This document shows, one piece after another, positions 1 through 64,000 of a stretch of DNA of 64,000 bases. Position 1 is the stretch's first letter, and the number at the start of each line of letters is the position of its first letter. Location: contig CANPZV010000002.1 of assembly GCA_947589285.1 (NCBI GenBank), forward strand, positions 619-64,618, given 5' to 3'. This stretch comes from an uncultured Clostridia bacterium. Its GTDB lineage: Bacteria > Bacillota > Clostridia > Christensenellales > Borkfalkiaceae. Below the pieces are notes generated by a model. It was given only the letters and a program-made list of their open reading frames with translations, did no database searches and was not told the DNA's origin. A program made the position numbers and the translations under genes.

Positions 1-17
1 TTTGTGCTGTACCCAAA

Positions 18-52
18 AGAGAGACAGGCTCTTGCCTGTCTCTCTTTGTGCC
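18..52. terminator. Intrinsic-terminator-like hairpin (possibly bidirectional)
   Basis: 11-bp perfect stem AGAGAGACAGG (18-28) / CCTGTCTCTCT (35-45), 6-nt loop, A-run upstream and T-rich tract downstream. Confidence 0.45.
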
Positions 53-159
53 TTTCAATATCGCAATGAGCCGCTCTGCGGTAAAAGAACCCCGTACTTC
101 GCCTTCGACCCCAAGTCATATTCACCAAAATCCAATTCTTTGATACTGCCTGATTTTTC

Positions 160-189
160 TTGACAGCACTCCTTGTAGCATGCTATAAT
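160..189 (+). promoter_or_regulatory. Sigma-A-type promoter upstream of glycosyltransferase gene
   Basis: TTGACA 160-165, 18-nt spacer, extended -10 TGcTATAAT 181-189; ATG at 259. Confidence 0.5.
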
Positions 190-258
190 TGACGTATCAT
201 AGAAAAACATGACAAATAATTTTGTTATCACGTCGAAATATGACATACAAGGGAAGAT

Positions 259-1398
259 ATGAAGATCGTAATCGTCTGTGACGTCCTCGGAAAACCAAAT
301 AACGGCACATCGCTCGCGGCATATAATCTGATCGGCTTTCTCAAAAAAAGAGGACACGACGTCACCGTCGTCTGCGCCGATCAAGACAAAAAGGGCGTGG
401 ATGGCTTTGTGGTCGTCCCGATCAAAAATTTGGGTCCGCTCAATCTCATTCTGAAAGCCAATCACGTCTACCTCGCCAAGGCAGATAAAAAGATCGTCTC
501 GCAGGCGATCGCGGGTGCGGATGTCGTCCATGTTCTGATGCCCTTCCCCCTCGGCGTCGCCGCCGCAAAACTCGCAAAGAAGTCAGGCATTCCCGTCACT
601 GCGAGCTTTCACGCGCAGGCAGAAAACGTCACGGCGCACATTTTCCTCATGAATAGCCGCCTCGCCAATCATCTGACGTACACGCTCTTCTATCATCTCC
701 TCTACAAGCGGGTGGACATGGTACACTATCCTACGCAGTTCATCAGGGAACTTTTCGAAAAACAGATCAAACATTCCCTCCCCTGCCGCGTCATCTCCAA
801 TGGCGTGAACGACGCCTTCTTTGCCGAGCAAGAACACAGGCGGCTCGACGACAAATTCACGATCTTCTGCATGGGCCGTTTCAGCAAGGAGAAGGCACAG
901 CAGACGCTCATCAAGGCCATCGGAAAGAGCGATTTCAGGGACAATGTAAAGATCTACTTCGCGGGCTGCGGTCCCAAGGAGAAGAAGCTCAAGCGTCTCG
1001 CCAAGCGGTACCATGTGGACGCAGACCTCAGTTTCTATTCGCGGGACGACCTCCCCGCCGTCCTTCAGGGCGCGGATCTGTATGTGCATACCGCCGTCGT
1101 GGAGATCGAGGCCATCTCCTGCCTTGAAGCGATCGCGGTGGGACTTGTCCCCATTATCTGCGATTCTCCTCGGAGCGCGACCAAAAATTTCGCCCTCGAC
1201 GAGCGGTGCCTGTTCAAGGCGGGCTGCTGGCGCGACCTCGCCGAAAAGATCTCCTACTTCTACCATTCTCCCGACCAGATCGCCGCCTATCGGGAAAAAT
1301 ACCGCGCGTTCAAGGAGCAATTCCGCCAAGAGGATTGCATGCTGAAAATGGAGCAGATGCTCGAGGACACGGCGGCTTTGGCGAAAAAAACGTCATGA
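259..1398 (+). CDS. Glycosyltransferase family 4 (GT-B fold, group 1)
   Basis: 379-aa ORF. N-terminus MKIVIVCD..GKPNNGTS is typical of GT4. E-x7-E motif present (EIEAISCLE). Stop overlaps the next start (ATGA). Confidence 0.8.
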   Translation: MKIVIVCDVLGKPNNGTSLAAYNLIGFLKKRGHDVTVVCADQDKKGVDGFVVVPIKNLGPLNLILKANHVYLAKADKKIVSQAIAGADVVHVLMPFPLGVAAAKLAKKSGIPVTASFHAQAENVTAHIFLMNSRLANHLTYTLFYHLLYKRVDMVHYPTQFIRELFEKQIKHSLPCRVISNGVNDAFFAEQEHRRLDDKFTIFCMGRFSKEKAQQTLIKAIGKSDFRDNVKIYFAGCGPKEKKLKRLAKRYHVDADLSFYSRDDLPAVLQGADLYVHTAVVEIEAISCLEAIAVGLVPIICDSPRSATKNFALDERCLFKAGCWRDLAEKISYFYHSPDQIAAYREKYRAFKEQFRQEDCMLKMEQMLEDTAALAKKTS

Positions 1399-2219
1399 AA
1401 GAGAAAATCTTCTACTATACCGACCCGCTCAACGATGACTTCGCGGGGACGAATATCAAGAGAAAAGCCCTTCCGCAGGACTATTCCTATCTGCCCAAGA
1501 GCAAATTGCGGCAGGCGGTCGCATGGATCCTCCATCACCTGATCGCCACTCCCCTCTGTTTTCTCTATCTGAAAATTTTCTGCGGGCAGAAGATCGTCGG
1601 CAGGGAGAAACTCCGCCACTACCGCAAGGAAGGCTATTTCCTCTACGGCAATCACACGCGGACGGCGGGCGACGCCTTCACCCCCTCCATGATCTCCTTC
1701 CCGAAGAAACCCCATGTCGTCGTCAATCCCGACGCGGTTTCCATTCCCTTTCTGCGCCGCGTCGTCGAAGATCTGGGGGCGATGCCCGTCCCCGACAGCT
1801 GGGAGACGCAAAAGAAGTTCCTCGCCGCGATCGACGCCCGTATGGAGAAAGGAAACGTCATCGCGATCTATCCCGAGGCGCACATCTGGCCCCTCTATAC
1901 GGGGATCCGTCCCTTTACCGCCGCTTCCTTTGCCTATCCCGTCAACACGGGAAAAGCCGTGTTCACCTTTACGACGACCTATCACAGGCGCAAGCTCTTT
2001 GGAGGCGTCAAACCCATTGTCTATATCGACGGCCCCTTTTTCCCCGATGAATCACTCCCGAAAAAGGACCGCAAGTATGAACTTAGGGATCGCGTCTTTG
2101 CCGCCATGGAGGAGAGGAGCAAGCTATCCACCTATTCTCCCAACAGCTTTTTGCTGAAAACAGAGGAAGAAACGGCGGATCTCTGCGGAGCCGACCTCCC
2201 CCAACAGAATATCGGATAA
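1395..2219 (+). CDS. Lysophospholipid (PlsC-family) acyltransferase
   Basis: Internal ATG at 1395 of ORF 1206..2219 (MKEKIFYY...). NHTRTAGD acyltransferase-type His/Asp block and YPEAHIW block. Translationally coupled to the glycosyltransferase. Confidence 0.6.
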   Translation: MKEKIFYYTDPLNDDFAGTNIKRKALPQDYSYLPKSKLRQAVAWILHHLIATPLCFLYLKIFCGQKIVGREKLRHYRKEGYFLYGNHTRTAGDAFTPSMISFPKKPHVVVNPDAVSIPFLRRVVEDLGAMPVPDSWETQKKFLAAIDARMEKGNVIAIYPEAHIWPLYTGIRPFTAASFAYPVNTGKAVFTFTTTYHRRKLFGGVKPIVYIDGPFFPDESLPKKDRKYELRDRVFAAMEERSKLSTYSPNSFLLKTEEETADLCGADLPQQNIG

Positions 2220-2220
2220 G

Positions 2221-2254
2221 AAAACAGCGAGGAATGTCCCCCCGCTGTTTTTTT
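2221..2254. terminator. Bidirectional intrinsic terminator between convergent genes
   Basis: Stem CAGCGAGG 2225-2232 / CCCCGCTG 2240-2247 (1 mismatch), A-run before and T7 run after. Confidence 0.55.
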
Positions 2255-2255
2255 C

Positions 2256-2759
2256 TTATTGCAGACTGATCGTTACCGTGACAGGGTCCGATCCGGTGAG
2301 GATCGCCCTCAGTTCGTCCGACGAAAGGCCCTGCATCTTCCCGAGCCTTGTATAGCTCCATGAATTTGCCCCGTAGAATAGGACGATCTGATCTCCCGAA
2401 TAGAGAATGACGTCCCCCGCCTCCGTCGTCATCTGCCTGTCGTCGCGGGGAAGGGCGTGCCCCAATGCCCCGACCATTTCAAACCCGCCGTAGCTGTGCG
2501 CGGTATAGGTGATGTCCCCCTCTTTCAGAAGTTCGACCAGAGCCGCCGTTGCGGCGTTTTCTTCGAGCTTTACGGAATTTTTGTCGCTTCCGATCGTCAG
2601 AAAAATCACATCTGTCATCGCGTCCTCCTCCTTGCCGCCGTTTTCGTTCGGCGTCACTGCCGCAGGCGGATCCCCCTCGTTCCCCCTTGTTCCGCACGCC
2701 GCGAGCGCGAAGAGTGCCGCACATGCTACCAAAAGGAGACAAAATTTCAGCCGTTTCAT
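2256..2759 (-). CDS. Lipoprotein with cyclophilin-like fold domain
   Basis: Signal peptide plus lipobox (LFALAAC-G). C-terminal region GDVILYSGDQIVLFYGANSWSYTRLGKM resembles cyclophilin-like-fold proteins. Confidence 0.55.
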   Translation of the reverse strand: MKRLKFCLLLVACAALFALAACGTRGNEGDPPAAVTPNENGGKEEDAMTDVIFLTIGSDKNSVKLEENAATAALVELLKEGDITYTAHSYGGFEMVGALGHALPRDDRQMTTEAGDVILYSGDQIVLFYGANSWSYTRLGKMQGLSSDELRAILTGSDPVTVTISLQ

Positions 2760-3745
2760 TTCAGATATTTCCGTAAAAACGCCTCGATCTTGTCAAACGG
2801 AATGACGTCGAGCCTGTCGTAGAGGTCGGTATGCACGGCGTTCGGAATGAGCAAAAGTTCCTTGTTGTCGGCAAATTTGCTGTCCTTGGTCATCGCGGCA
2901 TAGGCGTCCTTTGAGAAATAGCAGGAGTGCGCCTTCTCGCCGTGGACGATGAGGACCGCGCTCCTTATCTCGTTGCTGTAAGCGAGGATGGGCATATTGA
3001 TAAAGGAGAGCGAGGACGTCTTGTTCCAGCCGCCGTTGGAGTTCAGACTGCGGACATGGTACCCCCTTTTTGTCTTGTAGTAGTCATAATAATCCTTGAC
3101 GAAGAAAGGCGCGTCGTCGGGGAGGGGATCGACCACGCCCCCGCCGAGTTCATAGCTTCCGCTCTTGTAGTCGGCCACGCGCTGTGCGTTGAGTGCTTTC
3201 TTTGTCTCGAAGCGGGCCTCTTCGCTGTCGGCCGCGTCGAAGTACCCCTTGGCGTTGACGCGCGTCATGTCATACATGGTCGAGGCGACCGTCGCCTTGA
3301 TGCGCGTGTCCATCGCCGCGGCGTTCAGTGCCATGCCGCCCCAACCGCAGATGCCGATGATGCCGATCCTGTCGGGGTCCACGTCCTCACGGCAGGAGAG
3401 AAAGTCCACTGCCGCAGAGAAGTCCTCGGTGTTGATGTCGGGAGAGGCAACATAGCGGGGCAATCCGCCGCTCTCGCCCGTAAACGAGGGGTCGAAGGCG
3501 ATCGCAAAGAAGCCGCGCTTGGCCATTTCCTGCGCATACAGCCCCGAGCTTTGCTCCTTCACCGCGCCGAAAGGTCCGCAGACAGCGACCGCGAAAAGTT
3601 TCCCGCTTGCATTTTTCGGCTTATATACATCGCAGGCGAGCGGAATGCCGTAGCGGTTGTGAAAGGTCGCCTTTTCGTGAAACACTTCCTCGCTCTTGGG
3701 GAAAACTTTGTCCCATTCTTGCGTCAACTTCAATTTTTCTTCCAT
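2756..3745 (-). CDS. Alpha/beta hydrolase (dienelactone-hydrolase-like)
   Basis: 329-aa ORF, nucleophile elbow G-I-C-G-W-G-G. SD AAAGGAG upstream. Confidence 0.65.
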   Translation of the reverse strand: MEEKLKLTQEWDKVFPKSEEVFHEKATFHNRYGIPLACDVYKPKNASGKLFAVAVCGPFGAVKEQSSGLYAQEMAKRGFFAIAFDPSFTGESGGLPRYVASPDINTEDFSAAVDFLSCREDVDPDRIGIIGICGWGGMALNAAAMDTRIKATVASTMYDMTRVNAKGYFDAADSEEARFETKKALNAQRVADYKSGSYELGGGVVDPLPDDAPFFVKDYYDYYKTKRGYHVRSLNSNGGWNKTSSLSFINMPILAYSNEIRSAVLIVHGEKAHSCYFSKDAYAAMTKDSKFADNKELLLIPNAVHTDLYDRLDVIPFDKIEAFLRKYLK

Positions 3746-3774
3746 GTTTTTATCTCCTTTCTGTTTTTTGATAT

Positions 3775-3803
3775 AGTATATCCCTTTTTGTTCAAAAAGT
3801 CAA
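3775..3803 (-). promoter_or_regulatory. Sigma-A-type promoter for hydrolase-lipoprotein operon
   Basis: Minus strand TTGACT (3803-3798), 17-nt spacer, TATACT (3780-3775). Normal 29-nt leader with SD. Confidence 0.5.
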
Positions 3804-3941
3804 TGGTATGCGCACAATTCGCGATCGACGTGGCAAGGGCCTACCCCTTTTCGGTGAGTGAGCGCATTATCCCGCGCGAACGGTGACCGCCCCGCCCGCA
3901 TTCCTATTGCACCAAGGGCGGGGCAGGATGAGCGGACCCGC

Positions 3942-4190
3942 GTCATTCTGAGAAACGGAGGTGAAACGAAGTCAGACAAGCGGAACCGAAGAATCTCGCG
4001 GGGAGACTACAAAGTAGCGGCGAGATGCTTCGGATCAGCCCTTTTTGACTTCGTACAGCATTGCTTCTCAGCATGACGCCGCTACCACGGACTTCGTTTG
4101 AGGGGATTCTTCGGGCTTTGCCCTCAGAATGAGCAGGGGCAGCGAGGGAAGAATACGGCTCCTTGCGCTCATGCTGAACGGAGGAAGGCG
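3942..4190. repeat. Intergenic cluster of short degenerate repeat modules (direct and inverted)
   Basis: CATTCTGAG 3945-3953 vs reverse complement 4123-4131. AAACGAAGTC 3964-3973 vs rc 4090-4099 (partial third copy 4047-4055). CCGAAGAATC 3986-3995 vs rc 4105-4114. TCATTCTGAGAAACGGAGG 3943-3961 vs TCATGCTGAACGGAGG 4169-4184. Confidence 0.6.
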
Positions 4191-4232
4191 TCTCATAGAC
4201 ACAAAAAAGGCCGCGATGACAGCGGCACTTTC

Positions 4233-4946
4233 TCATAGATTTTGCAGGTAAAAAACCTCTTCGGCGGTGAGTTTTCTGCACTCCCCCCTGCCGAGGCCGC
4301 GGAGGGTAAGCTCGCCGACCTTGATGCGCTTGAGGAACTGCACAGGTTTCCCGACGGTCTCAAACATGCGGCGGATCTCATGGTTTTTCCCCTCCGTCAA
4401 CGTCACATGCAGTTTTGTATAGCTCTTGTCTGTCTCGACGACATTGACGCGGCACTTCTTCGTGACAATGCCCTTCCCGATCTCGACGCCCTCGCGCAGG
4501 CGGTTGAGCTGTGCGGCCGTCATGCTCCCCTCTACTTTCACGAGGTAGGTCTTGGGGATCTCGGTCTGCGGGGCCGTCAGGCGATAGGCGAGCGCGCCGT
4601 CGTTGGTCAGGATCAGAAGTCCCTCGGTGTCATAGTCGAGACGGCCGACGGGGAAAACTCTCCCCGCGCCTGCGGGCAAAAAATCCATTACTGTCTTTCT
4701 CGGACGCTCGGTCCGCTCGTCGCTCACTGTGCAAACGCACCCCTTGGGCTTGTTCAGAAGATAGTACTCGTACTTCACCCCGTGGGAAAGCTCCCTCCCG
4801 TCGAGGGCAACGACGTCGGAGGGCATGACCTTGTCCCCCGCCTGCGCCACCTTCCCGTTGATCGTCACCCGTCCCGCGGCGACGATCTCGTCCGCGCCCC
4901 TTCTCGACGCGACGCCCTGTTCGGCAAGAAATCTGTTGATCCGCAT
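4233..4946 (-). CDS. rluB: Pseudouridine synthase, RsuA/RluB family
   Basis: N-terminal S4 domain (MRINRFLAEQGVASRR) and catalytic motif GRLDYDTEGLLILTNDG. Confidence 0.85.
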   Translation of the reverse strand: MRINRFLAEQGVASRRGADEIVAAGRVTINGKVAQAGDKVMPSDVVALDGRELSHGVKYEYYLLNKPKGCVCTVSDERTERPRKTVMDFLPAGAGRVFPVGRLDYDTEGLLILTNDGALAYRLTAPQTEIPKTYLVKVEGSMTAAQLNRLREGVEIGKGIVTKKCRVNVVETDKSYTKLHVTLTEGKNHEIRRMFETVGKPVQFLKRIKVGELTLRGLGRGECRKLTAEEVFYLQNL

Positions 4947-4982
4947 TTGTGTTGCAGAAACTCTGCGCTCCTTTCGTTCTGC

Positions 4983-5990
4983 CTATATGATATACAAATT
5001 TTGCGAAAAAAGCAAGTCGTTTTGAAGGAAGATCTTCATTTGTCCCGCAACTTCTCCCTGCTTTTGCGGCAAAGGATCGCAGAGCTGTGTGTCAAATTGC
5101 AGACCTTTGAGTTCGCTCTTCTTGAGGGGATAGGAAAAATCACACTTCACGGCAAAATTCTCCCACGGGACCGTGCTGTCGCAGAGCTTATACATCTGAT
5201 ATTCCCCAAATCGATCGTCGAGAAGTTCCGCCGTGCGCTCGTACATTTCGGGACAGTTCAGAACGACGCTCACAAGCCGCATGCCGTCCCGCTCCGCACA
5301 GGTCACGAGGCACCGCCCCGCGGCCGAAGTGAAGCCCGTCTTGACCCCGATCGCCCCCTCGTAATTGTAGACCATCTTGTTTTTGTTCTGCCAATTACGC
5401 GGCGCAAAATACTTGCACGAGACGATCTCTCGGAAGGTCTCGTTCTCCATCGCATAGGCGGAGATCAGGGCGAGGTCGCGGGCGGTGGTGTGGTGTCGGC
5501 TGTCGGGCAGGCCGTGCGGATTGACGAAAAAGCTCCCCTGCGCCCCGAGGAGAGCGGCCTTCTCGTTCATCTTTTCGGAGAACGTCTCGACCGAACCGCT
5601 GTGATGCAGGGCGAGGGTGACCGCGCAGTCGTTCCCCGAACGGAGCATCAGCCCATAGAGGAGTTCACGGACGGTGTAGCTGTCGCCCGCGCGGAGATAG
5701 ACGCTCGACCCTTCGACCCCCTCCGCCTCCTTGGGGATAATGACGCATTCGTCGAGGTCGCAGTCGTCGAGGATGAGAATGGCAGTGAGTACCTTCGTCG
5801 TACTTGCCATGGGAAGGCGTGCGCAGGCGTCTTTTTCGTACAGGATACGGCGTGAGGAGACCTCCACGACGCACTCCCCCTTCGCGGCTGTTGCGGCGTC
5901 GGCCGAGACCGTTCTTTCCCCCGCAAAGACCGTGAAGAGCGCGAAAAATGCGAGGAGGATCCCCAAAAAGTTACTCTTCTTCATCGTCAT
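4983..5990 (-). CDS. D-alanyl-D-alanine carboxypeptidase (serine-type, PBP5 family)
   Basis: SxxK (ASTTK), SxN (SGND), KTG (KTGFT). Signal peptide after MTMKKSNF. Start chosen at the internal ATG, alternative 5984 or 6017. Confidence 0.85.
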   Translation of the reverse strand: MTMKKSNFLGILLAFFALFTVFAGERTVSADAATAAKGECVVEVSSRRILYEKDACARLPMASTTKVLTAILILDDCDLDECVIIPKEAEGVEGSSVYLRAGDSYTVRELLYGLMLRSGNDCAVTLALHHSGSVETFSEKMNEKAALLGAQGSFFVNPHGLPDSRHHTTARDLALISAYAMENETFREIVSCKYFAPRNWQNKNKMVYNYEGAIGVKTGFTSAAGRCLVTCAERDGMRLVSVVLNCPEMYERTAELLDDRFGEYQMYKLCDSTVPWENFAVKCDFSYPLKKSELKGLQFDTQLCDPLPQKQGEVAGQMKIFLQNDLLFSQNLYII

Positions 5991-6360
5991 GGCCGACCTT
6001 GTCAACGATCCTCCCAACGATCTCGCCCGCCTTCTCGATCAACCCGTCAATGGGGTCGTTCGTCAGCTTGACCACGCGGCATTCGACGCCGTCGTCGATG
6101 AGGAACCCCGCAGGTTTCAGATTGATGACCGTCCCCGCGCCGCCCGCAAAGGGATATGTCTCGTCGAGCTTTACGGCCTTGACTTCGCCGTATTCTCCCC
6201 CGCCCGAGAGGTAACCCATCGTCACTTTCGTGAACGGAATGACCTGTGCCCCGCTCGCCGTACGGATGGGAGAGCCGACGATGGTGTTGACGTCGATGAG
6301 ACTTGTCAGTTGCTGCGCAGTTTTTTCAAGGATGCTGTCGATCTTTTTTTTCTTATCCAA
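5971..6360 (-). CDS. ytfJ: Sporulation protein YtfJ (GerW family)
   Basis: 129 aa, LIDVNTIVGSPI...VTMGYLSGGGEYG matches YtfJ/GerW family features. Confidence 0.8.
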   Translation of the reverse strand: MDKKKKIDSILEKTAQQLTSLIDVNTIVGSPIRTASGAQVIPFTKVTMGYLSGGGEYGEVKAVKLDETYPFAGGAGTVINLKPAGFLIDDGVECRVVKLTNDPIDGLIEKAGEIVGRIVDKVGHDDEEE

Positions 6361-6887
6361 TTTATCAATGCCTCCAATGCTTTCTTCATAAATGCCATGC
6401 CCAACACAAAGCCGTTGAATACGAGCGCGGTCTCAAAGGACACCTTAAAACAGGCTTCTTCGGAGATGAGAGTGTCGTTTTTCAGGGACAAAAAGGGATG
6501 TTTCGTCCTGAGGTAGGCGAAGGATCCCCCGCCGAGGGTCTGGAGTGCGGCGGCGATCATGACGCCCGTGACGCTCTCCGCACCCCCCGTTTCCACCGTC
6601 TGGTGCAAACGCCAGAGCTGGAACCCCTTGGTGACTTCGAACTTCTTTCTCGTATCTGCCATCTTGCCGTAAGGGACAAAGACGGCCTTCTTCTCCGTGA
6701 GATGCACGGCGATCCCCTCCCTGTCGAGCTGTCCGTATCCGCCGAAAAGTTTCAGGTGACGGAACAGCGAGAGGGAAAACCATGCGCGGTTCTTCGGAAT
6801 GTCCACATAGGCGTCGAGCCAGAGAAAGACGGGGAAAAAGGTAAGGAGCATCCCCGCAAATGCGGACCACACGAAAAATTCGCCCAT
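6306..6887 (-). CDS. DUF2953-type sporulation membrane protein (YtfI-like)
   Basis: 193 aa with N-terminal TM segment. Lies immediately upstream of ytfJ, as in the ytfI-ytfJ pair. Confidence 0.55.
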   Translation of the reverse strand: MGEFFVWSAFAGMLLTFFPVFLWLDAYVDIPKNRAWFSLSLFRHLKLFGGYGQLDREGIAVHLTEKKAVFVPYGKMADTRKKFEVTKGFQLWRLHQTVETGGAESVTGVMIAAALQTLGGGSFAYLRTKHPFLSLKNDTLISEEACFKVSFETALVFNGFVLGMAFMKKALEALINWIRKKRSTASLKKLRSN

Positions 6888-6940
6888 AACCGTAATATGG
6901 GCGAATCCGAAAAAAATATTTGTCAGTCAAAAAATTCCGC

Positions 6941-7663
6941 TCAGCCGATCTTGACGAGGTCGCTTTCGTCAAGCCCCTTGAGGAAATCGGGGATCTCGTA
7001 CCCGTCCCTGACCTCTTCCTTGGGCTGAGGTTTCGCATCCCGCACGCGTTCGGGAAGTTTCTCTCCTCCCCCTTCCCCGTCGCCATCGTCGTCGGTATCG
7101 TCCTCGCGGGCATAGAGGTAGCTGTCCCTCTCGTCGATGCTCGCGTTGCGGATGGCGTCCATCAATTCATCGTAGTCGGGAAGGTCCTCCAAGGTGTTGA
7201 GTTTGAAGCGTTTGAGGAATTCATCCGTCGTCGCAAAGAGAATGGGATGGCCGACGGCGTCCTTCCGCCCGCACGGATAGATGAGTTTGAGGTCGAGCAG
7301 CACGTTCACAGCATAGTCGCTGTTGTTGCCGCGGAGCAACTCGATCTCGCTCCTCGTGATCGGCTGTTTATAGGCGATGATCGCGGCGCATTCGAGGACG
7401 GTGCGCGTGAGTTCCTTCTGGCGGATCGGGTTGAGTACGGCCGCGACCTCATCTTTATAGAGCGGGTTAGTCGCGAGCTGGGCCTTCTTGTTGAATTCGA
7501 GGAAGCGGATCCCGCAGCCCTCCCCGTATTTTTCTTTGAGTTCGTCGATGGCCCGCCTGATCTCGCCCTCCGTGAGGTTGAGTTTTTCCGCAATATCCGC
7601 AAGCGGCACGGGTTTCCCCGAGGCAAACAGCACGGCCTCAATTATATTCGTCAATTGTTCCAA
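6941..7663 (-). CDS. scpB: Segregation and condensation protein B
   Basis: IIEAVLFASGKPVPLADIAEKL..., winged-helix ScpB signature. Follows scpA. Confidence 0.9.
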   Translation of the reverse strand: MEQLTNIIEAVLFASGKPVPLADIAEKLNLTEGEIRRAIDELKEKYGEGCGIRFLEFNKKAQLATNPLYKDEVAAVLNPIRQKELTRTVLECAAIIAYKQPITRSEIELLRGNNSDYAVNVLLDLKLIYPCGRKDAVGHPILFATTDEFLKRFKLNTLEDLPDYDELMDAIRNASIDERDSYLYAREDDTDDDGDGEGGGEKLPERVRDAKPQPKEEVRDGYEIPDFLKGLDESDLVKIG

Positions 7664-8435
7664 AGGGTTCTCCCTCCTTTCTGTCGGGGTTGAGCGAAAT
7701 GACGATCTCCCCGAATGCTTCGTTCTGCTTTACGCACAAAAATTGAAGTTTCAACAGCTCCAACATCGCCTGAAAGGTCGTCACGATCTCGGGCTTCGTG
7801 TAATCTTCGGTGAAGAGGTCCTCAAACTTGATCGTTCCGCCCCCTTCCACGCTCTCGAGAATGAATGTCGCCTTCTGTTCGACGGTGAACTCGTCGCGCG
7901 GGATCTCCCTCACCTCATGCTCGGCTCTCTTGCCCTCGCGCTGGAGCATCAATGCCTGAAAGGCTCCGATGAGGCCGTCGAGCGTCAGGGAATCGAGGTT
8001 AAAAACCGTCTTTGTCTCGCCGACGTCCTTGTCCGGCTCCTTGAAATAGTAGCCGACAGTCTCAAGCTCCTTCAGCTTGGCCGCCTCTTCCTTGATGCGC
8101 TTATACTCCTCAAGGGCTTGGATGAATTCGTCGCGGGTGTTTTCCTGCTCCTCCTGATACTCGGGATCGTCCAAAAGGTTGGGGACGAGGGACTGCCCCT
8201 TGATCTTGATGATCGTCGCGGCGATGTTGAGATAGTCGCTCATCTTGTCAACGTCGATGTACGGAAGCCCCTTCATATAGTCGAGGAACTGCTCGGTGAC
8301 CTGCGAGACAAAGATATCCTTTATCTCGATCTCATTCTTGTTGATGAGGAAGAGCAACAGATCCATCGGACCTTCAAAGTTGCTCAAAATCGTCGTATAA
8401 TCGACGATAGACTCAAATTTATCGCGGTCTACCAT
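7638..8435 (-). CDS. scpA: Segregation and condensation protein A
   Basis: Internal ATG 8435 (MVDRDKF...FEGPMDLLLFLI) gives a 265-aa kleisin. The longer ORF to 8672 overlaps the upstream gene. Confidence 0.85.
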   Translation of the reverse strand: MVDRDKFESIVDYTTILSNFEGPMDLLLFLINKNEIEIKDIFVSQVTEQFLDYMKGLPYIDVDKMSDYLNIAATIIKIKGQSLVPNLLDDPEYQEEQENTRDEFIQALEEYKRIKEEAAKLKELETVGYYFKEPDKDVGETKTVFNLDSLTLDGLIGAFQALMLQREGKRAEHEVREIPRDEFTVEQKATFILESVEGGGTIKFEDLFTEDYTKPEIVTTFQAMLELLKLQFLCVKQNEAFGEIVISLNPDRKEGEPFGTIDEYN

Positions 8436-9157
8436 GTCAAAAGGCTCCTCCAAATCTGCCCGAACGGCACGCCGAACGCAGGCTCCCACGCGGCACGGAT
8501 GGGAAAGCCGAAGATCTTCTCGGCAAATTCCATCACCCAGCCCAAAATGTTCATGTAATTCATAAAGGGAATGTAGGACCCGATGATCCTGCAAAGGAAG
8601 CTCTCCACGATCAAAAACAGCAGGATATAATAGCCGTAGTTGTTGAGGAATCTGTAGACAGGCCCATGCCATTTACTTGCGGCGTCGATGATGCGGAAGC
8701 CGTCAAGGGGATAAAAGGGCAGGAGATTGAACACACAGAAGCTCAGACTGTACGCATAGAGCATATAGAAGAGCGTTGTAAGAAAACTCGTCAAGAAGGC
8801 GATCTCGGGCATGAAATTGAGCAGGAGAAGGAAGATGGGATAGAACAGGAAGGCCATGATATAGTTCATCAAGATCCCCGCGCTCGCCGTAAGCCCCAGC
8901 CCCAGGCGGTAATTTTTGAAGTTGTCAGGGTTGATGGGAACGGGCTTTGCCCATCCGAAACCGACAAAAGTGAAACAGATGAGGCCGATGAGATCGAAGT
9001 GCTTCAAGGGGTTGAGCGTCAACCTCCCCTCATATTTCGCCGTCAAGTCCCCGCAACGGCAGGCGACGAACGCATGCGCAAACTCGTGGCACGTCAAGAC
9101 AACGACGACCGCGAGAAAACTTGCAACAAGCTCTATCACCCTGTCCAATACCAACAT
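8429..9157 (-). CDS. Site-2 protease family (M50) membrane metalloprotease
   Basis: HEFAHAFVA HExxH motif in the first TM region, polytopic, 242 aa. Confidence 0.75.
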   Translation of the reverse strand: MLVLDRVIELVASFLAVVVVLTCHEFAHAFVACRCGDLTAKYEGRLTLNPLKHFDLIGLICFTFVGFGWAKPVPINPDNFKNYRLGLGLTASAGILMNYIMAFLFYPIFLLLLNFMPEIAFLTSFLTTLFYMLYAYSLSFCVFNLLPFYPLDGFRIIDAASKWHGPVYRFLNNYGYYILLFLIVESFLCRIIGSYIPFMNYMNILGWVMEFAEKIFGFPIRAAWEPAFGVPFGQIWRSLLTW

Positions 9158-9165
9158 ACAAGTTT

Positions 9166-9194
9166 ATTATATCAATTTTTGCGGAAAAAAGCAA
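9166..9194 (-). promoter_or_regulatory. Sigma-A-type promoter, -10 box 8 nt from ATG (leaderless geometry)
   Basis: Minus strand TTGCTT (9194-9189), 17-nt spacer, TATAAT (9171-9166), then AAACTTGT and ATG 9157. No SD. Confidence 0.5.
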
Positions 9195-9243
9195 GAAAAA
9201 AACGCCACGATGCGCCGAAAAGCTCTTTTTTGTGGAAGGCTTC

Positions 9244-9286
9244 GCAAAAAGAAAAGACATAACGGCATTTCCTCGCCATTATGTCT
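9244..9286 (-). terminator. Intrinsic terminator of carboxypeptidase gene
   Basis: 12-bp stem 9255-9266 / 9275-9286 (one G-U on the minus-strand RNA), 8-nt loop, UUUUCUUUUU tail. The 5' arm overlaps motif copy 1. Confidence 0.65.
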
Positions 9287-9305
9287 GACATAGTACTATT
9301 CAAAA
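9278..9305 (+). repeat. Dispersed dual-palindrome motif, copy 1 of 8
   Basis: attatgtctgacatagtactattcaaaa. The 20-nt core has 1 mismatch to consensus. 8 nt downstream of stop codon 9309-9311. Confidence 0.9.
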
Positions 9306-9308
9306 CGG

Positions 9309-10454
9309 TCAATTCCAATTTTTCGCGGCCTCTCGGAAGGCGTCCCACCATGTGAAGGCGGGCGCGTCGTCCATGGAGAGGAGCCTCGTCCGTCCGATCT
9401 CGACGCCGTTCGAAAAGAGGATGGCCTCTCCCGCGGCGTCTCCCTTACAGACGGGTGCGTTCAAGCCCTCGATCGCATATTCGACGGAGCAATCGGCGTT
9501 CTCCCCTTTTTTGCCGAAAACGGAGAGCGATTTTTCGGCGCAGAGCCTCATTTCCTTGCACTTGCTCCCCAAGACCGCGGCTCTTTCTCCGATCTCCTCC
9601 CCCGCTTTCAGGACAGTGCGGCACTCATACCCGTTGAAGGCCTCGTCAAAGAGCGAAGAGACGATCGCGTTTCTCTCTTTGGAATTTTCCGCGCCGATGA
9701 CGACGCTGACGATCCTCATATCCCCGCGCTTGGCGGTGGCGGCAAGGCAGGAACCCGCCTCGTTCGTATAGCCCGTCTTGCCCCCGTCGCATCCGTTGTA
9801 GAAGCGGACGAGCTTGTTCGTATTCGTCATGAGGATCTTCCTCCCGTCGGGATGCTCAAAGTCCTCCGTCCAGATCTTTGTGTATTCAAAGTACTTCTCA
9901 TGTTTCAGAAGCTCACACAGCATGACGGAGACGTCTTTGGCGCAGGAGTACTGCGGCTCCTTCGGAAGCCCCGTGCAGTTTGCAAAAAGCGTATTTTCCG
10001 CGCCGAGTTCCTTGGCCCGCGCGTTCATTCTGTCGATAAAGGCGGTCTCGCTCCCCGCGACCCGCTCGGCAATGGCGACGCAGGAATCGTTCGCAGAACA
10101 CACGACGATCGATTTCAGAAGCGATTCGACCGTATAGGAAAGCCCCGCGGCGAGAAAGACCTGGGATCCCCCCATTCCGGCCGCATTTTCGCTGACGGTG
10201 ACCGTCTCACCGTAATCAAGTTCCCCGCGGTCGGCCGCCTCAAAGGAGAGGAGCAACGTCATGATCTTGCACATGCTCGCGATCGGGAGACGCTTTGTCT
10301 CCTCCTTTGCGTAGATGACCGTCCCCGTCCCGTAGTCGCACGAATAGGCCGATTTGCAGTCAGGCTCGGTCTCGAGCGCACGGACAGTCACGCCGTTTCC
10401 CATCATAAAGATCCCCGCCGCAAGAAGCGCGGCAGCGCAAACAATTTTCTTCAT
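9309..10454 (-). CDS. D-alanyl-D-alanine carboxypeptidase (DacB/DacF-like)
   Basis: SxxK (ASMCK), SxN (SAND), KTG (KTGYT). Signal peptide MKKIVCAAALLAAG. ATG 10454, with an upstream GTG at 10460 also possible. Confidence 0.85.
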   Translation of the reverse strand: MKKIVCAAALLAAGIFMMGNGVTVRALETEPDCKSAYSCDYGTGTVIYAKEETKRLPIASMCKIMTLLLSFEAADRGELDYGETVTVSENAAGMGGSQVFLAAGLSYTVESLLKSIVVCSANDSCVAIAERVAGSETAFIDRMNARAKELGAENTLFANCTGLPKEPQYSCAKDVSVMLCELLKHEKYFEYTKIWTEDFEHPDGRKILMTNTNKLVRFYNGCDGGKTGYTNEAGSCLAATAKRGDMRIVSVVIGAENSKERNAIVSSLFDEAFNGYECRTVLKAGEEIGERAAVLGSKCKEMRLCAEKSLSVFGKKGENADCSVEYAIEGLNAPVCKGDAAGEAILFSNGVEIGRTRLLSMDDAPAFTWWDAFREAAKNWN

Positions 10455-10488
10455 ATCCACAGTTTGTGACAGGAGACGGAAAATAAAC

Positions 10489-11085
10489 TTACAAAATTTT
10501 ACCTATCGGGTGAAAGAGTGCGAGGAGAAGGATCATCTCGAAAAGACAGACCGCGATGACAAGGCCAAGCAGGATCAGAGCGTCGCGCAGGAGGTCGAGA
10601 AAATCGCAGGCGCAAAAACAGAAGGAAAAAGCCCGCGCAAACGCTAGCGTCGCCGCAAAGACGAGAATGGCGTCGGCGCAGAGATGAACGGGCAGATAGA
10701 GAACAAAGACGATCATCGCCCCCGTTACCCCGTAATATTCGAAAAAAACGTACAGGCACCCGCCGCAGGTGAAGGCGCGGTAGGCGAGGACGGCGAGCGG
10801 AAGAAGGAGCGCGATCGGGTGAAAACTTCCGATGAGGATGAGAAGGAGCAGAAGCGCGCATCCCCCCGTCCGTTGGAGAAAGATGAGAAAGACGTTCGTA
10901 TCGGAGAAGCAGACGTCGGTCAAAAAGCCGTCGCAGATGGAGAGATGATAGTCATAGACGGCGGACGTCGTGACAAAGCATGCCCCGAGGATCAAAAAGA
11001 CGAGAACGAGGAGCGAGAGAAAGATCAAGGTCTTTTTCCGCGAAAAGACGCTCCCGAAAAAATTTTGCAAAAAAAATCGGTCCAT
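10489..11085 (-). CDS. Polytopic membrane protein, SpoIIM-like
   Basis: 198 aa with about 5 TM segments. Size and topology resemble stage II sporulation protein M. No diagnostic motif. Confidence 0.4.
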   Translation of the reverse strand: MDRFFLQNFFGSVFSRKKTLIFLSLLVLVFLILGACFVTTSAVYDYHLSICDGFLTDVCFSDTNVFLIFLQRTGGCALLLLLILIGSFHPIALLLPLAVLAYRAFTCGGCLYVFFEYYGVTGAMIVFVLYLPVHLCADAILVFAATLAFARAFSFCFCACDFLDLLRDALILLGLVIAVCLFEMILLLALFHPIGKIL

Positions 11086-11122
11086 ACTCTATGATATGAA
11101 CCGTTTTTCGCGATGATTCAGC

Positions 11123-11190
11123 TTAATCTCTCAGCATATTCTCGATCCCGATGCCATATCCCCTCGTCGGATCGTTCAAAAACACATGGG
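11123..11190 (-). pseudogene. Orphan 3' fragment of spoIVB (duplicate of the gene's last ~21 codons)
   Basis: 11135-11190 is 53/56 identical to 12738-12793. Translates in frame as HVFLNDPTRGYGIGIENMLRD*, against the intact gene's ...HVFLNDPTRGYGIGIENMIKN*. Confidence 0.8.
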
Positions 11191-11206
11191 AAATTGTCAA
11201 TATGTT

Positions 11207-12310
11207 CTAAGTGCTTTCGCAAATGATTTTTCTGATATTTTCTAAGATACCCATAGTTTTCCCCTTTGCGAGACCGACATATGCCGCCAAATCGAGTAAA
11301 TCCGTGTCTGTGGGGTTTGTCTTGCCCAAAACGGTCATCTCGTGTTCGGGCTTATCGGGAGTTTTCGTGATATCATAGGCGGGAGAGAGACGATACCCGC
11401 CGAGCGTTTCATCATAGAGGAATGAGATGTTTTTCCCATGGTCGTCCTTGTTCCCGTAAAGCACATTGAATGTCATGCGGGCGAACGCCTCATAGAGGTC
11501 GCGCTTGTCGGCGCAAATGTTTTCGATGACTTGGAAGAGGTGAACATAGTCAAGATTCGGGATCCTATGCGTCGTCTCGAGGAGCGAGGACAGCGACACG
11601 ACGTGTATCCTCCTCCCCTCTTTGCGGTCGAAGCGTTTTGCACCGAAGTACCCGCTGTACTTCTTTGACGGAAACAGTTTGAATTCGTTGACGTCGAGCC
11701 GACACTTTTTCGCCGCCGCATTCGCCTCATATTCCCGAAGTCCGACATCGGGCGGGTCGATCCTGCAGGGGAATTTGACGATCCACTCTCCCCCGTCGAT
11801 TTTCAGGTGCGCCTTCGGTCGTGCGCCGCCGCTCGAGCCGCCCGCAAGATACAGCCCGTCCAAGTCCCCGACCGCTTTTTCCGCATCATTCAGAACTGCG
11901 TTTGCCTCTTCCGCAAGCTCTTCTAAATCGAACTGAGAATCAATCGTTTCAACTGCCTGCGTCGGTTCGTAGTTGAGTCCGCCAAGACCGTTTCCGCCGA
12001 TGAGAGATAGCTTAGTGAGAGGATTGAGTTTCTCATAGTTGACGCCCTTCTTCGCGCACATCCTGCTTACGAGAAGTTCCCCCCAACCGTCGGGAAGTGA
12101 ATCATGAAAGACGCCGAAGAGGCCCCCAAAGTTGTCCTTTCGGTCGAGAAAGACGTCTCCCCTGAGCGGCAGAGAGAACGGGGAGACGGAAAAGCCGTCT
12201 TTCAGCCATTCGGCGTCGTATTGAAAGGCGATCCCCTCTTCCACGACCGCAAGGTAGCCCACAAGGCGACCGTTGTATTTGACGACCGATTTTTTTACTT
12301 CGCCGATCAT
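11207..12310 (-). CDS. hipA: HipA-family serine/threonine kinase toxin (type II TA)
   Basis: 367 aa. N-terminal coupling domain (SPFSLPL...GVFHDSLPDGWG) and C-terminal kinase core (GGSSGGARPKAH, NKDDHGKNISF). Overlaps the upstream HTH gene by 4 nt. Visibly lower GC than the flanks. Confidence 0.85.
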   Translation of the reverse strand: MIGEVKKSVVKYNGRLVGYLAVVEEGIAFQYDAEWLKDGFSVSPFSLPLRGDVFLDRKDNFGGLFGVFHDSLPDGWGELLVSRMCAKKGVNYEKLNPLTKLSLIGGNGLGGLNYEPTQAVETIDSQFDLEELAEEANAVLNDAEKAVGDLDGLYLAGGSSGGARPKAHLKIDGGEWIVKFPCRIDPPDVGLREYEANAAAKKCRLDVNEFKLFPSKKYSGYFGAKRFDRKEGRRIHVVSLSSLLETTHRIPNLDYVHLFQVIENICADKRDLYEAFARMTFNVLYGNKDDHGKNISFLYDETLGGYRLSPAYDITKTPDKPEHEMTVLGKTNPTDTDLLDLAAYVGLAKGKTMGILENIRKIICEST

Positions 12311-12603
12311 TTCTTGTACTCCTTCACACTCAAAATGATCTCGTGCTTGAAGAGTTCTTCAAAGTCGGAAAGGCACCCAATGGCATTCGCCAGCTTGACG
12401 AGAGAACGGAGCGAGATCTCCCCCGTCCGCTCGAATCTTCGGATCGAGGCATAGGACACGCCCGACGTTTGCGCAAGAGTTTTTTGTGAAAGTCTCCGCT
12501 CCTTGCGCCTCATCTTAAATCGCTCCACCATATTTTGGATCGTCGTTTTCTCTGTGACTGTCGGAATGAAATCGCCGATATCAAAACTTTTCATATCGCT
12601 CAT
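12307..12603 (-). CDS. hipB: XRE-family HTH antitoxin (HipB-like)
   Basis: LSQKTLAQTSGVSYASIRRFERTG helix-turn-helix. Coupled to hipA. True start may be ATG 12594. Confidence 0.75.
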   Translation of the reverse strand: MSDMKSFDIGDFIPTVTEKTTIQNMVERFKMRRKERRLSQKTLAQTSGVSYASIRRFERTGEISLRSLVKLANAIGCLSDFEELFKHEIILSVKEYKK

Positions 12604-12632
12604 ATTTTAGCAGATTATTGATGTTTTGTCAA
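12604..12632 (-). promoter_or_regulatory. Sigma-A-type promoter of hipBA abutting the first ATG
   Basis: Minus strand TTGACA (12632-12627), 17-nt spacer, TAAAAT (12609-12604). ATG 12603 is adjacent and the second ATG 12594 is 9 nt away. Confidence 0.5.
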
Positions 12633-12672
12633 GGAATTGCGAAAATATTAGTCGGAAAAGTTTAACATATTT

Positions 12673-12704
12673 TTCTTAAAAGAAAAGACCCTCGTCGGAG
12701 GATC
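12673..12704 (-). terminator. Intrinsic terminator after spoIVB
   Basis: Stem GAUCCUC/GAGGGUC (12704-12698 / 12693-12687), 4-nt loop, UUUUCUUUU tail. Confidence 0.55.
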
Positions 12705-12725
12705 TTCTTTGAAATCATTGGGTTT

Positions 12726-13736
12726 TCAATTTTTTATCATATTCTCGATCCCGATGCCATAACCGCGCGTCGGATCGTTCAAAAACACATGGGTGACCGC
12801 GCCGATGAGCTTTCCGTTCTGCACGATGGGGCTTCCGCTCATGCCCTGAACGATGCCGCCCGTCTCGGAGATCAGTTTCTCATCCGTCACCTTGATGACA
12901 AAATTCTTGTTCTCCTTGTTCGTCTCGTCCACTTTTGCGATGCTGATCTCATATTTTTGGGGGCATACGCCGTCGATCGTGGAGTAGATGACGGCCTTCC
13001 CGATCGTCGCCTCGCTCAGGGGCGCGATGCCGATCGTCTCACTGTGGGAGAAGTCGAACCCCTTCTCGAACTTGCCGTATAGTCCCGTTTGCTTGACCTG
13101 TTCGGCCTTGGCGATCTTTTTGTCGTTCAGAAACAGTCCTCTGAGTTCCCCCGCCTTTCCGCGTTTGCCCTTGTTGACGCCGATGACGCTGCAAAGATAG
13201 ACCTTGGGGTCGGAGATCTCGAGGGATTGGTTGTTCTCGTCGCACACGGCGTGCCCCAGCGAGCCGAATTCGAGCGTGTCCTTTTTGATGTAAGTCACCG
13301 TTCCGATCCCCGTCAGGGTATCGCGGATGAGGACGCCGATCTTGTATTTTCCGCTCTTTTTGTCCTTGACGGGCCGAATGTTGACCTCCGCCCTCTCTCC
13401 GTCCCGCTTGATCGTGAACGTGATCTCCTTGCCGCCGCACTTTTCGAGTGCGCGGTTGAGATCGTCGATCGTCTTGATCTGAATGCCGTCGGCGGCGCAG
13501 ATGAGGTCCCCGATCTTGACGCCGACCTCGTCCGCAGGGCGGTGGATGCCGTCCTCCGCGCCGACTTCGCTCAGGCCGATGACCTCCGTCCCTCCCGCCG
13601 AGAGCGAAAAGCCCGCCGTCATTCCGCCGAGATAATATTCATCAGAAGCGGCATTGGCCCTGAACGCCGCCCCGCCAAAAAGAGTGAGGACGACAAAGAG
13701 CGCGAATGCCGCGAAAAAAAATTTCAGCTTGCGCAT
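12726..13736 (-). CDS. spoIVB: SpoIVB peptidase (S55) with PDZ domain
   Basis: 336 aa with signal anchor. PDZ region (GVKIGDLICAADGIQI) and catalytic region GIVQGMSGSPIV. Conserved position next to recN. Confidence 0.9.
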   Translation of the reverse strand: MRKLKFFFAAFALFVVLTLFGGAAFRANAASDEYYLGGMTAGFSLSAGGTEVIGLSEVGAEDGIHRPADEVGVKIGDLICAADGIQIKTIDDLNRALEKCGGKEITFTIKRDGERAEVNIRPVKDKKSGKYKIGVLIRDTLTGIGTVTYIKKDTLEFGSLGHAVCDENNQSLEISDPKVYLCSVIGVNKGKRGKAGELRGLFLNDKKIAKAEQVKQTGLYGKFEKGFDFSHSETIGIAPLSEATIGKAVIYSTIDGVCPQKYEISIAKVDETNKENKNFVIKVTDEKLISETGGIVQGMSGSPIVQNGKLIGAVTHVFLNDPTRGYGIGIENMIKN

Positions 13737-13801
13737 GAAAACCTCCGTTTGGAGATTATTTTGCGTAAGCTGATGCGTTCTATTCGGTCAGAAACTTCCC
13801 A

Positions 13802-15493
13802 TTAGAGGGATTTTTTGTAACCTTCCGCTTCCTTCATGAGTTCTTCGGCATGGCGGAGCGCGATCTCGCCCGCGTCGCCGCCGATGAGACGAGCGATCTC
13901 CCCCGTCCTTGCCTCGCCCTCAAGGAGAGAAATATGCGTGAGCGTTCTACCCCCCTGCTCCGACTTTTCGATGAGGAAGTTCCTGTCGGCAAAGGACGCG
14001 ATGCGGGCAAGATGCGAGACGGCGATGATCTGGGTATTCCTCGCGATCCTGCAAAATTTTTCACCGACCACCCTTGCCGTCTTTCCGCCGATCCCCGCGT
14101 CGATCTCGTCGAAGATGTACGTCCCGATCCCGCCGACCGCGGACATCTGGGCTTTGACGGCGAGCATGAAGCGGGACATCTCGCCCCCGCTGATGATCTT
14201 CCCAAGCTCTTTGAGGGGTTCCCCCTTGTTCGCAGAAAAGAGAAAAGTGACCCCGCCAAGCCCCTCCGACGTCGCTTTCCCGACGTCCTCGCGGCTGTAA
14301 TCGGAGAATTCAATGGTGAAATTTGCCGAGGTGATGTTGAGTTCGGAGAGTTCCCGCGTGACATTGCGGCAAAATTGCGCGGCCGCCGACTTCCTCGCTT
14401 CGGTGAGCTTCAAGCATGCGGCAAAGAGCTTTTCGTCCGCCCTGCCAAGCTCCCCGATCAATTTTTCATACCGCTCCGCGCTGTTTTCGAGGAGAGCGCA
14501 CTCCTCCTTCGCTCTTTCGAGATAACTCAGGGCCGCTTCGATGCTGCCGCCGTACTTTTTCTTGATGGTTTTGAGTTCATCCAAGCGGTTTTCCACCCGC
14601 TCGGCCTCTCTCTCGTCCATATCGAGCGCGTCAAGCTCCCCTTCGACCTCGCCTCCGACGTCCTCAAGTTCTGCGGCCGCATTGTCGAGCCGTTCGGCAA
14701 GGGCGGCGTAACTTTCGGCATACTTTGCGACGGAGCGAAGGGCGCGGGCGGCCCCGCGGAGCGAATCGGTGCAGCCGCCGTCGGAGAGAAGAAACTCCCG
14801 CGACTCCGAAAGGCCGTCTTTGATCTTCTCGGCATTGCGGAACTTCTCCCGCGCGGCGAGAAGGGTCTCCTCCTCCCCCTCCTTTAACTCTGCGCGCTCC
14901 AGCTCGTCGATCTGGAAGCGTAGCACATCGAGCCGTCTGCTCCGCTCCCCCTCGTCCCCGCCGAGAAGTTTCAGCCCCTCGAGGATGCCTTTCCGCTCGG
15001 AAAGGCGGGCGCGGACCTCCTCCTTTGCGGCCGCCGCAGGCTCCCCCGCAACTGCGTCGAGAAGGCGGAGCTGGTTTGCTTCCTTCAATAAATAGAAATG
15101 CTCGCTCTGCCCGTGGACGTCCACGAGGAGCGAGGTTATGCGCCTGAGCATGGCCGCCGTGACGGGGCAGCCGTTCAATTTTAAGGTCCCCTTTCCCTCC
15201 GCAGTGAGTTTCCTCGTGACGACGACGGAATCCTCCGCTTCGACGTCGAGTTCGCTCAAGATAGCGGCGATGGCGGGATCCCGAAAGGAAAATTCCGCAC
15301 TGACGAGGCATTCGCTCTCGCCGTACCGCACCATGCTCTTGTCGGCCTTCGCGCCGAGGACAAAATCGATGCACTCCAAAATCACCGATTTCCCCGCGCC
15401 CGTCTCCCCGGACAGGACATTCAGCCCCTCGGAAAATTCGAGATCGGCCCTCTCAATGAGCGCGACATTGCGGATCGTGAGACTTTTCAGCAT
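13802..15493 (-). CDS. recN: DNA repair protein RecN
   Basis: MLKSLTIRNVALIE...LSGETGAGKS Walker A, long coiled coil, C-terminal SGGEMSR signature. Confidence 0.95.
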   Translation of the reverse strand: MLKSLTIRNVALIERADLEFSEGLNVLSGETGAGKSVILECIDFVLGAKADKSMVRYGESECLVSAEFSFRDPAIAAILSELDVEAEDSVVVTRKLTAEGKGTLKLNGCPVTAAMLRRITSLLVDVHGQSEHFYLLKEANQLRLLDAVAGEPAAAAKEEVRARLSERKGILEGLKLLGGDEGERSRRLDVLRFQIDELERAELKEGEEETLLAAREKFRNAEKIKDGLSESREFLLSDGGCTDSLRGAARALRSVAKYAESYAALAERLDNAAAELEDVGGEVEGELDALDMDEREAERVENRLDELKTIKKKYGGSIEAALSYLERAKEECALLENSAERYEKLIGELGRADEKLFAACLKLTEARKSAAAQFCRNVTRELSELNITSANFTIEFSDYSREDVGKATSEGLGGVTFLFSANKGEPLKELGKIISGGEMSRFMLAVKAQMSAVGGIGTYIFDEIDAGIGGKTARVVGEKFCRIARNTQIIAVSHLARIASFADRNFLIEKSEQGGRTLTHISLLEGEARTGEIARLIGGDAGEIALRHAEELMKEAEGYKKSL

Positions 15494-15496
15494 AAA

Positions 15497-15952
15497 TCAG
15501 CCTTTAATGATGGCGTTGAGACGTTCGGTGACGACCTTTGTCTCCTCGTTGTTTTCACAGATGACGAGAACGGTATCGTCCCCCGAAATACAGCCGACGA
15601 CTTCCCTGTATTCGAGACGGTCGATGACGACGCCCGCGTTCGAACCGTTGCCGTTGAGCGTCTTGATGACGATGAGATTCCCCACGGCGCGGATGCCGAT
15701 GACGCATGCCTGGAAGAGGGAGCGCATTCTGTCGGACAGCCCGCTCTCCTGTTCCGTCATCGAGGCGTAGCGGAAACGCTTGTTGATCCCCTTGACCTTA
15801 AAGAGATGAAGTTCCTTGATGTCGCGCGATACGGTCGCCTGCGTCACAGAAAAGTTGTGTGCGGCGAGCTGTTCGCAGAGTTCTTCCTGCGTCTCGATCT
15901 CCATTTCCTCGATGATCTCAAGGATCTTGGTGTGTCTTGCGTTTCTTAACAT
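15497..15952 (-). CDS. argR: Arginine repressor
   Basis: 151 aa, N-terminal winged helix (TQEELCEQL...VTQATVSRDIKEL) and C-terminal GTISGDDT-like oligomerisation motif (CISGDDTVLV). Confidence 0.9.
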   Translation of the reverse strand: MLRNARHTKILEIIEEMEIETQEELCEQLAAHNFSVTQATVSRDIKELHLFKVKGINKRFRYASMTEQESGLSDRMRSLFQACVIGIRAVGNLIVIKTLNGNGSNAGVVIDRLEYREVVGCISGDDTVLVICENNEETKVVTERLNAIIKG

Positions 15953-15979
15953 TGTTGTTTTTCCTTCCCCTGATGCAAT

Positions 15980-16771
15980 TTAATTTATTTTTTCTGTGAG
16001 CCTGAGGAGATATCCCCTCTTGTTCCTCGTCAAAAATGTCGCGCTGCGCCCCGACTTCCGCACGCACACCTTGTCTCCGCTCTCCACGGTGCCCAAATAT
16101 TTTCCGTCTCCATAGAGGAAAAGGCGGTGCCCCTCGCCGATCGTGAAGGACAGGGTCGCGGATGAGGCATAGACAATGGGGCGGCTCTTCATCGAAAAGG
16201 CGCAGACGGGAGTGAGAATGAACGCCTCGCACTCGGGCGACACGATGCTCCCCCCCGCCGAGAGGGAATAGGCGGTGGAACCCGTGGGCGTCGCCACGAT
16301 CAGTCCGTCGGCAGTGATCTCCCCCGTTTCGGCTCCGTCAAGCTCCACACTGATCTTGATGAGCTTGTTATCGTCATTGGGAGCGACGCCGCGCAGAAGG
16401 GCGCATTCGTTGAGGCAGACGTCCTTTTTTCCGTTCAGATCGACCTCGATCATCGCGCGTTCCATGCGCTCGCAACGGTCGGAAAGCACAAAGGACAGAG
16501 CGTCATCCGTCTCATCCCGCCCGAATTCGGTCAGAAATCCGATGTGCCCGTAGTTGATACCGACGAGCGGGATCCCGACCTCAGCCGCACGGCGCGCGGC
16601 GCGGAGGACTGTCCCGTCGCCGCCAAGCACGACGAGCCTGTCAACATCCGCGATCTCCTCTTCATGGATAAAAATCACGGCGTCCGCCCCGCGGCCGACC
16701 AGCTCGCTTCGGAAAGATTCTGCCGAAGAAACTTTTACCTGATTCGCATTAAAGAAGATACCGATTTTCAT
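15980..16771 (-). CDS. nadK: NAD kinase
   Basis: GGDGTVL motif, 263 aa, conserved position between tlyA and argR. Confidence 0.9.
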   Translation of the reverse strand: MKIGIFFNANQVKVSSAESFRSELVGRGADAVIFIHEEEIADVDRLVVLGGDGTVLRAARRAAEVGIPLVGINYGHIGFLTEFGRDETDDALSFVLSDRCERMERAMIEVDLNGKKDVCLNECALLRGVAPNDDNKLIKISVELDGAETGEITADGLIVATPTGSTAYSLSAGGSIVSPECEAFILTPVCAFSMKSRPIVYASSATLSFTIGEGHRLFLYGDGKYLGTVESGDKVCVRKSGRSATFLTRNKRGYLLRLTEKIN

Positions 16772-16781
16772 GCTGAACTAT

Positions 16782-16810
16782 ATTATAGTACGTCTTTCGC
16801 ATAATAGCAA
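16782..16810 (-). promoter_or_regulatory. Sigma-A-type promoter, -10 box 10 nt from nadK ATG
   Basis: Minus strand TTGCTA (16810-16805), 17-nt spacer, TATAAT (16787-16782), ATAGTTCAGC, ATG 16771. No SD. Confidence 0.45.
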
Positions 16811-16839
16811 GCATTTTATGAATAAATGTATGGAATTTT

Positions 16840-17622
16840 TTAATAAAATTTGCTCTGATCCCTGTTAAGATCTCGGGAAAGCTCCAAAAATCTCCCCCCT
16901 GGGACAGAATTCCCGCCCTTTGCGAGATAAATGACATATTCAACATTTTTCTTCGGACGGACGGGCGCGTTGACGACGTCCTTCACCGAAAATCCGAGGG
17001 AGACGGCAAAATCATAGAATTCGGAAAGGAGTTCCGCATGGAGACGGACGGGCAGGATCCCGCTCTTCCCAAGCCCCCTGCCGCCGCATTCGAATTGCGG
17101 CTTGAAGAGGACGAACGCCCTCCCCCCTTCGCCGAGGACAGAAAAGACGGCGGGAAGGACGAGGCGCAGGGAGATAAAACTCAGATCGGCCGTCACAACG
17201 CCGATCTCCTCGGGAAAACTCGCGCGGGTCAGAAAGCGGGCGTTCGTCCCGTCCATGACGGCGACGCGCGGATCGGCGACAAGACGGGCGTCGAGCTGGC
17301 TCTTCCCGACGTCAACACAGTACACTTTTCTTACCCCATGTTGCAAAAGACAGTCGCAGAAGCCGCCCGTACTTGCGCCCAAATCGGCCGCAACGGCCCC
17401 TTCAACGGACGCATGGAAACAGGAAAGCCCCCTTTCGAGCTTGTACCCGCCGTTGGAGACAAAGGCGGCCTCCTCGGAAAGAAAGGCAAACTCCTCGCTC
17501 CCCGTGACCTCCTCCTTGGGTGAGACGGGGACGCCGTTACGCAAAACAAGCCCCCGCGAGAGGGCCTGCTGTGCCTTTGTGCGGGAGCCGAATTTCTCCG
17601 AGAAAAATTTATCGGCGCGCAT
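16840..17622 (-). CDS. tlyA: TlyA-family rRNA (cytidine-2'-O)-methyltransferase
   Basis: N-terminal S4 domain MRADKFFSEKFGSRTKAQQALSRG, FtsJ-type SAM fold (DLGASTGGF). Confidence 0.9.
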   Translation of the reverse strand: MRADKFFSEKFGSRTKAQQALSRGLVLRNGVPVSPKEEVTGSEEFAFLSEEAAFVSNGGYKLERGLSCFHASVEGAVAADLGASTGGFCDCLLQHGVRKVYCVDVGKSQLDARLVADPRVAVMDGTNARFLTRASFPEEIGVVTADLSFISLRLVLPAVFSVLGEGGRAFVLFKPQFECGGRGLGKSGILPVRLHAELLSEFYDFAVSLGFSVKDVVNAPVRPKKNVEYVIYLAKGGNSVPGGRFLELSRDLNRDQSKFY

Positions 17623-19315
17623 ACTTTACGATCTCCCCGACGATCTTATCCTTACCGAGGCCGTACTTTTCCATGAGAGAAGCCACCTCGCCGTGGGGGA
17701 GGAAGATCTCGTCATAGCCGAAAGTCAAAACAGTTTTCCCGCTGTTGCGGTAGAATTCGGAGACTGCCGTCCCAAGCCCTCCGACCTTAACATTGTCCTC
17801 AAGGGTCACGACAAGCACTTCCCTCCGCGATGCGAGAAGTTCCCCGTCGAGCGGCTTTAAGAAACGCGCGTTAACGACGGAGACGTCAAGGCCGAACCTT
17901 TCGAGGAGCGTTTCCCTGACGGAAAAAGCGAGGCGGATACAGCGTTCTCCCGCGGCAAACAATACTATGTCTGACAAAGTACTATGTAAAATTTCGAACT
18001 TCCCGATCTCTACCTCATCTGCCTCCCCTTCGGTCCCTTCACGGGGGTAGCGAATGGCGAGCGGGTGAGGATATTCCGCGCTCAGTGCGAGCATCTTGCG
18101 GAATTCTGCGATGTTTTTGGGGATCGCCACCGTCAGATTCGGAATAAAGGAGAGGTACGAAAGATCGAACACGCCCTGATGCGTCTCCCCGTCCGCACCT
18201 GTCGCCCCCGCTCTGTCGATGCAGAACGTCACAGGGAGATCTTGCCCGCAGACGTCGTGAATGATCTCATCGAAGGCCCGTTGCAGGAAGGTGGAATAGA
18301 TGGCATAGTAGGGTTTCAGCCCCTGCGTTGCGAGCGCGGCGCAGAGGACGGAGGCGTGTTCCTCGCAGATCCCGACGTCGAAGGCGCGGTCCGGAAACTT
18401 CTCAAAAAATCCCCTCAGCCCCAAACTGTCCGTCATTGCGGCGCTCACCGCGACGATTGTTTCATCGCGCTCCGCAAGGCGGGAAAGCTCCTCCCCGAGT
18501 GCGGAAGAATACTCCTTTGTCACCGCTTTGGGGCTTAACCCGTGCGTTTCCATGGGAGCGAGTTCGGAAAACGGATACCCGTGCCCCTTCTGTGTGACGA
18601 CGTGAAGGAGGACCGTCTCCTCCTCCATGGCCTCCTTTGCGCGTTCGAGCGCGGGAAGAAGTTCCTCAAAGCTGTTGCCGTTGACGCAACCTATGTAGCG
18701 AAGCCCGAAGCGTTCGAAGAGCGCGACATCCTCGGCGGAATGCTCCCCCTTCATCCTCTCAAGTGCCTCATGGAGGCCGCCGACCGTCGGCGAGATCGAC
18801 ATGCCGTTATCGTTCAAAACGATGAGGACCTTGGTGTGGAGGATCTTCAGGCTGTTGAGGGCCTCGTAGATCAGGCCGTTCTGAAAGGATCCGTCGCCGA
18901 CGAGGGCGATCACGCGGAAATCCTCTCTTTTTAGATCCCTTGCCTTGGCGATGCCGAGACACGCCGAGATCGCCGTCCCTGCATGGCCCGTGTCGTAGCA
19001 GTCAAAGTCACTCTCGTTCCGCTTTGGAAAGCCCGAAAGTCCCCCTTCCCGCCGCAGGGTATGGAACTTTTCCGCCCTGCCCGAGAGGAGTTTGTGGGTA
19101 TAGCATTGGTGCCCGACGTCAAAGACGAGCTTATCCTTCGGAAAATCAAAGACGCGGTGAAGCGCGACCGTGAGTTCCACCGCCCCGAGATTGGACGACA
19201 GGTGGCCGCCGCAGACAGAGACGGTCTCGTAAATTTCCCGCCTCAGCTCCTCGCTGAGACTTTCAAGCTGTTGTATGGAGGCGGACTTGACCGCCTCATC
19301 GGTAAATTCCATCAT
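17609..19315 (-). CDS. dxs: 1-deoxy-D-xylulose-5-phosphate synthase
   Basis: GGHLSSNLGAVELTVALH and GDGS...NDN thiamine-diphosphate motifs, 568 aa. Contains motif copy 2 in frame. Confidence 0.95.
   Translation of the reverse strand: MMEFTDEAVKSASIQQLESLSEELRREIYETVSVCGGHLSSNLGAVELTVALHRVFDFPKDKLVFDVGHQCYTHKLLSGRAEKFHTLRREGGLSGFPKRNESDFDCYDTGHAGTAISACLGIAKARDLKREDFRVIALVGDGSFQNGLIYEALNSLKILHTKVLIVLNDNGMSISPTVGGLHEALERMKGEHSAEDVALFERFGLRYIGCVNGNSFEELLPALERAKEAMEEETVLLHVVTQKGHGYPFSELAPMETHGLSPKAVTKEYSSALGEELSRLAERDETIVAVSAAMTDSLGLRGFFEKFPDRAFDVGICEEHASVLCAALATQGLKPYYAIYSTFLQRAFDEIIHDVCGQDLPVTFCIDRAGATGADGETHQGVFDLSYLSFIPNLTVAIPKNIAEFRKMLALSAEYPHPLAIRYPREGTEGEADEVEIGKFEILHSTLSDIVLFAAGERCIRLAFSVRETLLERFGLDVSVVNARFLKPLDGELLASRREVLVVTLEDNVKVGGLGTAVSEFYRNSGKTVLTFGYDEIFLPHGEVASLMEKYGLGKDKIVGEIVKYARR
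17954..17981 (+). repeat. Dispersed dual-palindrome motif, copy 2 of 8 (inside dxs)
   Basis: actatgtctgacaaagtactatgtaaaa, 1 core mismatch. Read on the coding strand as I-L-H-S-T-L-S-D-I-V. Confidence 0.9.
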
Positions 19316-19318
19316 GTT

Positions 19319-20188
19319 TCAGTGGTCCCTGTTCCTTGCGAGGGAGACGATCCCTCTGAGAAATTCTCCGTCGGGCGAAAAAGTTCGCAGGGCGCAGAGG
19401 CACTTTTCCGCAAACTCGTCCGCGAGTTTTTCGGAGGCTTCCATGCCGAAAACGCGCACACAGGTGAGCTTTTCCTCCATTTTATCCTTGCCGAGCGTCT
19501 TGCCCATGCGGTCCGCACTGCCCTTTTCGTCCAAAACATCGTCCGTGAGCTGAAATAAGATCCCCAAATTTTTGCCGAATGCCGTCCCCGCTTCTACGTC
19601 GCCGCCCGCGAGGATCGCCGCCATTTCCACGGGCGCGGAGATGAGGCGGCCCGTCTTGTTCTCATAGATAAAAAAGAGTTCCTCCGCTCCGCCGCGCTTG
19701 CCCGACCAGAGAAGATCCGCCGACTGCCCCGCGATCATCCCGTTCGGCCCGCAGGCGTCGCACAGTTTCTGCGCGGCAAGAAGGTGCCTCTCACCCCGCT
19801 CCGCGGCCCTCAGTGAGAGCGCGAACGCGAAGCTCAGCAGTGCGTCCCCCGCGAGGATCGCATTCGCCTCGCCGAAAACCTTGTGGTTGGACGGCTTCCC
19901 GCGCCTGAGGTCGTCGTTGTCCATGGCGGGCAAGTCGTCGTGAATGAGCGAATAGGTGTGGACGCATTCGAGCGCGGCCGCAAGCTCCCTCTCTTTCAGA
20001 TAATCGTACCCAAGCGCGTGCAATGCGGCATATAAAAGAACGGGGCGAAAGCGTTTCCCCCCCGCGAGAAGGGAATACCGCATGCTTTCCCCGAGGATCG
20101 GCGGCGAAAAAGACATTTCCTCAACCGCCGCGGCGATCGCGCCCTCTGCGGCCGCGAGATATTCGTTGTATTGCTCCGTAAAATTCAT
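19319..20188 (-). CDS. ispA: Polyprenyl (farnesyl/geranylgeranyl) diphosphate synthase
   Basis: First DDxxD block LIHDDLPAMDNDDLRRGKPSNH and second block QLTDDVLD. Confidence 0.9.
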   Translation of the reverse strand: MNFTEQYNEYLAAAEGAIAAAVEEMSFSPPILGESMRYSLLAGGKRFRPVLLYAALHALGYDYLKERELAAALECVHTYSLIHDDLPAMDNDDLRRGKPSNHKVFGEANAILAGDALLSFAFALSLRAAERGERHLLAAQKLCDACGPNGMIAGQSADLLWSGKRGGAEELFFIYENKTGRLISAPVEMAAILAGGDVEAGTAFGKNLGILFQLTDDVLDEKGSADRMGKTLGKDKMEEKLTCVRVFGMEASEKLADEFAEKCLCALRTFSPDGEFLRGIVSLARNRDH

Positions 20189-21033
20189 TTCAGACTTCTT
20201 TCCGCCGCATCGATCGTATTTGATAAGAGCATGGCGACCGTCATCGGCCCGACGCCGCCGGGGACGGGCGTGATCATGGACGCCTTTTCCTTGACGGCCT
20301 CGAAGTCAACGTCGCCGCAGAGCTTTCCGTTCGCGTCCCTGTTCATTCCGACGTCGATGACCACGGCTCCTTCCTTGACCATATCCGCCGTGATGAGTTT
20401 TGGCCTGCCCGCGGCGGCGACCAAGATGTCCGCACCCGCGCAGATCTCCTTGAGGCCCTGCGTGCGGGAATGGCAGACGGTCACCGTCGCGTCGGCATTG
20501 AGGAGAAGCAGGGCCATGGGACGGCCGACAATGTTGCTCCTCCCGACGACGACGGCGTGCTTCCCGCAGATCTCCACATGGTAGCGGCGGAGAAGTTCCA
20601 TGACGCCGCGCGGCGTGCAGGCGGCCGTTCCGTTCCGATGCAGGGCGATCTCCCCGATATTTTGCGCCGAAAAACCGTCAACGTCCTTTTTTGCGGGGAT
20701 CTTAGCGAGGAGACGCTCCGTATCCAGATGTGCGGGGAGCGGAAGCTGTAACAGAATGCCGTGGACGGCGGCATTTTCCGCAAGGGAGGCAAGGAGTGTT
20801 TCCGCCTCCGCCTGCGCCGTCTCTTCGGGAAGCGCGTACACGAGGGAGGAGATCCCCACCTCTTCGCACGCCTTGACTTTGTTGCGTATGTAGACTTTGG
20901 ATGCGGGGTCGTCGCCGATGCAAACGACGGCAAGCCCAATCTTCCCGCCCCCTCTCGCCTCGAAAGCCGCTGCCCGCTCTTTCAGCTCGGCGCGGATCTC
21001 CGCGGCCGTTTTTTTCCCGTCGATGAGTATCAT
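20185..21033 (-). CDS. folD: Bifunctional methylenetetrahydrofolate dehydrogenase/cyclohydrolase
   Basis: VYIRNKVKACEEVGI, GRSNIVGRPMALLL, PVPGGVGPMT signatures. Confidence 0.95.
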   Translation of the reverse strand: MILIDGKKTAAEIRAELKERAAAFEARGGGKIGLAVVCIGDDPASKVYIRNKVKACEEVGISSLVYALPEETAQAEAETLLASLAENAAVHGILLQLPLPAHLDTERLLAKIPAKKDVDGFSAQNIGEIALHRNGTAACTPRGVMELLRRYHVEICGKHAVVVGRSNIVGRPMALLLLNADATVTVCHSRTQGLKEICAGADILVAAAGRPKLITADMVKEGAVVIDVGMNRDANGKLCGDVDFEAVKEKASMITPVPGGVGPMTVAMLLSNTIDAAERSLK

Positions 21034-21419
21034 GCGTTGATGATCCCCCCCAAGACGCCGTTTACGAAGTCCGTGGAGGTCTCGGAAGAGTACTTCCGCG
21101 CAAGGTTCGTCGCCTCGTTCACGGAGACGACGGGCGGGATGTCGTCAAAGTATGAGATCTCGGCGAGCGCGATGAGCATGACCGCCCTGTCTGCAGGGTA
21201 GATGCGGTGATCGGGGTACTGCGTCGTCTTTTCGGCGATCCGCCCGTTCAGCTCGTCCCTGTGTTCCGACACACAGCCGACAAGTGCCTCGGCGAAAGAG
21301 ATATCCTCCTCCGTCAGGCGATCGTGGCGATAAACAGAACGGCGAAAGGCTTCGTCGTTCCCGTTGAATTGTTCTGCAAATACGATCTTAAAAGCCGCCT
21401 CTCTGGCTGAACTTCTCAT
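21030..21419 (-). CDS. nusB: Transcription antitermination factor NusB
   Basis: MRSSAREAAFKIVF... start at internal ATG 21419 with GGGAGAG SD. 129 aa. Confidence 0.85.
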   Translation of the reverse strand: MRSSAREAAFKIVFAEQFNGNDEAFRRSVYRHDRLTEEDISFAEALVGCVSEHRDELNGRIAEKTTQYPDHRIYPADRAVMLIALAEISYFDDIPPVVSVNEATNLARKYSSETSTDFVNGVLGGIINA

Positions 21420-21469
21420 GGATCTCTCCCATAGCAAGATTTCCCCCTCCTGCATTGAGGGGGAAACCG

Positions 21470-21850
21470 TCAATTATTTTTTGCCGTATCCTCTGCGCCG
21501 TCCTGCTCGGCGGGAGCTTCGTGCTGCGCCGCCTCGGGAAAGATCACGCTCTGTACATGGACGTCAACCTTTGCGATCTTGTATTTGGTCATGGATTCGA
21601 CCATCTGCTTGATGTTCTGCTGGATGCGATAGGCGAGTTCCGGCACCTTATATCCGTAGTGGGCGATGACGGAAATGTCTACGAAGATCCCCTCCTTTTC
21701 GAAGCAGAGCTTGATCCCCTTGCTCTTGGAGGGAACGAGTTCGATGCCCTCCGTCTCCTGAAGGCTCAGGACGACGATCCCGCTCACGATGTCGGAATTA
21801 TAGGTGATTTTCCCCTTCTGACCGTTCGGGTTATACTTGATGCTTGCCAT
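21470..21850 (-). CDS. Asp23/Gls24-family envelope stress protein
   Basis: ITYNSDIVSGIVVLSLQETEGI...KVDVHVQSV pattern. ATG 21850 preceded by AAAGGAG. Confidence 0.8.
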   Translation of the reverse strand: MASIKYNPNGQKGKITYNSDIVSGIVVLSLQETEGIELVPSKSKGIKLCFEKEGIFVDISVIAHYGYKVPELAYRIQQNIKQMVESMTKYKIAKVDVHVQSVIFPEAAQHEAPAEQDGAEDTAKNN

Positions 21851-21908
21851 AATTACTCCTTTGAAGTACATTATAGCACATCTTTTCGGAATTTACCACT
21901 GTTTTTTC

Positions 21909-22394
21909 TTAACTTTCCGCATAAACAGGCATAATTATTACATTTCCGTTGCGGACGTTGTATTCGATCTCGAGAGCGTAGAAGATCTTGGTGATGTTGT
22001 CCTCGGTGAGTTCGCTGGAATTGACAAACACGTTGATGTTGTTCGCGTCGGTGATCGTGATCGCCGCATCCGAGAAGCCGATGGCCTTGACGATGGATTC
22101 GAGGACGAGTTCATCCTCCATGAGGGAGACGAGTTCCTGCTTTCTCGAGACAGCGTTCGCATACTCCTCTGTGTCCTTTGCATAGGTCTCGATGATGCTG
22201 TCGAGCTGGACGAATTCCTCGCTCCTCGTGGAACTGCGCCTGTCTCTGTACGTCGTGAAGTACGTCGCTTTGACGCTTGCACTGCCGTCTACGGCGGCGT
22301 TCTGCGTGCCCGCGAGGACGAAGTTGACGACGGCAACAACGGCGAGCAGCACGACAAGGGTGGACATGATTGCGATCTTTTTGGCGTTGGACAT
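21909..22394 (-). CDS. spoIIIAH: Stage III sporulation protein AH
   Basis: N-terminal TM, then YscJ/FliF-like C-terminal domain. Last gene of the spoIIIA operon by order. Confidence 0.7.
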   Translation of the reverse strand: MSNAKKIAIMSTLVVLLAVVAVVNFVLAGTQNAAVDGSASVKATYFTTYRDRRSSTRSEEFVQLDSIIETYAKDTEEYANAVSRKQELVSLMEDELVLESIVKAIGFSDAAITITDANNINVFVNSSELTEDNITKIFYALEIEYNVRNGNVIIMPVYAES

Positions 22395-22422
22395 GGTTTT
22401 ATCTCCTTTTACAATAGAATCC

Positions 22423-22764
22423 TTACTTTGCGGGATAGACGAGGATATCCCTCGTTCTGAGGGCGAGCGCGCTTGCGGCGACCTCCATCAACCTCGTGCG
22501 CGTCAGAATGCCGTCCTCCCCGTCGAACACGACGACCGCGCTCACAGGGACCCCGTCTTTTTCGGTGATCATCACGGTCGCCGATTTGACGCCCTCGATC
22601 TCGCCGAGCAATATGCTCAGTCTCCTTTCCTCCTCCGTCGCGATGTAGGCGGTCTTTTCCTGCCTGAAAAAGACAAAATAGACGAGGATCAAGAGGAGCA
22701 GTGCGGCCGCGCCGATGAGGACGAGACGGAAAGTCTTGTTTTTGAAGAGTTCTTTGAGTTTCAT
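22423..22764 (-). CDS. spoIIIAG: Stage III sporulation protein AG
   Basis: Internal ATG 22764 (MKLKELF...) overlaps the spoIIIAF stop. TM segment plus LLGEIEGVKSATVMIT motif. Confidence 0.7.
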   Translation of the reverse strand: MKLKELFKNKTFRLVLIGAAALLLLILVYFVFFRQEKTAYIATEEERRLSILLGEIEGVKSATVMITEKDGVPVSAVVVFDGEDGILTRTRLMEVAASALALRTRDILVYPAK

Positions 22765-23213
22765 CTGACCTCCGTCATACAGCCGTAGCGGGCATACAGG
22801 CACTCGGCGATCGAGGACAATATATCTATATGAGTTTCTTCCCCGTTTATTCCGAAATCGGTAACACAAACCGTGATTTTTTCATAGGATAGATCTTCGG
22901 GGAGGCGGCGCACCTCCACCTTTGCCCTCACGCCGTACTTCTCCTTCAGGTAGGCGGCGATATCCTCGGCCTCGGTGCGGGAGAGCATCGAGGAATAGGC
23001 ATCGAGATACCCCTCGTCCACCCCGATCTCCGCGCCCGTGAGGACGGTCTCGGGTTCCTTTACGAGCTTGACAAAGGGAGCGACAAGCACGACAAAGATA
23101 AAAAGTCTGGTCATTCCCTTCACAAATTTCCCCATTTTGCCGCTCGGGGCGATGATGGAGATGACCGCAGAGATCAGGATCACCCCCGCGATGCTCAAAA
23201 TGTACGCGCCCAT
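22761..23213 (-). CDS. spoIIIAF: Stage III sporulation protein AF
   Basis: Internal ATG 23213 (MGAYILSIAGVILISAV...) overlaps the spoIIIAE stop by 1 nt. Two N-terminal TM segments. Confidence 0.7.
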   Translation of the reverse strand: MGAYILSIAGVILISAVISIIAPSGKMGKFVKGMTRLFIFVVLVAPFVKLVKEPETVLTGAEIGVDEGYLDAYSSMLSRTEAEDIAAYLKEKYGVRAKVEVRRLPEDLSYEKITVCVTDFGINGEETHIDILSSIAECLYARYGCMTEVR

Positions 23214-24430
23214 CAGAAGAATACCCCCGTGGAACAGACGAGAAGAAGGATGGAGAGGAAATAGAGAAAGGCAATGGAGAGAAGTCCCGCGAGAAAGTAC
23301 CCGCAATCCCCCGCCAGGCGGGACAAAAAGGCGGAGATCTTCCCGCCGACAGGCTCTGTCGCCGCGGCAGAGACGCGCAGAAAGAGCTGAAAGGCTGCAA
23401 AGAGCAGGACGGGACGGAGTATTGTTCCGAAGAGCAGGAACACGGCAAAGGAGCCGAGCGCGTTCTTGATGAGCGAACTCCCCGCGATGACGAGTTCCAC
23501 CCCGCCCGAGAGGAACCCGCCGACGAGCGGGACGGACCCCGAGATGACATACTTGGCGGCCTTGAGGGAGATGCCGTCATACTGCGCCGCCGCGATGCCC
23601 TGTACCGTCAAAAAGACCGAAAACAGACCCAAAACAAGCCCGATGAGCCATTTATTGACGCTCTTGAACAGCTCGCCGAGCTTTTCCGTCCGCACGTCCT
23701 CCGCGAGATCCCCCACAAAGGCAAGCACGATGACGACGAGGGAGGACGGAAGCACGACGGAAGTGAACAGCTCGCAGATCCCCCCGCTCATGAACGCAAC
23801 TGCGGGGCGGTAGATGCCGACGGAGACCGCGCCGCCGCTCGCCGCCATGAGGGTCATGAGGAGCGGATAGACGAGTTCCATCTGCTTTTGCATGGCGGAG
23901 ACGGCCGAAAAGCCCGCCTCCAACACGCCGATGAGGCATGCGAGGACCGTCGCACCCACGGAGAGATAACAGACAAAGTGTATTATGTCTGACATAGTAC
24001 TCTGCAAAAGGTCACTTTTTGCAGAGTTCAGGATCCCGCAGAGGAGCGTCACGGCGAGGATCACTGCAAATGCGGGGAGCATGATCTTCGCCTCGTCCCA
24101 GATGAGTGCGAACACCGCGCCTGCAAGGGAGGAATAATCGAGCGAAAAGTCCCCCGTGATGACGCTCAGGAGCTTGTCTTTGAGCGACACGCCGCGGAAT
24201 TCAGAGAGCGTATCGAGGTAGTTTTGGAGTTCTTCGATATCGAGTGCGCCGATGAGTTCCTTGATGTCGTCGCTCAGCTCCTGCTTTGCTGCCTCTTCCG
24301 CAGCCGTCCCCCCGCTCGCGCTTGCGCGCTGTTCTCCCGAGGGAAGCCACAGGCAGATGAAAAGAAGCGCGACCACGAACACGGCAAACAACAATTTTCG
24401 GCGTTTTCCGCACTTTCGTCTCCTTTTCAT
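23213..24430 (-). CDS. spoIIIAE: Stage III sporulation protein AE
   Basis: 405-aa polytopic membrane protein with signal sequence. Position within the operon. Contains motif copy 3 in frame. Confidence 0.85.
   Translation of the reverse strand: MKRRRKCGKRRKLLFAVFVVALLFICLWLPSGEQRASASGGTAAEEAAKQELSDDIKELIGALDIEELQNYLDTLSEFRGVSLKDKLLSVITGDFSLDYSSLAGAVFALIWDEAKIMLPAFAVILAVTLLCGILNSAKSDLLQSTMSDIIHFVCYLSVGATVLACLIGVLEAGFSAVSAMQKQMELVYPLLMTLMAASGGAVSVGIYRPAVAFMSGGICELFTSVVLPSSLVVIVLAFVGDLAEDVRTEKLGELFKSVNKWLIGLVLGLFSVFLTVQGIAAAQYDGISLKAAKYVISGSVPLVGGFLSGGVELVIAGSSLIKNALGSFAVFLLFGTILRPVLLFAAFQLFLRVSAAATEPVGGKISAFLSRLAGDCGYFLAGLLSIAFLYFLSILLLVCSTGVFF
23982..24009 (+). repeat. Dispersed dual-palindrome motif, copy 3 of 8 (inside spoIIIAE)
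   Basis: attatgtctgacatagtactctgcaaaa, 1 core mismatch. Coding strand reads L-Q-S-T-M-S-D-I-I-H. Confidence 0.9.
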
Positions 24431-24822
24431 GCGATATACCCCAAAAGCTGTTTGACGAGCGAAAGGACGCTCTCCAAAATGGGAATGGCGAGGATGAGGA
24501 TCACCACTTTTCCGCAGAAAATCAGCTTGTCCGCGACGGAATTCTGCCCGAAATCGTTCAAAATACCCGCACTGAACTCGACAAGATACCCGATCCCAAC
24601 CATTTTCAGGAGCGTTCTGACGAGGACAGAGTCGATGCCCGTCTCGCTTGCGATCTCGCCGAAGATCGAAATGCTCCCCTGAAACATCTCAAAGACGAAC
24701 AGGAGGAGGATGATCGACCCCGCCACGGTGACGGCAAAGGCAAGCTCGGGCTTGGTCCCCTTTAAGATCAGTGCCGCGACTGCGGTCACAAAGGCGATCC
24801 CGACGAGCTGGAAGATCTGCAT
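24427..24822 (-). CDS. spoIIIAD: Stage III sporulation protein AD
   Basis: 131 aa, MQIFQLVGIAFVTAVAALILK..., 4 TM segments. Confidence 0.85.
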   Translation of the reverse strand: MQIFQLVGIAFVTAVAALILKGTKPELAFAVTVAGSIILLLFVFEMFQGSISIFGEIASETGIDSVLVRTLLKMVGIGYLVEFSAGILNDFGQNSVADKLIFCGKVVILILAIPILESVLSLVKQLLGYIA

Positions 24823-24823
24823 T

Positions 24824-25027
24824 TCAGTACACTCCGAAGATGCTCTGAATGGTGTCGAAGAGGTCGCCGATCATGGTCACGGCCACGGTCAGGGCGATGA
24901 CAAGCCCCACGATAGAGACGACGGTGGAGATGTCGTCGCGGTCGGACTTTTTCAGCACCTGACAGACGACGGTTATGATGATGCCGATCGCGGCAAGTTT
25001 GAAGATGATCGAAATATCTATTGTCAT
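24824..25027 (-). CDS. spoIIIAC: Stage III sporulation protein AC
   Basis: 67-aa two-TM protein (MTIDISIIFKLAAIGIIITVVCQVLKKS...) from internal ATG 25027 of ORF 24824..25435. Confidence 0.8.
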   Translation of the reverse strand: MTIDISIIFKLAAIGIIITVVCQVLKKSDRDDISTVVSIVGLVIALTVAVTMIGDLFDTIQSIFGVY

Positions 25028-25476
25028 ACGATGAGAATGACAAACGCAAGCCCCGCCAGAAGGCCGAGTTTCACATACAGGCCGCCCCTGTCCTTTGCCT
25101 CCTTTTCGCTCTCTGCTTTCTTCTCTCCGAGCGCGTTTTTCTTGGCGGAAAAATAGTTCTTCTGGGAGTAGGAATCCCCCGCGCCGAGCATTTGCAGATA
25201 ATCGGCACAGTCCTTCTTCTCCTGCTCCGTAAGGTAGCGCAAACTGACTTCTTCCCTCTTTTGGAGGAGCGCGTAAAAGTCGCCGCTCTCGCTCACCTCG
25301 CCGATAAGCTCGCGCAACGTGCGCCGCGTGTAAGCGAGTTCGTTGAGATACCTCTCGTTGAATGTGAACATCTGGGCGTAAAATTTTCTGCGTAATCTGT
25401 ACTTCCCCGCCGCAAGGTAGCCGAGGAAGGTGCAAAATGCCACGATCAGAGCGCAGAGGAGCAGTTTAATCCACAT
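25024..25476 (-). CDS. spoIIIAB: Stage III sporulation protein AB
   Basis: Internal ATG 25476 (MWIKLLLCALIVAF...), 150 aa, TM at each end. Confidence 0.75.
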   Translation of the reverse strand: MWIKLLLCALIVAFCTFLGYLAAGKYRLRRKFYAQMFTFNERYLNELAYTRRTLRELIGEVSESGDFYALLQKREEVSLRYLTEQEKKDCADYLQMLGAGDSYSQKNYFSAKKNALGEKKAESEKEAKDRGGLYVKLGLLAGLAFVILIV

Positions 25477-26323
25477 GAACCCCCTCCCCGCTGAGGATCT
25501 CGCCCACCTTTCCCAACCCGTCAAGCAGCACATAGCGGTCAAACAGCTTCTGCGGAACGTCATCGAAACGCTTCAGGTGCGCCGAGGCAAGGACAAAAAG
25601 CCCGCTCTCCACCGCCCTTCTCACGGCCGCGTAATCCTCCGTGAGAAGCTCGTCGGTGACGATGACGTCGGGCCGCATGGCGCGGATCCCCGCCGTGAAG
25701 GCGGCCAGCTTGTCCGCATAGCAGATGACGTCGGCCGTCTGCCCGAGGTCTCCCGCCGAGAGTTCCCCGCGTTCGTCGCTCACGAGGACGTTTTTGGACG
25801 TCCGCTCACACACGAGGCGCGAAAGATCCCTGAGGATCGTCGTCTTTCCCTCCCCGGGGGGAGAGAGAATGAGGACAGAACACAGCCCATCCCGAAAACA
25901 GCGGGCGTAGATCTCTGCGGCGCAGTCCTTCACCGCATGCGGCACGCGGATGCAGAGCGAGGTGATGTGGCGGAGGGAGAGAACTTTCCCGCCGTCATAG
26001 ACGTAGGTCCCCGCGATCCCGATGCGCTCCCCCTCCGCGCCCGTCAGAAATCCCTGCCGCAATTGGTTCTCCACCGCATAGACGGACCGTCCGCTCGCCG
26101 AGAGAATGATCTCCCCGACCTCCTCCGCCGTGGGCACAAGGGCGGCCTCCCTATTGCAGACGCCGCTTTCGCCGAGATAGCGAAACTCCCCCGCAAGATC
26201 GGCGCGGAGAGGTTTATCCGCCCTCACGCGAAGCTCATAGAGGACATTGAGATTGACATGCCTCACGGCGCACTCCAACCGAGGGGGAAGAAAATCGAGC
26301 ATTTGCTCTATTCTATGGGACAA
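25466..26323 (-). CDS. spoIIIAA: Stage III sporulation protein AA (ATPase)
   Basis: Walker A ILSPPGEGKTTILRDL, Walker B VIVTDEL. The first codon of the tracked ORF is TTG, so the exact start is uncertain. Confidence 0.85.
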   Translation of the reverse strand: MSHRIEQMLDFLPPRLECAVRHVNLNVLYELRVRADKPLRADLAGEFRYLGESGVCNREAALVPTAEEVGEIILSASGRSVYAVENQLRQGFLTGAEGERIGIAGTYVYDGGKVLSLRHITSLCIRVPHAVKDCAAEIYARCFRDGLCSVLILSPPGEGKTTILRDLSRLVCERTSKNVLVSDERGELSAGDLGQTADVICYADKLAAFTAGIRAMRPDVIVTDELLTEDYAAVRRAVESGLFVLASAHLKRFDDVPQKLFDRYVLLDGLGKVGEILSGEGVHVD

Positions 26324-26346
26324 GGCGGCAAATTATGTTTTGCGCA

Positions 26347-26378
26347 AAAGAAAAAAGACCCCGCAGGGTCTTGCGGGG
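26347..26378 (-). terminator. Intrinsic terminator after metalloregulator gene
   Basis: Stem CCCCGCA/TGCGGGG (26378-26372 / 26365-26359), 6-nt loop, UCUUUUUUCUUUU tail. Confidence 0.7.
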
Positions 26379-26384
26379 CGTCCG

Positions 26385-26747
26385 TCATTTTTCAAGATAT
26401 TTTTTGAGGATCTCGAAGAGGTCGTCCGAGATGACGTGTTCCACGCGGCAGGCATTCTCCTCGGCGAGTTCCCTGTCCGCGCCCATGTGCATGAAAACTT
26501 CGGTAAAGACGCGATGTTTTTCATAGACGTCCTCCGCCTTTTTCTTGCCCTTTGCGGTGAGCGTGATCTCGCCGCTCGGATCGATCTCGATCAGCCCGTC
26601 CTTCTGCAATAGATTGACCGCGCGGGAGACGCTCGACTTCGCATAGCCGCGTTCCTCCACGATGTCCACGGAGCGGACGGAGGCGCGCTTCGCACGCAGT
26701 AGCAAGATCGTCTCAAGATACATCTCCTGCGATTCGTGCGTTTTCAT
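26385..26747 (-). CDS. DtxR/MntR-family metal-dependent transcriptional regulator
   Basis: MKTHESQEMYLETILLL...SVDIVEERGYAKSSVSRAVNLLQKDGLI winged HTH. 120 aa. Confidence 0.8.
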   Translation of the reverse strand: MKTHESQEMYLETILLLRAKRASVRSVDIVEERGYAKSSVSRAVNLLQKDGLIEIDPSGEITLTAKGKKKAEDVYEKHRVFTEVFMHMGADRELAEENACRVEHVISDDLFEILKKYLEK

Positions 26748-26771
26748 CCCTTCACCTCGTGTTTTTCTTTC

Positions 26772-26800
26772 ATTATACGATAAATCATATCATTTGTAAA
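26772..26800 (-). promoter_or_regulatory. Sigma-A-type promoter of metalloregulator gene
   Basis: Minus strand TTTACA (26800-26795), 17-nt spacer, TATAAT (26777-26772). Normal leader with SD GAGGTGAAGGG. Confidence 0.5.
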
Positions 26801-26867
26801 GGGGAAAAATAATTTTCGGCCGATATTTTTTCAAAAAAATGGAATATTTCGCCTGAAACCCCCTCGC

Positions 26868-27335
26868 TCATCGGACGAACCCGTTTGCCCGCAGGTAGTC
26901 CAAAAGCCCGTCGCACGCCTCGAGGATGTCGCGGTATGTGTCGTCGAAGTTCCCCGTGTACCACGGGTCGGCGATCGGACGCGGGCGGGGAGAAAAGTCG
27001 AGGAAAAGGCGGACCTTCGCGGCGTTCTTCTCTCCGACGATCTCCTTCATGTCCTCCACGTTCCAACGGTCCATTCCGATGAGCAGATCGTACCTGTCCC
27101 CGTCCGCGGCAGTCAGGAGCCGCGCCGTGTGCGGAATGAGCGGGATCCCCTTCCTGCGCAGAATGTCCACCGTCCCGCGGTGGGGCGAACAGCCGAGCGC
27201 GTCCGTATGGGCTGCGGCGGAGGCGATCTCCACCTGCCCGCCGTACCCTTCCCTTTGGATGAGGTAGGTGAAAACGCTCTCCGCCATGGGAGAGCGGCAG
27301 ATATTTCCGTGACAAACAAACAGGATTTTGTACAT
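26868..27335 (-). CDS. Low-molecular-weight protein-tyrosine phosphatase
   Basis: CX5R(S) P-loop VCHGNICRSPMAE, 155 aa, and DP motif near the C-terminus. Confidence 0.9.
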   Translation of the reverse strand: MYKILFVCHGNICRSPMAESVFTYLIQREGYGGQVEIASAAAHTDALGCSPHRGTVDILRRKGIPLIPHTARLLTAADGDRYDLLIGMDRWNVEDMKEIVGEKNAAKVRLFLDFSPRPRPIADPWYTGNFDDTYRDILEACDGLLDYLRANGFVR

Positions 27336-27445
27336 GATGTGTCCGATTTTTTCAAATTATTCGTAATTTGGTTTAATTTGCTTTACGTTATTGAAAATTT
27401 TTTCAAATTTTTCTGTGAAAATTGAAAAAATTTACATAAAAAGTA

Positions 27446-27474
27446 TTGCAAATTTTCAAACAAAGTGTTATAAT
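27446..27474 (+). promoter_or_regulatory. Sigma-A-type promoter, -10 box 6 nt from ATG (leaderless geometry)
   Basis: TTGCAA 27446-27451, 17-nt spacer, TGtTATAAT (27466-27474), ACAGGC, ATG 27481. No SD. Confidence 0.55.
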
Positions 27475-27480
27475 ACAGGC

Positions 27481-27684
27481 ATGAAAATTTTCTCAGAGAG
27501 ACTCTTGGAGCTTAGGAAGGAGCGTGGTCTGTCGCAGGCCACCATTGCAAGGGATTTGAGCGTAAGCCTTGGGATCGTGTGCTATTGGGAGCGCAACAAG
27601 AGCGACCCTACCGCATCGAATATCGCCAAGCTCGCCCGCTACTTCAACGTAACGAGCGACTATCTGCTCGGTCTCGCCGAATGA
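27481..27684 (+). CDS. XRE-family helix-turn-helix transcriptional regulator
   Basis: 67 aa, LRKERGLSQATIARDLSVSLGIVCYWERNKSDP. Internal ATG of ORF 27391..27684. Confidence 0.8.
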   Translation: MKIFSERLLELRKERGLSQATIARDLSVSLGIVCYWERNKSDPTASNIAKLARYFNVTSDYLLGLAE

Positions 27685-27750
27685 TTTTTTCATGATTGGA
27701 GATCGTTTCGCCGTCCGTTGACGCCTTTTCACCGAGAAAAAATCCGAACC

Positions 27751-27777
27751 ATCCGCCCGTCGGGGGCGGATTTTTTT
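27751..27777. terminator. Bidirectional intrinsic terminator
   Basis: Stem ATCCGCCC/GGGCGGAT 27751-27771, A-run upstream and T7 run downstream, between convergent genes. Confidence 0.7.
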
Positions 27778-28606
27778 ATGTGCCGATCTCTTCGAGCTGG
27801 GCCATTTGCTCCTCCGTCAGATAGGCCGAGAGTGAACGGAGCCTCCCGAGCTTTTCTGCCGCCCCCGCTTCGTCCCCCTCTTCCTTCAAATAATGATATT
27901 GGAGAAGCAGAAGCGCGTGGAAGGCGGGAAGATCCTCCCTTACGACGGGCGGGGCAAAGAGAAGATCTCTGTCGATGTCGGAATATGTGCCGCGATGTAA
28001 GATCCCCTGCGCGGTGAGAACGCGGAGCATGACGTCCTCCTCGGACGAGTGTTTCAGAATGCCCAAAAGGACCGCGCCGTCCGTCTTTCCCGCGGGGAGT
28101 TCGGCGGGGTAGAGCGCGATCAGCCCCTCAAACAATATATATACGCCCATGAAGGCGCAGAAGAGCAGCTCGACCTGATAGGGCAACAGGAGATACAGGA
28201 GCAGAAACGCCAGCCCCACCGCAAGACACAAAACCGATCCGCCGAGGGTGAATGCGATCGTCTTGGCGCGGACGCTCTTGCCGTTTTTCGGAAACATCTC
28301 GCACGAGCCGTCGGCGTCGGAAAAGACGAACCGTACCTTTCCGCCCGCGATCCTGAAATGAGAGAGCGTGACGGACGCACACTTCATCCCCGCGATCCAG
28401 CCGAAGAGCAAATGTCCGATCTCATGGACAGTTGCGGGAATGCGCAGGATGATCGCCGCAATAAAGCCGTTGAGAACGAGCCATTCCGCCGTTCCGAAGG
28501 GCCTCGGGACCGTGAAGAGTGCCAAAAGGATGACCCCGACGAAGGCTGCGGCGCGGAGGGTGTACTCCGTCACGGTGTATAGAATTCTTTTCGTTTTTCC
28601 GCTCAT
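27776..28606 (-). CDS. Membrane zinc metallopeptidase-like protein (M50-like HExxH)
   Basis: HEIGH within a TM segment (ATVHEIGHLLFGWIAG), several TM helices, soluble helical C-terminal domain. Confidence 0.5.
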   Translation of the reverse strand: MSGKTKRILYTVTEYTLRAAAFVGVILLALFTVPRPFGTAEWLVLNGFIAAIILRIPATVHEIGHLLFGWIAGMKCASVTLSHFRIAGGKVRFVFSDADGSCEMFPKNGKSVRAKTIAFTLGGSVLCLAVGLAFLLLYLLLPYQVELLFCAFMGVYILFEGLIALYPAELPAGKTDGAVLLGILKHSSEEDVMLRVLTAQGILHRGTYSDIDRDLLFAPPVVREDLPAFHALLLLQYHYLKEEGDEAGAAEKLGRLRSLSAYLTEEQMAQLEEIGT

Positions 28607-29469
28607 ACCTGTCCCTTGAGGGCAAGATAGCCCTCCAAATTATCTCTGTCGGAGAATCGGACCTCGGCAAGATCCATCTTCTCCATGATCTTTTCGAGCA
28701 AAACCGCCGCGCCTCCGAGAATGTCCGCCCGCGACGGGTCCATTCCCTTCAGCTTTTTCCTCTCCTCCAAGGGAAGGGAAAACAGCCTTTGCGCGGTCTT
28801 TCCGACCTGATCCCTCCTGAGGATGGTATCCTGAAGGCGTTCGGGGTCGTAGTGCGTGAGTTGCAGTTTCAGGCCCGCAAGCGTGGCCGCAGTGCCGCCG
28901 ACGGCATAGACGGGGCTTCCCTCCGCGCGCGGAAGGCAGGCGATCTCGCCTTCGACGCGTGTAAGGATTTTCTCCATATCCTCGCCGCAGGCGTCGAAGA
29001 GACGGACGGCTCCGACGTCGAGACTGCGGGAAAAGATTGCTTTCCCGCCCTTGACAAGGCAAATTTCCGTACTCGCGCCGCCGATATCGACGATCCCGCC
29101 GTCCCTGTTTCCAAGTGCGCCGAGAACGGCAAGGCGGGCTTCGTCCTGCCCCGAAACAACGTCAACGACAATGCCGCAGAGAGCTTTGACTTTTTCGCAG
29201 AAAGCCGCCCCATTGGAGGCCGTACGGACGGCGGCCGTCGCAAAGGCCATGACTGCGGCCCCCGCGGCCCTCCCCTCCTCTGCAAAATCACGGACAGCGA
29301 TCGCTGTCCGCTCTATCGCGTCGGGCAAGAGAACGCCCCCGCCTTCAAGCCCTCTGCCGAGGCGGGTGGTCTGAATTTTCTTATATAAAGTTTTTCCGCC
29401 CGCCCAAAGCATGAGGCGAACGGAATTTGAACCGATATCAATGACCGCACAGTTCACTTTTTCTTCCAT
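28603..29469 (-). CDS. Ppx/GppA-family phosphatase
   Basis: AVIDIGSNSVRLMLW and DIGGASTE ASKHA-fold motifs. Start taken at internal ATG 29469. Confidence 0.8.
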   Translation of the reverse strand: MEEKVNCAVIDIGSNSVRLMLWAGGKTLYKKIQTTRLGRGLEGGGVLLPDAIERTAIAVRDFAEEGRAAGAAVMAFATAAVRTASNGAAFCEKVKALCGIVVDVVSGQDEARLAVLGALGNRDGGIVDIGGASTEICLVKGGKAIFSRSLDVGAVRLFDACGEDMEKILTRVEGEIACLPRAEGSPVYAVGGTAATLAGLKLQLTHYDPERLQDTILRRDQVGKTAQRLFSLPLEERKKLKGMDPSRADILGGAAVLLEKIMEKMDLAEVRFSDRDNLEGYLALKGQV

Positions 29470-29729
29470 CCTTGCATGACGGCACGCCAATAGAGCGCGT
29501 CACCCGTGAGATATTCGTCGAGGATCCCCTCCTGATTTTCGATCTTTTGGTTGTATTCCTCGATGCTCCTGTCAAGGGCCTTGCGTTCGGACCCGAGAAC
29601 TCCCATCTGCGCAAACTGGATGATGAGGACGACCAACAGAAAAACGCTCGCAAGGACGCCCGCGACCGTTGCGCCTACGGCGATCCTCCGATTTTTAGCT
29701 TGTTTTTCCTCTCTGACTTCTTCTTCCAT
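29454..29729 (-). CDS. Septum formation initiator (DivIC/FtsB-like)
   Basis: 91 aa, single TM followed by coiled coil. Lies downstream of yabP-yabQ as in Bacillus. Confidence 0.55.
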   Translation of the reverse strand: MEEEVREEKQAKNRRIAVGATVAGVLASVFLLVVLIIQFAQMGVLGSERKALDRSIEEYNQKIENQEGILDEYLTGDALYWRAVMQGWKKK

Positions 29730-30054
29730 GCCTTGGTTTCCTCTTGTGTACCTTGCTTAGGATCTTATTATACAACTTTTCAGAGAAAAAAGCAATGATT
29801 TTATGGAAACTTTTCAAATAGAGGAAAAGCCCGAGGAGAAGCCCGAGCAAATGAAAGAATCTGAGGGGCGGAAGAGCGAGATTTACGGCGGAAAACAGAT
29901 AAAACGCCCCAAAACAGAGGCAAAAGAGAAAATCACAGACAAAACGCAGCCACTTTGTGCGGCAGAGGTCGCGGGGCAGAAAAAAGGCGTCGTAGATCAC
30001 CCCGCCGAAAACGCCGATAAAGACGCAGACGAGAAAGATGCGGAAACCGCTCAT
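29695..30054 (-). CDS. yabQ: Spore cortex biosynthesis protein YabQ
   Basis: 119 aa, 3-4 TM segments (IFLVCVFIGVFGGVIYD...). Follows yabP. Confidence 0.7.
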   Translation of the reverse strand: MSGFRIFLVCVFIGVFGGVIYDAFFLPRDLCRTKWLRFVCDFLFCLCFGAFYLFSAVNLALPPLRFFHLLGLLLGLFLYLKSFHKIIAFFSEKLYNKILSKVHKRKPRHGRRSQRGKTS

Positions 30055-30308
30055 TTCAGGAGGCGGGACAGAAATTTCCCCTGCTGGCCGAACTTTACGA
30101 GGGTGACTTCCCCGCTCGCGGCAAAGTTCCCGCTCCCCTCCGAGAACGCCAAGACCTTGAGCTTGCTCCCCTCGATCTTCACCCGCCTTCCGTTGACGGT
30201 GAGAAGGATCGTCGTCTCGGAAAAGGCGTCCACGCTCGTAACGCCGCTCATCGTGATCTTTTTTTGCTGTTCGATAGTGAGAACGCTTTCTTTGATCTCT
30301 TCACGCAT
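30051..30308 (-). CDS. yabP: Sporulation protein YabP
   Basis: 85 aa, ITMSGVTSVDAFSETTILLTVNGRRVKIEGSKLKV pattern. Confidence 0.8.
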   Translation of the reverse strand: MREEIKESVLTIEQQKKITMSGVTSVDAFSETTILLTVNGRRVKIEGSKLKVLAFSEGSGNFAASGEVTLVKFGQQGKFLSRLLK

Positions 30309-30342
30309 GGTAAAATATATGAAGAGACATCAAAATTCATGC

Positions 30343-30373
30343 CAAAAAGCGGCAGGACGCCCCCGCCGCTTTT
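30343..30373 (-). terminator. Intrinsic terminator of typA
   Basis: 9-bp stem AGCGGCGGG/CCUGCCGCU, 5-nt loop, UUUUUGG tail on the minus-strand RNA. Lies just after motif copy 4. Confidence 0.7.
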
Positions 30374-30386
30374 CGATAAAGGTTAT

Positions 30387-30414
30387 ATTATGTCTGACAT
30401 AGTACTATGTTAAT
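30387..30414 (+). repeat. Dispersed dual-palindrome motif, copy 4 of 8
   Basis: attatgtctgacatagtactatgttaat, perfect core. The core ends at 30409, directly abutting the typA stop codon 30410-30412. Confidence 0.9.
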
Positions 30415-32239
30415 CGCTCAATTTCGCCTTTGCGCGTGCCTTTGCGCGGAGTTCACTGTCCAAAATGCGCTTACGAATGCGAACACTCAGCGGCGTGATC
30501 TCCAAGAGTTCATCGTCGGCGATGAACTCAAGGGCCTCCTCGAGGGAAAGCTTTTTGGGCGTGATGAGGCGGAGCGCGTCGTCGGAATTGGACGAACGGG
30601 TATTTGTGAGGTGCTTCTGTTTGCAGACGTTGACGTTGATATCCTCATCCTTGGGGGAATACCCTACGACCATTCCCTCGTAGACGTGCGTCCCCGGGCC
30701 GATAAACAGCGGTCCCCTGCCCTGCGCGTTGAAGAGGCCGTAGGTGACGGCCTCCCCCGTCTCAAAGGCGACAAGGGAACCCGAACTCCTGCGCTCGATC
30801 TCCCCCTTGAAGGGTTGGTACTCAAAGAACACCGAACTCATGACGCCTTCGCCCTTGGTGTCCGTCAAAAATTCGCTCTTGTAACCGAACAGACCCCTCG
30901 CGGGCACCAAAAATTCAAGGCGCATGCGCGACCCCATCGCGCTCATATGGACGAGTTCGCCCTTGCGCGTGCCCATGCTCTGGAACACGGGTCCCGTCAT
31001 GTCCTCGGGCACGTCCACGATCAGCCGTTCCACAGGCTCGTACTTTTCGCCGTCGATCATCTTGTACAGCACTTTGGGGGCACTGACCTGAAATTCATAC
31101 CCCTCGCGGCGCATCGTCTCGATGAGAATGGAGAGGTGCATCTCCCCCCTGCCGCTCACGCGGAAGGCGTCGGTCGAGTCGGTATCCTCGACGCGCAGGG
31201 AGACGTCGCGCAGAAGTTCACGGTACAACCTTTCGCGGAGATGCCTCGTCGTCACGAACTTCCCTTCCTTGCCCGCAAAGGGCGAATCGTTGACCGAAAA
31301 GATCATTTCGACGGTCGGATCGGAGATCTTTACGAAGGAAACGGCCTCCACATGGTCGGGTGCGCAGACGGTGTCGCCGATGTTGATCTTCTCAAGTCCG
31401 GAGAAGCAGACGATGTCCCCTGCCCTCGCACTCTCGCACGGGACGCGCTCCAAGCCCTCGATCTCATAGAGATTGACGAGCTTGCCCTTGAGATTGACTT
31501 CCCTATGGTTGTAGTTGCAGACGGCGACGTCGGCGTTCTGCCGCGCGACGCCCCTCTCGATCCTGCCGATGCCGATCCTCCCAACATAGTCGTTGTAGTC
31601 GATAGAGGAGACGAGCAGTTGCAGCGGCCCTTCGTCGTCCATAACAAGGGGCGGGAAGTGCGAAAGGATCATGTCAAAGAGCGGCGTCAAGTCCTTCCCC
31701 GCCGTGTGCGGGTCCAAAGAGGACGTCCCCGCCCGCCCAGAACAGTACACAAACGGGCTGTCGAGCTGTTCATCGTTGGCGTTGAGGTCCATGAGAAGTT
31801 CCAGAACTTCGTCCTCCACCTCGCCAAGCCTCGCGTCGGGACGGTCCACTTTATTGATGACGATGATGAGTTTCAGCCCGAGTTCGAGGGCCTTTTGGGT
31901 GACAAAGCGGGTCTGCGGCATGGGGCCTTCGGCCGCGTCCACGAGAATGAGGACGCCTGAGACCATTTTCAGGGAGCGTTCCACCTCGCCCGAAAAATCC
32001 GCGTGCCCGGGGGTATCGACGATGTTGATCTTCACGCCCTTATAGTGAATGGACGTATTCTTCGCCAAAATGGTGATGCCGCGCTCGCGCTCGAGGTCGC
32101 CCGAGTCCATGACGCGCTCCTCGACGACCTGATTTTCGCGGAAGGTCCCCGCCTGCTTGAGCATCTGATCGACAAGTGTCGTCTTGCCGTGATCGACGTG
32201 CGCGATGATCGCAATATTCCGTAAGTCGTTTCTTTCCAT
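30410..32239 (-). CDS. typA: Translational GTPase TypA/BipA
   Basis: MERNDLRNIAIIAHVDHGKTTL, DTPGHADF, NKVD G-motifs. ATG 32239 with AAGAGG SD. Confidence 0.95.
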   Translation of the reverse strand: MERNDLRNIAIIAHVDHGKTTLVDQMLKQAGTFRENQVVEERVMDSGDLERERGITILAKNTSIHYKGVKINIVDTPGHADFSGEVERSLKMVSGVLILVDAAEGPMPQTRFVTQKALELGLKLIIVINKVDRPDARLGEVEDEVLELLMDLNANDEQLDSPFVYCSGRAGTSSLDPHTAGKDLTPLFDMILSHFPPLVMDDEGPLQLLVSSIDYNDYVGRIGIGRIERGVARQNADVAVCNYNHREVNLKGKLVNLYEIEGLERVPCESARAGDIVCFSGLEKINIGDTVCAPDHVEAVSFVKISDPTVEMIFSVNDSPFAGKEGKFVTTRHLRERLYRELLRDVSLRVEDTDSTDAFRVSGRGEMHLSILIETMRREGYEFQVSAPKVLYKMIDGEKYEPVERLIVDVPEDMTGPVFQSMGTRKGELVHMSAMGSRMRLEFLVPARGLFGYKSEFLTDTKGEGVMSSVFFEYQPFKGEIERRSSGSLVAFETGEAVTYGLFNAQGRGPLFIGPGTHVYEGMVVGYSPKDEDINVNVCKQKHLTNTRSSNSDDALRLITPKKLSLEEALEFIADDELLEITPLSVRIRKRILDSELRAKARAKAKLSD

Positions 32240-32332
32240 AAATGCCTCTTGAATTCCATCCGAAATTATAATACATCTGCCCGAAAAACACAACAAAAAA
32301 AAGAGGGTATTCGGAAATTTTCCCCGCATGAC

Positions 32333-32361
32333 TTGTTTTCAGCGCGGCTTTATGCTATAAT
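32333..32361 (+). promoter_or_regulatory. Sigma-A-type promoter, -10 box 6 nt from ATG (leaderless geometry)
   Basis: TTGTTT 32333-32338, 17-nt spacer, TGcTATAAT (32353-32361), TCCCTC, ATG 32368. No SD. Confidence 0.5.
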
Positions 32362-32367
32362 TCCCTC

Positions 32368-32709
32368 ATGATACACACGATGGCTCTCGCCCCCGCGCCT
32401 TTTGCAATGATCGCAAGCGGGAAAAAGACGATCGAACTTCGCCTCTATGACGAAAAAAGACAAAAAATAAAGGTCGGCGATGAGATCTTATTTGTAAACA
32501 CAGGCAATGAGAAAGAAGTAAGGGCAAAAGTCCTTGGTCTGAACATCTTTCCGTCATTTGCTGAACTCTACGCTGCCCTGCCTCTTCTTCGGTGCGGATA
32601 TACCGAGGAAACGCTTGCAACGGCGTCCCCCAAGGACATGGAGAAGTTCTATTCACCTGAACGCCAAAGACAATATAGCGCAGTCGGTATTGAAATCGAA
32701 CTTTGTTAA
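32368..32709 (+). CDS. ASCH domain protein
   Basis: 113 aa, PFAMIASGKKTIELRLYDEKRQKIKVGDEILF beta-barrel ASCH pattern. Confidence 0.75.
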   Translation: MIHTMALAPAPFAMIASGKKTIELRLYDEKRQKIKVGDEILFVNTGNEKEVRAKVLGLNIFPSFAELYAALPLLRCGYTEETLATASPKDMEKFYSPERQRQYSAVGIEIELC

Positions 32710-32745
32710 AAGAAAACAGGTCCGTTTTTTTGGACGTGCTTCTCT

Positions 32746-33237
32746 TCAATATGACTTTACATGTCGATTTTTATAGGTGCAATAGCGGGTGAGGTAACCG
32801 TTGTCGTCAACGGGTTCACTTTCGGAAACGCACTCAAAATTCGGGTCTGCGTCGAGGTCGGGGACAAAGACCTCCGCCCCGCCGTCTGCGTCCACCTTCG
32901 TCACCAAAACTTCACTGCAATATGGGATCAAAGACCTGTAAACGCTCGCCCCTCCGATGACAAATACGTCGTCGGGCGGGTATTTTTTTACTTCCCCGAA
33001 GAGTTCGTCGAGGTCATGGGCGGTGATGACGCCTTCTATCTCGCTCGGGGAGAGGACGATGTTGACGCGGTTTTTGAGGGGGCCGTTCGGCAGGGACAGG
33101 AGAGTGTTCCGCCCCATGACGACGACTTTCCCCGACGTTTTATCACGGAAAAACTTCATGTCCTTGGGAAGGGAGAACATCAGATCGTTGTTCCTCCCGA
33201 TGCCCCAATGCCTGTCGCAGTGAAAAATCGCTTTCAT
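32746..33237 (-). CDS. folA: Dihydrofolate reductase
   Basis: GIGRNNDLMFSLPKDMKFFRDKT...VVMGRNT motifs. Downstream of thyA. Confidence 0.9.
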   Translation of the reverse strand: MKAIFHCDRHWGIGRNNDLMFSLPKDMKFFRDKTSGKVVVMGRNTLLSLPNGPLKNRVNIVLSPSEIEGVITAHDLDELFGEVKKYPPDDVFVIGGASVYRSLIPYCSEVLVTKVDADGGAEVFVPDLDADPNFECVSESEPVDDNGYLTRYCTYKNRHVKSY

Positions 33238-33255
33238 CTTGGAGTTTTCTCCTCA

Positions 33256-33283
33256 TTTATGTCTGACATAGTACTATGCAAAT
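33256..33283 (+). repeat. Dispersed dual-palindrome motif, copy 5 of 8
   Basis: tttatgtctgacatagtactatgcaaat, perfect core. Lies in the 49-nt thyA-folA spacer, 8 nt after the thyA stop and 21 nt before the folA ATG. Confidence 0.9.
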
Positions 33284-33286
33284 TTG

Positions 33287-34117
33287 TCAAATCGCGACGG
33301 GGATCTTCGTGTCGAGGAGGTGAAACGCATAATTTTCGAGACGGAAGGAATCGACGGTGAAATCGTAGAAATTTTTGACGGCGGGATCGACGATGAGTTT
33401 CGGCGCAGGGAGAGGTTCCCGCGCGATGATCTCCTTCACCGTATCGACATGGCGATCGTAGATGTGCGCGTCGGCAATGACATGGACGAGTTCCCCCGCC
33501 TTGAGGCCGCTCACCTGCGCAAACATGATGAGCAGGACGGCGTACTGCACGACATTCCAATTGTTTGCCGTCAAAAAATCGTTGGACCGTTGGTTGAGTA
33601 TGCCGTTCAGGGTGTCGCCCGAGACGTTGAAGGTCATGGAGTAGGCGCAGGGGTAGAGGTTCATCTCGTGCAAGTCGCTGAAATTGTAGAGATTGGTCAA
33701 GATCCTGCGCGAGGCGGGGTTGTGTTTGAGGTCGTAGAGAACGCGGTCCACCTGATCGAACTCCCCTTCCGCATATTTTGCCTTCTGCGCCAGCTGATAG
33801 CCGTACGCCTTGCCGATGCTCCCCCTCTCGTCCGCCCAGCTGTCCCAGATGTGGGAGTGCAGGTCGTGAATGTTGTTGCTCTTCTTCTGCCAGATCCATA
33901 AGATCTCGTCGATGCAACTCTTAAAGGCGGTGCGGCGGAGGGTGAGAATGGGGAATTCCTCCTGCAAATTGTAGCGATTGACGATGCCGAACTTCTTGAC
34001 GGTATGCGCGGGCGTGCCGTCCTCCCAGTGGGGACGGACGGTGAGATGAGTGTCCCAAACGCCGTTTTCAAGAATATCTTTGCAATTTTCAATGAAAATC
34101 AAATCGGCTTTGCTCAT
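33287..34117 (-). CDS. thyA: Thymidylate synthase (ThyA type)
   Basis: 276 aa, IWDSWADERG, GKAYGYQ, PCAYSMTFNV (catalytic Cys), RSNDFL motifs. Confidence 0.9.
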   Translation of the reverse strand: MSKADLIFIENCKDILENGVWDTHLTVRPHWEDGTPAHTVKKFGIVNRYNLQEEFPILTLRRTAFKSCIDEILWIWQKKSNNIHDLHSHIWDSWADERGSIGKAYGYQLAQKAKYAEGEFDQVDRVLYDLKHNPASRRILTNLYNFSDLHEMNLYPCAYSMTFNVSGDTLNGILNQRSNDFLTANNWNVVQYAVLLIMFAQVSGLKAGELVHVIADAHIYDRHVDTVKEIIAREPLPAPKLIVDPAVKNFYDFTVDSFRLENYAFHLLDTKIPVAI

Positions 34118-34176
34118 TTGTAGCTCCTTCGGTATTGCGGCCTTGGCGGGCCGCGTCGAACTTTTTCGGCCTCAGG

Positions 34177-35811
34177 TCAGTTTATCGCCTTCGCGATCCT
34201 CTCTTTCGTCTCATCTGCGCCCAAAATCTGATGGATCGTCCAAAGGTCGGGCGTGTTGGCCTTCCCCGTCGTCGCGATGCGGAGGACTTCGGCGACGTCG
34301 GCAACGCTGCCTCTGAACGCCTCGGGGTCTGCCTTATAGTCCCTCATCTCTGCGGCAAAACCGTTTTCGGCGGCGATCGCCTTGATCTTCGCAAACCAAG
34401 CCTGCGCGTCGTCGGCGGGGTCGTAAGTTGCGAGGAACCCGCGCAAAATCGCCCCTTTCGTCGCCCCATCCACGCGGTACGTCTCAAAATCGACAGGCCT
34501 CTCAAAGAAATATTTGATGAAATCCATCGCCTGTGAAGCGGTGGTGAAGTCCTTCCTGCGCTTCTTCCCGCCGATGCCCATACACAGCGAGAGGACTTTG
34601 AGCATCTTCTCCCTGTCGTCAAAGGCGTGTTTCTGCGCCTCGGTCCCGAATTCGTCCGCCCAAGTTTTCAGGAAATCAAACATCTCTTCGGCGGAGAGCT
34701 TGGCAAGTTCGTTCTTGGAGATGTCGTTGAGTTTATCGATGTCGAACAGCGTGCCGCTCTTGGACATCTTCTCGGCCGCAAATTTGAATTCCTCGAGGGG
34801 TCTGTCGGGGTTCTTGAGATACCACTCCTCGAAGTTGGAATTGAGCAGGGTGAGCATGTAGACCTTGACCGCGCGCGGGAAATACCCCTCTTTGCGGTAA
34901 AATTCAAGGGCGAGTTCGGGGTCCTTGCGCTTACTTAGCTTGCGGCGCGTGTCGCCGTCCTGCTTCATCAGGGAGCAATGATGCGCATAGTGCGGAAGCG
35001 GGAAGCCGAGGACGTTGAAGAGTTCGATGTGAATTGGCAGGGACGCAAGCCACTCCTCGCCGCGGACGACGAGCGTCGTGCGCATGAAGTGGTCGTCGAT
35101 GGCGTGGGCGAAGTGGTAGGTTGGAATACCGTCAGATTTCAGTATAACGACGTCCTGATCGTTCTCGGTGACGGTGATGTCCCCCTTGATGGCGTCGTGG
35201 AATTTGATTTTATTTTCGGGATCCCCCATCGACCGCAGGCGGATGACAAAGGGTTTGCCCGCGTCGAGATTTTTGTAGATCTCCTCTTCGGTGAGGTTGC
35301 GGCACTTGGCGTATTTTCCGTAATAGCCCGTGATCTCCTTCTTCGCCGTCTGCTCTTCGCGGAGGGCGTTCAGCTCCTCCTCCGTGCAGAAACAGGGATA
35401 CGCCCTGCCGATCTCGATGAGATGTTTGACGAAGGCGCGGTAGATGTCCGCTCTCTGCCGCTGGTACCACGGCGCGTAGGTGTCGTCACCGCCGATCTCC
35501 GCTCCCTCATCGAATTTGATGTCGAAATATTTGAGCGCGCTGATAACTGCCTCCACTGCGCCGTCCACCTTGCGCTTTAAGTCGGTGTCCTCGATGCGCA
35601 GGTAGAGAACACCGCCGTTCTGATGGGCGAGACGTTCGTCGGCGGTCGCGCTGAAGAGGTTCCCGAGGTGGATGAAGCCCGTCGGCGAGGGCGCGAGACG
35701 GGTCACCTGCGCCCCCTTGGGAAGGTCGCGCGGCGGGTACAATTTTTCGTAATATTCAAGATCGGGGTACTCCCCGGGGAGAAGTCTCTCCGCAAGTGCT
35801 TTATAGTCCAT
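34177..35811 (-). CDS. gltX: Glutamate--tRNA ligase
   Basis: HIGH-type PTGFIHLGN and KMSKS motifs. ATG 35811 preceded by AAGGAG. The tracked ORF start 35835 is TTG. Confidence 0.9.
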   Translation of the reverse strand: MDYKALAERLLPGEYPDLEYYEKLYPPRDLPKGAQVTRLAPSPTGFIHLGNLFSATADERLAHQNGGVLYLRIEDTDLKRKVDGAVEAVISALKYFDIKFDEGAEIGGDDTYAPWYQRQRADIYRAFVKHLIEIGRAYPCFCTEEELNALREEQTAKKEITGYYGKYAKCRNLTEEEIYKNLDAGKPFVIRLRSMGDPENKIKFHDAIKGDITVTENDQDVVILKSDGIPTYHFAHAIDDHFMRTTLVVRGEEWLASLPIHIELFNVLGFPLPHYAHHCSLMKQDGDTRRKLSKRKDPELALEFYRKEGYFPRAVKVYMLTLLNSNFEEWYLKNPDRPLEEFKFAAEKMSKSGTLFDIDKLNDISKNELAKLSAEEMFDFLKTWADEFGTEAQKHAFDDREKMLKVLSLCMGIGGKKRRKDFTTASQAMDFIKYFFERPVDFETYRVDGATKGAILRGFLATYDPADDAQAWFAKIKAIAAENGFAAEMRDYKADPEAFRGSVADVAEVLRIATTGKANTPDLWTIHQILGADETKERIAKAIN

Positions 35812-35831
35812 AGTTCTCCTTAAAATAAAAT

Positions 35832-36797
35832 TCAAAGCAATTTCAGGCTCTCGGGAGACAGCTCCGCGAGGCCGTTTTCTATGTCATGGACGAGGGCGAC
35901 CGCCGCGGAGAGCTTCGGGGTCTCCACATGAAGCCGCTCCCCTGCCTTCACGACTGCGCCCGCGACAAAATCGACGTCGCACCGTCTGCCCGCCTCGAGG
36001 TCTTTGAGCATTCCCGAGCGGATCGCCCTGTGTTTTTTCATCGCGATCGGCAAAATAAGGCCAGCAAAGGGACTTTTGAAGAGCTTTCCGATGTCGTGCC
36101 CGTTCTGGACCAACTTCTTACAGCCCTCCGCTTGAGCGACGGCGACCGTCTCCCGCATGAGGGCGAGGACGAGTTTTCTGTGCCTTTTCGCAAGTTCGCC
36201 GAACGTCAGGCCCGAGATCGCCGAGAGCGTCGAAAAGGCGGCGTTGACGACGAGCTTGGAGTAGCGGATCTCCCTGAGGTCCCCGACCGAAACTTCAAGC
36301 CCCCTGCCGAGAAGATCGGCAAGCTCCTGAAGCCTTTTCCCCTCGCCGAATGCGCCGAGCGCGAGGCGGTATTCCTCCGATGTGACCGAAACTTTCCCCG
36401 CGCCGACAAGCTCCGCGCCCCAGCCGAGGGCGGCTCCGTACACCCTGTCTGCACCAAAAATCTCGCCGAGTCCCTCCTCGGGAAGGCCGTTCTGCACGGT
36501 GACAAACGCCCCATCCTCCGCCAAAAAAGGCAGTAAGAAACGGGCGACGGCTTCATTGTCCCTCTGCCGCGTGCAGAGAAAGATGACGTCGTACTTTCCC
36601 GTCATCTCCTGCGGCAAGAGGGCGGAAACGGGCGTGACGGTCTCCTTTCCGCTCTCGGTCAGGGCCGCACCGCGGGTTTTCAGCATTCCGACGTGTTCGG
36701 CGTTGCGGGTCACGAGGTCACAGGGGACCCCGCCGCGCGTCAAGAGAACGCCGAAGCTTGTCCCCATCGCCCCCGCGCCGTAGATGAGGATCCTCAC
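35832..36797 (-). CDS. panE: 2-dehydropantoate 2-reductase
   Basis: MRILIYGAGAMGTSFG Rossmann N-terminus, ApbA/PanE C-terminal domain, 321 aa. Confidence 0.8.
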   Translation of the reverse strand: MRILIYGAGAMGTSFGVLLTRGGVPCDLVTRNAEHVGMLKTRGAALTESGKETVTPVSALLPQEMTGKYDVIFLCTRQRDNEAVARFLLPFLAEDGAFVTVQNGLPEEGLGEIFGADRVYGAALGWGAELVGAGKVSVTSEEYRLALGAFGEGKRLQELADLLGRGLEVSVGDLREIRYSKLVVNAAFSTLSAISGLTFGELAKRHRKLVLALMRETVAVAQAEGCKKLVQNGHDIGKLFKSPFAGLILPIAMKKHRAIRSGMLKDLEAGRRCDVDFVAGAVVKAGERLHVETPKLSAAVALVHDIENGLAELSPESLKLL

Positions 36798-37303
36798 GAC
36801 AGGTGGAATCCCGCCGCGGCCGCAAGGGTCTCGACGGTCTCATCGATGGTGAGGCCGTTGCAGTCCACGACGATGTCGGCATACTTTTCGTAGAGGGGCA
36901 CGCGCTCCGCATGCAGGGCCTTGACCGTGTTGATCCCGCCGCGCATGACGACGCCGCGCTTCTTGAAGTTGGAGAGACGGCGTTCGGCTTCTGCCGCACT
37001 GATCTCGAGGTAGATGATCGTCCCGAGCGATTTCAGATGTTCCATCGCCTCGTCACAATAGCAGACGCTCCCGCCCGTCGCGACGACGCAGTGAGAGACG
37101 TACAGTTTGGAACAGACGCGGTTTTCGACCTGAATGAACCCCTCGGGTCCCTTCGCGTCGATGAGGTTGGAAAGGAGATCGTTCTCCTCCCCTTGGATCA
37201 TGAGATCGCAGTCCACAAAACCATAGCCGATGCGCTTGGCAAGCAAAACACCTGCGGTACTCTTGCCTGCGGAAGGCATTCCGATAAGAATGATATTATC
37301 CAT
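36794..37303 (-). CDS. aroK: Shikimate kinase
   Basis: MDNIILIGMPSAGKSTAG P-loop at the N-terminus when started at ATG 37303 (169 aa). The longer ORF start 37339 lies inside the -35 box. Confidence 0.85.
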   Translation of the reverse strand: MDNIILIGMPSAGKSTAGVLLAKRIGYGFVDCDLMIQGEENDLLSNLIDAKGPEGFIQVENRVCSKLYVSHCVVATGGSVCYCDEAMEHLKSLGTIIYLEISAAEAERRLSNFKKRGVVMRGGINTVKALHAERVPLYEKYADIVVDCNGLTIDETVETLAAAAGFHLS

Positions 37304-37310
37304 ACCAATT

Positions 37311-37339
37311 ATTATAATATCGTTTTTTTCGTTTGTCAA
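37311..37339 (-). promoter_or_regulatory. Consensus sigma-A promoter, -10 box 7 nt from aroK ATG (leaderless geometry)
   Basis: Minus strand TTGACA (37339-37334), 17-nt spacer, TATAAT (37316-37311), AATTGGT, ATG 37303. No SD. Confidence 0.6.
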
Positions 37340-37435
37340 TCTTGAGAAATTCTTTTCGGAATTTTTTCGTAAATCCTTGACTTATTTTTTTGAATGGATT
37401 ATACTTACCTTACATTTATCTATAAGGAGAGACTT

Positions 37436-37843
37436 ATGAAACGGAAAATTGCAACGATCGTTACCTCACTTGCCCTCGTGGTCGTCCTCTTGGCCACCCT
37501 CTGCGCCTGCGGCTCCACTTGGGGTTCCATCAAGGGCGCATTTGAGAAGGAAGGGTATGAAGAAGTCGATATCAGCGAGGACTTGAAGAAGCTCTATGAG
37601 AGCAACGAAGATTTCAAGGCCGCCGGGGATACCGCAACCATTCACATCATGAAGAAGAGCTTGCTTGAGGTCTCGATCATCCTTGAATTCAAGAGCAACA
37701 AAGACATGGAAGAAGCGTTGAAAAAGCATGTCACCAAGGAAGATGCGGAAAACATCTATGAGGAATTGCAAAAACTTGACACCGTAAACGGAAATTGCTT
37801 CCTCATCGTTGGCGATACAAAGATCTTCAAGGGCACAAAGTAA
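37436..37843 (+). CDS. Lipoprotein of unknown function
   Basis: MKRKIATIVTSLALVVVLLATLCAC-G lipobox. SD AAGGAGAG before ATG 37436. Confidence 0.6.
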   Translation: MKRKIATIVTSLALVVVLLATLCACGSTWGSIKGAFEKEGYEEVDISEDLKKLYESNEDFKAAGDTATIHIMKKSLLEVSIILEFKSNKDMEEALKKHVTKEDAENIYEELQKLDTVNGNCFLIVGDTKIFKGTK

Positions 37844-37858
37844 CAAAAAAATTTCCTT

Positions 37859-37887
37859 CCCTCTTCCCTCGCGGAAGAGGGTTTTTC
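37859..37887 (+). terminator. Intrinsic terminator
   Basis: Stem CCCTCTTCC/GGAAGAGGG 37859-37881, 5-nt loop, TTTTT run. Confidence 0.7.
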
Positions 37888-37925
37888 TTTCCCAAAGAAA
37901 TTTTCCAAAATCCTCTCAAAATAAG

Positions 37926-37954
37926 TTGCTTTTTCTCTTTCCCTATGGTATAAT
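37926..37954 (+). promoter_or_regulatory. Sigma-A-type promoter of secG-rnr
   Basis: TTGCTT 37926-37931, 17-nt spacer, TGgTATAAT (37946-37954). 41-nt leader with an AAGGA SD. Confidence 0.55.
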
Positions 37955-37995
37955 TTTTTACGAATTTTGTAAAAAACACATAAGGACATATAAAA

Positions 37996-38319
37996 ATGGA
38001 TGTTGTTTCTTTCATCACTGCCCTTCTTGCACCCGCAAGTTCTCACGCAGCGTATAACACATACCGCATCGTCAGTTTCGTATTTATCGCTCTGATGTTC
38101 GTCGCCGCGGTCGCCGCGATCATCCTCGTCATGCTTACGCCCGGGAATTCCAACGGCATCGACGCACTCGGCGGCACGAGCGAGACCTTTTACGGCAAGA
38201 ACAAGGGCAAGTCCACCGAAGCCAAGCTGAAACTTTGGACCTACATCTGTTTGGGTGTGCTTGCGGTCCTCTCGATCGTGTTCTTTATCCTGCAGATCGA
38301 CGGCATCTGGACTGTTTAA
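37996..38319 (+). CDS. secG: Preprotein translocase subunit SecG
   Basis: Two TM segments flanking GIDALGGTSETFYGKNKG (Gly-rich SecG loop). Conserved secG-rnr-smpB order. The N-terminus is about 20 aa longer than usual. Confidence 0.65.
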   Translation: MDVVSFITALLAPASSHAAYNTYRIVSFVFIALMFVAAVAAIILVMLTPGNSNGIDALGGTSETFYGKNKGKSTEAKLKLWTYICLGVLAVLSIVFFILQIDGIWTV

Positions 38320-38381
38320 CGGAAAAATGAACGAAGGGCGGCTCTCGGGTCGCCCTATTTGTTTGCATCAAAGGAGATAAT

Positions 38382-40463
38382 TTGGAAGTCAAGCAAGTAT
38401 TGCTCGCAAAGATCAAGGACGGTTCCTTCGCCCTCAATACCGCCGAGACGATCGCAAGGAAACTTCGCCTCGGCAAAAAGGAAGCCTTTGCCCTCAAGGA
38501 TATGCTCTGGTCGCTCGTCAGGAGCGGCGAATTGCTCTGTGACAGCGGCGGGCGGTTCGGGACCGCGGCGCAGTTCGGCGCGAAGCGCGGAAAGATCGTC
38601 GGCCATGAGCGCGGTTTTGCCTTTTTTGAGCCTGACGACGGTTCGGGTGACCTCTTCCTTCCCCGCAGGGCGCAGAAAAACGCCCTGCACGGCGATGACG
38701 TCCTCTGCATCTGCGTGGGCGGCCGAAGCGGCGACGAGGGTGAAGTCCTCGCCGTCCTGCAACGGGGCGTCAGGGAAGTCGTCGGCACCTATCACTACGA
38801 AAAACAGGGCGGGTACGTCTCGTCCGATGATACGCGCTATTCGGAGGCCGTCTTTATCCCGCGGAGCGGGGTGAACGGCTCCCGCAACGGGGATAAAGTC
38901 GTCGCAAAGATCAAGTCGTACGACGGCAGACAGCCGATCGGCGAGATAAGTGAGATCTTGGGCAGGGGCGGCGACCTCTTTACCGAGGAGCTTTCGCTCA
39001 TCCGCGCCCGCTCGCTCAGGGAGGAATTTCCCGAGGAGGTCCTGCGCGAGGGGGAACGTCAGGCGGCGAGGGACCCCTCTCTCTCCGCACAGGGACGGGC
39101 AGACCTCAGGCAAAAACTCATCATCACCGTTGACGGCGAGGACACGCGGGACATCGACGACGCGATCTCCGTCGAAAGGGCGGGTTCGCTCTATCACTTG
39201 GGCGTACACATCGCCGATGTATCGCACTACGTCAAATTGGGCGGCGTGATCGATGCGGAAGCGTTTGCACGGGGAACGAGCGTCTATTTCCCCGACCGCG
39301 TACTTCCCATGCTCCCCCCCTCCCTCTCCAATGACATCTGCTCTCTGAACGAGGGCGTCGCCCGCCTCACCCTCTCCTGCCTCATGACGGTGAACGCCCG
39401 CGGCGAGGTGACCGAGAGGAAGATCGTCCCCTCGATCATCTGCTCCCGCCACAGAATGACCTATACGGAAGTCACGGCCATTGCAAACGGCGAGAAAGCC
39501 GCCGTGAGGAAGTTCCCCGACCTTGTCGGGTTCGTCAAGACGGCCGTCGAACTTACGAGGATCCTCATGGCCGCGCGAAAGAGGCGGGGCGGGATCGACA
39601 TGGACGTGAAGGAAGTGAAGATCGGATATGAAAACGGGAAGATAAGCATTCCCGACAACGAACGGACGATCTCCCACGACATGATCGAGCAATTTATGAT
39701 CCTCGCCAACGAATCCGTCGCCGAGATCATGACGGAGAAGGGCGTCCCCTTCGTCTACCGCGTGCATGAGAAGCCCTCGGAGGACAAGGCTGCCTCCTTT
39801 CAGGAATTTTTGAAACAGATCGGCGTCGCGGCGAGGTTCGATCCCTCCAACGTGGCACCGTCCGACTATCAGAGACTTCTGCAAACGCTGGACGGTTCCC
39901 CCCTCGGCTCCGTAGTGAACCGCGTCATGCTTCGCTCCATGATGAAGGCCGTCTATTCCCCCGAGAACATCGGGCACTTCGGCCTCGCGTCGAAGTGTTA
40001 CTGCCACTTCACCTCCCCCATCCGCCGCTATCCCGACCTCTGTATCCACCGCATCATCAAGGATGCCTTGACGGACGGATCCCTTGCCCGCGGGAAGTAC
40101 GGAAGCATCGTCAAGGAGGCGGCAACAAGGTCCTCCGCCTGCGAAAAGAACGCTACGGAGGCAGAAAGGGACGTGGACGACCTCTACATCGCCTTCTACA
40201 TGAAGGACAAGATCGGGGAGGAGTATGAGGCGACCGTCTCGGGCGTCACCTCCTTCGGCCTCTTCGCCGAACTCTCAAATTCCGTCGAGGGCCTCATTCC
40301 CGTCGAGACGCTTCCTGATGACAGCTATGAATTCCTCGAGGACAGATTTCTGCTCCGCGGAATGCGGAATTCCTTCCGTCTCGGGCAGAGGATCCTCATC
40401 AAGGTCGTCGGCGTCGATCTCGGCGCAAGGCGCGTCCTTTTCGCGCTGCAACGCACCCTTTGA
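38382..40463 (+). CDS. rnr: Ribonuclease R
   Basis: 693 aa, RNB domain (TVDGEDTRDIDDAISV, HFGL...YCHFTSPIRRYPD), C-terminal S1 domain. Confidence 0.95.
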   Translation: MEVKQVLLAKIKDGSFALNTAETIARKLRLGKKEAFALKDMLWSLVRSGELLCDSGGRFGTAAQFGAKRGKIVGHERGFAFFEPDDGSGDLFLPRRAQKNALHGDDVLCICVGGRSGDEGEVLAVLQRGVREVVGTYHYEKQGGYVSSDDTRYSEAVFIPRSGVNGSRNGDKVVAKIKSYDGRQPIGEISEILGRGGDLFTEELSLIRARSLREEFPEEVLREGERQAARDPSLSAQGRADLRQKLIITVDGEDTRDIDDAISVERAGSLYHLGVHIADVSHYVKLGGVIDAEAFARGTSVYFPDRVLPMLPPSLSNDICSLNEGVARLTLSCLMTVNARGEVTERKIVPSIICSRHRMTYTEVTAIANGEKAAVRKFPDLVGFVKTAVELTRILMAARKRRGGIDMDVKEVKIGYENGKISIPDNERTISHDMIEQFMILANESVAEIMTEKGVPFVYRVHEKPSEDKAASFQEFLKQIGVAARFDPSNVAPSDYQRLLQTLDGSPLGSVVNRVMLRSMMKAVYSPENIGHFGLASKCYCHFTSPIRRYPDLCIHRIIKDALTDGSLARGKYGSIVKEAATRSSACEKNATEAERDVDDLYIAFYMKDKIGEEYEATVSGVTSFGLFAELSNSVEGLIPVETLPDDSYEFLEDRFLLRGMRNSFRLGQRILIKVVGVDLGARRVLFALQRTL

Positions 40464-40488
40464 CAAACGCGCAAGGGTATGCTAAACT
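40460..40488 (+). promoter_or_regulatory. Sigma-A-type promoter, -10 box 6 nt from smpB ATG 40495 (leaderless geometry)
   Basis: TTGACA 40460-40465 (overlaps the rnr stop), 17-nt spacer, TGcTAAACT (40480-40488), ATGGGT, ATG 40495. Confidence 0.45.
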
Positions 40489-40494
40489 ATGGGT

Positions 40495-40938
40495 ATGAAG
40501 ATCATTGCAGTCAACAAATCGGCCTCGTTTGAATACTTCATCGGGGACAAATATGAAGCGGGCATCGTCCTCGAGGGCGCGGAGGTGAAGTCGCTCCGCG
40601 CAGGGCACGCCTCCCTCGGGGAGTGCTTTTGCGAGATCCGCGGCGGCGAGGTCTTTCTGAAAAACATGCACATCGCCCTCTATGACAAAAGCGGCGCGTT
40701 TTCGACGCGCGATTCGAGGAAGGAGCGGAAACTCCTCCTCCACCGCGTCGAGATCTCCAAGATCGTCGGCAAGGTCAATGAGAGAGGCTATACCCTCGTC
40801 CCCTTGAAGATCTATTTTAAGGACGCGCTCGTCAAGGTGGAGATCGCCCTCTGCAAGGGCAAACACACCTACGACAAAAAGCAGGCCATCAAGGAGCGCG
40901 ACCAAAAACGCGCCATGGACCGTGAAGCAAAGGTATAG
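40495..40938 (+). CDS. smpB: SsrA-binding protein SmpB
   Basis: MKIIAVNKSASFEYFI...GIVLEGAEVKSLR signature. An alternative ATG at 40489 adds Met-Gly. Confidence 0.9.
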   Translation: MKIIAVNKSASFEYFIGDKYEAGIVLEGAEVKSLRAGHASLGECFCEIRGGEVFLKNMHIALYDKSGAFSTRDSRKERKLLLHRVEISKIVGKVNERGYTLVPLKIYFKDALVKVEIALCKGKHTYDKKQAIKERDQKRAMDREAKV

Positions 40939-40940
40939 GA

Positions 40941-40968
40941 AAACCCCGCCGAAGCGGGGTTTTCTTTC
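40941..40968. terminator. Bidirectional intrinsic terminator (smpB / tRNA-Val)
   Basis: Stem CCCCGC/GCGGGG 40944-40959 with CGAA loop, A-run before and TTTTC after. Confidence 0.7.
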
Positions 40969-41047
40969 TGCTTTTATCAGAAAAAGGGCAAAACGAAACC
41001 CCATATATCGGCACTAAAAAAATAACGGCACAATATACAGGGTCTGA

Positions 41048-41124
<77 letters not shown>

Positions 41125-41139
41125 GTGCATAACGTTATT

Positions 41140-41168
41140 ATTTTACACGATGCCTGACGTCTTGTCAA
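41140..41168 (-). promoter_or_regulatory. Sigma-A-type promoter of tRNA-Val
   Basis: Minus strand TTGACA (41168-41163), 17-nt spacer, TAAAAT (41145-41140), 15 nt before the tRNA 5' end. Confidence 0.6.
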
Positions 41169-41224
41169 GCATTTTTTTTGATTTTTGAGCTTTTTGGGAA
41201 ATTTTTTGTCGGAAAATTTTTCCG

Positions 41225-41797
41225 TCATTTCTTGATGATCCTCAGAGCATTGCGAAGGCGGCCGATCTCCTCTTCGGAAACCCCCTCTTTGGGCACGGGA
41301 AACACAGTTGCGGACGTGGGATAGAGCAGAAAGTATTTTCTGCTCTCCTTGATCTTAACAAAGTCAACGAAGTACGCCTTCGACGCACCCAGCCGCTCGC
41401 CATGGCGGATCGATTCCACGCTCACATAGTCCTCAAAGAAAGAATACTCGTTCATCTGGCTGACATGATCGGCATTTTTGATGTTCTTCTTTGCGGAAAG
41501 GAGGAAAACGATCCCCGAGCCGAACAGGATGGCCCCGACAAACAGCATGAGATACAGCACGCCCGTGGGAAAATTCAAAACGGCCTCTCCGCACAGCACA
41601 TACAAAACGATATAGGCGAGAAGCAAAGGGATCCCGACGGCAAGGCCGATGCGGGAAAAGATCAAAAGCGGCTTCATTATTTCCCTCTGCACGGTCCCGT
41701 CGATCATACAGCTTACCACGAGAAAAGGCTTCTCCTCGGCCTTGAATTCTTCGATTTGCCCGATTTCCGAGTTGTTTTCCTCAATTATGTCTGACAT
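41225..41797 (-). CDS. Membrane protein, YcxB-like (unknown function)
   Basis: 190 aa, two central TM helices, C-terminal YcxB-like region. The start codon ATG 41797-41795 lies inside motif copy 6 (MSDIIEE...). Confidence 0.5.
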   Translation of the reverse strand: MSDIIEENNSEIGQIEEFKAEEKPFLVVSCMIDGTVQREIMKPLLIFSRIGLAVGIPLLLAYIVLYVLCGEAVLNFPTGVLYLMLFVGAILFGSGIVFLLSAKKNIKNADHVSQMNEYSFFEDYVSVESIRHGERLGASKAYFVDFVKIKESRKYFLLYPTSATVFPVPKEGVSEEEIGRLRNALRIIKK

Positions 41798-41811
41798 ATT
41801 ACTATGTAAAC
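41784..41811 (+). repeat. Dispersed dual-palindrome motif, copy 6 of 8
   Basis: attatgtctgacatattactatgtaaac, 1 core mismatch. 21 nt after the gpsA stop. Supplies the ATG-TCA-GAC-ATA start of the next ORF. Confidence 0.9.
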
Positions 41812-41827
41812 TCCAATTTTCTTGATT

Positions 41828-42802
41828 TTATTCGTACATTTCGTCCTTTGTGCTACGGGCAAAGAGCCTGCCGATCTCCTCGCGGCAACGCTTCTCGTCG
41901 TCGCCGCTCCCATAGCAGACGTTGTAGACCGCCTCCGTAATGGGAAGTTCGACGTTGTATTTTTTCCCGAGGAAGCACATCGCCTTGCTCGTCGCGACGC
42001 CCTCGGCAAGTTTATCGTACCTCTGCCCCCTTGCGAGCATCTCGCCGTACATTCTGTTGTGGGAATATTGGGAAAAGAGCGTCGTCTCGTAGTCGCCGAG
42101 GTGCGCAAGCCCGTAGGCGGAGAGTTCGTTGCCCCCCATCGCCTTGATGAGGCGGGCGACTTCGCGCGCCCCTCTCGACATCAGCGGCCCCTTGAGCGGA
42201 ACGCAGATGACGTCAAGTGCGCCCGCCGCAATGCCCATCACGTTCTTTGCCGCCGCGCCGATCTCCGTTCCGATGAGGTCGTTCCCGTAGTAGAAGCGGA
42301 TGAGGTCGCTCTTGAAGGAATGCACGAGTTCCCGCTTGAGCGTCTCGTTCTCGGAATCAATGACCATGCAGTTCGGGATCCCCTGCACAAAGCTCTGAAT
42401 GTGCCCCGGGCCGACCCACACGGCGATCTTTTGGGGGGAAATTCCGCTCTCGGTCATGATCTCGGAGAGGCGTTTCCCCGTGCCCGTCTCGATCCCCTTC
42501 ATGCAGAGGACAAAGATCTTATCCGAGACGTCATATTTCGTCACCCGCTCCATGAAGCCGCGAAGCCCCTGCGAGGAAATGGAGATGACGATGAGTTCGG
42601 CCCGCTCCACCGCCTCCCGAAGGTCGCAGGTGAGCGTGATGTTCGGGTCCAAGGTCACATACTCGTTCTTGCCCGTCTCTTTCAGGATCCGATAGGAGAT
42701 ATCCTCCTCAGGACCCCAGCTATAGACCTCGTTGCCGCGGCGGGACAGGTACCAGGCGATGAATGAACCCCACCTTCCGCAGCCTAAAACACTGATTTTC
42801 AT
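41828..42802 (-). CDS. gpsA: NAD(P)H-dependent glycerol-3-phosphate dehydrogenase
   Basis: MKISVLGCGRWGSFIAWYL Rossmann N-terminus from internal ATG 42802. GAAKNVMGIAAG motif. Confidence 0.9.
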   Translation of the reverse strand: MKISVLGCGRWGSFIAWYLSRRGNEVYSWGPEEDISYRILKETGKNEYVTLDPNITLTCDLREAVERAELIVISISSQGLRGFMERVTKYDVSDKIFVLCMKGIETGTGKRLSEIMTESGISPQKIAVWVGPGHIQSFVQGIPNCMVIDSENETLKRELVHSFKSDLIRFYYGNDLIGTEIGAAAKNVMGIAAGALDVICVPLKGPLMSRGAREVARLIKAMGGNELSAYGLAHLGDYETTLFSQYSHNRMYGEMLARGQRYDKLAEGVATSKAMCFLGKKYNVELPITEAVYNVCYGSGDDEKRCREEIGRLFARSTKDEMYE

Positions 42803-42812
42803 AAAATAATCC

Positions 42813-43406
42813 CTATATTTCCTTTCTCTCGATGAGAGCGCGGGCAAGCGTCACGTCGTCCGCGTATTCGATTTCGCTCCCGATTGCGATGCCTCTTGCA
42901 AGGCGCGTCACCTTCACGCCGAGGGGTTTGAGAAGTTTCGCGATATACATCGCCGTTGCCTCGCCCTCGACGTCGGGATTGGTCGCCATGATGACCTCCT
43001 GCACGTTGCCGTCATGCACTCTCTGCAGAAGTTCGCGGATGCGGATATCGTTCGGAGTGACGCCGTTCATCGGGTCGATGACGCCGTGCAAAACGTGATA
43101 AACGCCCTTATATTCGTGCAGTTTTTCGAGGGCGATGACGTCCTTCGGCTCCTTGACGACGCAGATCGTCCCGCCGTCGCGACGCTTGCAGATCTCGCAG
43201 ACGTCCTCCTCCGTAAAGTTCCCGCAGATCTTACAAAAATGTACCCGCTCCTTGACGCCGATGATCGCCGCGGCGAACTCCTGCGCCTCCGCATTCGTCA
43301 TGTTGATGACACGGTAGGCATATCTCTGCGCCGTCTTTTTGCCGACGCCGGGGAGCTTGGAGAATTCATTCATCAGCCGCCCGATGGGTTCGATAAAGAC
43401 TTCCAC
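42813..43406 (-). CDS. recR: Recombination protein RecR
   Basis: [14 protein letters not shown] HhH, C4 zinc finger [16 protein letters not shown], Toprim domain. GTG start 43406 with GGGAGGG SD, 1 nt after the ybaB stop. Confidence 0.9.
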
Positions 43407-43407
43407 C

Positions 43408-43755
43408 TCAGAAAAGCCCTCCCAAATTCCCGCCTGCCGCGCCGAACTTTGCCATCTTCTCCTGATAAACGGCGTCCGCCTTCTTGTAACCATCCAAAAT
43501 GGCGGCAAGGACAAGATCTTCAAGCATCTCGCTGTCCTCGGGGTCGATGACAGATTTGTCGATCTCGATGCCGTCAATGATCTTCTTGGCATTCATGTAC
43601 ACGACGACGGCCTCGCCGCCCGCCGTGCCGACGATCTCCCACTCGTCGAGGAGTTTTTCAGTCTCCTGCATCTCTTCCTGCATCTTTTGGGCCTGCTTCA
43701 TGAGATTCTGCATGCCGCCCATGCCTCCCATTCCGCCGCCTCTGCCGTATGCCAT
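43408..43755 (-). CDS. ybaB: Nucleoid-associated protein YbaB/EbfC
   Basis: 115 aa, [16 protein letters not shown]...[15 protein letters not shown] pattern. dnaX-ybaB-recR order. Confidence 0.9.
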
Positions 43756-43769
43756 ATTTGTTTCCTCCT

Positions 43770-45539
43770 TTATTTCAGCTCTATCGGATAATCTTTGAAA
43801 TCCCGTTTCAGTTGTTCAATGCCGCCGTCCTCCGCGGGCTGCCCCTTCTTCCTGACCTCGAACTCGGAAATGCCGATCTGCGAAAGGGCCTGCCCCAATG
43901 CCGCGGTGTGTTCTTCCCGCTTCAGGGAGCGGAAAACGGTCTCGTTATCGGTGAAGAGGACGAACAGACTGCCCTCGAATTCCGCTTCGAGATCGGAGCA
44001 GATGGTGACGAGGACCCCGTTGCGGCAGGTCTTGCGGAGCGTCCGCATAAACATTCCGAACGCCGTCATCGCGTCCTTCGGCACCCCTATAACGGGTGCG
44101 GCCGCCAGCGCGGGCGAAGCGGGCGTCGCTGCGGGCGGTTCCCTCCGCTCTGCCGTTCTCGGTGCCTCTGCGGTCTCCCGATCCGGGGATGCGTCCGGCC
44201 CGTCCGAAAAATAGGCCTCCTCAAACATCGGCTCCTCGGGCGGGGGCGGAAGAAGATCTCCGTCCTCCGTTTGGGGCTTCGGCTCGGGCGCGGGTTCGGA
44301 TGCGGGTCCCGATACGGGTTCGGGCGTCTTTATGGCTCCGAGCGCGGGCGTCTTTGTCGGCGCGGGCGTCGATAAGACGGGGACCCCCGTCTGTTTCAAC
44401 GCGTTCAGCTCCTTTTCGAGCGCGTTCATGCGGACGAGGAGCGCGTCGATGTCGTAGTCCTGCGACGGCGTTGCGATGCGCACGATCGCCGTCTCCAAGA
44501 CGATACGGGGCGAAGCAGTGTAGCGGAGTTCATTCTCCGTCTTTGCCAAGATCTCCGTCGCCCGCAAGATCGCCTTGCCGTCGGCCCCGTCCGCGAGTGC
44601 TTTGACCTCCTTGAAGAGTTCACGGGGCAGGGAGAGAAGTTTTTCCGCCGAAGCGCAGGTTTTGGCGACCAAGACCTGATTCAAAAGCTCCAACACGTTT
44701 CTCACGAGGACGCCCACGGCCTTACCCTCGGAGAGGATGCTCTCCGTCCGCCCGACTGCGTCCGCCGCGTCGGCTTTGAGCAGGGCGGACACCAGCCCGC
44801 AGGTGACATGGAAGTCCGCCGCGCCGAGGACAGCCGTAACGCCGTCATAGGTGAGTGCGTCCGAATAGGCGATGCACATCTCGGCGATGGAGAGCATGTC
44901 CCTGTCGCTCCCCGCGCCGGCGCGGGCAATGGCGGAGACGGCCTCCCTCTCGTACTTTTTGCCGATCCCGTCGAGAATGCGCATCAGATGCTTTTCGAGG
45001 TCCTCCTCGGGAATGAGCTTGAAATCCAGCCGCATACAGCGGGAGAGAATGGTCGCGGGGAGTTTTTGCGGCTCCGTCGTCGCGAGAATGAACACTGCGT
45101 GCGCGGGCGGTTCCTCGAGCGTTTTCAGTAGCGCGTTGAAGGCACTGTCCGTCAGCATGTGAACTTCGTCGATGATGTAAACTTTATATTTGCCGTTGAC
45201 GGGCGGATATTGGACCTTCTCGCGGAGGTCGCGCATCTGATCCACCCCGTTGTTGGAGGCGGCGTCGATCTCCGTGACGTCGAGCGAGCCGTCGCGCAGG
45301 GCAAGGCAAGTCGGGCACTTCCCGCAGGGCGAACCGTTGACGGGAGCCTCGCAGTTGATCGCGCGCGCAAAGATGCGGGCGACGGTCGTCTTGCCCGTCC
45401 CGCGCGGCCCCGTAAAGAGATAGGCGTGGCCGACCGACCCGCTCTCTATCTGATTTTTGAGGATGCGAACGACATGTTCCTGCCGCACCATCTCATCGAA
45501 TGATTGCGGACGGAATTTCCGATACAGCGAAAGGTGCAT
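43770..45539 (-). CDS. dnaX: DNA polymerase III subunit gamma/tau
   Basis: YRKFRPQSFDEMVRQEHV..., Walker A GPRGTGKTT, zinc module CGKCPTC, DEVHML. Confidence 0.95.
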   Translation of the reverse strand: MHLSLYRKFRPQSFDEMVRQEHVVRILKNQIESGSVGHAYLFTGPRGTGKTTVARIFARAINCEAPVNGSPCGKCPTCLALRDGSLDVTEIDAASNNGVDQMRDLREKVQYPPVNGKYKVYIIDEVHMLTDSAFNALLKTLEEPPAHAVFILATTEPQKLPATILSRCMRLDFKLIPEEDLEKHLMRILDGIGKKYEREAVSAIARAGAGSDRDMLSIAEMCIAYSDALTYDGVTAVLGAADFHVTCGLVSALLKADAADAVGRTESILSEGKAVGVLVRNVLELLNQVLVAKTCASAEKLLSLPRELFKEVKALADGADGKAILRATEILAKTENELRYTASPRIVLETAIVRIATPSQDYDIDALLVRMNALEKELNALKQTGVPVLSTPAPTKTPALGAIKTPEPVSGPASEPAPEPKPQTEDGDLLPPPPEEPMFEEAYFSDGPDASPDRETAEAPRTAERREPPAATPASPALAAAPVIGVPKDAMTAFGMFMRTLRKTCRNGVLVTICSDLEAEFEGSLFVLFTDNETVFRSLKREEHTAALGQALSQIGISEFEVRKKGQPAEDGGIEQLKRDFKDYPIELK

Positions 45540-45551
45540 TCCTTTTCCTCC

Positions 45552-46259
45552 TTATAGGGCAAAAAAACCGACTTTCTTTTTTGGGGGAATGACGCGGCGG
45601 TTGACGGCATAGGTCAACGCGAGCCATAGCCCGAGCAGAATGAATACAACGGAATAGTAGAGCATGTAGTACCACCATGTCAGCGGGACCGATGGTGCGC
45701 CGATGAGGATCACGGTCCCGTCGATGATCTTTGAAAAGACGGCGTTCCCCTCTGCAACGCCCTTTGCCACACAGACCTCTATGTAGGCGATCATTGCCGC
45801 CAAAGAGAGTGCCGTCCAGAGGAGATCCGTCTTTTTGAAGGAGACGTGCCCCATCATCGCAAGTCCGCCGAAAAAGAGCAGGGAATGGTTGGTGATCGTC
45901 CAGAGGACCGTCGTGATCTCGGGGTCCCTCGCACAGAACACCTGCGGAAGGGAGAGAAAGACAAGCCCGTAGATCACCCCGCAGAGTGCCGAAAACTGCG
46001 CCGCGACAACTTTGAGCGGACGGATCGGCACGAACAGGCAGACGCTGTACAGGCAGTAGCAGATCGCACTGATGTCCAGCGGCAGGGTGTGCGACGTGAA
46101 GAAGCGTACAAATTTGAACACGAAAAACCAGAGCGCGACGCCATAGACGGCGAGGTAGGAAACGACCCTGTTCTTATACGTCGCATAGGCCGCAAACAGT
46201 GCAAAGCATAAGAGGACAAATTGTATGGCCTGAATGTAAAAATAGTAGTTCGCTGACAT
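45552..46259 (-). CDS. Polytopic membrane protein, unknown function
   Basis: 235 aa with about 7 predicted TM helices and no recognisable catalytic motif. Confidence 0.5.
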   Translation of the reverse strand: MSANYYFYIQAIQFVLLCFALFAAYATYKNRVVSYLAVYGVALWFFVFKFVRFFTSHTLPLDISAICYCLYSVCLFVPIRPLKVVAAQFSALCGVIYGLVFLSLPQVFCARDPEITTVLWTITNHSLLFFGGLAMMGHVSFKKTDLLWTALSLAAMIAYIEVCVAKGVAEGNAVFSKIIDGTVILIGAPSVPLTWWYYMLYYSVVFILLGLWLALTYAVNRRVIPPKKKVGFFAL

Positions 46260-46294
46260 GATTTATCTCATTCTCTTTGTCCGAAGCGGGTAGA

Positions 46295-55195: not shown

Positions 55196-56047
55196 TCACT
55201 GTATCTGTGCAAATTTCAGGATATTGTTGTAAAGTTCTGTATCTGCGGGCAAGAATGTGTTGAAGAGGACCTTCATCTTGCTCCTTGTGCGCATCTTCCA
55301 ATTGAGAACGGCACCCGTCGCGATCTCAGCCGCCGCTTCACGGGGAAAATTGAACACGCCAGTGGAGATACAGCAGAATGCGACGCTCTGAAGGCCCGCC
55401 TCCTCCGCGAGGTTGAGACAGGAAATATAGCAGGAGCGGAGCGCGCCACGGTCCTCCCGCGAGGGTTCGCCCGCGATCATCGGCCCCACAGTATGCAGAA
55501 CGTACTTGCTCGGCAGGTTGTATGCCCGCGTGAGCTTTGCGCCGCCACATTCCTCCTCTTTGTCCTGAAACGCCATGAGTTTGGCGCAGTCGTCCCGAAG
55601 CTGCATCCCAGCAAAGGAATGAATAACGTTGTCGATGCAGTTGTGCCCCGCCAAAAAACAGCCGAGGAGCGCGGAATTGGCCGCGTTGACGATGCCGTCC
55701 ACCCCAAGCCGCGTGATGTCCCCCTGCCAGACGCCGAAGCCGTACTCGCCGAAGGGCAGGTCCTTCTCCGTCAGGATGCCCCTCTCCACGCTCTCCGTCC
55801 AGAAGAGGCTGTCCTGAATGGTCAGGATCTCCTGCGGAACGGGGAGCGGCATCCGCCTGTTCATGATGCGCCGTATGGTGTCCCTTCTCTTTTCATAGGG
55901 AGCGTTGAACGCCGCGATAAGCCCCTGCTCCCTGAGAAGATATTTGAGCAGGTCGTTGCAGTACGTCTCTTTTTCGGCTTCCCCGAGAAGCGCGGGGCGC
56001 GGGTAGGGAGTAAGATCGATGATACTTTTCGTTTCCTGAAACGTCAT
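55196..56047 (-). CDS. Macro-domain protein-ADP-ribose hydrolase
   Basis: GDITRLGVDGIVNAANSALLG and CISTGVFNFP macro-domain motifs. ATG 56047 with AAGAGAGG SD. Confidence 0.8.
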   Translation of the reverse strand: MTFQETKSIIDLTPYPRPALLGEAEKETYCNDLLKYLLREQGLIAAFNAPYEKRRDTIRRIMNRRMPLPVPQEILTIQDSLFWTESVERGILTEKDLPFGEYGFGVWQGDITRLGVDGIVNAANSALLGCFLAGHNCIDNVIHSFAGMQLRDDCAKLMAFQDKEEECGGAKLTRAYNLPSKYVLHTVGPMIAGEPSREDRGALRSCYISCLNLAEEAGLQSVAFCCISTGVFNFPREAAAEIATGAVLNWKMRTRSKMKVLFNTFLPADTELYNNILKFAQIQ

Positions 56048-56143
56048 GGGTCCTCTCTTTCGGCCAAGGCACCGTTTCTGCCTGCCCTCTGTCCCCATTA
56101 TACGATACAAAGAAAACTTTTTCAAGACCCATTTGCAAAATCG

Positions 56144-56172
56144 TTGATTTTTCGGAAAATTTCATTTATACT
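56144..56172 (+). promoter_or_regulatory. Sigma-A-type promoter, -10 box 7 nt from ATG (leaderless geometry)
   Basis: TTGATT 56144-56149, 17-nt spacer, TATACT 56167-56172, TTGTGGT, ATG 56180. Confidence 0.45.
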
Positions 56173-56179
56173 TTGTGGT

Positions 56180-56692
56180 ATGAAACAGTCGCCTCAAAAA
56201 ACTCCCAATGAGAAATTCCCCTTTCAGTTCTCTGTGATGATGAAGTTGGTCCTCGTTCTCCTGCTTCTGCTCTGCGCGGCGGGGATCGGGCTGACGCTTT
56301 GGCAGTTCATCGACTTTTTGAAGGGACCGATCGACTCCGTTTGGGATTGGCTCAAATATATCCTGATGTTCTTCGTCTGCGGGCTGCTCTTCGTCCTCAC
56401 CGTCGCCATGCTCATCCGCTCACAGTACGTCATCACGGACGACGAACTCATTCAGCAATTCGGCCTCATCAAGACGCGCTACTCCCTCAAAAAGATCCGC
56501 TCCGTGCGGCACTTCATGGGTTCGGGACGGCTCGCGGTGTACTTTGACGACATGAAGAACGAATACGCCGTCATCGTCGTCAAGGAGAGCTGGTTCGGCG
56601 ATTTCGTGAAGGCGTTGCGGGAGAGGAACGAAAATATCGAATTTGACTTCACCTCCGCCGAGGAGGAAGAGGAATGGAAGAAAAAGAAATAA
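56180..56692 (+). CDS. Membrane protein with bacterial PH (bPH_2-like) domain
   Basis: 170 aa from internal ATG 56180. Two TM helices, then YVITDDELIQQFGLIKTRYSLKKI and an acidic/basic tail. Confidence 0.6.
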   Translation: MKQSPQKTPNEKFPFQFSVMMKLVLVLLLLLCAAGIGLTLWQFIDFLKGPIDSVWDWLKYILMFFVCGLLFVLTVAMLIRSQYVITDDELIQQFGLIKTRYSLKKIRSVRHFMGSGRLAVYFDDMKNEYAVIVVKESWFGDFVKALRERNENIEFDFTSAEEEEEWKKKK

Positions 56693-56747
56693 AAAAACCG
56701 TCGCCCCGAACTTGACAAAAGGGCGGCGTTTTTTTATGCGATAGATT

Positions 56748-57545
56748 TCATTCCCCGTAAAAATCCTTTTGGGTCCCCTTCCATATCTTCGCGGCAAAGT
56801 GCATGCGCCACGACAGAGGAATGAGGTGGGAGCCGAAGTTCGTCAGCTTGTTCCAGGACCCGATGATGACGCGCATCTTGTTCTTGCGGACGGCGTTCAT
56901 GGCCCTCAGCGCGACCTTCTTCGGGGGCAGAACGGTCAGGCGGCTGTACCCTCCGTGCGCGTCGATGCTCCTTGTGATGTCCTCCCGCGTCCGCATGCTC
57001 CCGGGGAGTACGACGGTCACCTTCGCCCGTCCTTTCAGTTCGGTGCGGAGGGCCATGCAGAAGTACTCAAGCCCCTTCTTCGTGGCGGCGTACAGCGCGA
57101 AATACGGCTCGGGCAGGATGCTCGTCACGCTCCCGATGCAGAGGATCTCCGTATTTCCGTCCAGCGGCGACCTGCTGAGGAAGCTCCTGATAAGGGAGGC
57201 CGCTCCCTCGAAATTGACCCTCATCTGCGTGAGGATCCGCCCCTCGTCATACTGTTCAAAGGGCATCTGCGTGTCCACGCCCGCGACATAGATGAGGCGG
57301 TCGAATATGATGCCCCTGCCGTCGGCGTATTCAAAGAGAGCCGCGCGGCTCGCCTCGCTCCGCAGATCGCACGGAAAGACCTCCGTCTCAAGGGCGGGAT
57401 ATTTTCCTTTCAAAGAGGCTTGAAGTGCGGTCAAACGTTCTTCGCTCCTCCCCGTGAGAAAGAGCGGCGAGCCACTCTCGGCGAGAATTTCCGTGAACGC
57501 GCCGCCAAGCCCCCCGCACGCACCCGTGATGAGCGTATAATTCAT
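56748..57545 (-). CDS. Short-chain dehydrogenase/reductase (SDR)
   Basis: TGACGGLGGAF cofactor motif, YAATKKG (YxxxK) catalytic motif. Confidence 0.85.
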   Translation of the reverse strand: MNYTLITGACGGLGGAFTEILAESGSPLFLTGRSEERLTALQASLKGKYPALETEVFPCDLRSEASRAALFEYADGRGIIFDRLIYVAGVDTQMPFEQYDEGRILTQMRVNFEGAASLIRSFLSRSPLDGNTEILCIGSVTSILPEPYFALYAATKKGLEYFCMALRTELKGRAKVTVVLPGSMRTREDITRSIDAHGGYSRLTVLPPKKVALRAMNAVRKNKMRVIIGSWNKLTNFGSHLIPLSWRMHFAAKIWKGTQKDFYGE

Positions 57546-57715
57546 GGTTTTCTCCTTTCAGAGGTTCTTGGTGCCCGAACACTCTTCTTAGGATCGGCGA
57601 AGCGGAAAAGGCTTTCACTGATCCGCAGAGCAACATAAGTTCTTCGGGCTTTTTCCATTATAGCATACTTTGGCGAGGCGGACAAAAGATTTTTTACAAA
57701 AGTCATAAAAATCGG

Positions 57716-57744
57716 TTGCTTTTTACGGGCATTTGGTGTAAAAT
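57716..57744 (+). promoter_or_regulatory. Sigma-A-type promoter of tRNA-Ser
   Basis: TTGCTT 57716-57721, 17-nt spacer, TAAAAT 57739-57744, 13 nt before the tRNA 5' end. Confidence 0.55.
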
Positions 57745-57757
57745 AACCATTGTCTTT

Positions 57758-57848
57758 GCAGAGATGTCTGAGTGGCTTAAGGAGCACGATTGGAAATCGT
57801 GTGACGGTGGTGAATCGTCCCGGGGTTCAAATCCCCGTCTCTGCGCCA
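57758..57848 (+). tRNA. tRNA-Ser (anticodon GGA)
   Basis: GCAGAGA acceptor pairs with TCTCTGC. Anticodon loop TTGGAAA, long variable arm (GTGACGGTGGTGAATCGTC), T-arm CGGGG-TTCAAAT-CCCCG, encoded GCCA end. Confidence 0.9.
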
Positions 57849-57889
57849 GCGCAAAACACCACAAGATGTTGTGGTGTTTTGCGCTTTTA
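57849..57889 (+). terminator. Intrinsic terminator after tRNA-Ser
   Basis: 16-bp perfect stem GCGCAAAACACCACAA/TTGTGGTGTTTTGCGC, GATG loop, TTTT run. Confidence 0.8.
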
Positions 57890-58226
57890 TAATACTATAA
57901 TAAGCGACTATGCCGATGTCTGCCCGAACTGCGGTGTAAAAACCGAAAGTGCCATTGCAGACAACACGTCTGCGGCCAAAAAGACCAACGTCCTTGCAAT
58001 CGTTGGATTCGTTCTCTCCTTCCTTGTCCCCCTCGCGGGCCTGATCTGTAGCATCGTTGCGCGGAAACAGTGTACAGAGAGAAATGAGGGCGGTGCAGGT
58101 CTCGCGCTCGCAGGGCTGATCATCAGTATCGTGGAAATGTGCATCATCCTGCTCTACATCATCATTCTTATCGCAGTCGCGGGAAGCCTTGTCAGTTCTC
58201 TATCCCTCGCGGCAACGGTACTCTGA
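57888..58226 (+). pseudogene. DUF4190-like membrane protein gene with half a zinc ribbon and no canonical start (possibly 5'-truncated)
   Basis: The frame reads ...YADVCPNCGVKTE then two TM helices. It is open only by reading through the tRNA and terminator. There is no in-frame ATG/GTG/TTG between 57888 and the GTG/ATG codons at ~58131-58139 (VEM). Confidence 0.3.
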
Positions 58227-58228
58227 AT

Positions 58229-58270
58229 GCCGCAAAAAAAGACGCTTCGGCGTCTTTTTTTGCGGCTTTT
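58229..58270. terminator. Bidirectional intrinsic terminator
   Basis: 17-bp stem GCCGCAAAAAAAGACGC/GCGTCTTTTTTTGCGGC with TTCG loop, between convergent genes. Confidence 0.75.
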
Positions 58271-58282
58271 ATAAAGAGACTG

Positions 58283-59590
58283 TCACTTCTTCCCCTTTTT
58301 CTCCCGAATGCGCTTGATCTCGGCTTCGAACCCCTTGTCGGAGGGGTGATAAAAGACGGCGTCCCTGAGGGAATCGGGGAGATACTGCTGTTTGACCCAG
58401 CCGCCGTAGCTGTGCGGGTATTTGTACTTCGCACTCTCCGCCTTCATCTCCCTGCTTCCGTTAGAGCTATCGCGGAGGTACTTGGGAATGTCGTCGTCCT
58501 TGCTCTCCCGCGCGGCCTCCCGTGCGGAATCGAGAGCCATGACGACGGAATTGCTCTTTTCGGTCTCGCAGACGTAGATAATTGCCTCTGTGAGGGGCAA
58601 AAAGCCCTCGGGCGCGCCCATATTCTGAAAGGCAGTCAGAGCCGACGTCGCCATGATGAGGGCGCGGGGGTCGGAAAGACCGACGTCCTCGGCGGAGTGC
58701 GCGATGAGGCGGCGAAAGACGAGGAGCGGGTCGCATCCTCCCTCGATGAGGCGGAAGGCGTAGTAGAGCGCGGCGTCCGCATCGCTCCCGCGGAGGGATT
58801 TGCAGAAGGCCGAAAGAATGTCGTAATATAAGTCCTCGTTATAGCTGAGGGCCTTGCGCTGAATGGACTGTTCCGCGTCGGAAAGGGTCACATGGATCCT
58901 CCCCTCGCTGTCGGGCGGGGTCGTCAGGACCGCCAATTCCAAGGCGTTGTAGGCCGTCCTCAGGTCCCCCGAGGCGGTGAAGGCGATGTGGTCGAGCGCG
59001 TCCTCGTCCACCGTTGCCGCATAGCTTCCAAGCCCTTTCCGCTTGTCGCCGAGAGCCTTGACGATGGCCCCGCGGATCTCCTCCGTCGTGAGGGGCAGAA
59101 ATTCAAAGACGCGGCACCGCGAAACGATCGCGGGCGTCATGGAGGCGTAGGGATTTTCCGTCGTGGAGCCGATGAAGAGAATGGTCCCCTGCTCGATGGC
59201 GGGCAGGAGGGAATCGGACTGCGTTTTGTTGAAGCGGTGGCACTCGTCAAGCATGAGATAGGTCCGCTTTCCGTACATTTTGAGGTTGTTCCGCGCCGTT
59301 TCCACGGCCTTTTTGACGTCCGCGACCCCCGAGGAGACGGCGTTCAGCTTGATAAATTCGCCGTTCGTCTGCGCGGCGATGATGTTGGCGAGCGTCGTCT
59401 TTCCGCACCCCGGCGGCCCCCAGAAGATACAGCTTCCGAGCCTGTCGAGCGAGATAGCGCGGCGAAGCAGGGAGCCTTCCGAGACGATATGGCTCTGCCC
59501 CACAAAATCCTTGAATGTGGAAGCCCGCATGCGCTCCGCTAGCGGCTTCGCCTTCTCTTCGTTGTCGTTAAAATCAAAAAGATCCATCAT
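58283..59590 (-). CDS. rarA: Replication-associated recombination protein A (AAA+ ATPase)
   Basis: FWGPPGCGKTTLA Walker A, LMLDECHRFNK Walker B, MgsA C-terminal domain. Confidence 0.95.
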   Translation of the reverse strand: MMDLFDFNDNEEKAKPLAERMRASTFKDFVGQSHIVSEGSLLRRAISLDRLGSCIFWGPPGCGKTTLANIIAAQTNGEFIKLNAVSSGVADVKKAVETARNNLKMYGKRTYLMLDECHRFNKTQSDSLLPAIEQGTILFIGSTTENPYASMTPAIVSRCRVFEFLPLTTEEIRGAIVKALGDKRKGLGSYAATVDEDALDHIAFTASGDLRTAYNALELAVLTTPPDSEGRIHVTLSDAEQSIQRKALSYNEDLYYDILSAFCKSLRGSDADAALYYAFRLIEGGCDPLLVFRRLIAHSAEDVGLSDPRALIMATSALTAFQNMGAPEGFLPLTEAIIYVCETEKSNSVVMALDSAREAARESKDDDIPKYLRDSSNGSREMKAESAKYKYPHSYGGWVKQQYLPDSLRDAVFYHPSDKGFEAEIKRIREKKGKK

Positions 59591-60384
59591 TCCCCCACGA
59601 GCTGTCTGATCTTGTTTGCCTTCTTCTTTCCGAGTTCATATCCCTTGTTGTAGGCAAATTCAACATCTTTCAGTGCATATTGGTCCATGTCGCCGAGCTT
59701 CGGGTCGAGCCAAAGGGCGACGTGTTCGCGCATCAGCCTCTTCTGGCGGGTGGCGCGGGTGTCCATGATGTCGATGACGCGGAGGACGGTGTTGACGAGC
59801 CTTCCCGTCGGTTCCCGCTCCATGATGAGGTCGCCGAGGACGTCCACCGCGATGATGACTTCCGCACCCATTTTGTTCAATTCCCGCGTCGGGACGCGCT
59901 CGGTGATACAGCCGTCGATGAGCAACGGATAGCCGCCGAAAACGGCGGGCGTGAACACACCGGGGATAGATGCGGACGCAAGGACGGCGTCGATGACGTT
60001 CCCGCTGTTCAACATCACGGGTTTACCCTCCACGAGGTCGGTCGCGACGCAGGCAAAGGGGATCTGCAGGGCGTCGAACTCCTTTTCCTCCCCCATGAGT
60101 TCAAGGACGACCTTGCGGGCCTTTTTCATGGTCATGAGGCCGTTCATTCGGAACGGAGAGAGGTTGATCGCGGTGAGATCGCCCATTTTGAGCGAAAGGA
60201 CGCGCTCCTTCATCGCCGCAGGCGAAATGCCCGCGCTGTACAGTGCGCCGACAATGGCCCCCATGGAACAGCCCGTCACATAGTCGGGACGGATGCCCGC
60301 CTCGTCGATGGCCTGTAAAAAGCCGATGTGCGCGATCCCCCTCGATCCGCCTGCCCCGAGGGCAAACCCCAATGTTTTTTTCAT
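59587..60384 (-). CDS. Patatin-like phospholipase
   Basis: GAGGSRG oxyanion motif and GCSMGA (GxSxG) from internal ATG 60384 with a GGGAGGAG SD. The longer ORF to 60882 has no support. Confidence 0.85.
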   Translation of the reverse strand: MKKTLGFALGAGGSRGIAHIGFLQAIDEAGIRPDYVTGCSMGAIVGALYSAGISPAAMKERVLSLKMGDLTAINLSPFRMNGLMTMKKARKVVLELMGEEKEFDALQIPFACVATDLVEGKPVMLNSGNVIDAVLASASIPGVFTPAVFGGYPLLIDGCITERVPTRELNKMGAEVIIAVDVLGDLIMEREPTGRLVNTVLRVIDIMDTRATRQKRLMREHVALWLDPKLGDMDQYALKDVEFAYNKGYELGKKKANKIRQLVGE

Positions 60385-60414
60385 ACTTTTCTCCTCCCTT
60401 GCGTATGTTTTAGC

Positions 60415-61341
60415 ATGGTCCGAAAAAAAACTTTGAAATCGCTTTTTGCCGCGCTTCCCGTACTTTTTGCCATGATCTGCCTGCTCACTTCCCCGACGAA
60501 GTACGGGAGGGCGATCTCGGACGGGATCTCGCTGTGGGCGGTGTGCGTCCTTCCTGCGACGTTCCCCTTCCTCTTCCTGACCGCCCTCTTCACGCGGCTG
60601 TCCCTCTATGAGGGGCTGTCTCAAAGGCTCTCTCCCCTCTTTTCCAAAGTGTTCGGGGTCTCGGGCGCGGGCGGGTGCGCCGCCCTTTTGTCCGCGCTGT
60701 CGGGCTACCCCGTGGGGGCGCGGGCGGTACTCGATCTGCACGAGAGCGGCAGGCTCGGAAAGGACGAGACCTTTCGCCTGTCCTGCCTCGCCTCGACGAG
60801 CGGGCCGATGTTCCTCGTGGGAGCCGTGGGAAGCGGAATGTTCCGCTCTCCCGCCGTCGGGTGGGCGATGCTCCTCTGTCATCTCGCCGCCGTGTGGGGC
60901 GTATGTTTTGTGATGAGGCTCTTCGCAAAACCCGTGAAGGCCCCGCCTGTCCCGCGGGACGTGAGCGGAAACGCCCTCTCCGACAGTCTATACAACGCCG
61001 TGATCTCTATTCTCTGCGTCGGGGGCGCGATCGCCCTCTTCTACGCCTTTTCGGAGATGCTCCTCTCCCTCCTCCCCCCGATGCCTCCCTTCTGCGAGGG
61101 AATGGTGCGGGGTCTCATGGAGATGACGGCGGGGTGCAAGGCGTTTTCGGCCGCGCCCTCCCCCCTCTCCGCCGCGGCATGCTGTTTCCTCACGACGTTC
61201 GGCGGCGCGTGCGTCCTCGTGCAACAGATCGCATTCCTGTCGCGGGCGGGGGTGAAGCCGCTTCCTTTCCTTGCGGTAAAATTCATTCAGGGTGCCGCCG
61301 CAGGCGGCCTCTGCTTCCTCATGATGCTTTGGATCATGTAG
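60415..61341 (+). CDS. ylbJ: Sporulation integral membrane protein YlbJ
   Basis: Internal ATG 60415. Nucleoside-recognition-type polytopic protein (ISDGISLWAVCVLPATFPFLFLT..., GYPVGA). Near coaD/rsmD as in Bacillus. Confidence 0.75.
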   Translation: MVRKKTLKSLFAALPVLFAMICLLTSPTKYGRAISDGISLWAVCVLPATFPFLFLTALFTRLSLYEGLSQRLSPLFSKVFGVSGAGGCAALLSALSGYPVGARAVLDLHESGRLGKDETFRLSCLASTSGPMFLVGAVGSGMFRSPAVGWAMLLCHLAAVWGVCFVMRLFAKPVKAPPVPRDVSGNALSDSLYNAVISILCVGGAIALFYAFSEMLLSLLPPMPPFCEGMVRGLMEMTAGCKAFSAAPSPLSAAACCFLTTFGGACVLVQQIAFLSRAGVKPLPFLAVKFIQGAAAGGLCFLMMLWIM

Positions 61342-61369
61342 CGTCGGGAGGCTGCCGCGCGGGGCGGGT

Positions 61370-62221
61370 TCACATGTACGCGCCGATCAGCCTGTAATTG
61401 GAACAGTAGATCTTGATCTCGGCGAGGGCGGACTTGACGCGGTCGGAGGTGACGTCCCCTGTAAATTCGATGAAGAAGCGGTACTGGCCGAAGGAATCCT
61501 TTACGGGGCGGGAATCGATGCGCGTGAGATTCAGCCCGTACCGCTGGAAGATCTTCAACATCCCTAAAAGTTCCCCCGGCCTGTGGGCGCAGACCGCGCA
61601 CAAAAAGATCATCGCAGTACGCCTGTCGAGGGCGGGTTCCCCCTTGGAAAAGCGCAAAAAGCGCGTGAAATTCTGTTTGAGATCGGCGATGTTCTCCGAA
61701 GAGAGGACGACGCCCTCCCTCTTCACATGCGCCCCGACGATGCCCGCGGTGTGGGCGTCGAGCCGCTTCAGGCTCTCCGTCGTGGAGGAGGTCGCAAGAT
61801 ATGCGGCCGCGGGGAAATTTTTCTGCAAATATTCAAGGCACTGCCCAAGGGCCTGCTCGTTGGAACAGATGGTGTCGATATCCTTGGGATCCGTCCCCTC
61901 CTTCATCGCGAGGCGGTGGTCGATCTTGAGCATATACTCCTCATCGCCGAAGATGTCCGCCTCGGCAAGGAGGTCCAAAACGGGCAAAACGCCGCCGTTC
62001 AGCGAATTTTCGACGGGCAGGACCGCATAGTCCGTCTCTCCGTCCAAAAGTTTGGAGACCGCATCCCGAAAGTTGGGGCAGAGGACGACCTCATACCCCT
62101 TGCAGAGGATCTGCGCGGCGAGCTGTGAATAGCTGCCCTCCGGGCCGAGACAGCTCACCTTTCCCGTCGATTCGGGACGGTCGGCCTCCTTCTCGGCCTG
62201 CGTCGCGTATAGCTTAGTCAT
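61370..62221 (-). CDS. pheA: Prephenate dehydratase
   Basis: PDT domain (LGPEGSYS, VLPVENSLNG) plus C-terminal ACT domain (ESRP-type IDSRP). Confidence 0.9.
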   Translation of the reverse strand: MTKLYATQAEKEADRPESTGKVSCLGPEGSYSQLAAQILCKGYEVVLCPNFRDAVSKLLDGETDYAVLPVENSLNGGVLPVLDLLAEADIFGDEEYMLKIDHRLAMKEGTDPKDIDTICSNEQALGQCLEYLQKNFPAAAYLATSSTTESLKRLDAHTAGIVGAHVKREGVVLSSENIADLKQNFTRFLRFSKGEPALDRRTAMIFLCAVCAHRPGELLGMLKIFQRYGLNLTRIDSRPVKDSFGQYRFFIEFTGDVTSDRVKSALAEIKIYCSNYRLIGAYM

Positions 62222-62230
62222 AAGTTCTCC

Positions 62231-63259
62231 TTATGTTTTATCTGCAATGTCGCAGACGAGGCGTTCGGTGTCCTCCCATCCGAGACAGGGGTCGGTGATG
62301 GACTGGCCGAACACGACGTCGTGCTTCTGGCACCCCTCCACGAGGAAGCTCTCGATCATGAAACCCTTGACGATCTTCTTGAAATCGCGGTCATAGCTGC
62401 GGTTTTGCAGGACTTCCTCGACGATACGGATCTGCTGGCGGAACCGCTTGCCCGAATTGGAGTGGTTGGCGTCGATGATGACGGCGGGGTTTTTCAGCCC
62501 CCCCTCCGTCTTGTTGTAGCCCTCGACGACCTGCATCACCGTCTCGTAGTGATAATTGGGGATGTCGTTTCCGTACTGATCGACCATGCCGCGCAGCACT
62601 GCGTGGGCGTAGGGATTGCCCTCCGTCGCCACCTGCCAATTGTGATACTTAAAGACCTGCGGGCTTTGCGCGGCGAAGATGGAGTTGAGAAGCACGGGAA
62701 TGGAGCCTCCCGTGGAGTTCTTGACGCCGACGGGGAGTTCGATGCCGCTCGAAACGAGCCTGTGCATCTGGTTTTCGCTCGACCTCGCCCCCACGGCGAC
62801 ATAGGTCAGAAGATCCTCCACATAGGCGTAGTTTTCGGGATAGAGCATCTCATCTGCGGCGGAAAGCCCGCTCTCCTCGATGACGTTCAGAAGGAGGGAG
62901 CGGATGGTGCGGATGCCCTTGAGCGTGTCCTCCTTGTGTTCGGGGTCGGGCTGGGTGAACATGCCCTTGTAGCCCACGCCCCTCGTCCGCGGCTTCGCGG
63001 TGTAGATGCGCGGGATCAGTACGAGCTTGTCCTTGACCTTCTCGTTGAGTTTGCCGAGCCGCTTCACATATTCAAGCACGGGCGCGCTCTCATGCGCGGA
63101 ACAGGGGCCGATGAGGAGGATGAGACGGTCGCTCTCCCCCGTGATGACGGCCTTCGCAAGCCCGTCGCGCTCCCTCTTGATCGCGGCAAGCTCCGCAGAT
63201 ACGGGCTGTTCCGCGCGGATCTCTTCAAAGGTCGGGATCTCAATTTGTCTTTGGAACAT
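62231..63259 (-). CDS. 3-deoxy-7-phosphoheptulonate (DAHP) synthase, class I
   Basis: IGPCSAHE, KPRT, and IIDANHSNS motifs of class I DAHP synthases, 342 aa. Confidence 0.9.
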   Translation of the reverse strand: MFQRQIEIPTFEEIRAEQPVSAELAAIKRERDGLAKAVITGESDRLILLIGPCSAHESAPVLEYVKRLGKLNEKVKDKLVLIPRIYTAKPRTRGVGYKGMFTQPDPEHKEDTLKGIRTIRSLLLNVIEESGLSAADEMLYPENYAYVEDLLTYVAVGARSSENQMHRLVSSGIELPVGVKNSTGGSIPVLLNSIFAAQSPQVFKYHNWQVATEGNPYAHAVLRGMVDQYGNDIPNYHYETVMQVVEGYNKTEGGLKNPAVIIDANHSNSGKRFRQQIRIVEEVLQNRSYDRDFKKIVKGFMIESFLVEGCQKHDVVFGQSITDPCLGWEDTERLVCDIADKT

Positions 63260-63734
63260 GGGATTTTTTCCTCAAAATATAGTCGTAGACCGCCTTGGGA
63301 ACGTAGCTTTCAAAGGGCGTTCCGAATGCGATCGCATTTTTGACAAGGGTGGATGAAATGTGCGTGTGCGCCTGTTCTGCGGGCAAAAAAAGGGTGACGA
63401 GCGCGGGATAGAGGTCCTTGGACGCGTAGAAATCGTCCGTCTCATAGGCGCAGTCCACGGCGTTGCGGACGCCCCGCACATAGAAAGGCGTATTTTCCCG
63501 TTGGAGAAGGTCCACGATGACCCCGTCCCACACGAGGACGCGGACACGGGGTTCTCCGCGAAAGACCTCTTCGATCATCTCCTTCCTCTCCGCGGCGGTA
63601 AACATCGTGTTTTTCCGCCTGTTTTCGGCGACGGCGACGATGACCTCGTCAAAGAGGGTGAGGCTCTTTTTTACGGTGTCGGCATGTCCGACGGTGAAGG
63701 GGTCGAACGTCCCCGCAAAGATACACTTTTTCAA
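63240..63734 (-). CDS. coaD: Pantetheine-phosphate adenylyltransferase
   Basis: FAGTFDPFTVGHADTV (T/HxGH) motif, ISSTLV motif, 164 aa. Confidence 0.95.
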   Translation of the reverse strand: MKKCIFAGTFDPFTVGHADTVKKSLTLFDEVIVAVAENRRKNTMFTAAERKEMIEEVFRGEPRVRVLVWDGVIVDLLQRENTPFYVRGVRNAVDCAYETDDFYASKDLYPALVTLFLPAEQAHTHISSTLVKNAIAFGTPFESYVPKAVYDYILRKKSHVPKTN

Positions 63735-64000
63735 ACGTCTCTCCTTTTGAGCAGGAAGATCTTCACTCTTCCGTACTCTCTCTTATCGGCAATTTCAAAC
63801 GGTGCGGAAACGGGGATCTCCCTCTCGCTCTCATAGACGATGAGGCCGTTCTCCCGCAAAAGTCCCCTCTCTTCGACGCGTCCCATGATCTCTTCGGCAA
63901 GGTCGAGGCGGTAGGGCGGGTCACAGAAGATGAGGTCGAACGTCCCCCCGACGCGCATGAGGCAGGAAGAGAAGTCCATGTTGAGGACTTCCGCCCGCTC
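63731..64000 (-). CDS. rsmD: 16S rRNA (guanine966-N2)-methyltransferase RsmD (3' part; gene runs off the window)
   Basis: FDLIFCDPPY motif. The frame stays open to position 64000. Conserved rsmD-coaD order. Confidence 0.85.
   Translation of the reverse strand, partial: ERAEVLNMDFSSCLMRVGGTFDLIFCDPPYRLDLAEEIMGRVEERGLLRENGLIVYESEREIPVSAPFEIADKREYGRVKIFLLKRRDV

Follow-up and report, generated by a model that had tools for sequence, protein, structure and literature searches.

The hipBA operon that lies immediately past spoIVB in this uncultured Clostridia bacterium probably belongs to a CIME-like or SCC-like decayed element, and the 1.6-kb block that contains it is very probably a relic without a recombinase, lodged where a family of integrative conjugative elements (ICEs) with two serine recombinases attaches to the chromosome. 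The locus was studied within a stretch of 64,000 nucleotides (the window) and compared with 15 related loci from rabbit and sheep gut Clostridia, identified here by L numbers; all of the comparison genomes are MAGs. Annotation alone would take the operon for an ordinary hipBA of the chromosome; the comparison gives this orphan toxin-antitoxin (TA) locus a mechanistic origin, and under the best explanation it would be an addiction module that has survived where an ICE attaches. The features concerned are collected in Table 1.

Table 1. The spoIVB-hipBA region of the window
Feature	Position	Strand	Details
Polytopic membrane protein gene	10489..11085	-	198 aa; native right-flank marker of the site
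Native spoIVB hairpin terminator	11066..11103	-	CGGTTCATAT-CATAGA-GTATGGACCG, then a T run
Repeat copy 1, orphan (B' half of attR)	11123..11190	-	core CCCATGT (11184-11190); reads HVFLNDPTRGYGIGIENMLRD; stop codon at 11123-11125
ICE right terminus (P arm) relic	11191..11206	-	AACATATTGACAATTT, abutting the core CCCATGT
hipA, HipA-family Ser/Thr kinase toxin (predicted)	11207..12310	-	367 aa; Couple_hipA and HipA_C
hipB, XRE-type HTH antitoxin	12307..12603	-	Pfam HTH_3, E=4e-9
hipBA promoter	12604..12632	-	TTGACA-17-TAAAAT; extended -10 TG; 11/12 consensus positions
Cassette-borne intrinsic terminator for spoIVB	12678..12704	-	GATCCTC-CGAC-GAGGGTC, then TTTTCTTTT
Repeat copy 2, attB-like	12728..12793	-	core CCCATGT (12787-12793); coding end HVFLNDPTRGYGIGIENM; cassette-type tail IKN-stop
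spoIVB	12726..13736	-	336 aa, intact; PDZ and S55 peptidase; Peptidase_S55 E=3e-68 (Pfam)

What does the block encode? Between the repeats lie a terminator, a consensus promoter, hipB, and hipA, as the preliminary description had read them. hipB and hipA are the only genes, transfer and integration functions being absent as in a CIME. The two are co-oriented under one promoter, and the hipB stop overlaps the hipA start by 4 nt (ATGA), so that the pair has the upstream, overlapping XRE antitoxin gene of a HipBA operon. HipB probably starts at its second ATG, 12594 (95 aa), because the -10 box abuts the first ATG and the relatives are called as 95 aa. HipA joins an N-terminal coupling domain (PF13657, E=9e-16) to a HipA_C kinase core (PF07804, E=7e-43), both above cutoffs, and its GNKDDHGKN and SPAYD motifs align with the catalytic motifs of HipT/HipA when it is aligned to their structures, as is characteristic of a HipBA toxin. 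A conserved inverted repeat, CTAATATTTT ... AAAATATKAG, brackets the promoter and is a candidate HipB operator; this region is conserved wherever the hipBA module occurs (the window, L010, L013, L026, L027, and L029). The hairpin of the cassette terminator was missed by a simple consensus terminator scan and recovered by RNAfold (-14 kcal/mol for the 56-nt stretch 12671-12726 containing it). It is conserved in L010, L014, and L013 and absent at unoccupied sites. PADLOC gave no meaningful defence-system assignment. The cassette had also been described as visibly AT-rich; its GC content is indeed lower than that of the window (49.7% versus 56.5%), but the difference is modest and comes mainly from non-coding DNA at 31-41% GC, with a hipA GC3 of 0.65 against a mean of 0.72 (sd 0.076) for ORFs of the window.

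The hipB-hipA pair is enclosed by a 66-nt direct repeat of 89% identity (11125-11190 and 12728-12793), within which a core (11135-11190 and 12738-12793) is identical at 53 of 56 nt. The window holds two copies, against a shuffled expectation of 0 (100 shuffles). The three core mismatches amount to CGC/AGG (Arg) and GGT/GGA (Gly), all synonymous as first reported; since only about 21% of the single changes possible in this stretch are synonymous, two codon events would both be silent with p ~0.04. Copy 2 is the true end of spoIVB (..ENMIKN-stop), comprising its last 22 codons, and copy 1 is the orphan fragment that it was taken for. In the window and in L010, the hipA stop codon TAG and the orphan share a reading frame, and translation of the orphan by read-through was considered; it was ruled out by relatives in which the orphan is frameshifted (a 1-nt deletion in L014) or partly deleted (7 nt in L016), and in L024 the orphan is heavily decayed. 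An integron cassette was likewise rejected: the repeats are copies of a spoIVB coding end rather than attC, and no tyrosine integrase is adjacent.

Which of the two ends is native? The synteny of recN and spoIVB is kept in all relatives compared (spoIVB of the window scores 299.6 bits with NCBIfam spore_IV_B, slightly below the cutoff of 305), and five relatives (L012, L017, L018, L021, and L022) have an unoccupied site. In these, spoIVB ends in ENML.., and its stop codon is followed by 35-56 nt that contain a hairpin, GGTTCATAT..ATATGGACC, and then directly by the membrane-protein gene, as the preliminary description had predicted for loci lacking hipBA. The gene's product, called SpoIIM-like there, has no Pfam or NCBIfam match to bear out that name. 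The layout of stop codon, some 25 nt, and conserved hairpin terminator recurs exactly after the orphan in the window, and the orphan tail, spacer, and hairpin match L012, L017, and L018. Alignment with the unoccupied sites thus identifies the orphan as the displaced native 3' end of spoIVB, with the native terminator next to it. This hairpin, which in the window overlaps the annotated ATG of the next ORF, was found in all 15 loci folded (the window and 14 relatives); L018, L019, and L021 show compensatory changes in it. By the same comparison, copy 2, in which spoIVB ends, is attB-like and intact; both its tail (IKN-stop) and its terminator are of foreign origin. Its tail, ATGATAAAAAATTGA, is common to the cassette-bearing L013, L014, and L024, and L010 has a close variant, ATGATAGAAAATTGA. 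The orphan-type end is therefore the native allele, and the locus arose by insertion, not by a replication slip. Exact-protein look-ups with the membrane protein and HipA of the window returned the same arrangement only, with no strain-level empty site. L005/L013, considered as an empty site, proved to be a deletion remnant, in which terminator and promoter are retained along with 12 codons of hipB and the tail of the orphan.

These observations bear on the simplest account of a cassette between direct repeats, namely that hipBA is an autonomous mini-element that makes a long target duplication, or a later insert into a tandem duplication or replication slip. The similarity of the copies within a genome superficially resembles a fresh target duplication, but the copy tails are different alleles with different downstream sequence, no transposase or recombinase is encoded in the cassette, and the same hipBA module occurs in L026, L027, and L029 without duplicated neighbours. 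Moreover, the duplication predates the split between the window and L010 and yet the copies are nearly identical, so gene conversion would be required in any case. This reading is largely refuted, and we give it hardly any credence.

The clue to the origin of the right-hand repeat is the DNA that abuts it. ICEs occupy the same site in relatives, their target being ..GTCACCCATGT^GTTTTTGAAC.. (the caret marks the junction), about 60 nt before the spoIVB stop codon. In L009 and L023, spoIVB is broken at ..CCCATGT^TTACTCTATAATATGG, and conjugation genes (VirB4/TraC-like) follow; three database entries for SpoIVB contain the junction peptide IIWIPA as well. At the other end, L030, L073, and L074-76 carry two tandem serine recombinases of 566-582 aa (Resolvase, Recombinase, and Zn_ribbon domains), 3' of which come ..TATAACTTATTGACAYTYW^C(C/T)CA(T/C)GT and a displaced spoIVB end. 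After this end, L074 has the hairpin, the membrane gene, dacB, M50, and scpAB, in the same synteny as the window. ICEs of the same specificity, cognates such as a CIME should have, thus lie at the same nucleotides in L009, L023, L073, and L074 (L009 and L030 come from one MAG and are presumably contiguous). The 16-19 nt that immediately precede the orphan (AACATATTGACAATTT^CCCATGT) correspond to the right termini of these elements: L073 has GATAACTTATTGACATTCT^CCCATGT, L074 has TATAACTTATTGACATTTA^CTCACGT, and L030 has TATAACTTATTGACAC, and the window arm agrees with the ICE right ends at 16/19 positions at fixed register. Homology to the ICE end continues more weakly upstream of the arm, through the last ~30 nt of hipA (to ~11235), and this likeness of the hipA 3' tail is weaker still in L010 and L014. 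Because the nucleotides upstream of the orphan match the right terminus of ICEs inserted at the same point of spoIVB, the alignment establishes the orphan junction as an attR, in which an ICE arm and the displaced native gene end meet at the shared core CCCATGT. The left flank is a complete attB-like gene end without the canonical attL (B+P') form.

The hipBA module itself has travelled. When the window or L010 is set against L014, dS is 0.53-0.74 for hipA and hipB and 1.16-1.6 for the flanks, a contrast that is only semi-quantitative as dS >1 is saturated; nucleotide identity is ~0.85 within the cassette and ~0.72 outside it. As hipBA has diverged less than its flanks between species, these comparisons demonstrate that it has moved between species. 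At least four genomic contexts contain HipA homologues of 83-93% identity (83-88% in the other contexts), and cassette states are interleaved on a RecN+DacB tree (NJ, no bootstrap). The repeats have meanwhile evolved in concert. Their 56-nt cores differ at 2-5 positions within a genome and 9-11 between genomes, which indicates that the copies are homogenised within each genome by gene conversion; conversion of RecA type would account for the mostly silent nature of the few differences. Only the last 12 nt keep distinct, type-specific alleles, and the earlier interpretation of the core mismatches as alleles of different lineages is too simple.

Could such recombination explain the whole locus? 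The suggestion that hipBA was simply captured by homology supposes that it spread only by RecA recombination through the spoIVB end and flanking genes, the duplication being an old accident. Across species, the 56-nt core is strongly conserved, recombination at it is clear, and the transfer into L014 fits crossovers inside or near the repeats. What homologous capture alone leaves unexplained is the ICE right-terminal arm beside the orphan, the ICE insertions at the same nucleotides, and two further facts about the other occupants of the site, and we regard it as improbable. The first of these is that a phd-parE cassette, unrelated to hipBA and with its own terminator and promoter, lies at the same site in L011, L015, L016, and L024 (with a remnant in L020) and has the same left edge, T^CCCATGT. 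The second is an array in L030. It begins with an ICE end, parDE, other genes, hipBA, and an ICE-tail relic with a first orphan and terminator, and it continues through ABC transporter genes, a second orphan and terminator, and more genes to the membrane gene and dacB; copies of the spoIVB end separate the cassettes. A recent transfer of parDE was expected and was not borne out, its dS being as saturated as that of the flanks; the parDE cassette is simply old at the locus. Overall, the states of the site among relatives are hipBA, phd-parE, ABC transporter genes, ICEs, remnants, and empty, and an arrangement shared by all relatives is thereby excluded.

How would a recombinase-less cassette come to bring a complete gene end? 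Simple serine-recombinase integration leaves repeats of only 2-8 bp and disrupts the gene (PMC4701971), as in L009. A duplication of 56-69 nt therefore needs an extra, unobserved step. Under the favoured reading, the cassette would have arisen from ICE traffic at the spoIVB site by one of two routes. (i) By tandem accretion and cis-mobilisation, an ICE would excise together with a downstream cassette, integrate with it in a new host, and then depart alone, leaving a deposit of captured gene end, terminator, cargo, and attR. (ii) A spoIVB gene broken by an ICE may have been repaired by recombination with foreign DNA. Either way, the TA genes would survive because their loss is counter-selected (addiction): HipA would act as a growth-arresting kinase toxin that HipB neutralises, HipB also repressing the consensus promoter.

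A less likely possibility is that a single ICE variant decayed in situ. Its own left end would have borne the spoIVB 3' end and terminator (a gene-restoring attP), and internal deletions would have removed the conjugation and recombinase genes and left hipBA, with the restoring end on one side and attR on the other. Such decay needs neither accretion nor repair, every cassette type begins with a full gene end and a distinct terminator of its own, and the right side is a bona fide attR. Elements inserted in useful genes often restore them, tyrosine-integrase ICEs and SCC at rlmH being established cases. However, spoIVB is not restored by any ICE left end observed, in L009, in L023, or in the IIWIPA junction proteins, and among the loci compared there was neither an ICE with a spoIVB-restoring left end nor a free circular cassette. 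A P' nearly identical to B' would also be expected to blur the attP/attB directionality of a serine integrase. A metagenome scan with the ICE recombinase found only relatives of ≤45% identity, none with spoIVB-end fragments. 

The preliminary description's decayed integrative element is essentially right, given the two-serine-recombinase ICEs at the same nucleotide position, and its observation that no integrase or recombinase is present extends to the 64-kb window, where tblastn found no serine recombinase homologue. The idea of an element that carries a replacement end applies to the cassette, with which the spoIVB-joined end came; it does not extend to the integrating ICEs found (L009 and L023), which break spoIVB and bring no such end.

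Several implications follow from the preferred reading, a relic left by ICE traffic. The locus is a relic of a known sort and a clear example of an ICE docking site that collects TA genes, and in uncultured Clostridia of the rabbit and sheep gut it identifies spoIVB as a gene that a family of serine-recombinase ICEs targets. The site also provides a clean natural example of cassette turnover and of concerted evolution in a 56-nt coding repeat. For annotation, a duplicated gene end with a TTATTGACA arm is a signature of such relics, and lineages in which sporulation is altered may be recognisable by spoIVB alleles that an ICE has broken.

Among known systems, intervening elements in sporulation genes include skin/sigK, SPbeta/spsM, gin/gerE, and yin/yabG (PMC5595907, PMC10747680). 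They too are serine-recombinase elements inside sporulation genes, and the ICE-broken spoIVB of L009 and L023 is similar. The window is not such a case, its spoIVB being a complete 336-aa ORF that is split only in those two loci. In B. subtilis, spoIVB is expressed in the forespore, and the mother-cell-only excision of the known cases would not restore it. Addiction modules occur on integrative elements, for example sgiAT of SGI1, as cited in PMC5704250. The window operon resembles these and HipBA of E. coli or HipBST in its HTH antitoxin gene overlapping a HipA-family kinase gene, its strong autoregulatable promoter, and its position at the edge of an integrative element; it differs in a short HipA (367 aa) that is distant from solved HipA/HipT structures (E ~1e-6) and whose toxicity is predicted.

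Serine-integrase ICEs of Firmicutes, such as Tn5397- and Tn1549-like elements and streptococcal ICEs (survey PMC4701971), insert site-specifically inside protein-coding genes, with multiple tandem serine recombinases at the element end facing the target gene and very short shared cores. The ICEs of L009, L023, L073, and L074 fit this description, and no report of spoIVB as an ICE target was found in the literature searched; in contrast, what the window contains is a relic only, and its long duplication of the gene end is not something that such ICEs produce alone. CIMEs (cis-mobilisable elements) and tandem accretion at ICE att sites have been described for ICESt1/ICESt3-related elements at the fda 3' end of Streptococcus thermophilus (Pavlovic 2004; Bellanger 2011; review PMC5704250). 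Like these, the hipBA block is a remnant without recombinase or transfer genes, flanked by att-type sequences (a clear attR on the right, an attB-like site on the left) that take in the 3' end of the protein-coding gene targeted, found in tandem with ICEs, and with evidence of movement between hosts. It differs in that the cognate ICEs use large serine recombinases instead of tyrosine integrases, a complete gene end resembling attB stands at the left boundary instead of an attL, and the cargo is a single TA operon, which such ICEs may have mobilised.

SCC elements, including SCCmec and ccr-less pseudo-SCC, sit at the 3' end of rlmH/orfX in staphylococci. It is tempting, though tentative, to speculate that spoIVB hosts a comparable "cassette chromosome" system in gut Clostridia. 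Serine-recombinase ICEs would dock in this forespore sporulation gene, and recombinase-less cassettes, mostly TA operons, would carry captured spoIVB 3' ends that regenerate both an intact gene and a fresh docking site. ICE recombinases would shuffle the cassettes between species, the TA modules serving as selfish place-holders that repair and excision events are forced to keep, and competence to sporulate would be switched by the occupancy of ICEs that lack a restoring end. The ICE recombinases are not of the Ccr family, however: CcrB and CcrC are their best named NCBIfam matches, but CcrB reaches 98 bits against a cutoff of 900, as befits a generic large serine recombinase. The elements at spoIVB that have recombinases are also conjugative and disrupt the gene, the repeats measure 56-69 nt against ~15-18 nt in SCC, and the target is a sporulation protease gene. 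What the two systems have in common is paired large serine recombinases, integration near the 3' end of a conserved gene that stays intact, and composite arrays of cassettes, some without recombinases, split by repeated integration-site sequences, of which the window has two copies and L030 further ones between its cassettes.

A direct repeat of 66 nt (11125-11190 and 12728-12793; 89% identical) brackets a hipBA cassette downstream of spoIVB. The preliminary description had reported a 56-nt repeat with 53 matches and synonymous mismatches only, and both a repeat finder and reading of the sequence bear this out: the 56-nt core is identical at 53 positions, and its three mismatches amount to CGC/AGG and GGT/GGA, both silent. 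A degenerate search of the 64-kb window finds exactly two copies, and 100 shuffles give none. The hipB and hipA genes overlap. Described beforehand as AT rich, the cassette does have a lower GC content than the window (49.7% versus 56.5%), but the deviation is only mild; the GC3 of hipA is 0.65, versus 0.72 (standard deviation, 0.08) across window open reading frames (ORFs). The membrane protein ORF, earlier labeled SpoIIM-like, matches nothing in Pfam or NCBIfam; it is conserved and always adjoins spoIVB and dacB in the clade. The native spoIVB terminator (11066-11103, minus strand; a conserved hairpin with a T run) overlaps the annotated ATG of this ORF, which no Shine-Dalgarno sequence precedes, so the ORF may start elsewhere or be expressed in another way.

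Features of the window and states of the spoIVB site in loci (L numbers) of related gut Clostridia MAGs
Locus	Feature	Position	Strand	Remark
Window	recN	13802-15493	minus	
Window	spoIVB (real copy of the end)	12726-13736	minus	PDZ + Peptidase_S55
Window	hairpin terminator between repeats	12678-12704		
Window	near-consensus promoter between repeats	12632-12604		
Window	hipB	12307-12603	minus	HTH_3
Window	hipA	11207-12310	minus	Couple_hipA + HipA_C
Window	orphan spoIVB end	11123-11190	minus	
Window	198-aa polytopic membrane protein	10489-11085	minus	
Window	D-Ala-D-Ala carboxypeptidase, dacB-like	9309-10460	minus	
L012, L017, L018, L021, L022	state a, unoccupied			spoIVB ends ENML..stop, membrane gene 35-56 nt on
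Window, L010, L014	state b, hipBA + orphan			
L013 (= L005)	state c, deletion remnant	7012-7252		keeps terminator, promoter, 12 hipB codons, orphan tail
L011, L015, L016, L024	state d, different cassette at same spoIVB point	L011, ~7011-7843; L015, ~7011-7866		
L019	state e, unrelated 468-bp insert	6949-7416		small ORF + own terminator
L009, L023	state f, spoIVB cut at residue 318			
L030	array	1-21101		GCA_947625695.1, contig CANQPO010000001.1

What does the site look like in relatives? Fifteen related loci, obtained by a SpoIVB search and a genome scan and nearly all from rabbit-gut ("Lapin") uncultured Clostridia MAGs, were sorted by tblastn and direct reading into six states; proteins identical to the window's, in the same layout, also occur in ENA and Logan assemblies. 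As had been anticipated for relatives without hipBA, the end of spoIVB is followed directly by the membrane gene in the five unoccupied loci. A conserved hairpin, GGTTCATAT..ATATGGACC, followed by a T run, lies in their spacer; it was found in 15 of 15 folded loci (the window and 14 relatives), with compensatory stem changes in L018, L019, and L021. Because the window orphan, with its LRD-stop tail, spacer, and hairpin, has the layout of unoccupied sites, it is the native spoIVB end, and the IKN-stop tail and terminator now fused to spoIVB arrived with the cassette. The state d cassette consists of a Phd/YefM antitoxin and a ParE/RelE toxin with their own terminator and promoter, followed by an orphan spoIVB end; L020 holds a remnant of it. 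The repeat in the L011, L015, L016, and L024 phd-parE loci runs through the stop codon. In the hipBA deletion remnant, the promoter is apparently intact.

What kind of element uses this site? In the two state f loci, spoIVB reads ..GTCACCCATGT and then conserved foreign sequence, TTACTCTATAATATGGATACCGG, followed by conjugation genes, including one for a VirB4/TraC-like ATPase; the junction peptide IIWIPA is present in three database SpoIVB entries (P0090, P0104, and P0120). The conjugative element interrupts spoIVB some 20 codons short of the gene's end (L009:10941; L023:~6940) and does not restore it. In B. subtilis, spoIVB is expressed in the forespore, and skin and SPbeta are excised in the mother cell, so excision in that style could not rescue a spoIVB broken by an integrative conjugative element (ICE); lineages with such a gene may be sporulation defective or need another solution. 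A skin-type split gene is not what the window holds.

Intact right junctions of the ICEs (slash, junction) read ..GATAACTTATTGACATTCT/CCCATGTATTTATCAACGACCC..TAG in L073 and ..TATAACTTATTGACATTTA/CTCACGTATTCATAAACGACCC..TGA in L074 to L076, where the native hairpin, membrane gene, dacB, Orn/DAP decarboxylase, M50, and scpAB lie beyond, as in the window. The window junction is TAGAACATATTGACAATTT/CCCATGTGTTTTTGAACGATCC. Since its arm matches the ICE right-end arm at 16 of 19 positions, in the same register and directly abutting the orphan, the orphan junction is an attR, the right junction. In the phd-parE cassettes, the arm has diverged further (AAAACTTAATGCCCTTTT/CCCATGT), and the edge, T/CCCATGT at the orphan versus A/CCCATGT at the real copy, is identical across both cassette types. 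By its best named match (CcrB, 98 bits versus a cutoff of 900), the ICE recombinase ranks as a large serine recombinase of generic type. No homologue of it was found in the 64-kb window, in line with the absence of an integrase or recombinase noted at first reading. After two full-length serine recombinases, L074 (7723-8046) and L075 and L076 (both 4026-4349) have a 107-aa resolvase-domain fragment that may be what is left of a third; streptococcal ICEs are known to have such recombinase triplets (PMC4701971). None of the literature searched names spoIVB as a target of ICEs.

The other ICE end was reached via a HipA homologue in the L030 array, from the same MAG as L009. The array begins with two tandem large serine recombinases and an element terminus, ..TTATAACTTATTGACAC, after which come a phd-parE cassette, further genes, and hipBA. 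A 75-nt relic (recombinase gene tail plus ICE terminus) then abuts a first orphan end with terminator; ABC transporter genes, a second orphan end with terminator, a two-component system, and finally the membrane gene and dacB follow. Between the ICE end and the membrane gene, the array also contains genes for PHP, 384-aa HipA_C-like, and 1167-aa proteins, a 91-aa ORF, and a duplicated 5' fragment of the PHP gene.

How has the cassette traveled? Between the window and its sister L010, dS (Nei-Gojobori) is 0.63 for hipA and 0.45 for hipB; this matches the flanks (0.49 to 0.59) and therefore indicates vertical descent. Between either of them and L014, cassette dS is 0.53 to 0.74 and flank dS is 1.16 to 1.6, and nucleotide identity jumps from ~0.72 to ~0.85 across roughly 12.8 to 11.2 kb. 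Because it is less diverged than its flanks, the cassette must have crossed species into the same site. The dS of phd-parE is saturated, as in its flanks, which makes that cassette old at the locus. In a RecN+DacB neighbor-joining tree (no bootstrap), hipBA, phd-parE, remnant, and unoccupied states are interleaved. The same hipBA, which it had been proposed to seek elsewhere, has HipA homologues of 83 to 88% identity in other contexts (L026/L030, L027/28, and L029); the common module begins ~65 nt past the stop codon of spoIVB and ends with that of hipA.

HipA retains kinase motifs, and HipB carries its helix-turn-helix. In the stretch 12594-12632 (minus strand), the -10 box TAAAAT runs straight into the first hipB ATG, so HipB probably starts at 12594, with 95 aa, the length annotated in relatives. 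Initiation at this second ATG, which lies 9 nt farther downstream, would make the mRNA leaderless or nearly so. An inverted repeat, CTAATATTTT and AAAATATKAG, brackets the promoter in every context of the module, and this conservation suggests autoregulation through a candidate operator. In the window (11123-11209, minus strand) and L010, the orphan lies in the same frame as the hipA stop TAG (..CEST-stop-NILTIS-HVFLNDPTRGYGIGIENMLRD-stop); this is probably chance, given a frameshift there in L014.

The repeat copies have a history of their own. Real and orphan cores differ at 2 to 5 positions within a genome (five genomes), whereas orthologous cores differ at 9 to 11 between genomes, including the window and L010, whose duplication is older than their split. 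These counts show concerted evolution of the 56-nt copies by gene conversion; the last 12 nt of the repeat and the sequence beyond are type specific. The orphans themselves are unprotected, with a Leu-to-Arg change in L010, deletions of 1 nt in L014 and 7 nt in L016, and extensive decay in L024. L015 and L016 carry AGG-GGA as their functional allele, and the window's variants most likely passed through, or derived from, a functional copy; the silent-only pattern is a weak signal, resting on two codon events (p ~0.04) in a stretch where ~21% of single changes are expected to be silent.

How, then, did the duplication arise? From spoIVB onward, the site consists of an attB-like real end, the cargo, attR, and the native end. 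With serine integrase ICEs, the repeats are normally 2 to 8 bp long and the target is interrupted (PMC4701971); the L009 ICE does this to spoIVB. A long duplication therefore needs another step. One route would be accretion and cis-mobilization, defined for cis-mobilizable elements (CIMEs) (PMC5704250): an ICE would excise via attL and the distal attR, take the displaced gene end, terminator, and cargo to a new host, and later excise alone, leaving B/B'(foreign)-terminator-cargo-P/B'(native), where P is the ICE terminal side and B' the target gene side. Alternatively, recombination with foreign DNA would mend an ICE-broken spoIVB, with TA addiction forcing the repair to keep the TA genes. We infer that both routes fit the long duplication. 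A third variant, an unlikely one, would be in situ decay of an ICE whose left end restores the gene; no such end was seen among the ICE ends examined. Both cassette types are TA operons, in keeping with the idea that addiction modules outlast everything else in an element.

The first reading had offered a decayed element or homologous capture. The former is sustained in that the block lacks a recombinase and bears the attR of a cognate ICE family; homologous exchange is seen as conversion between the repeat copies. The hipBA block is neither an integron cassette nor a self-mobile element. Its closest counterparts are CIMEs or decayed ICEs at att sites and the staphylococcal cassette chromosome (SCC) arrays at rlmH, which include recombinase-less pseudo-SCC elements. 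It is probably a further case of this known kind, a decayed element at an att site.
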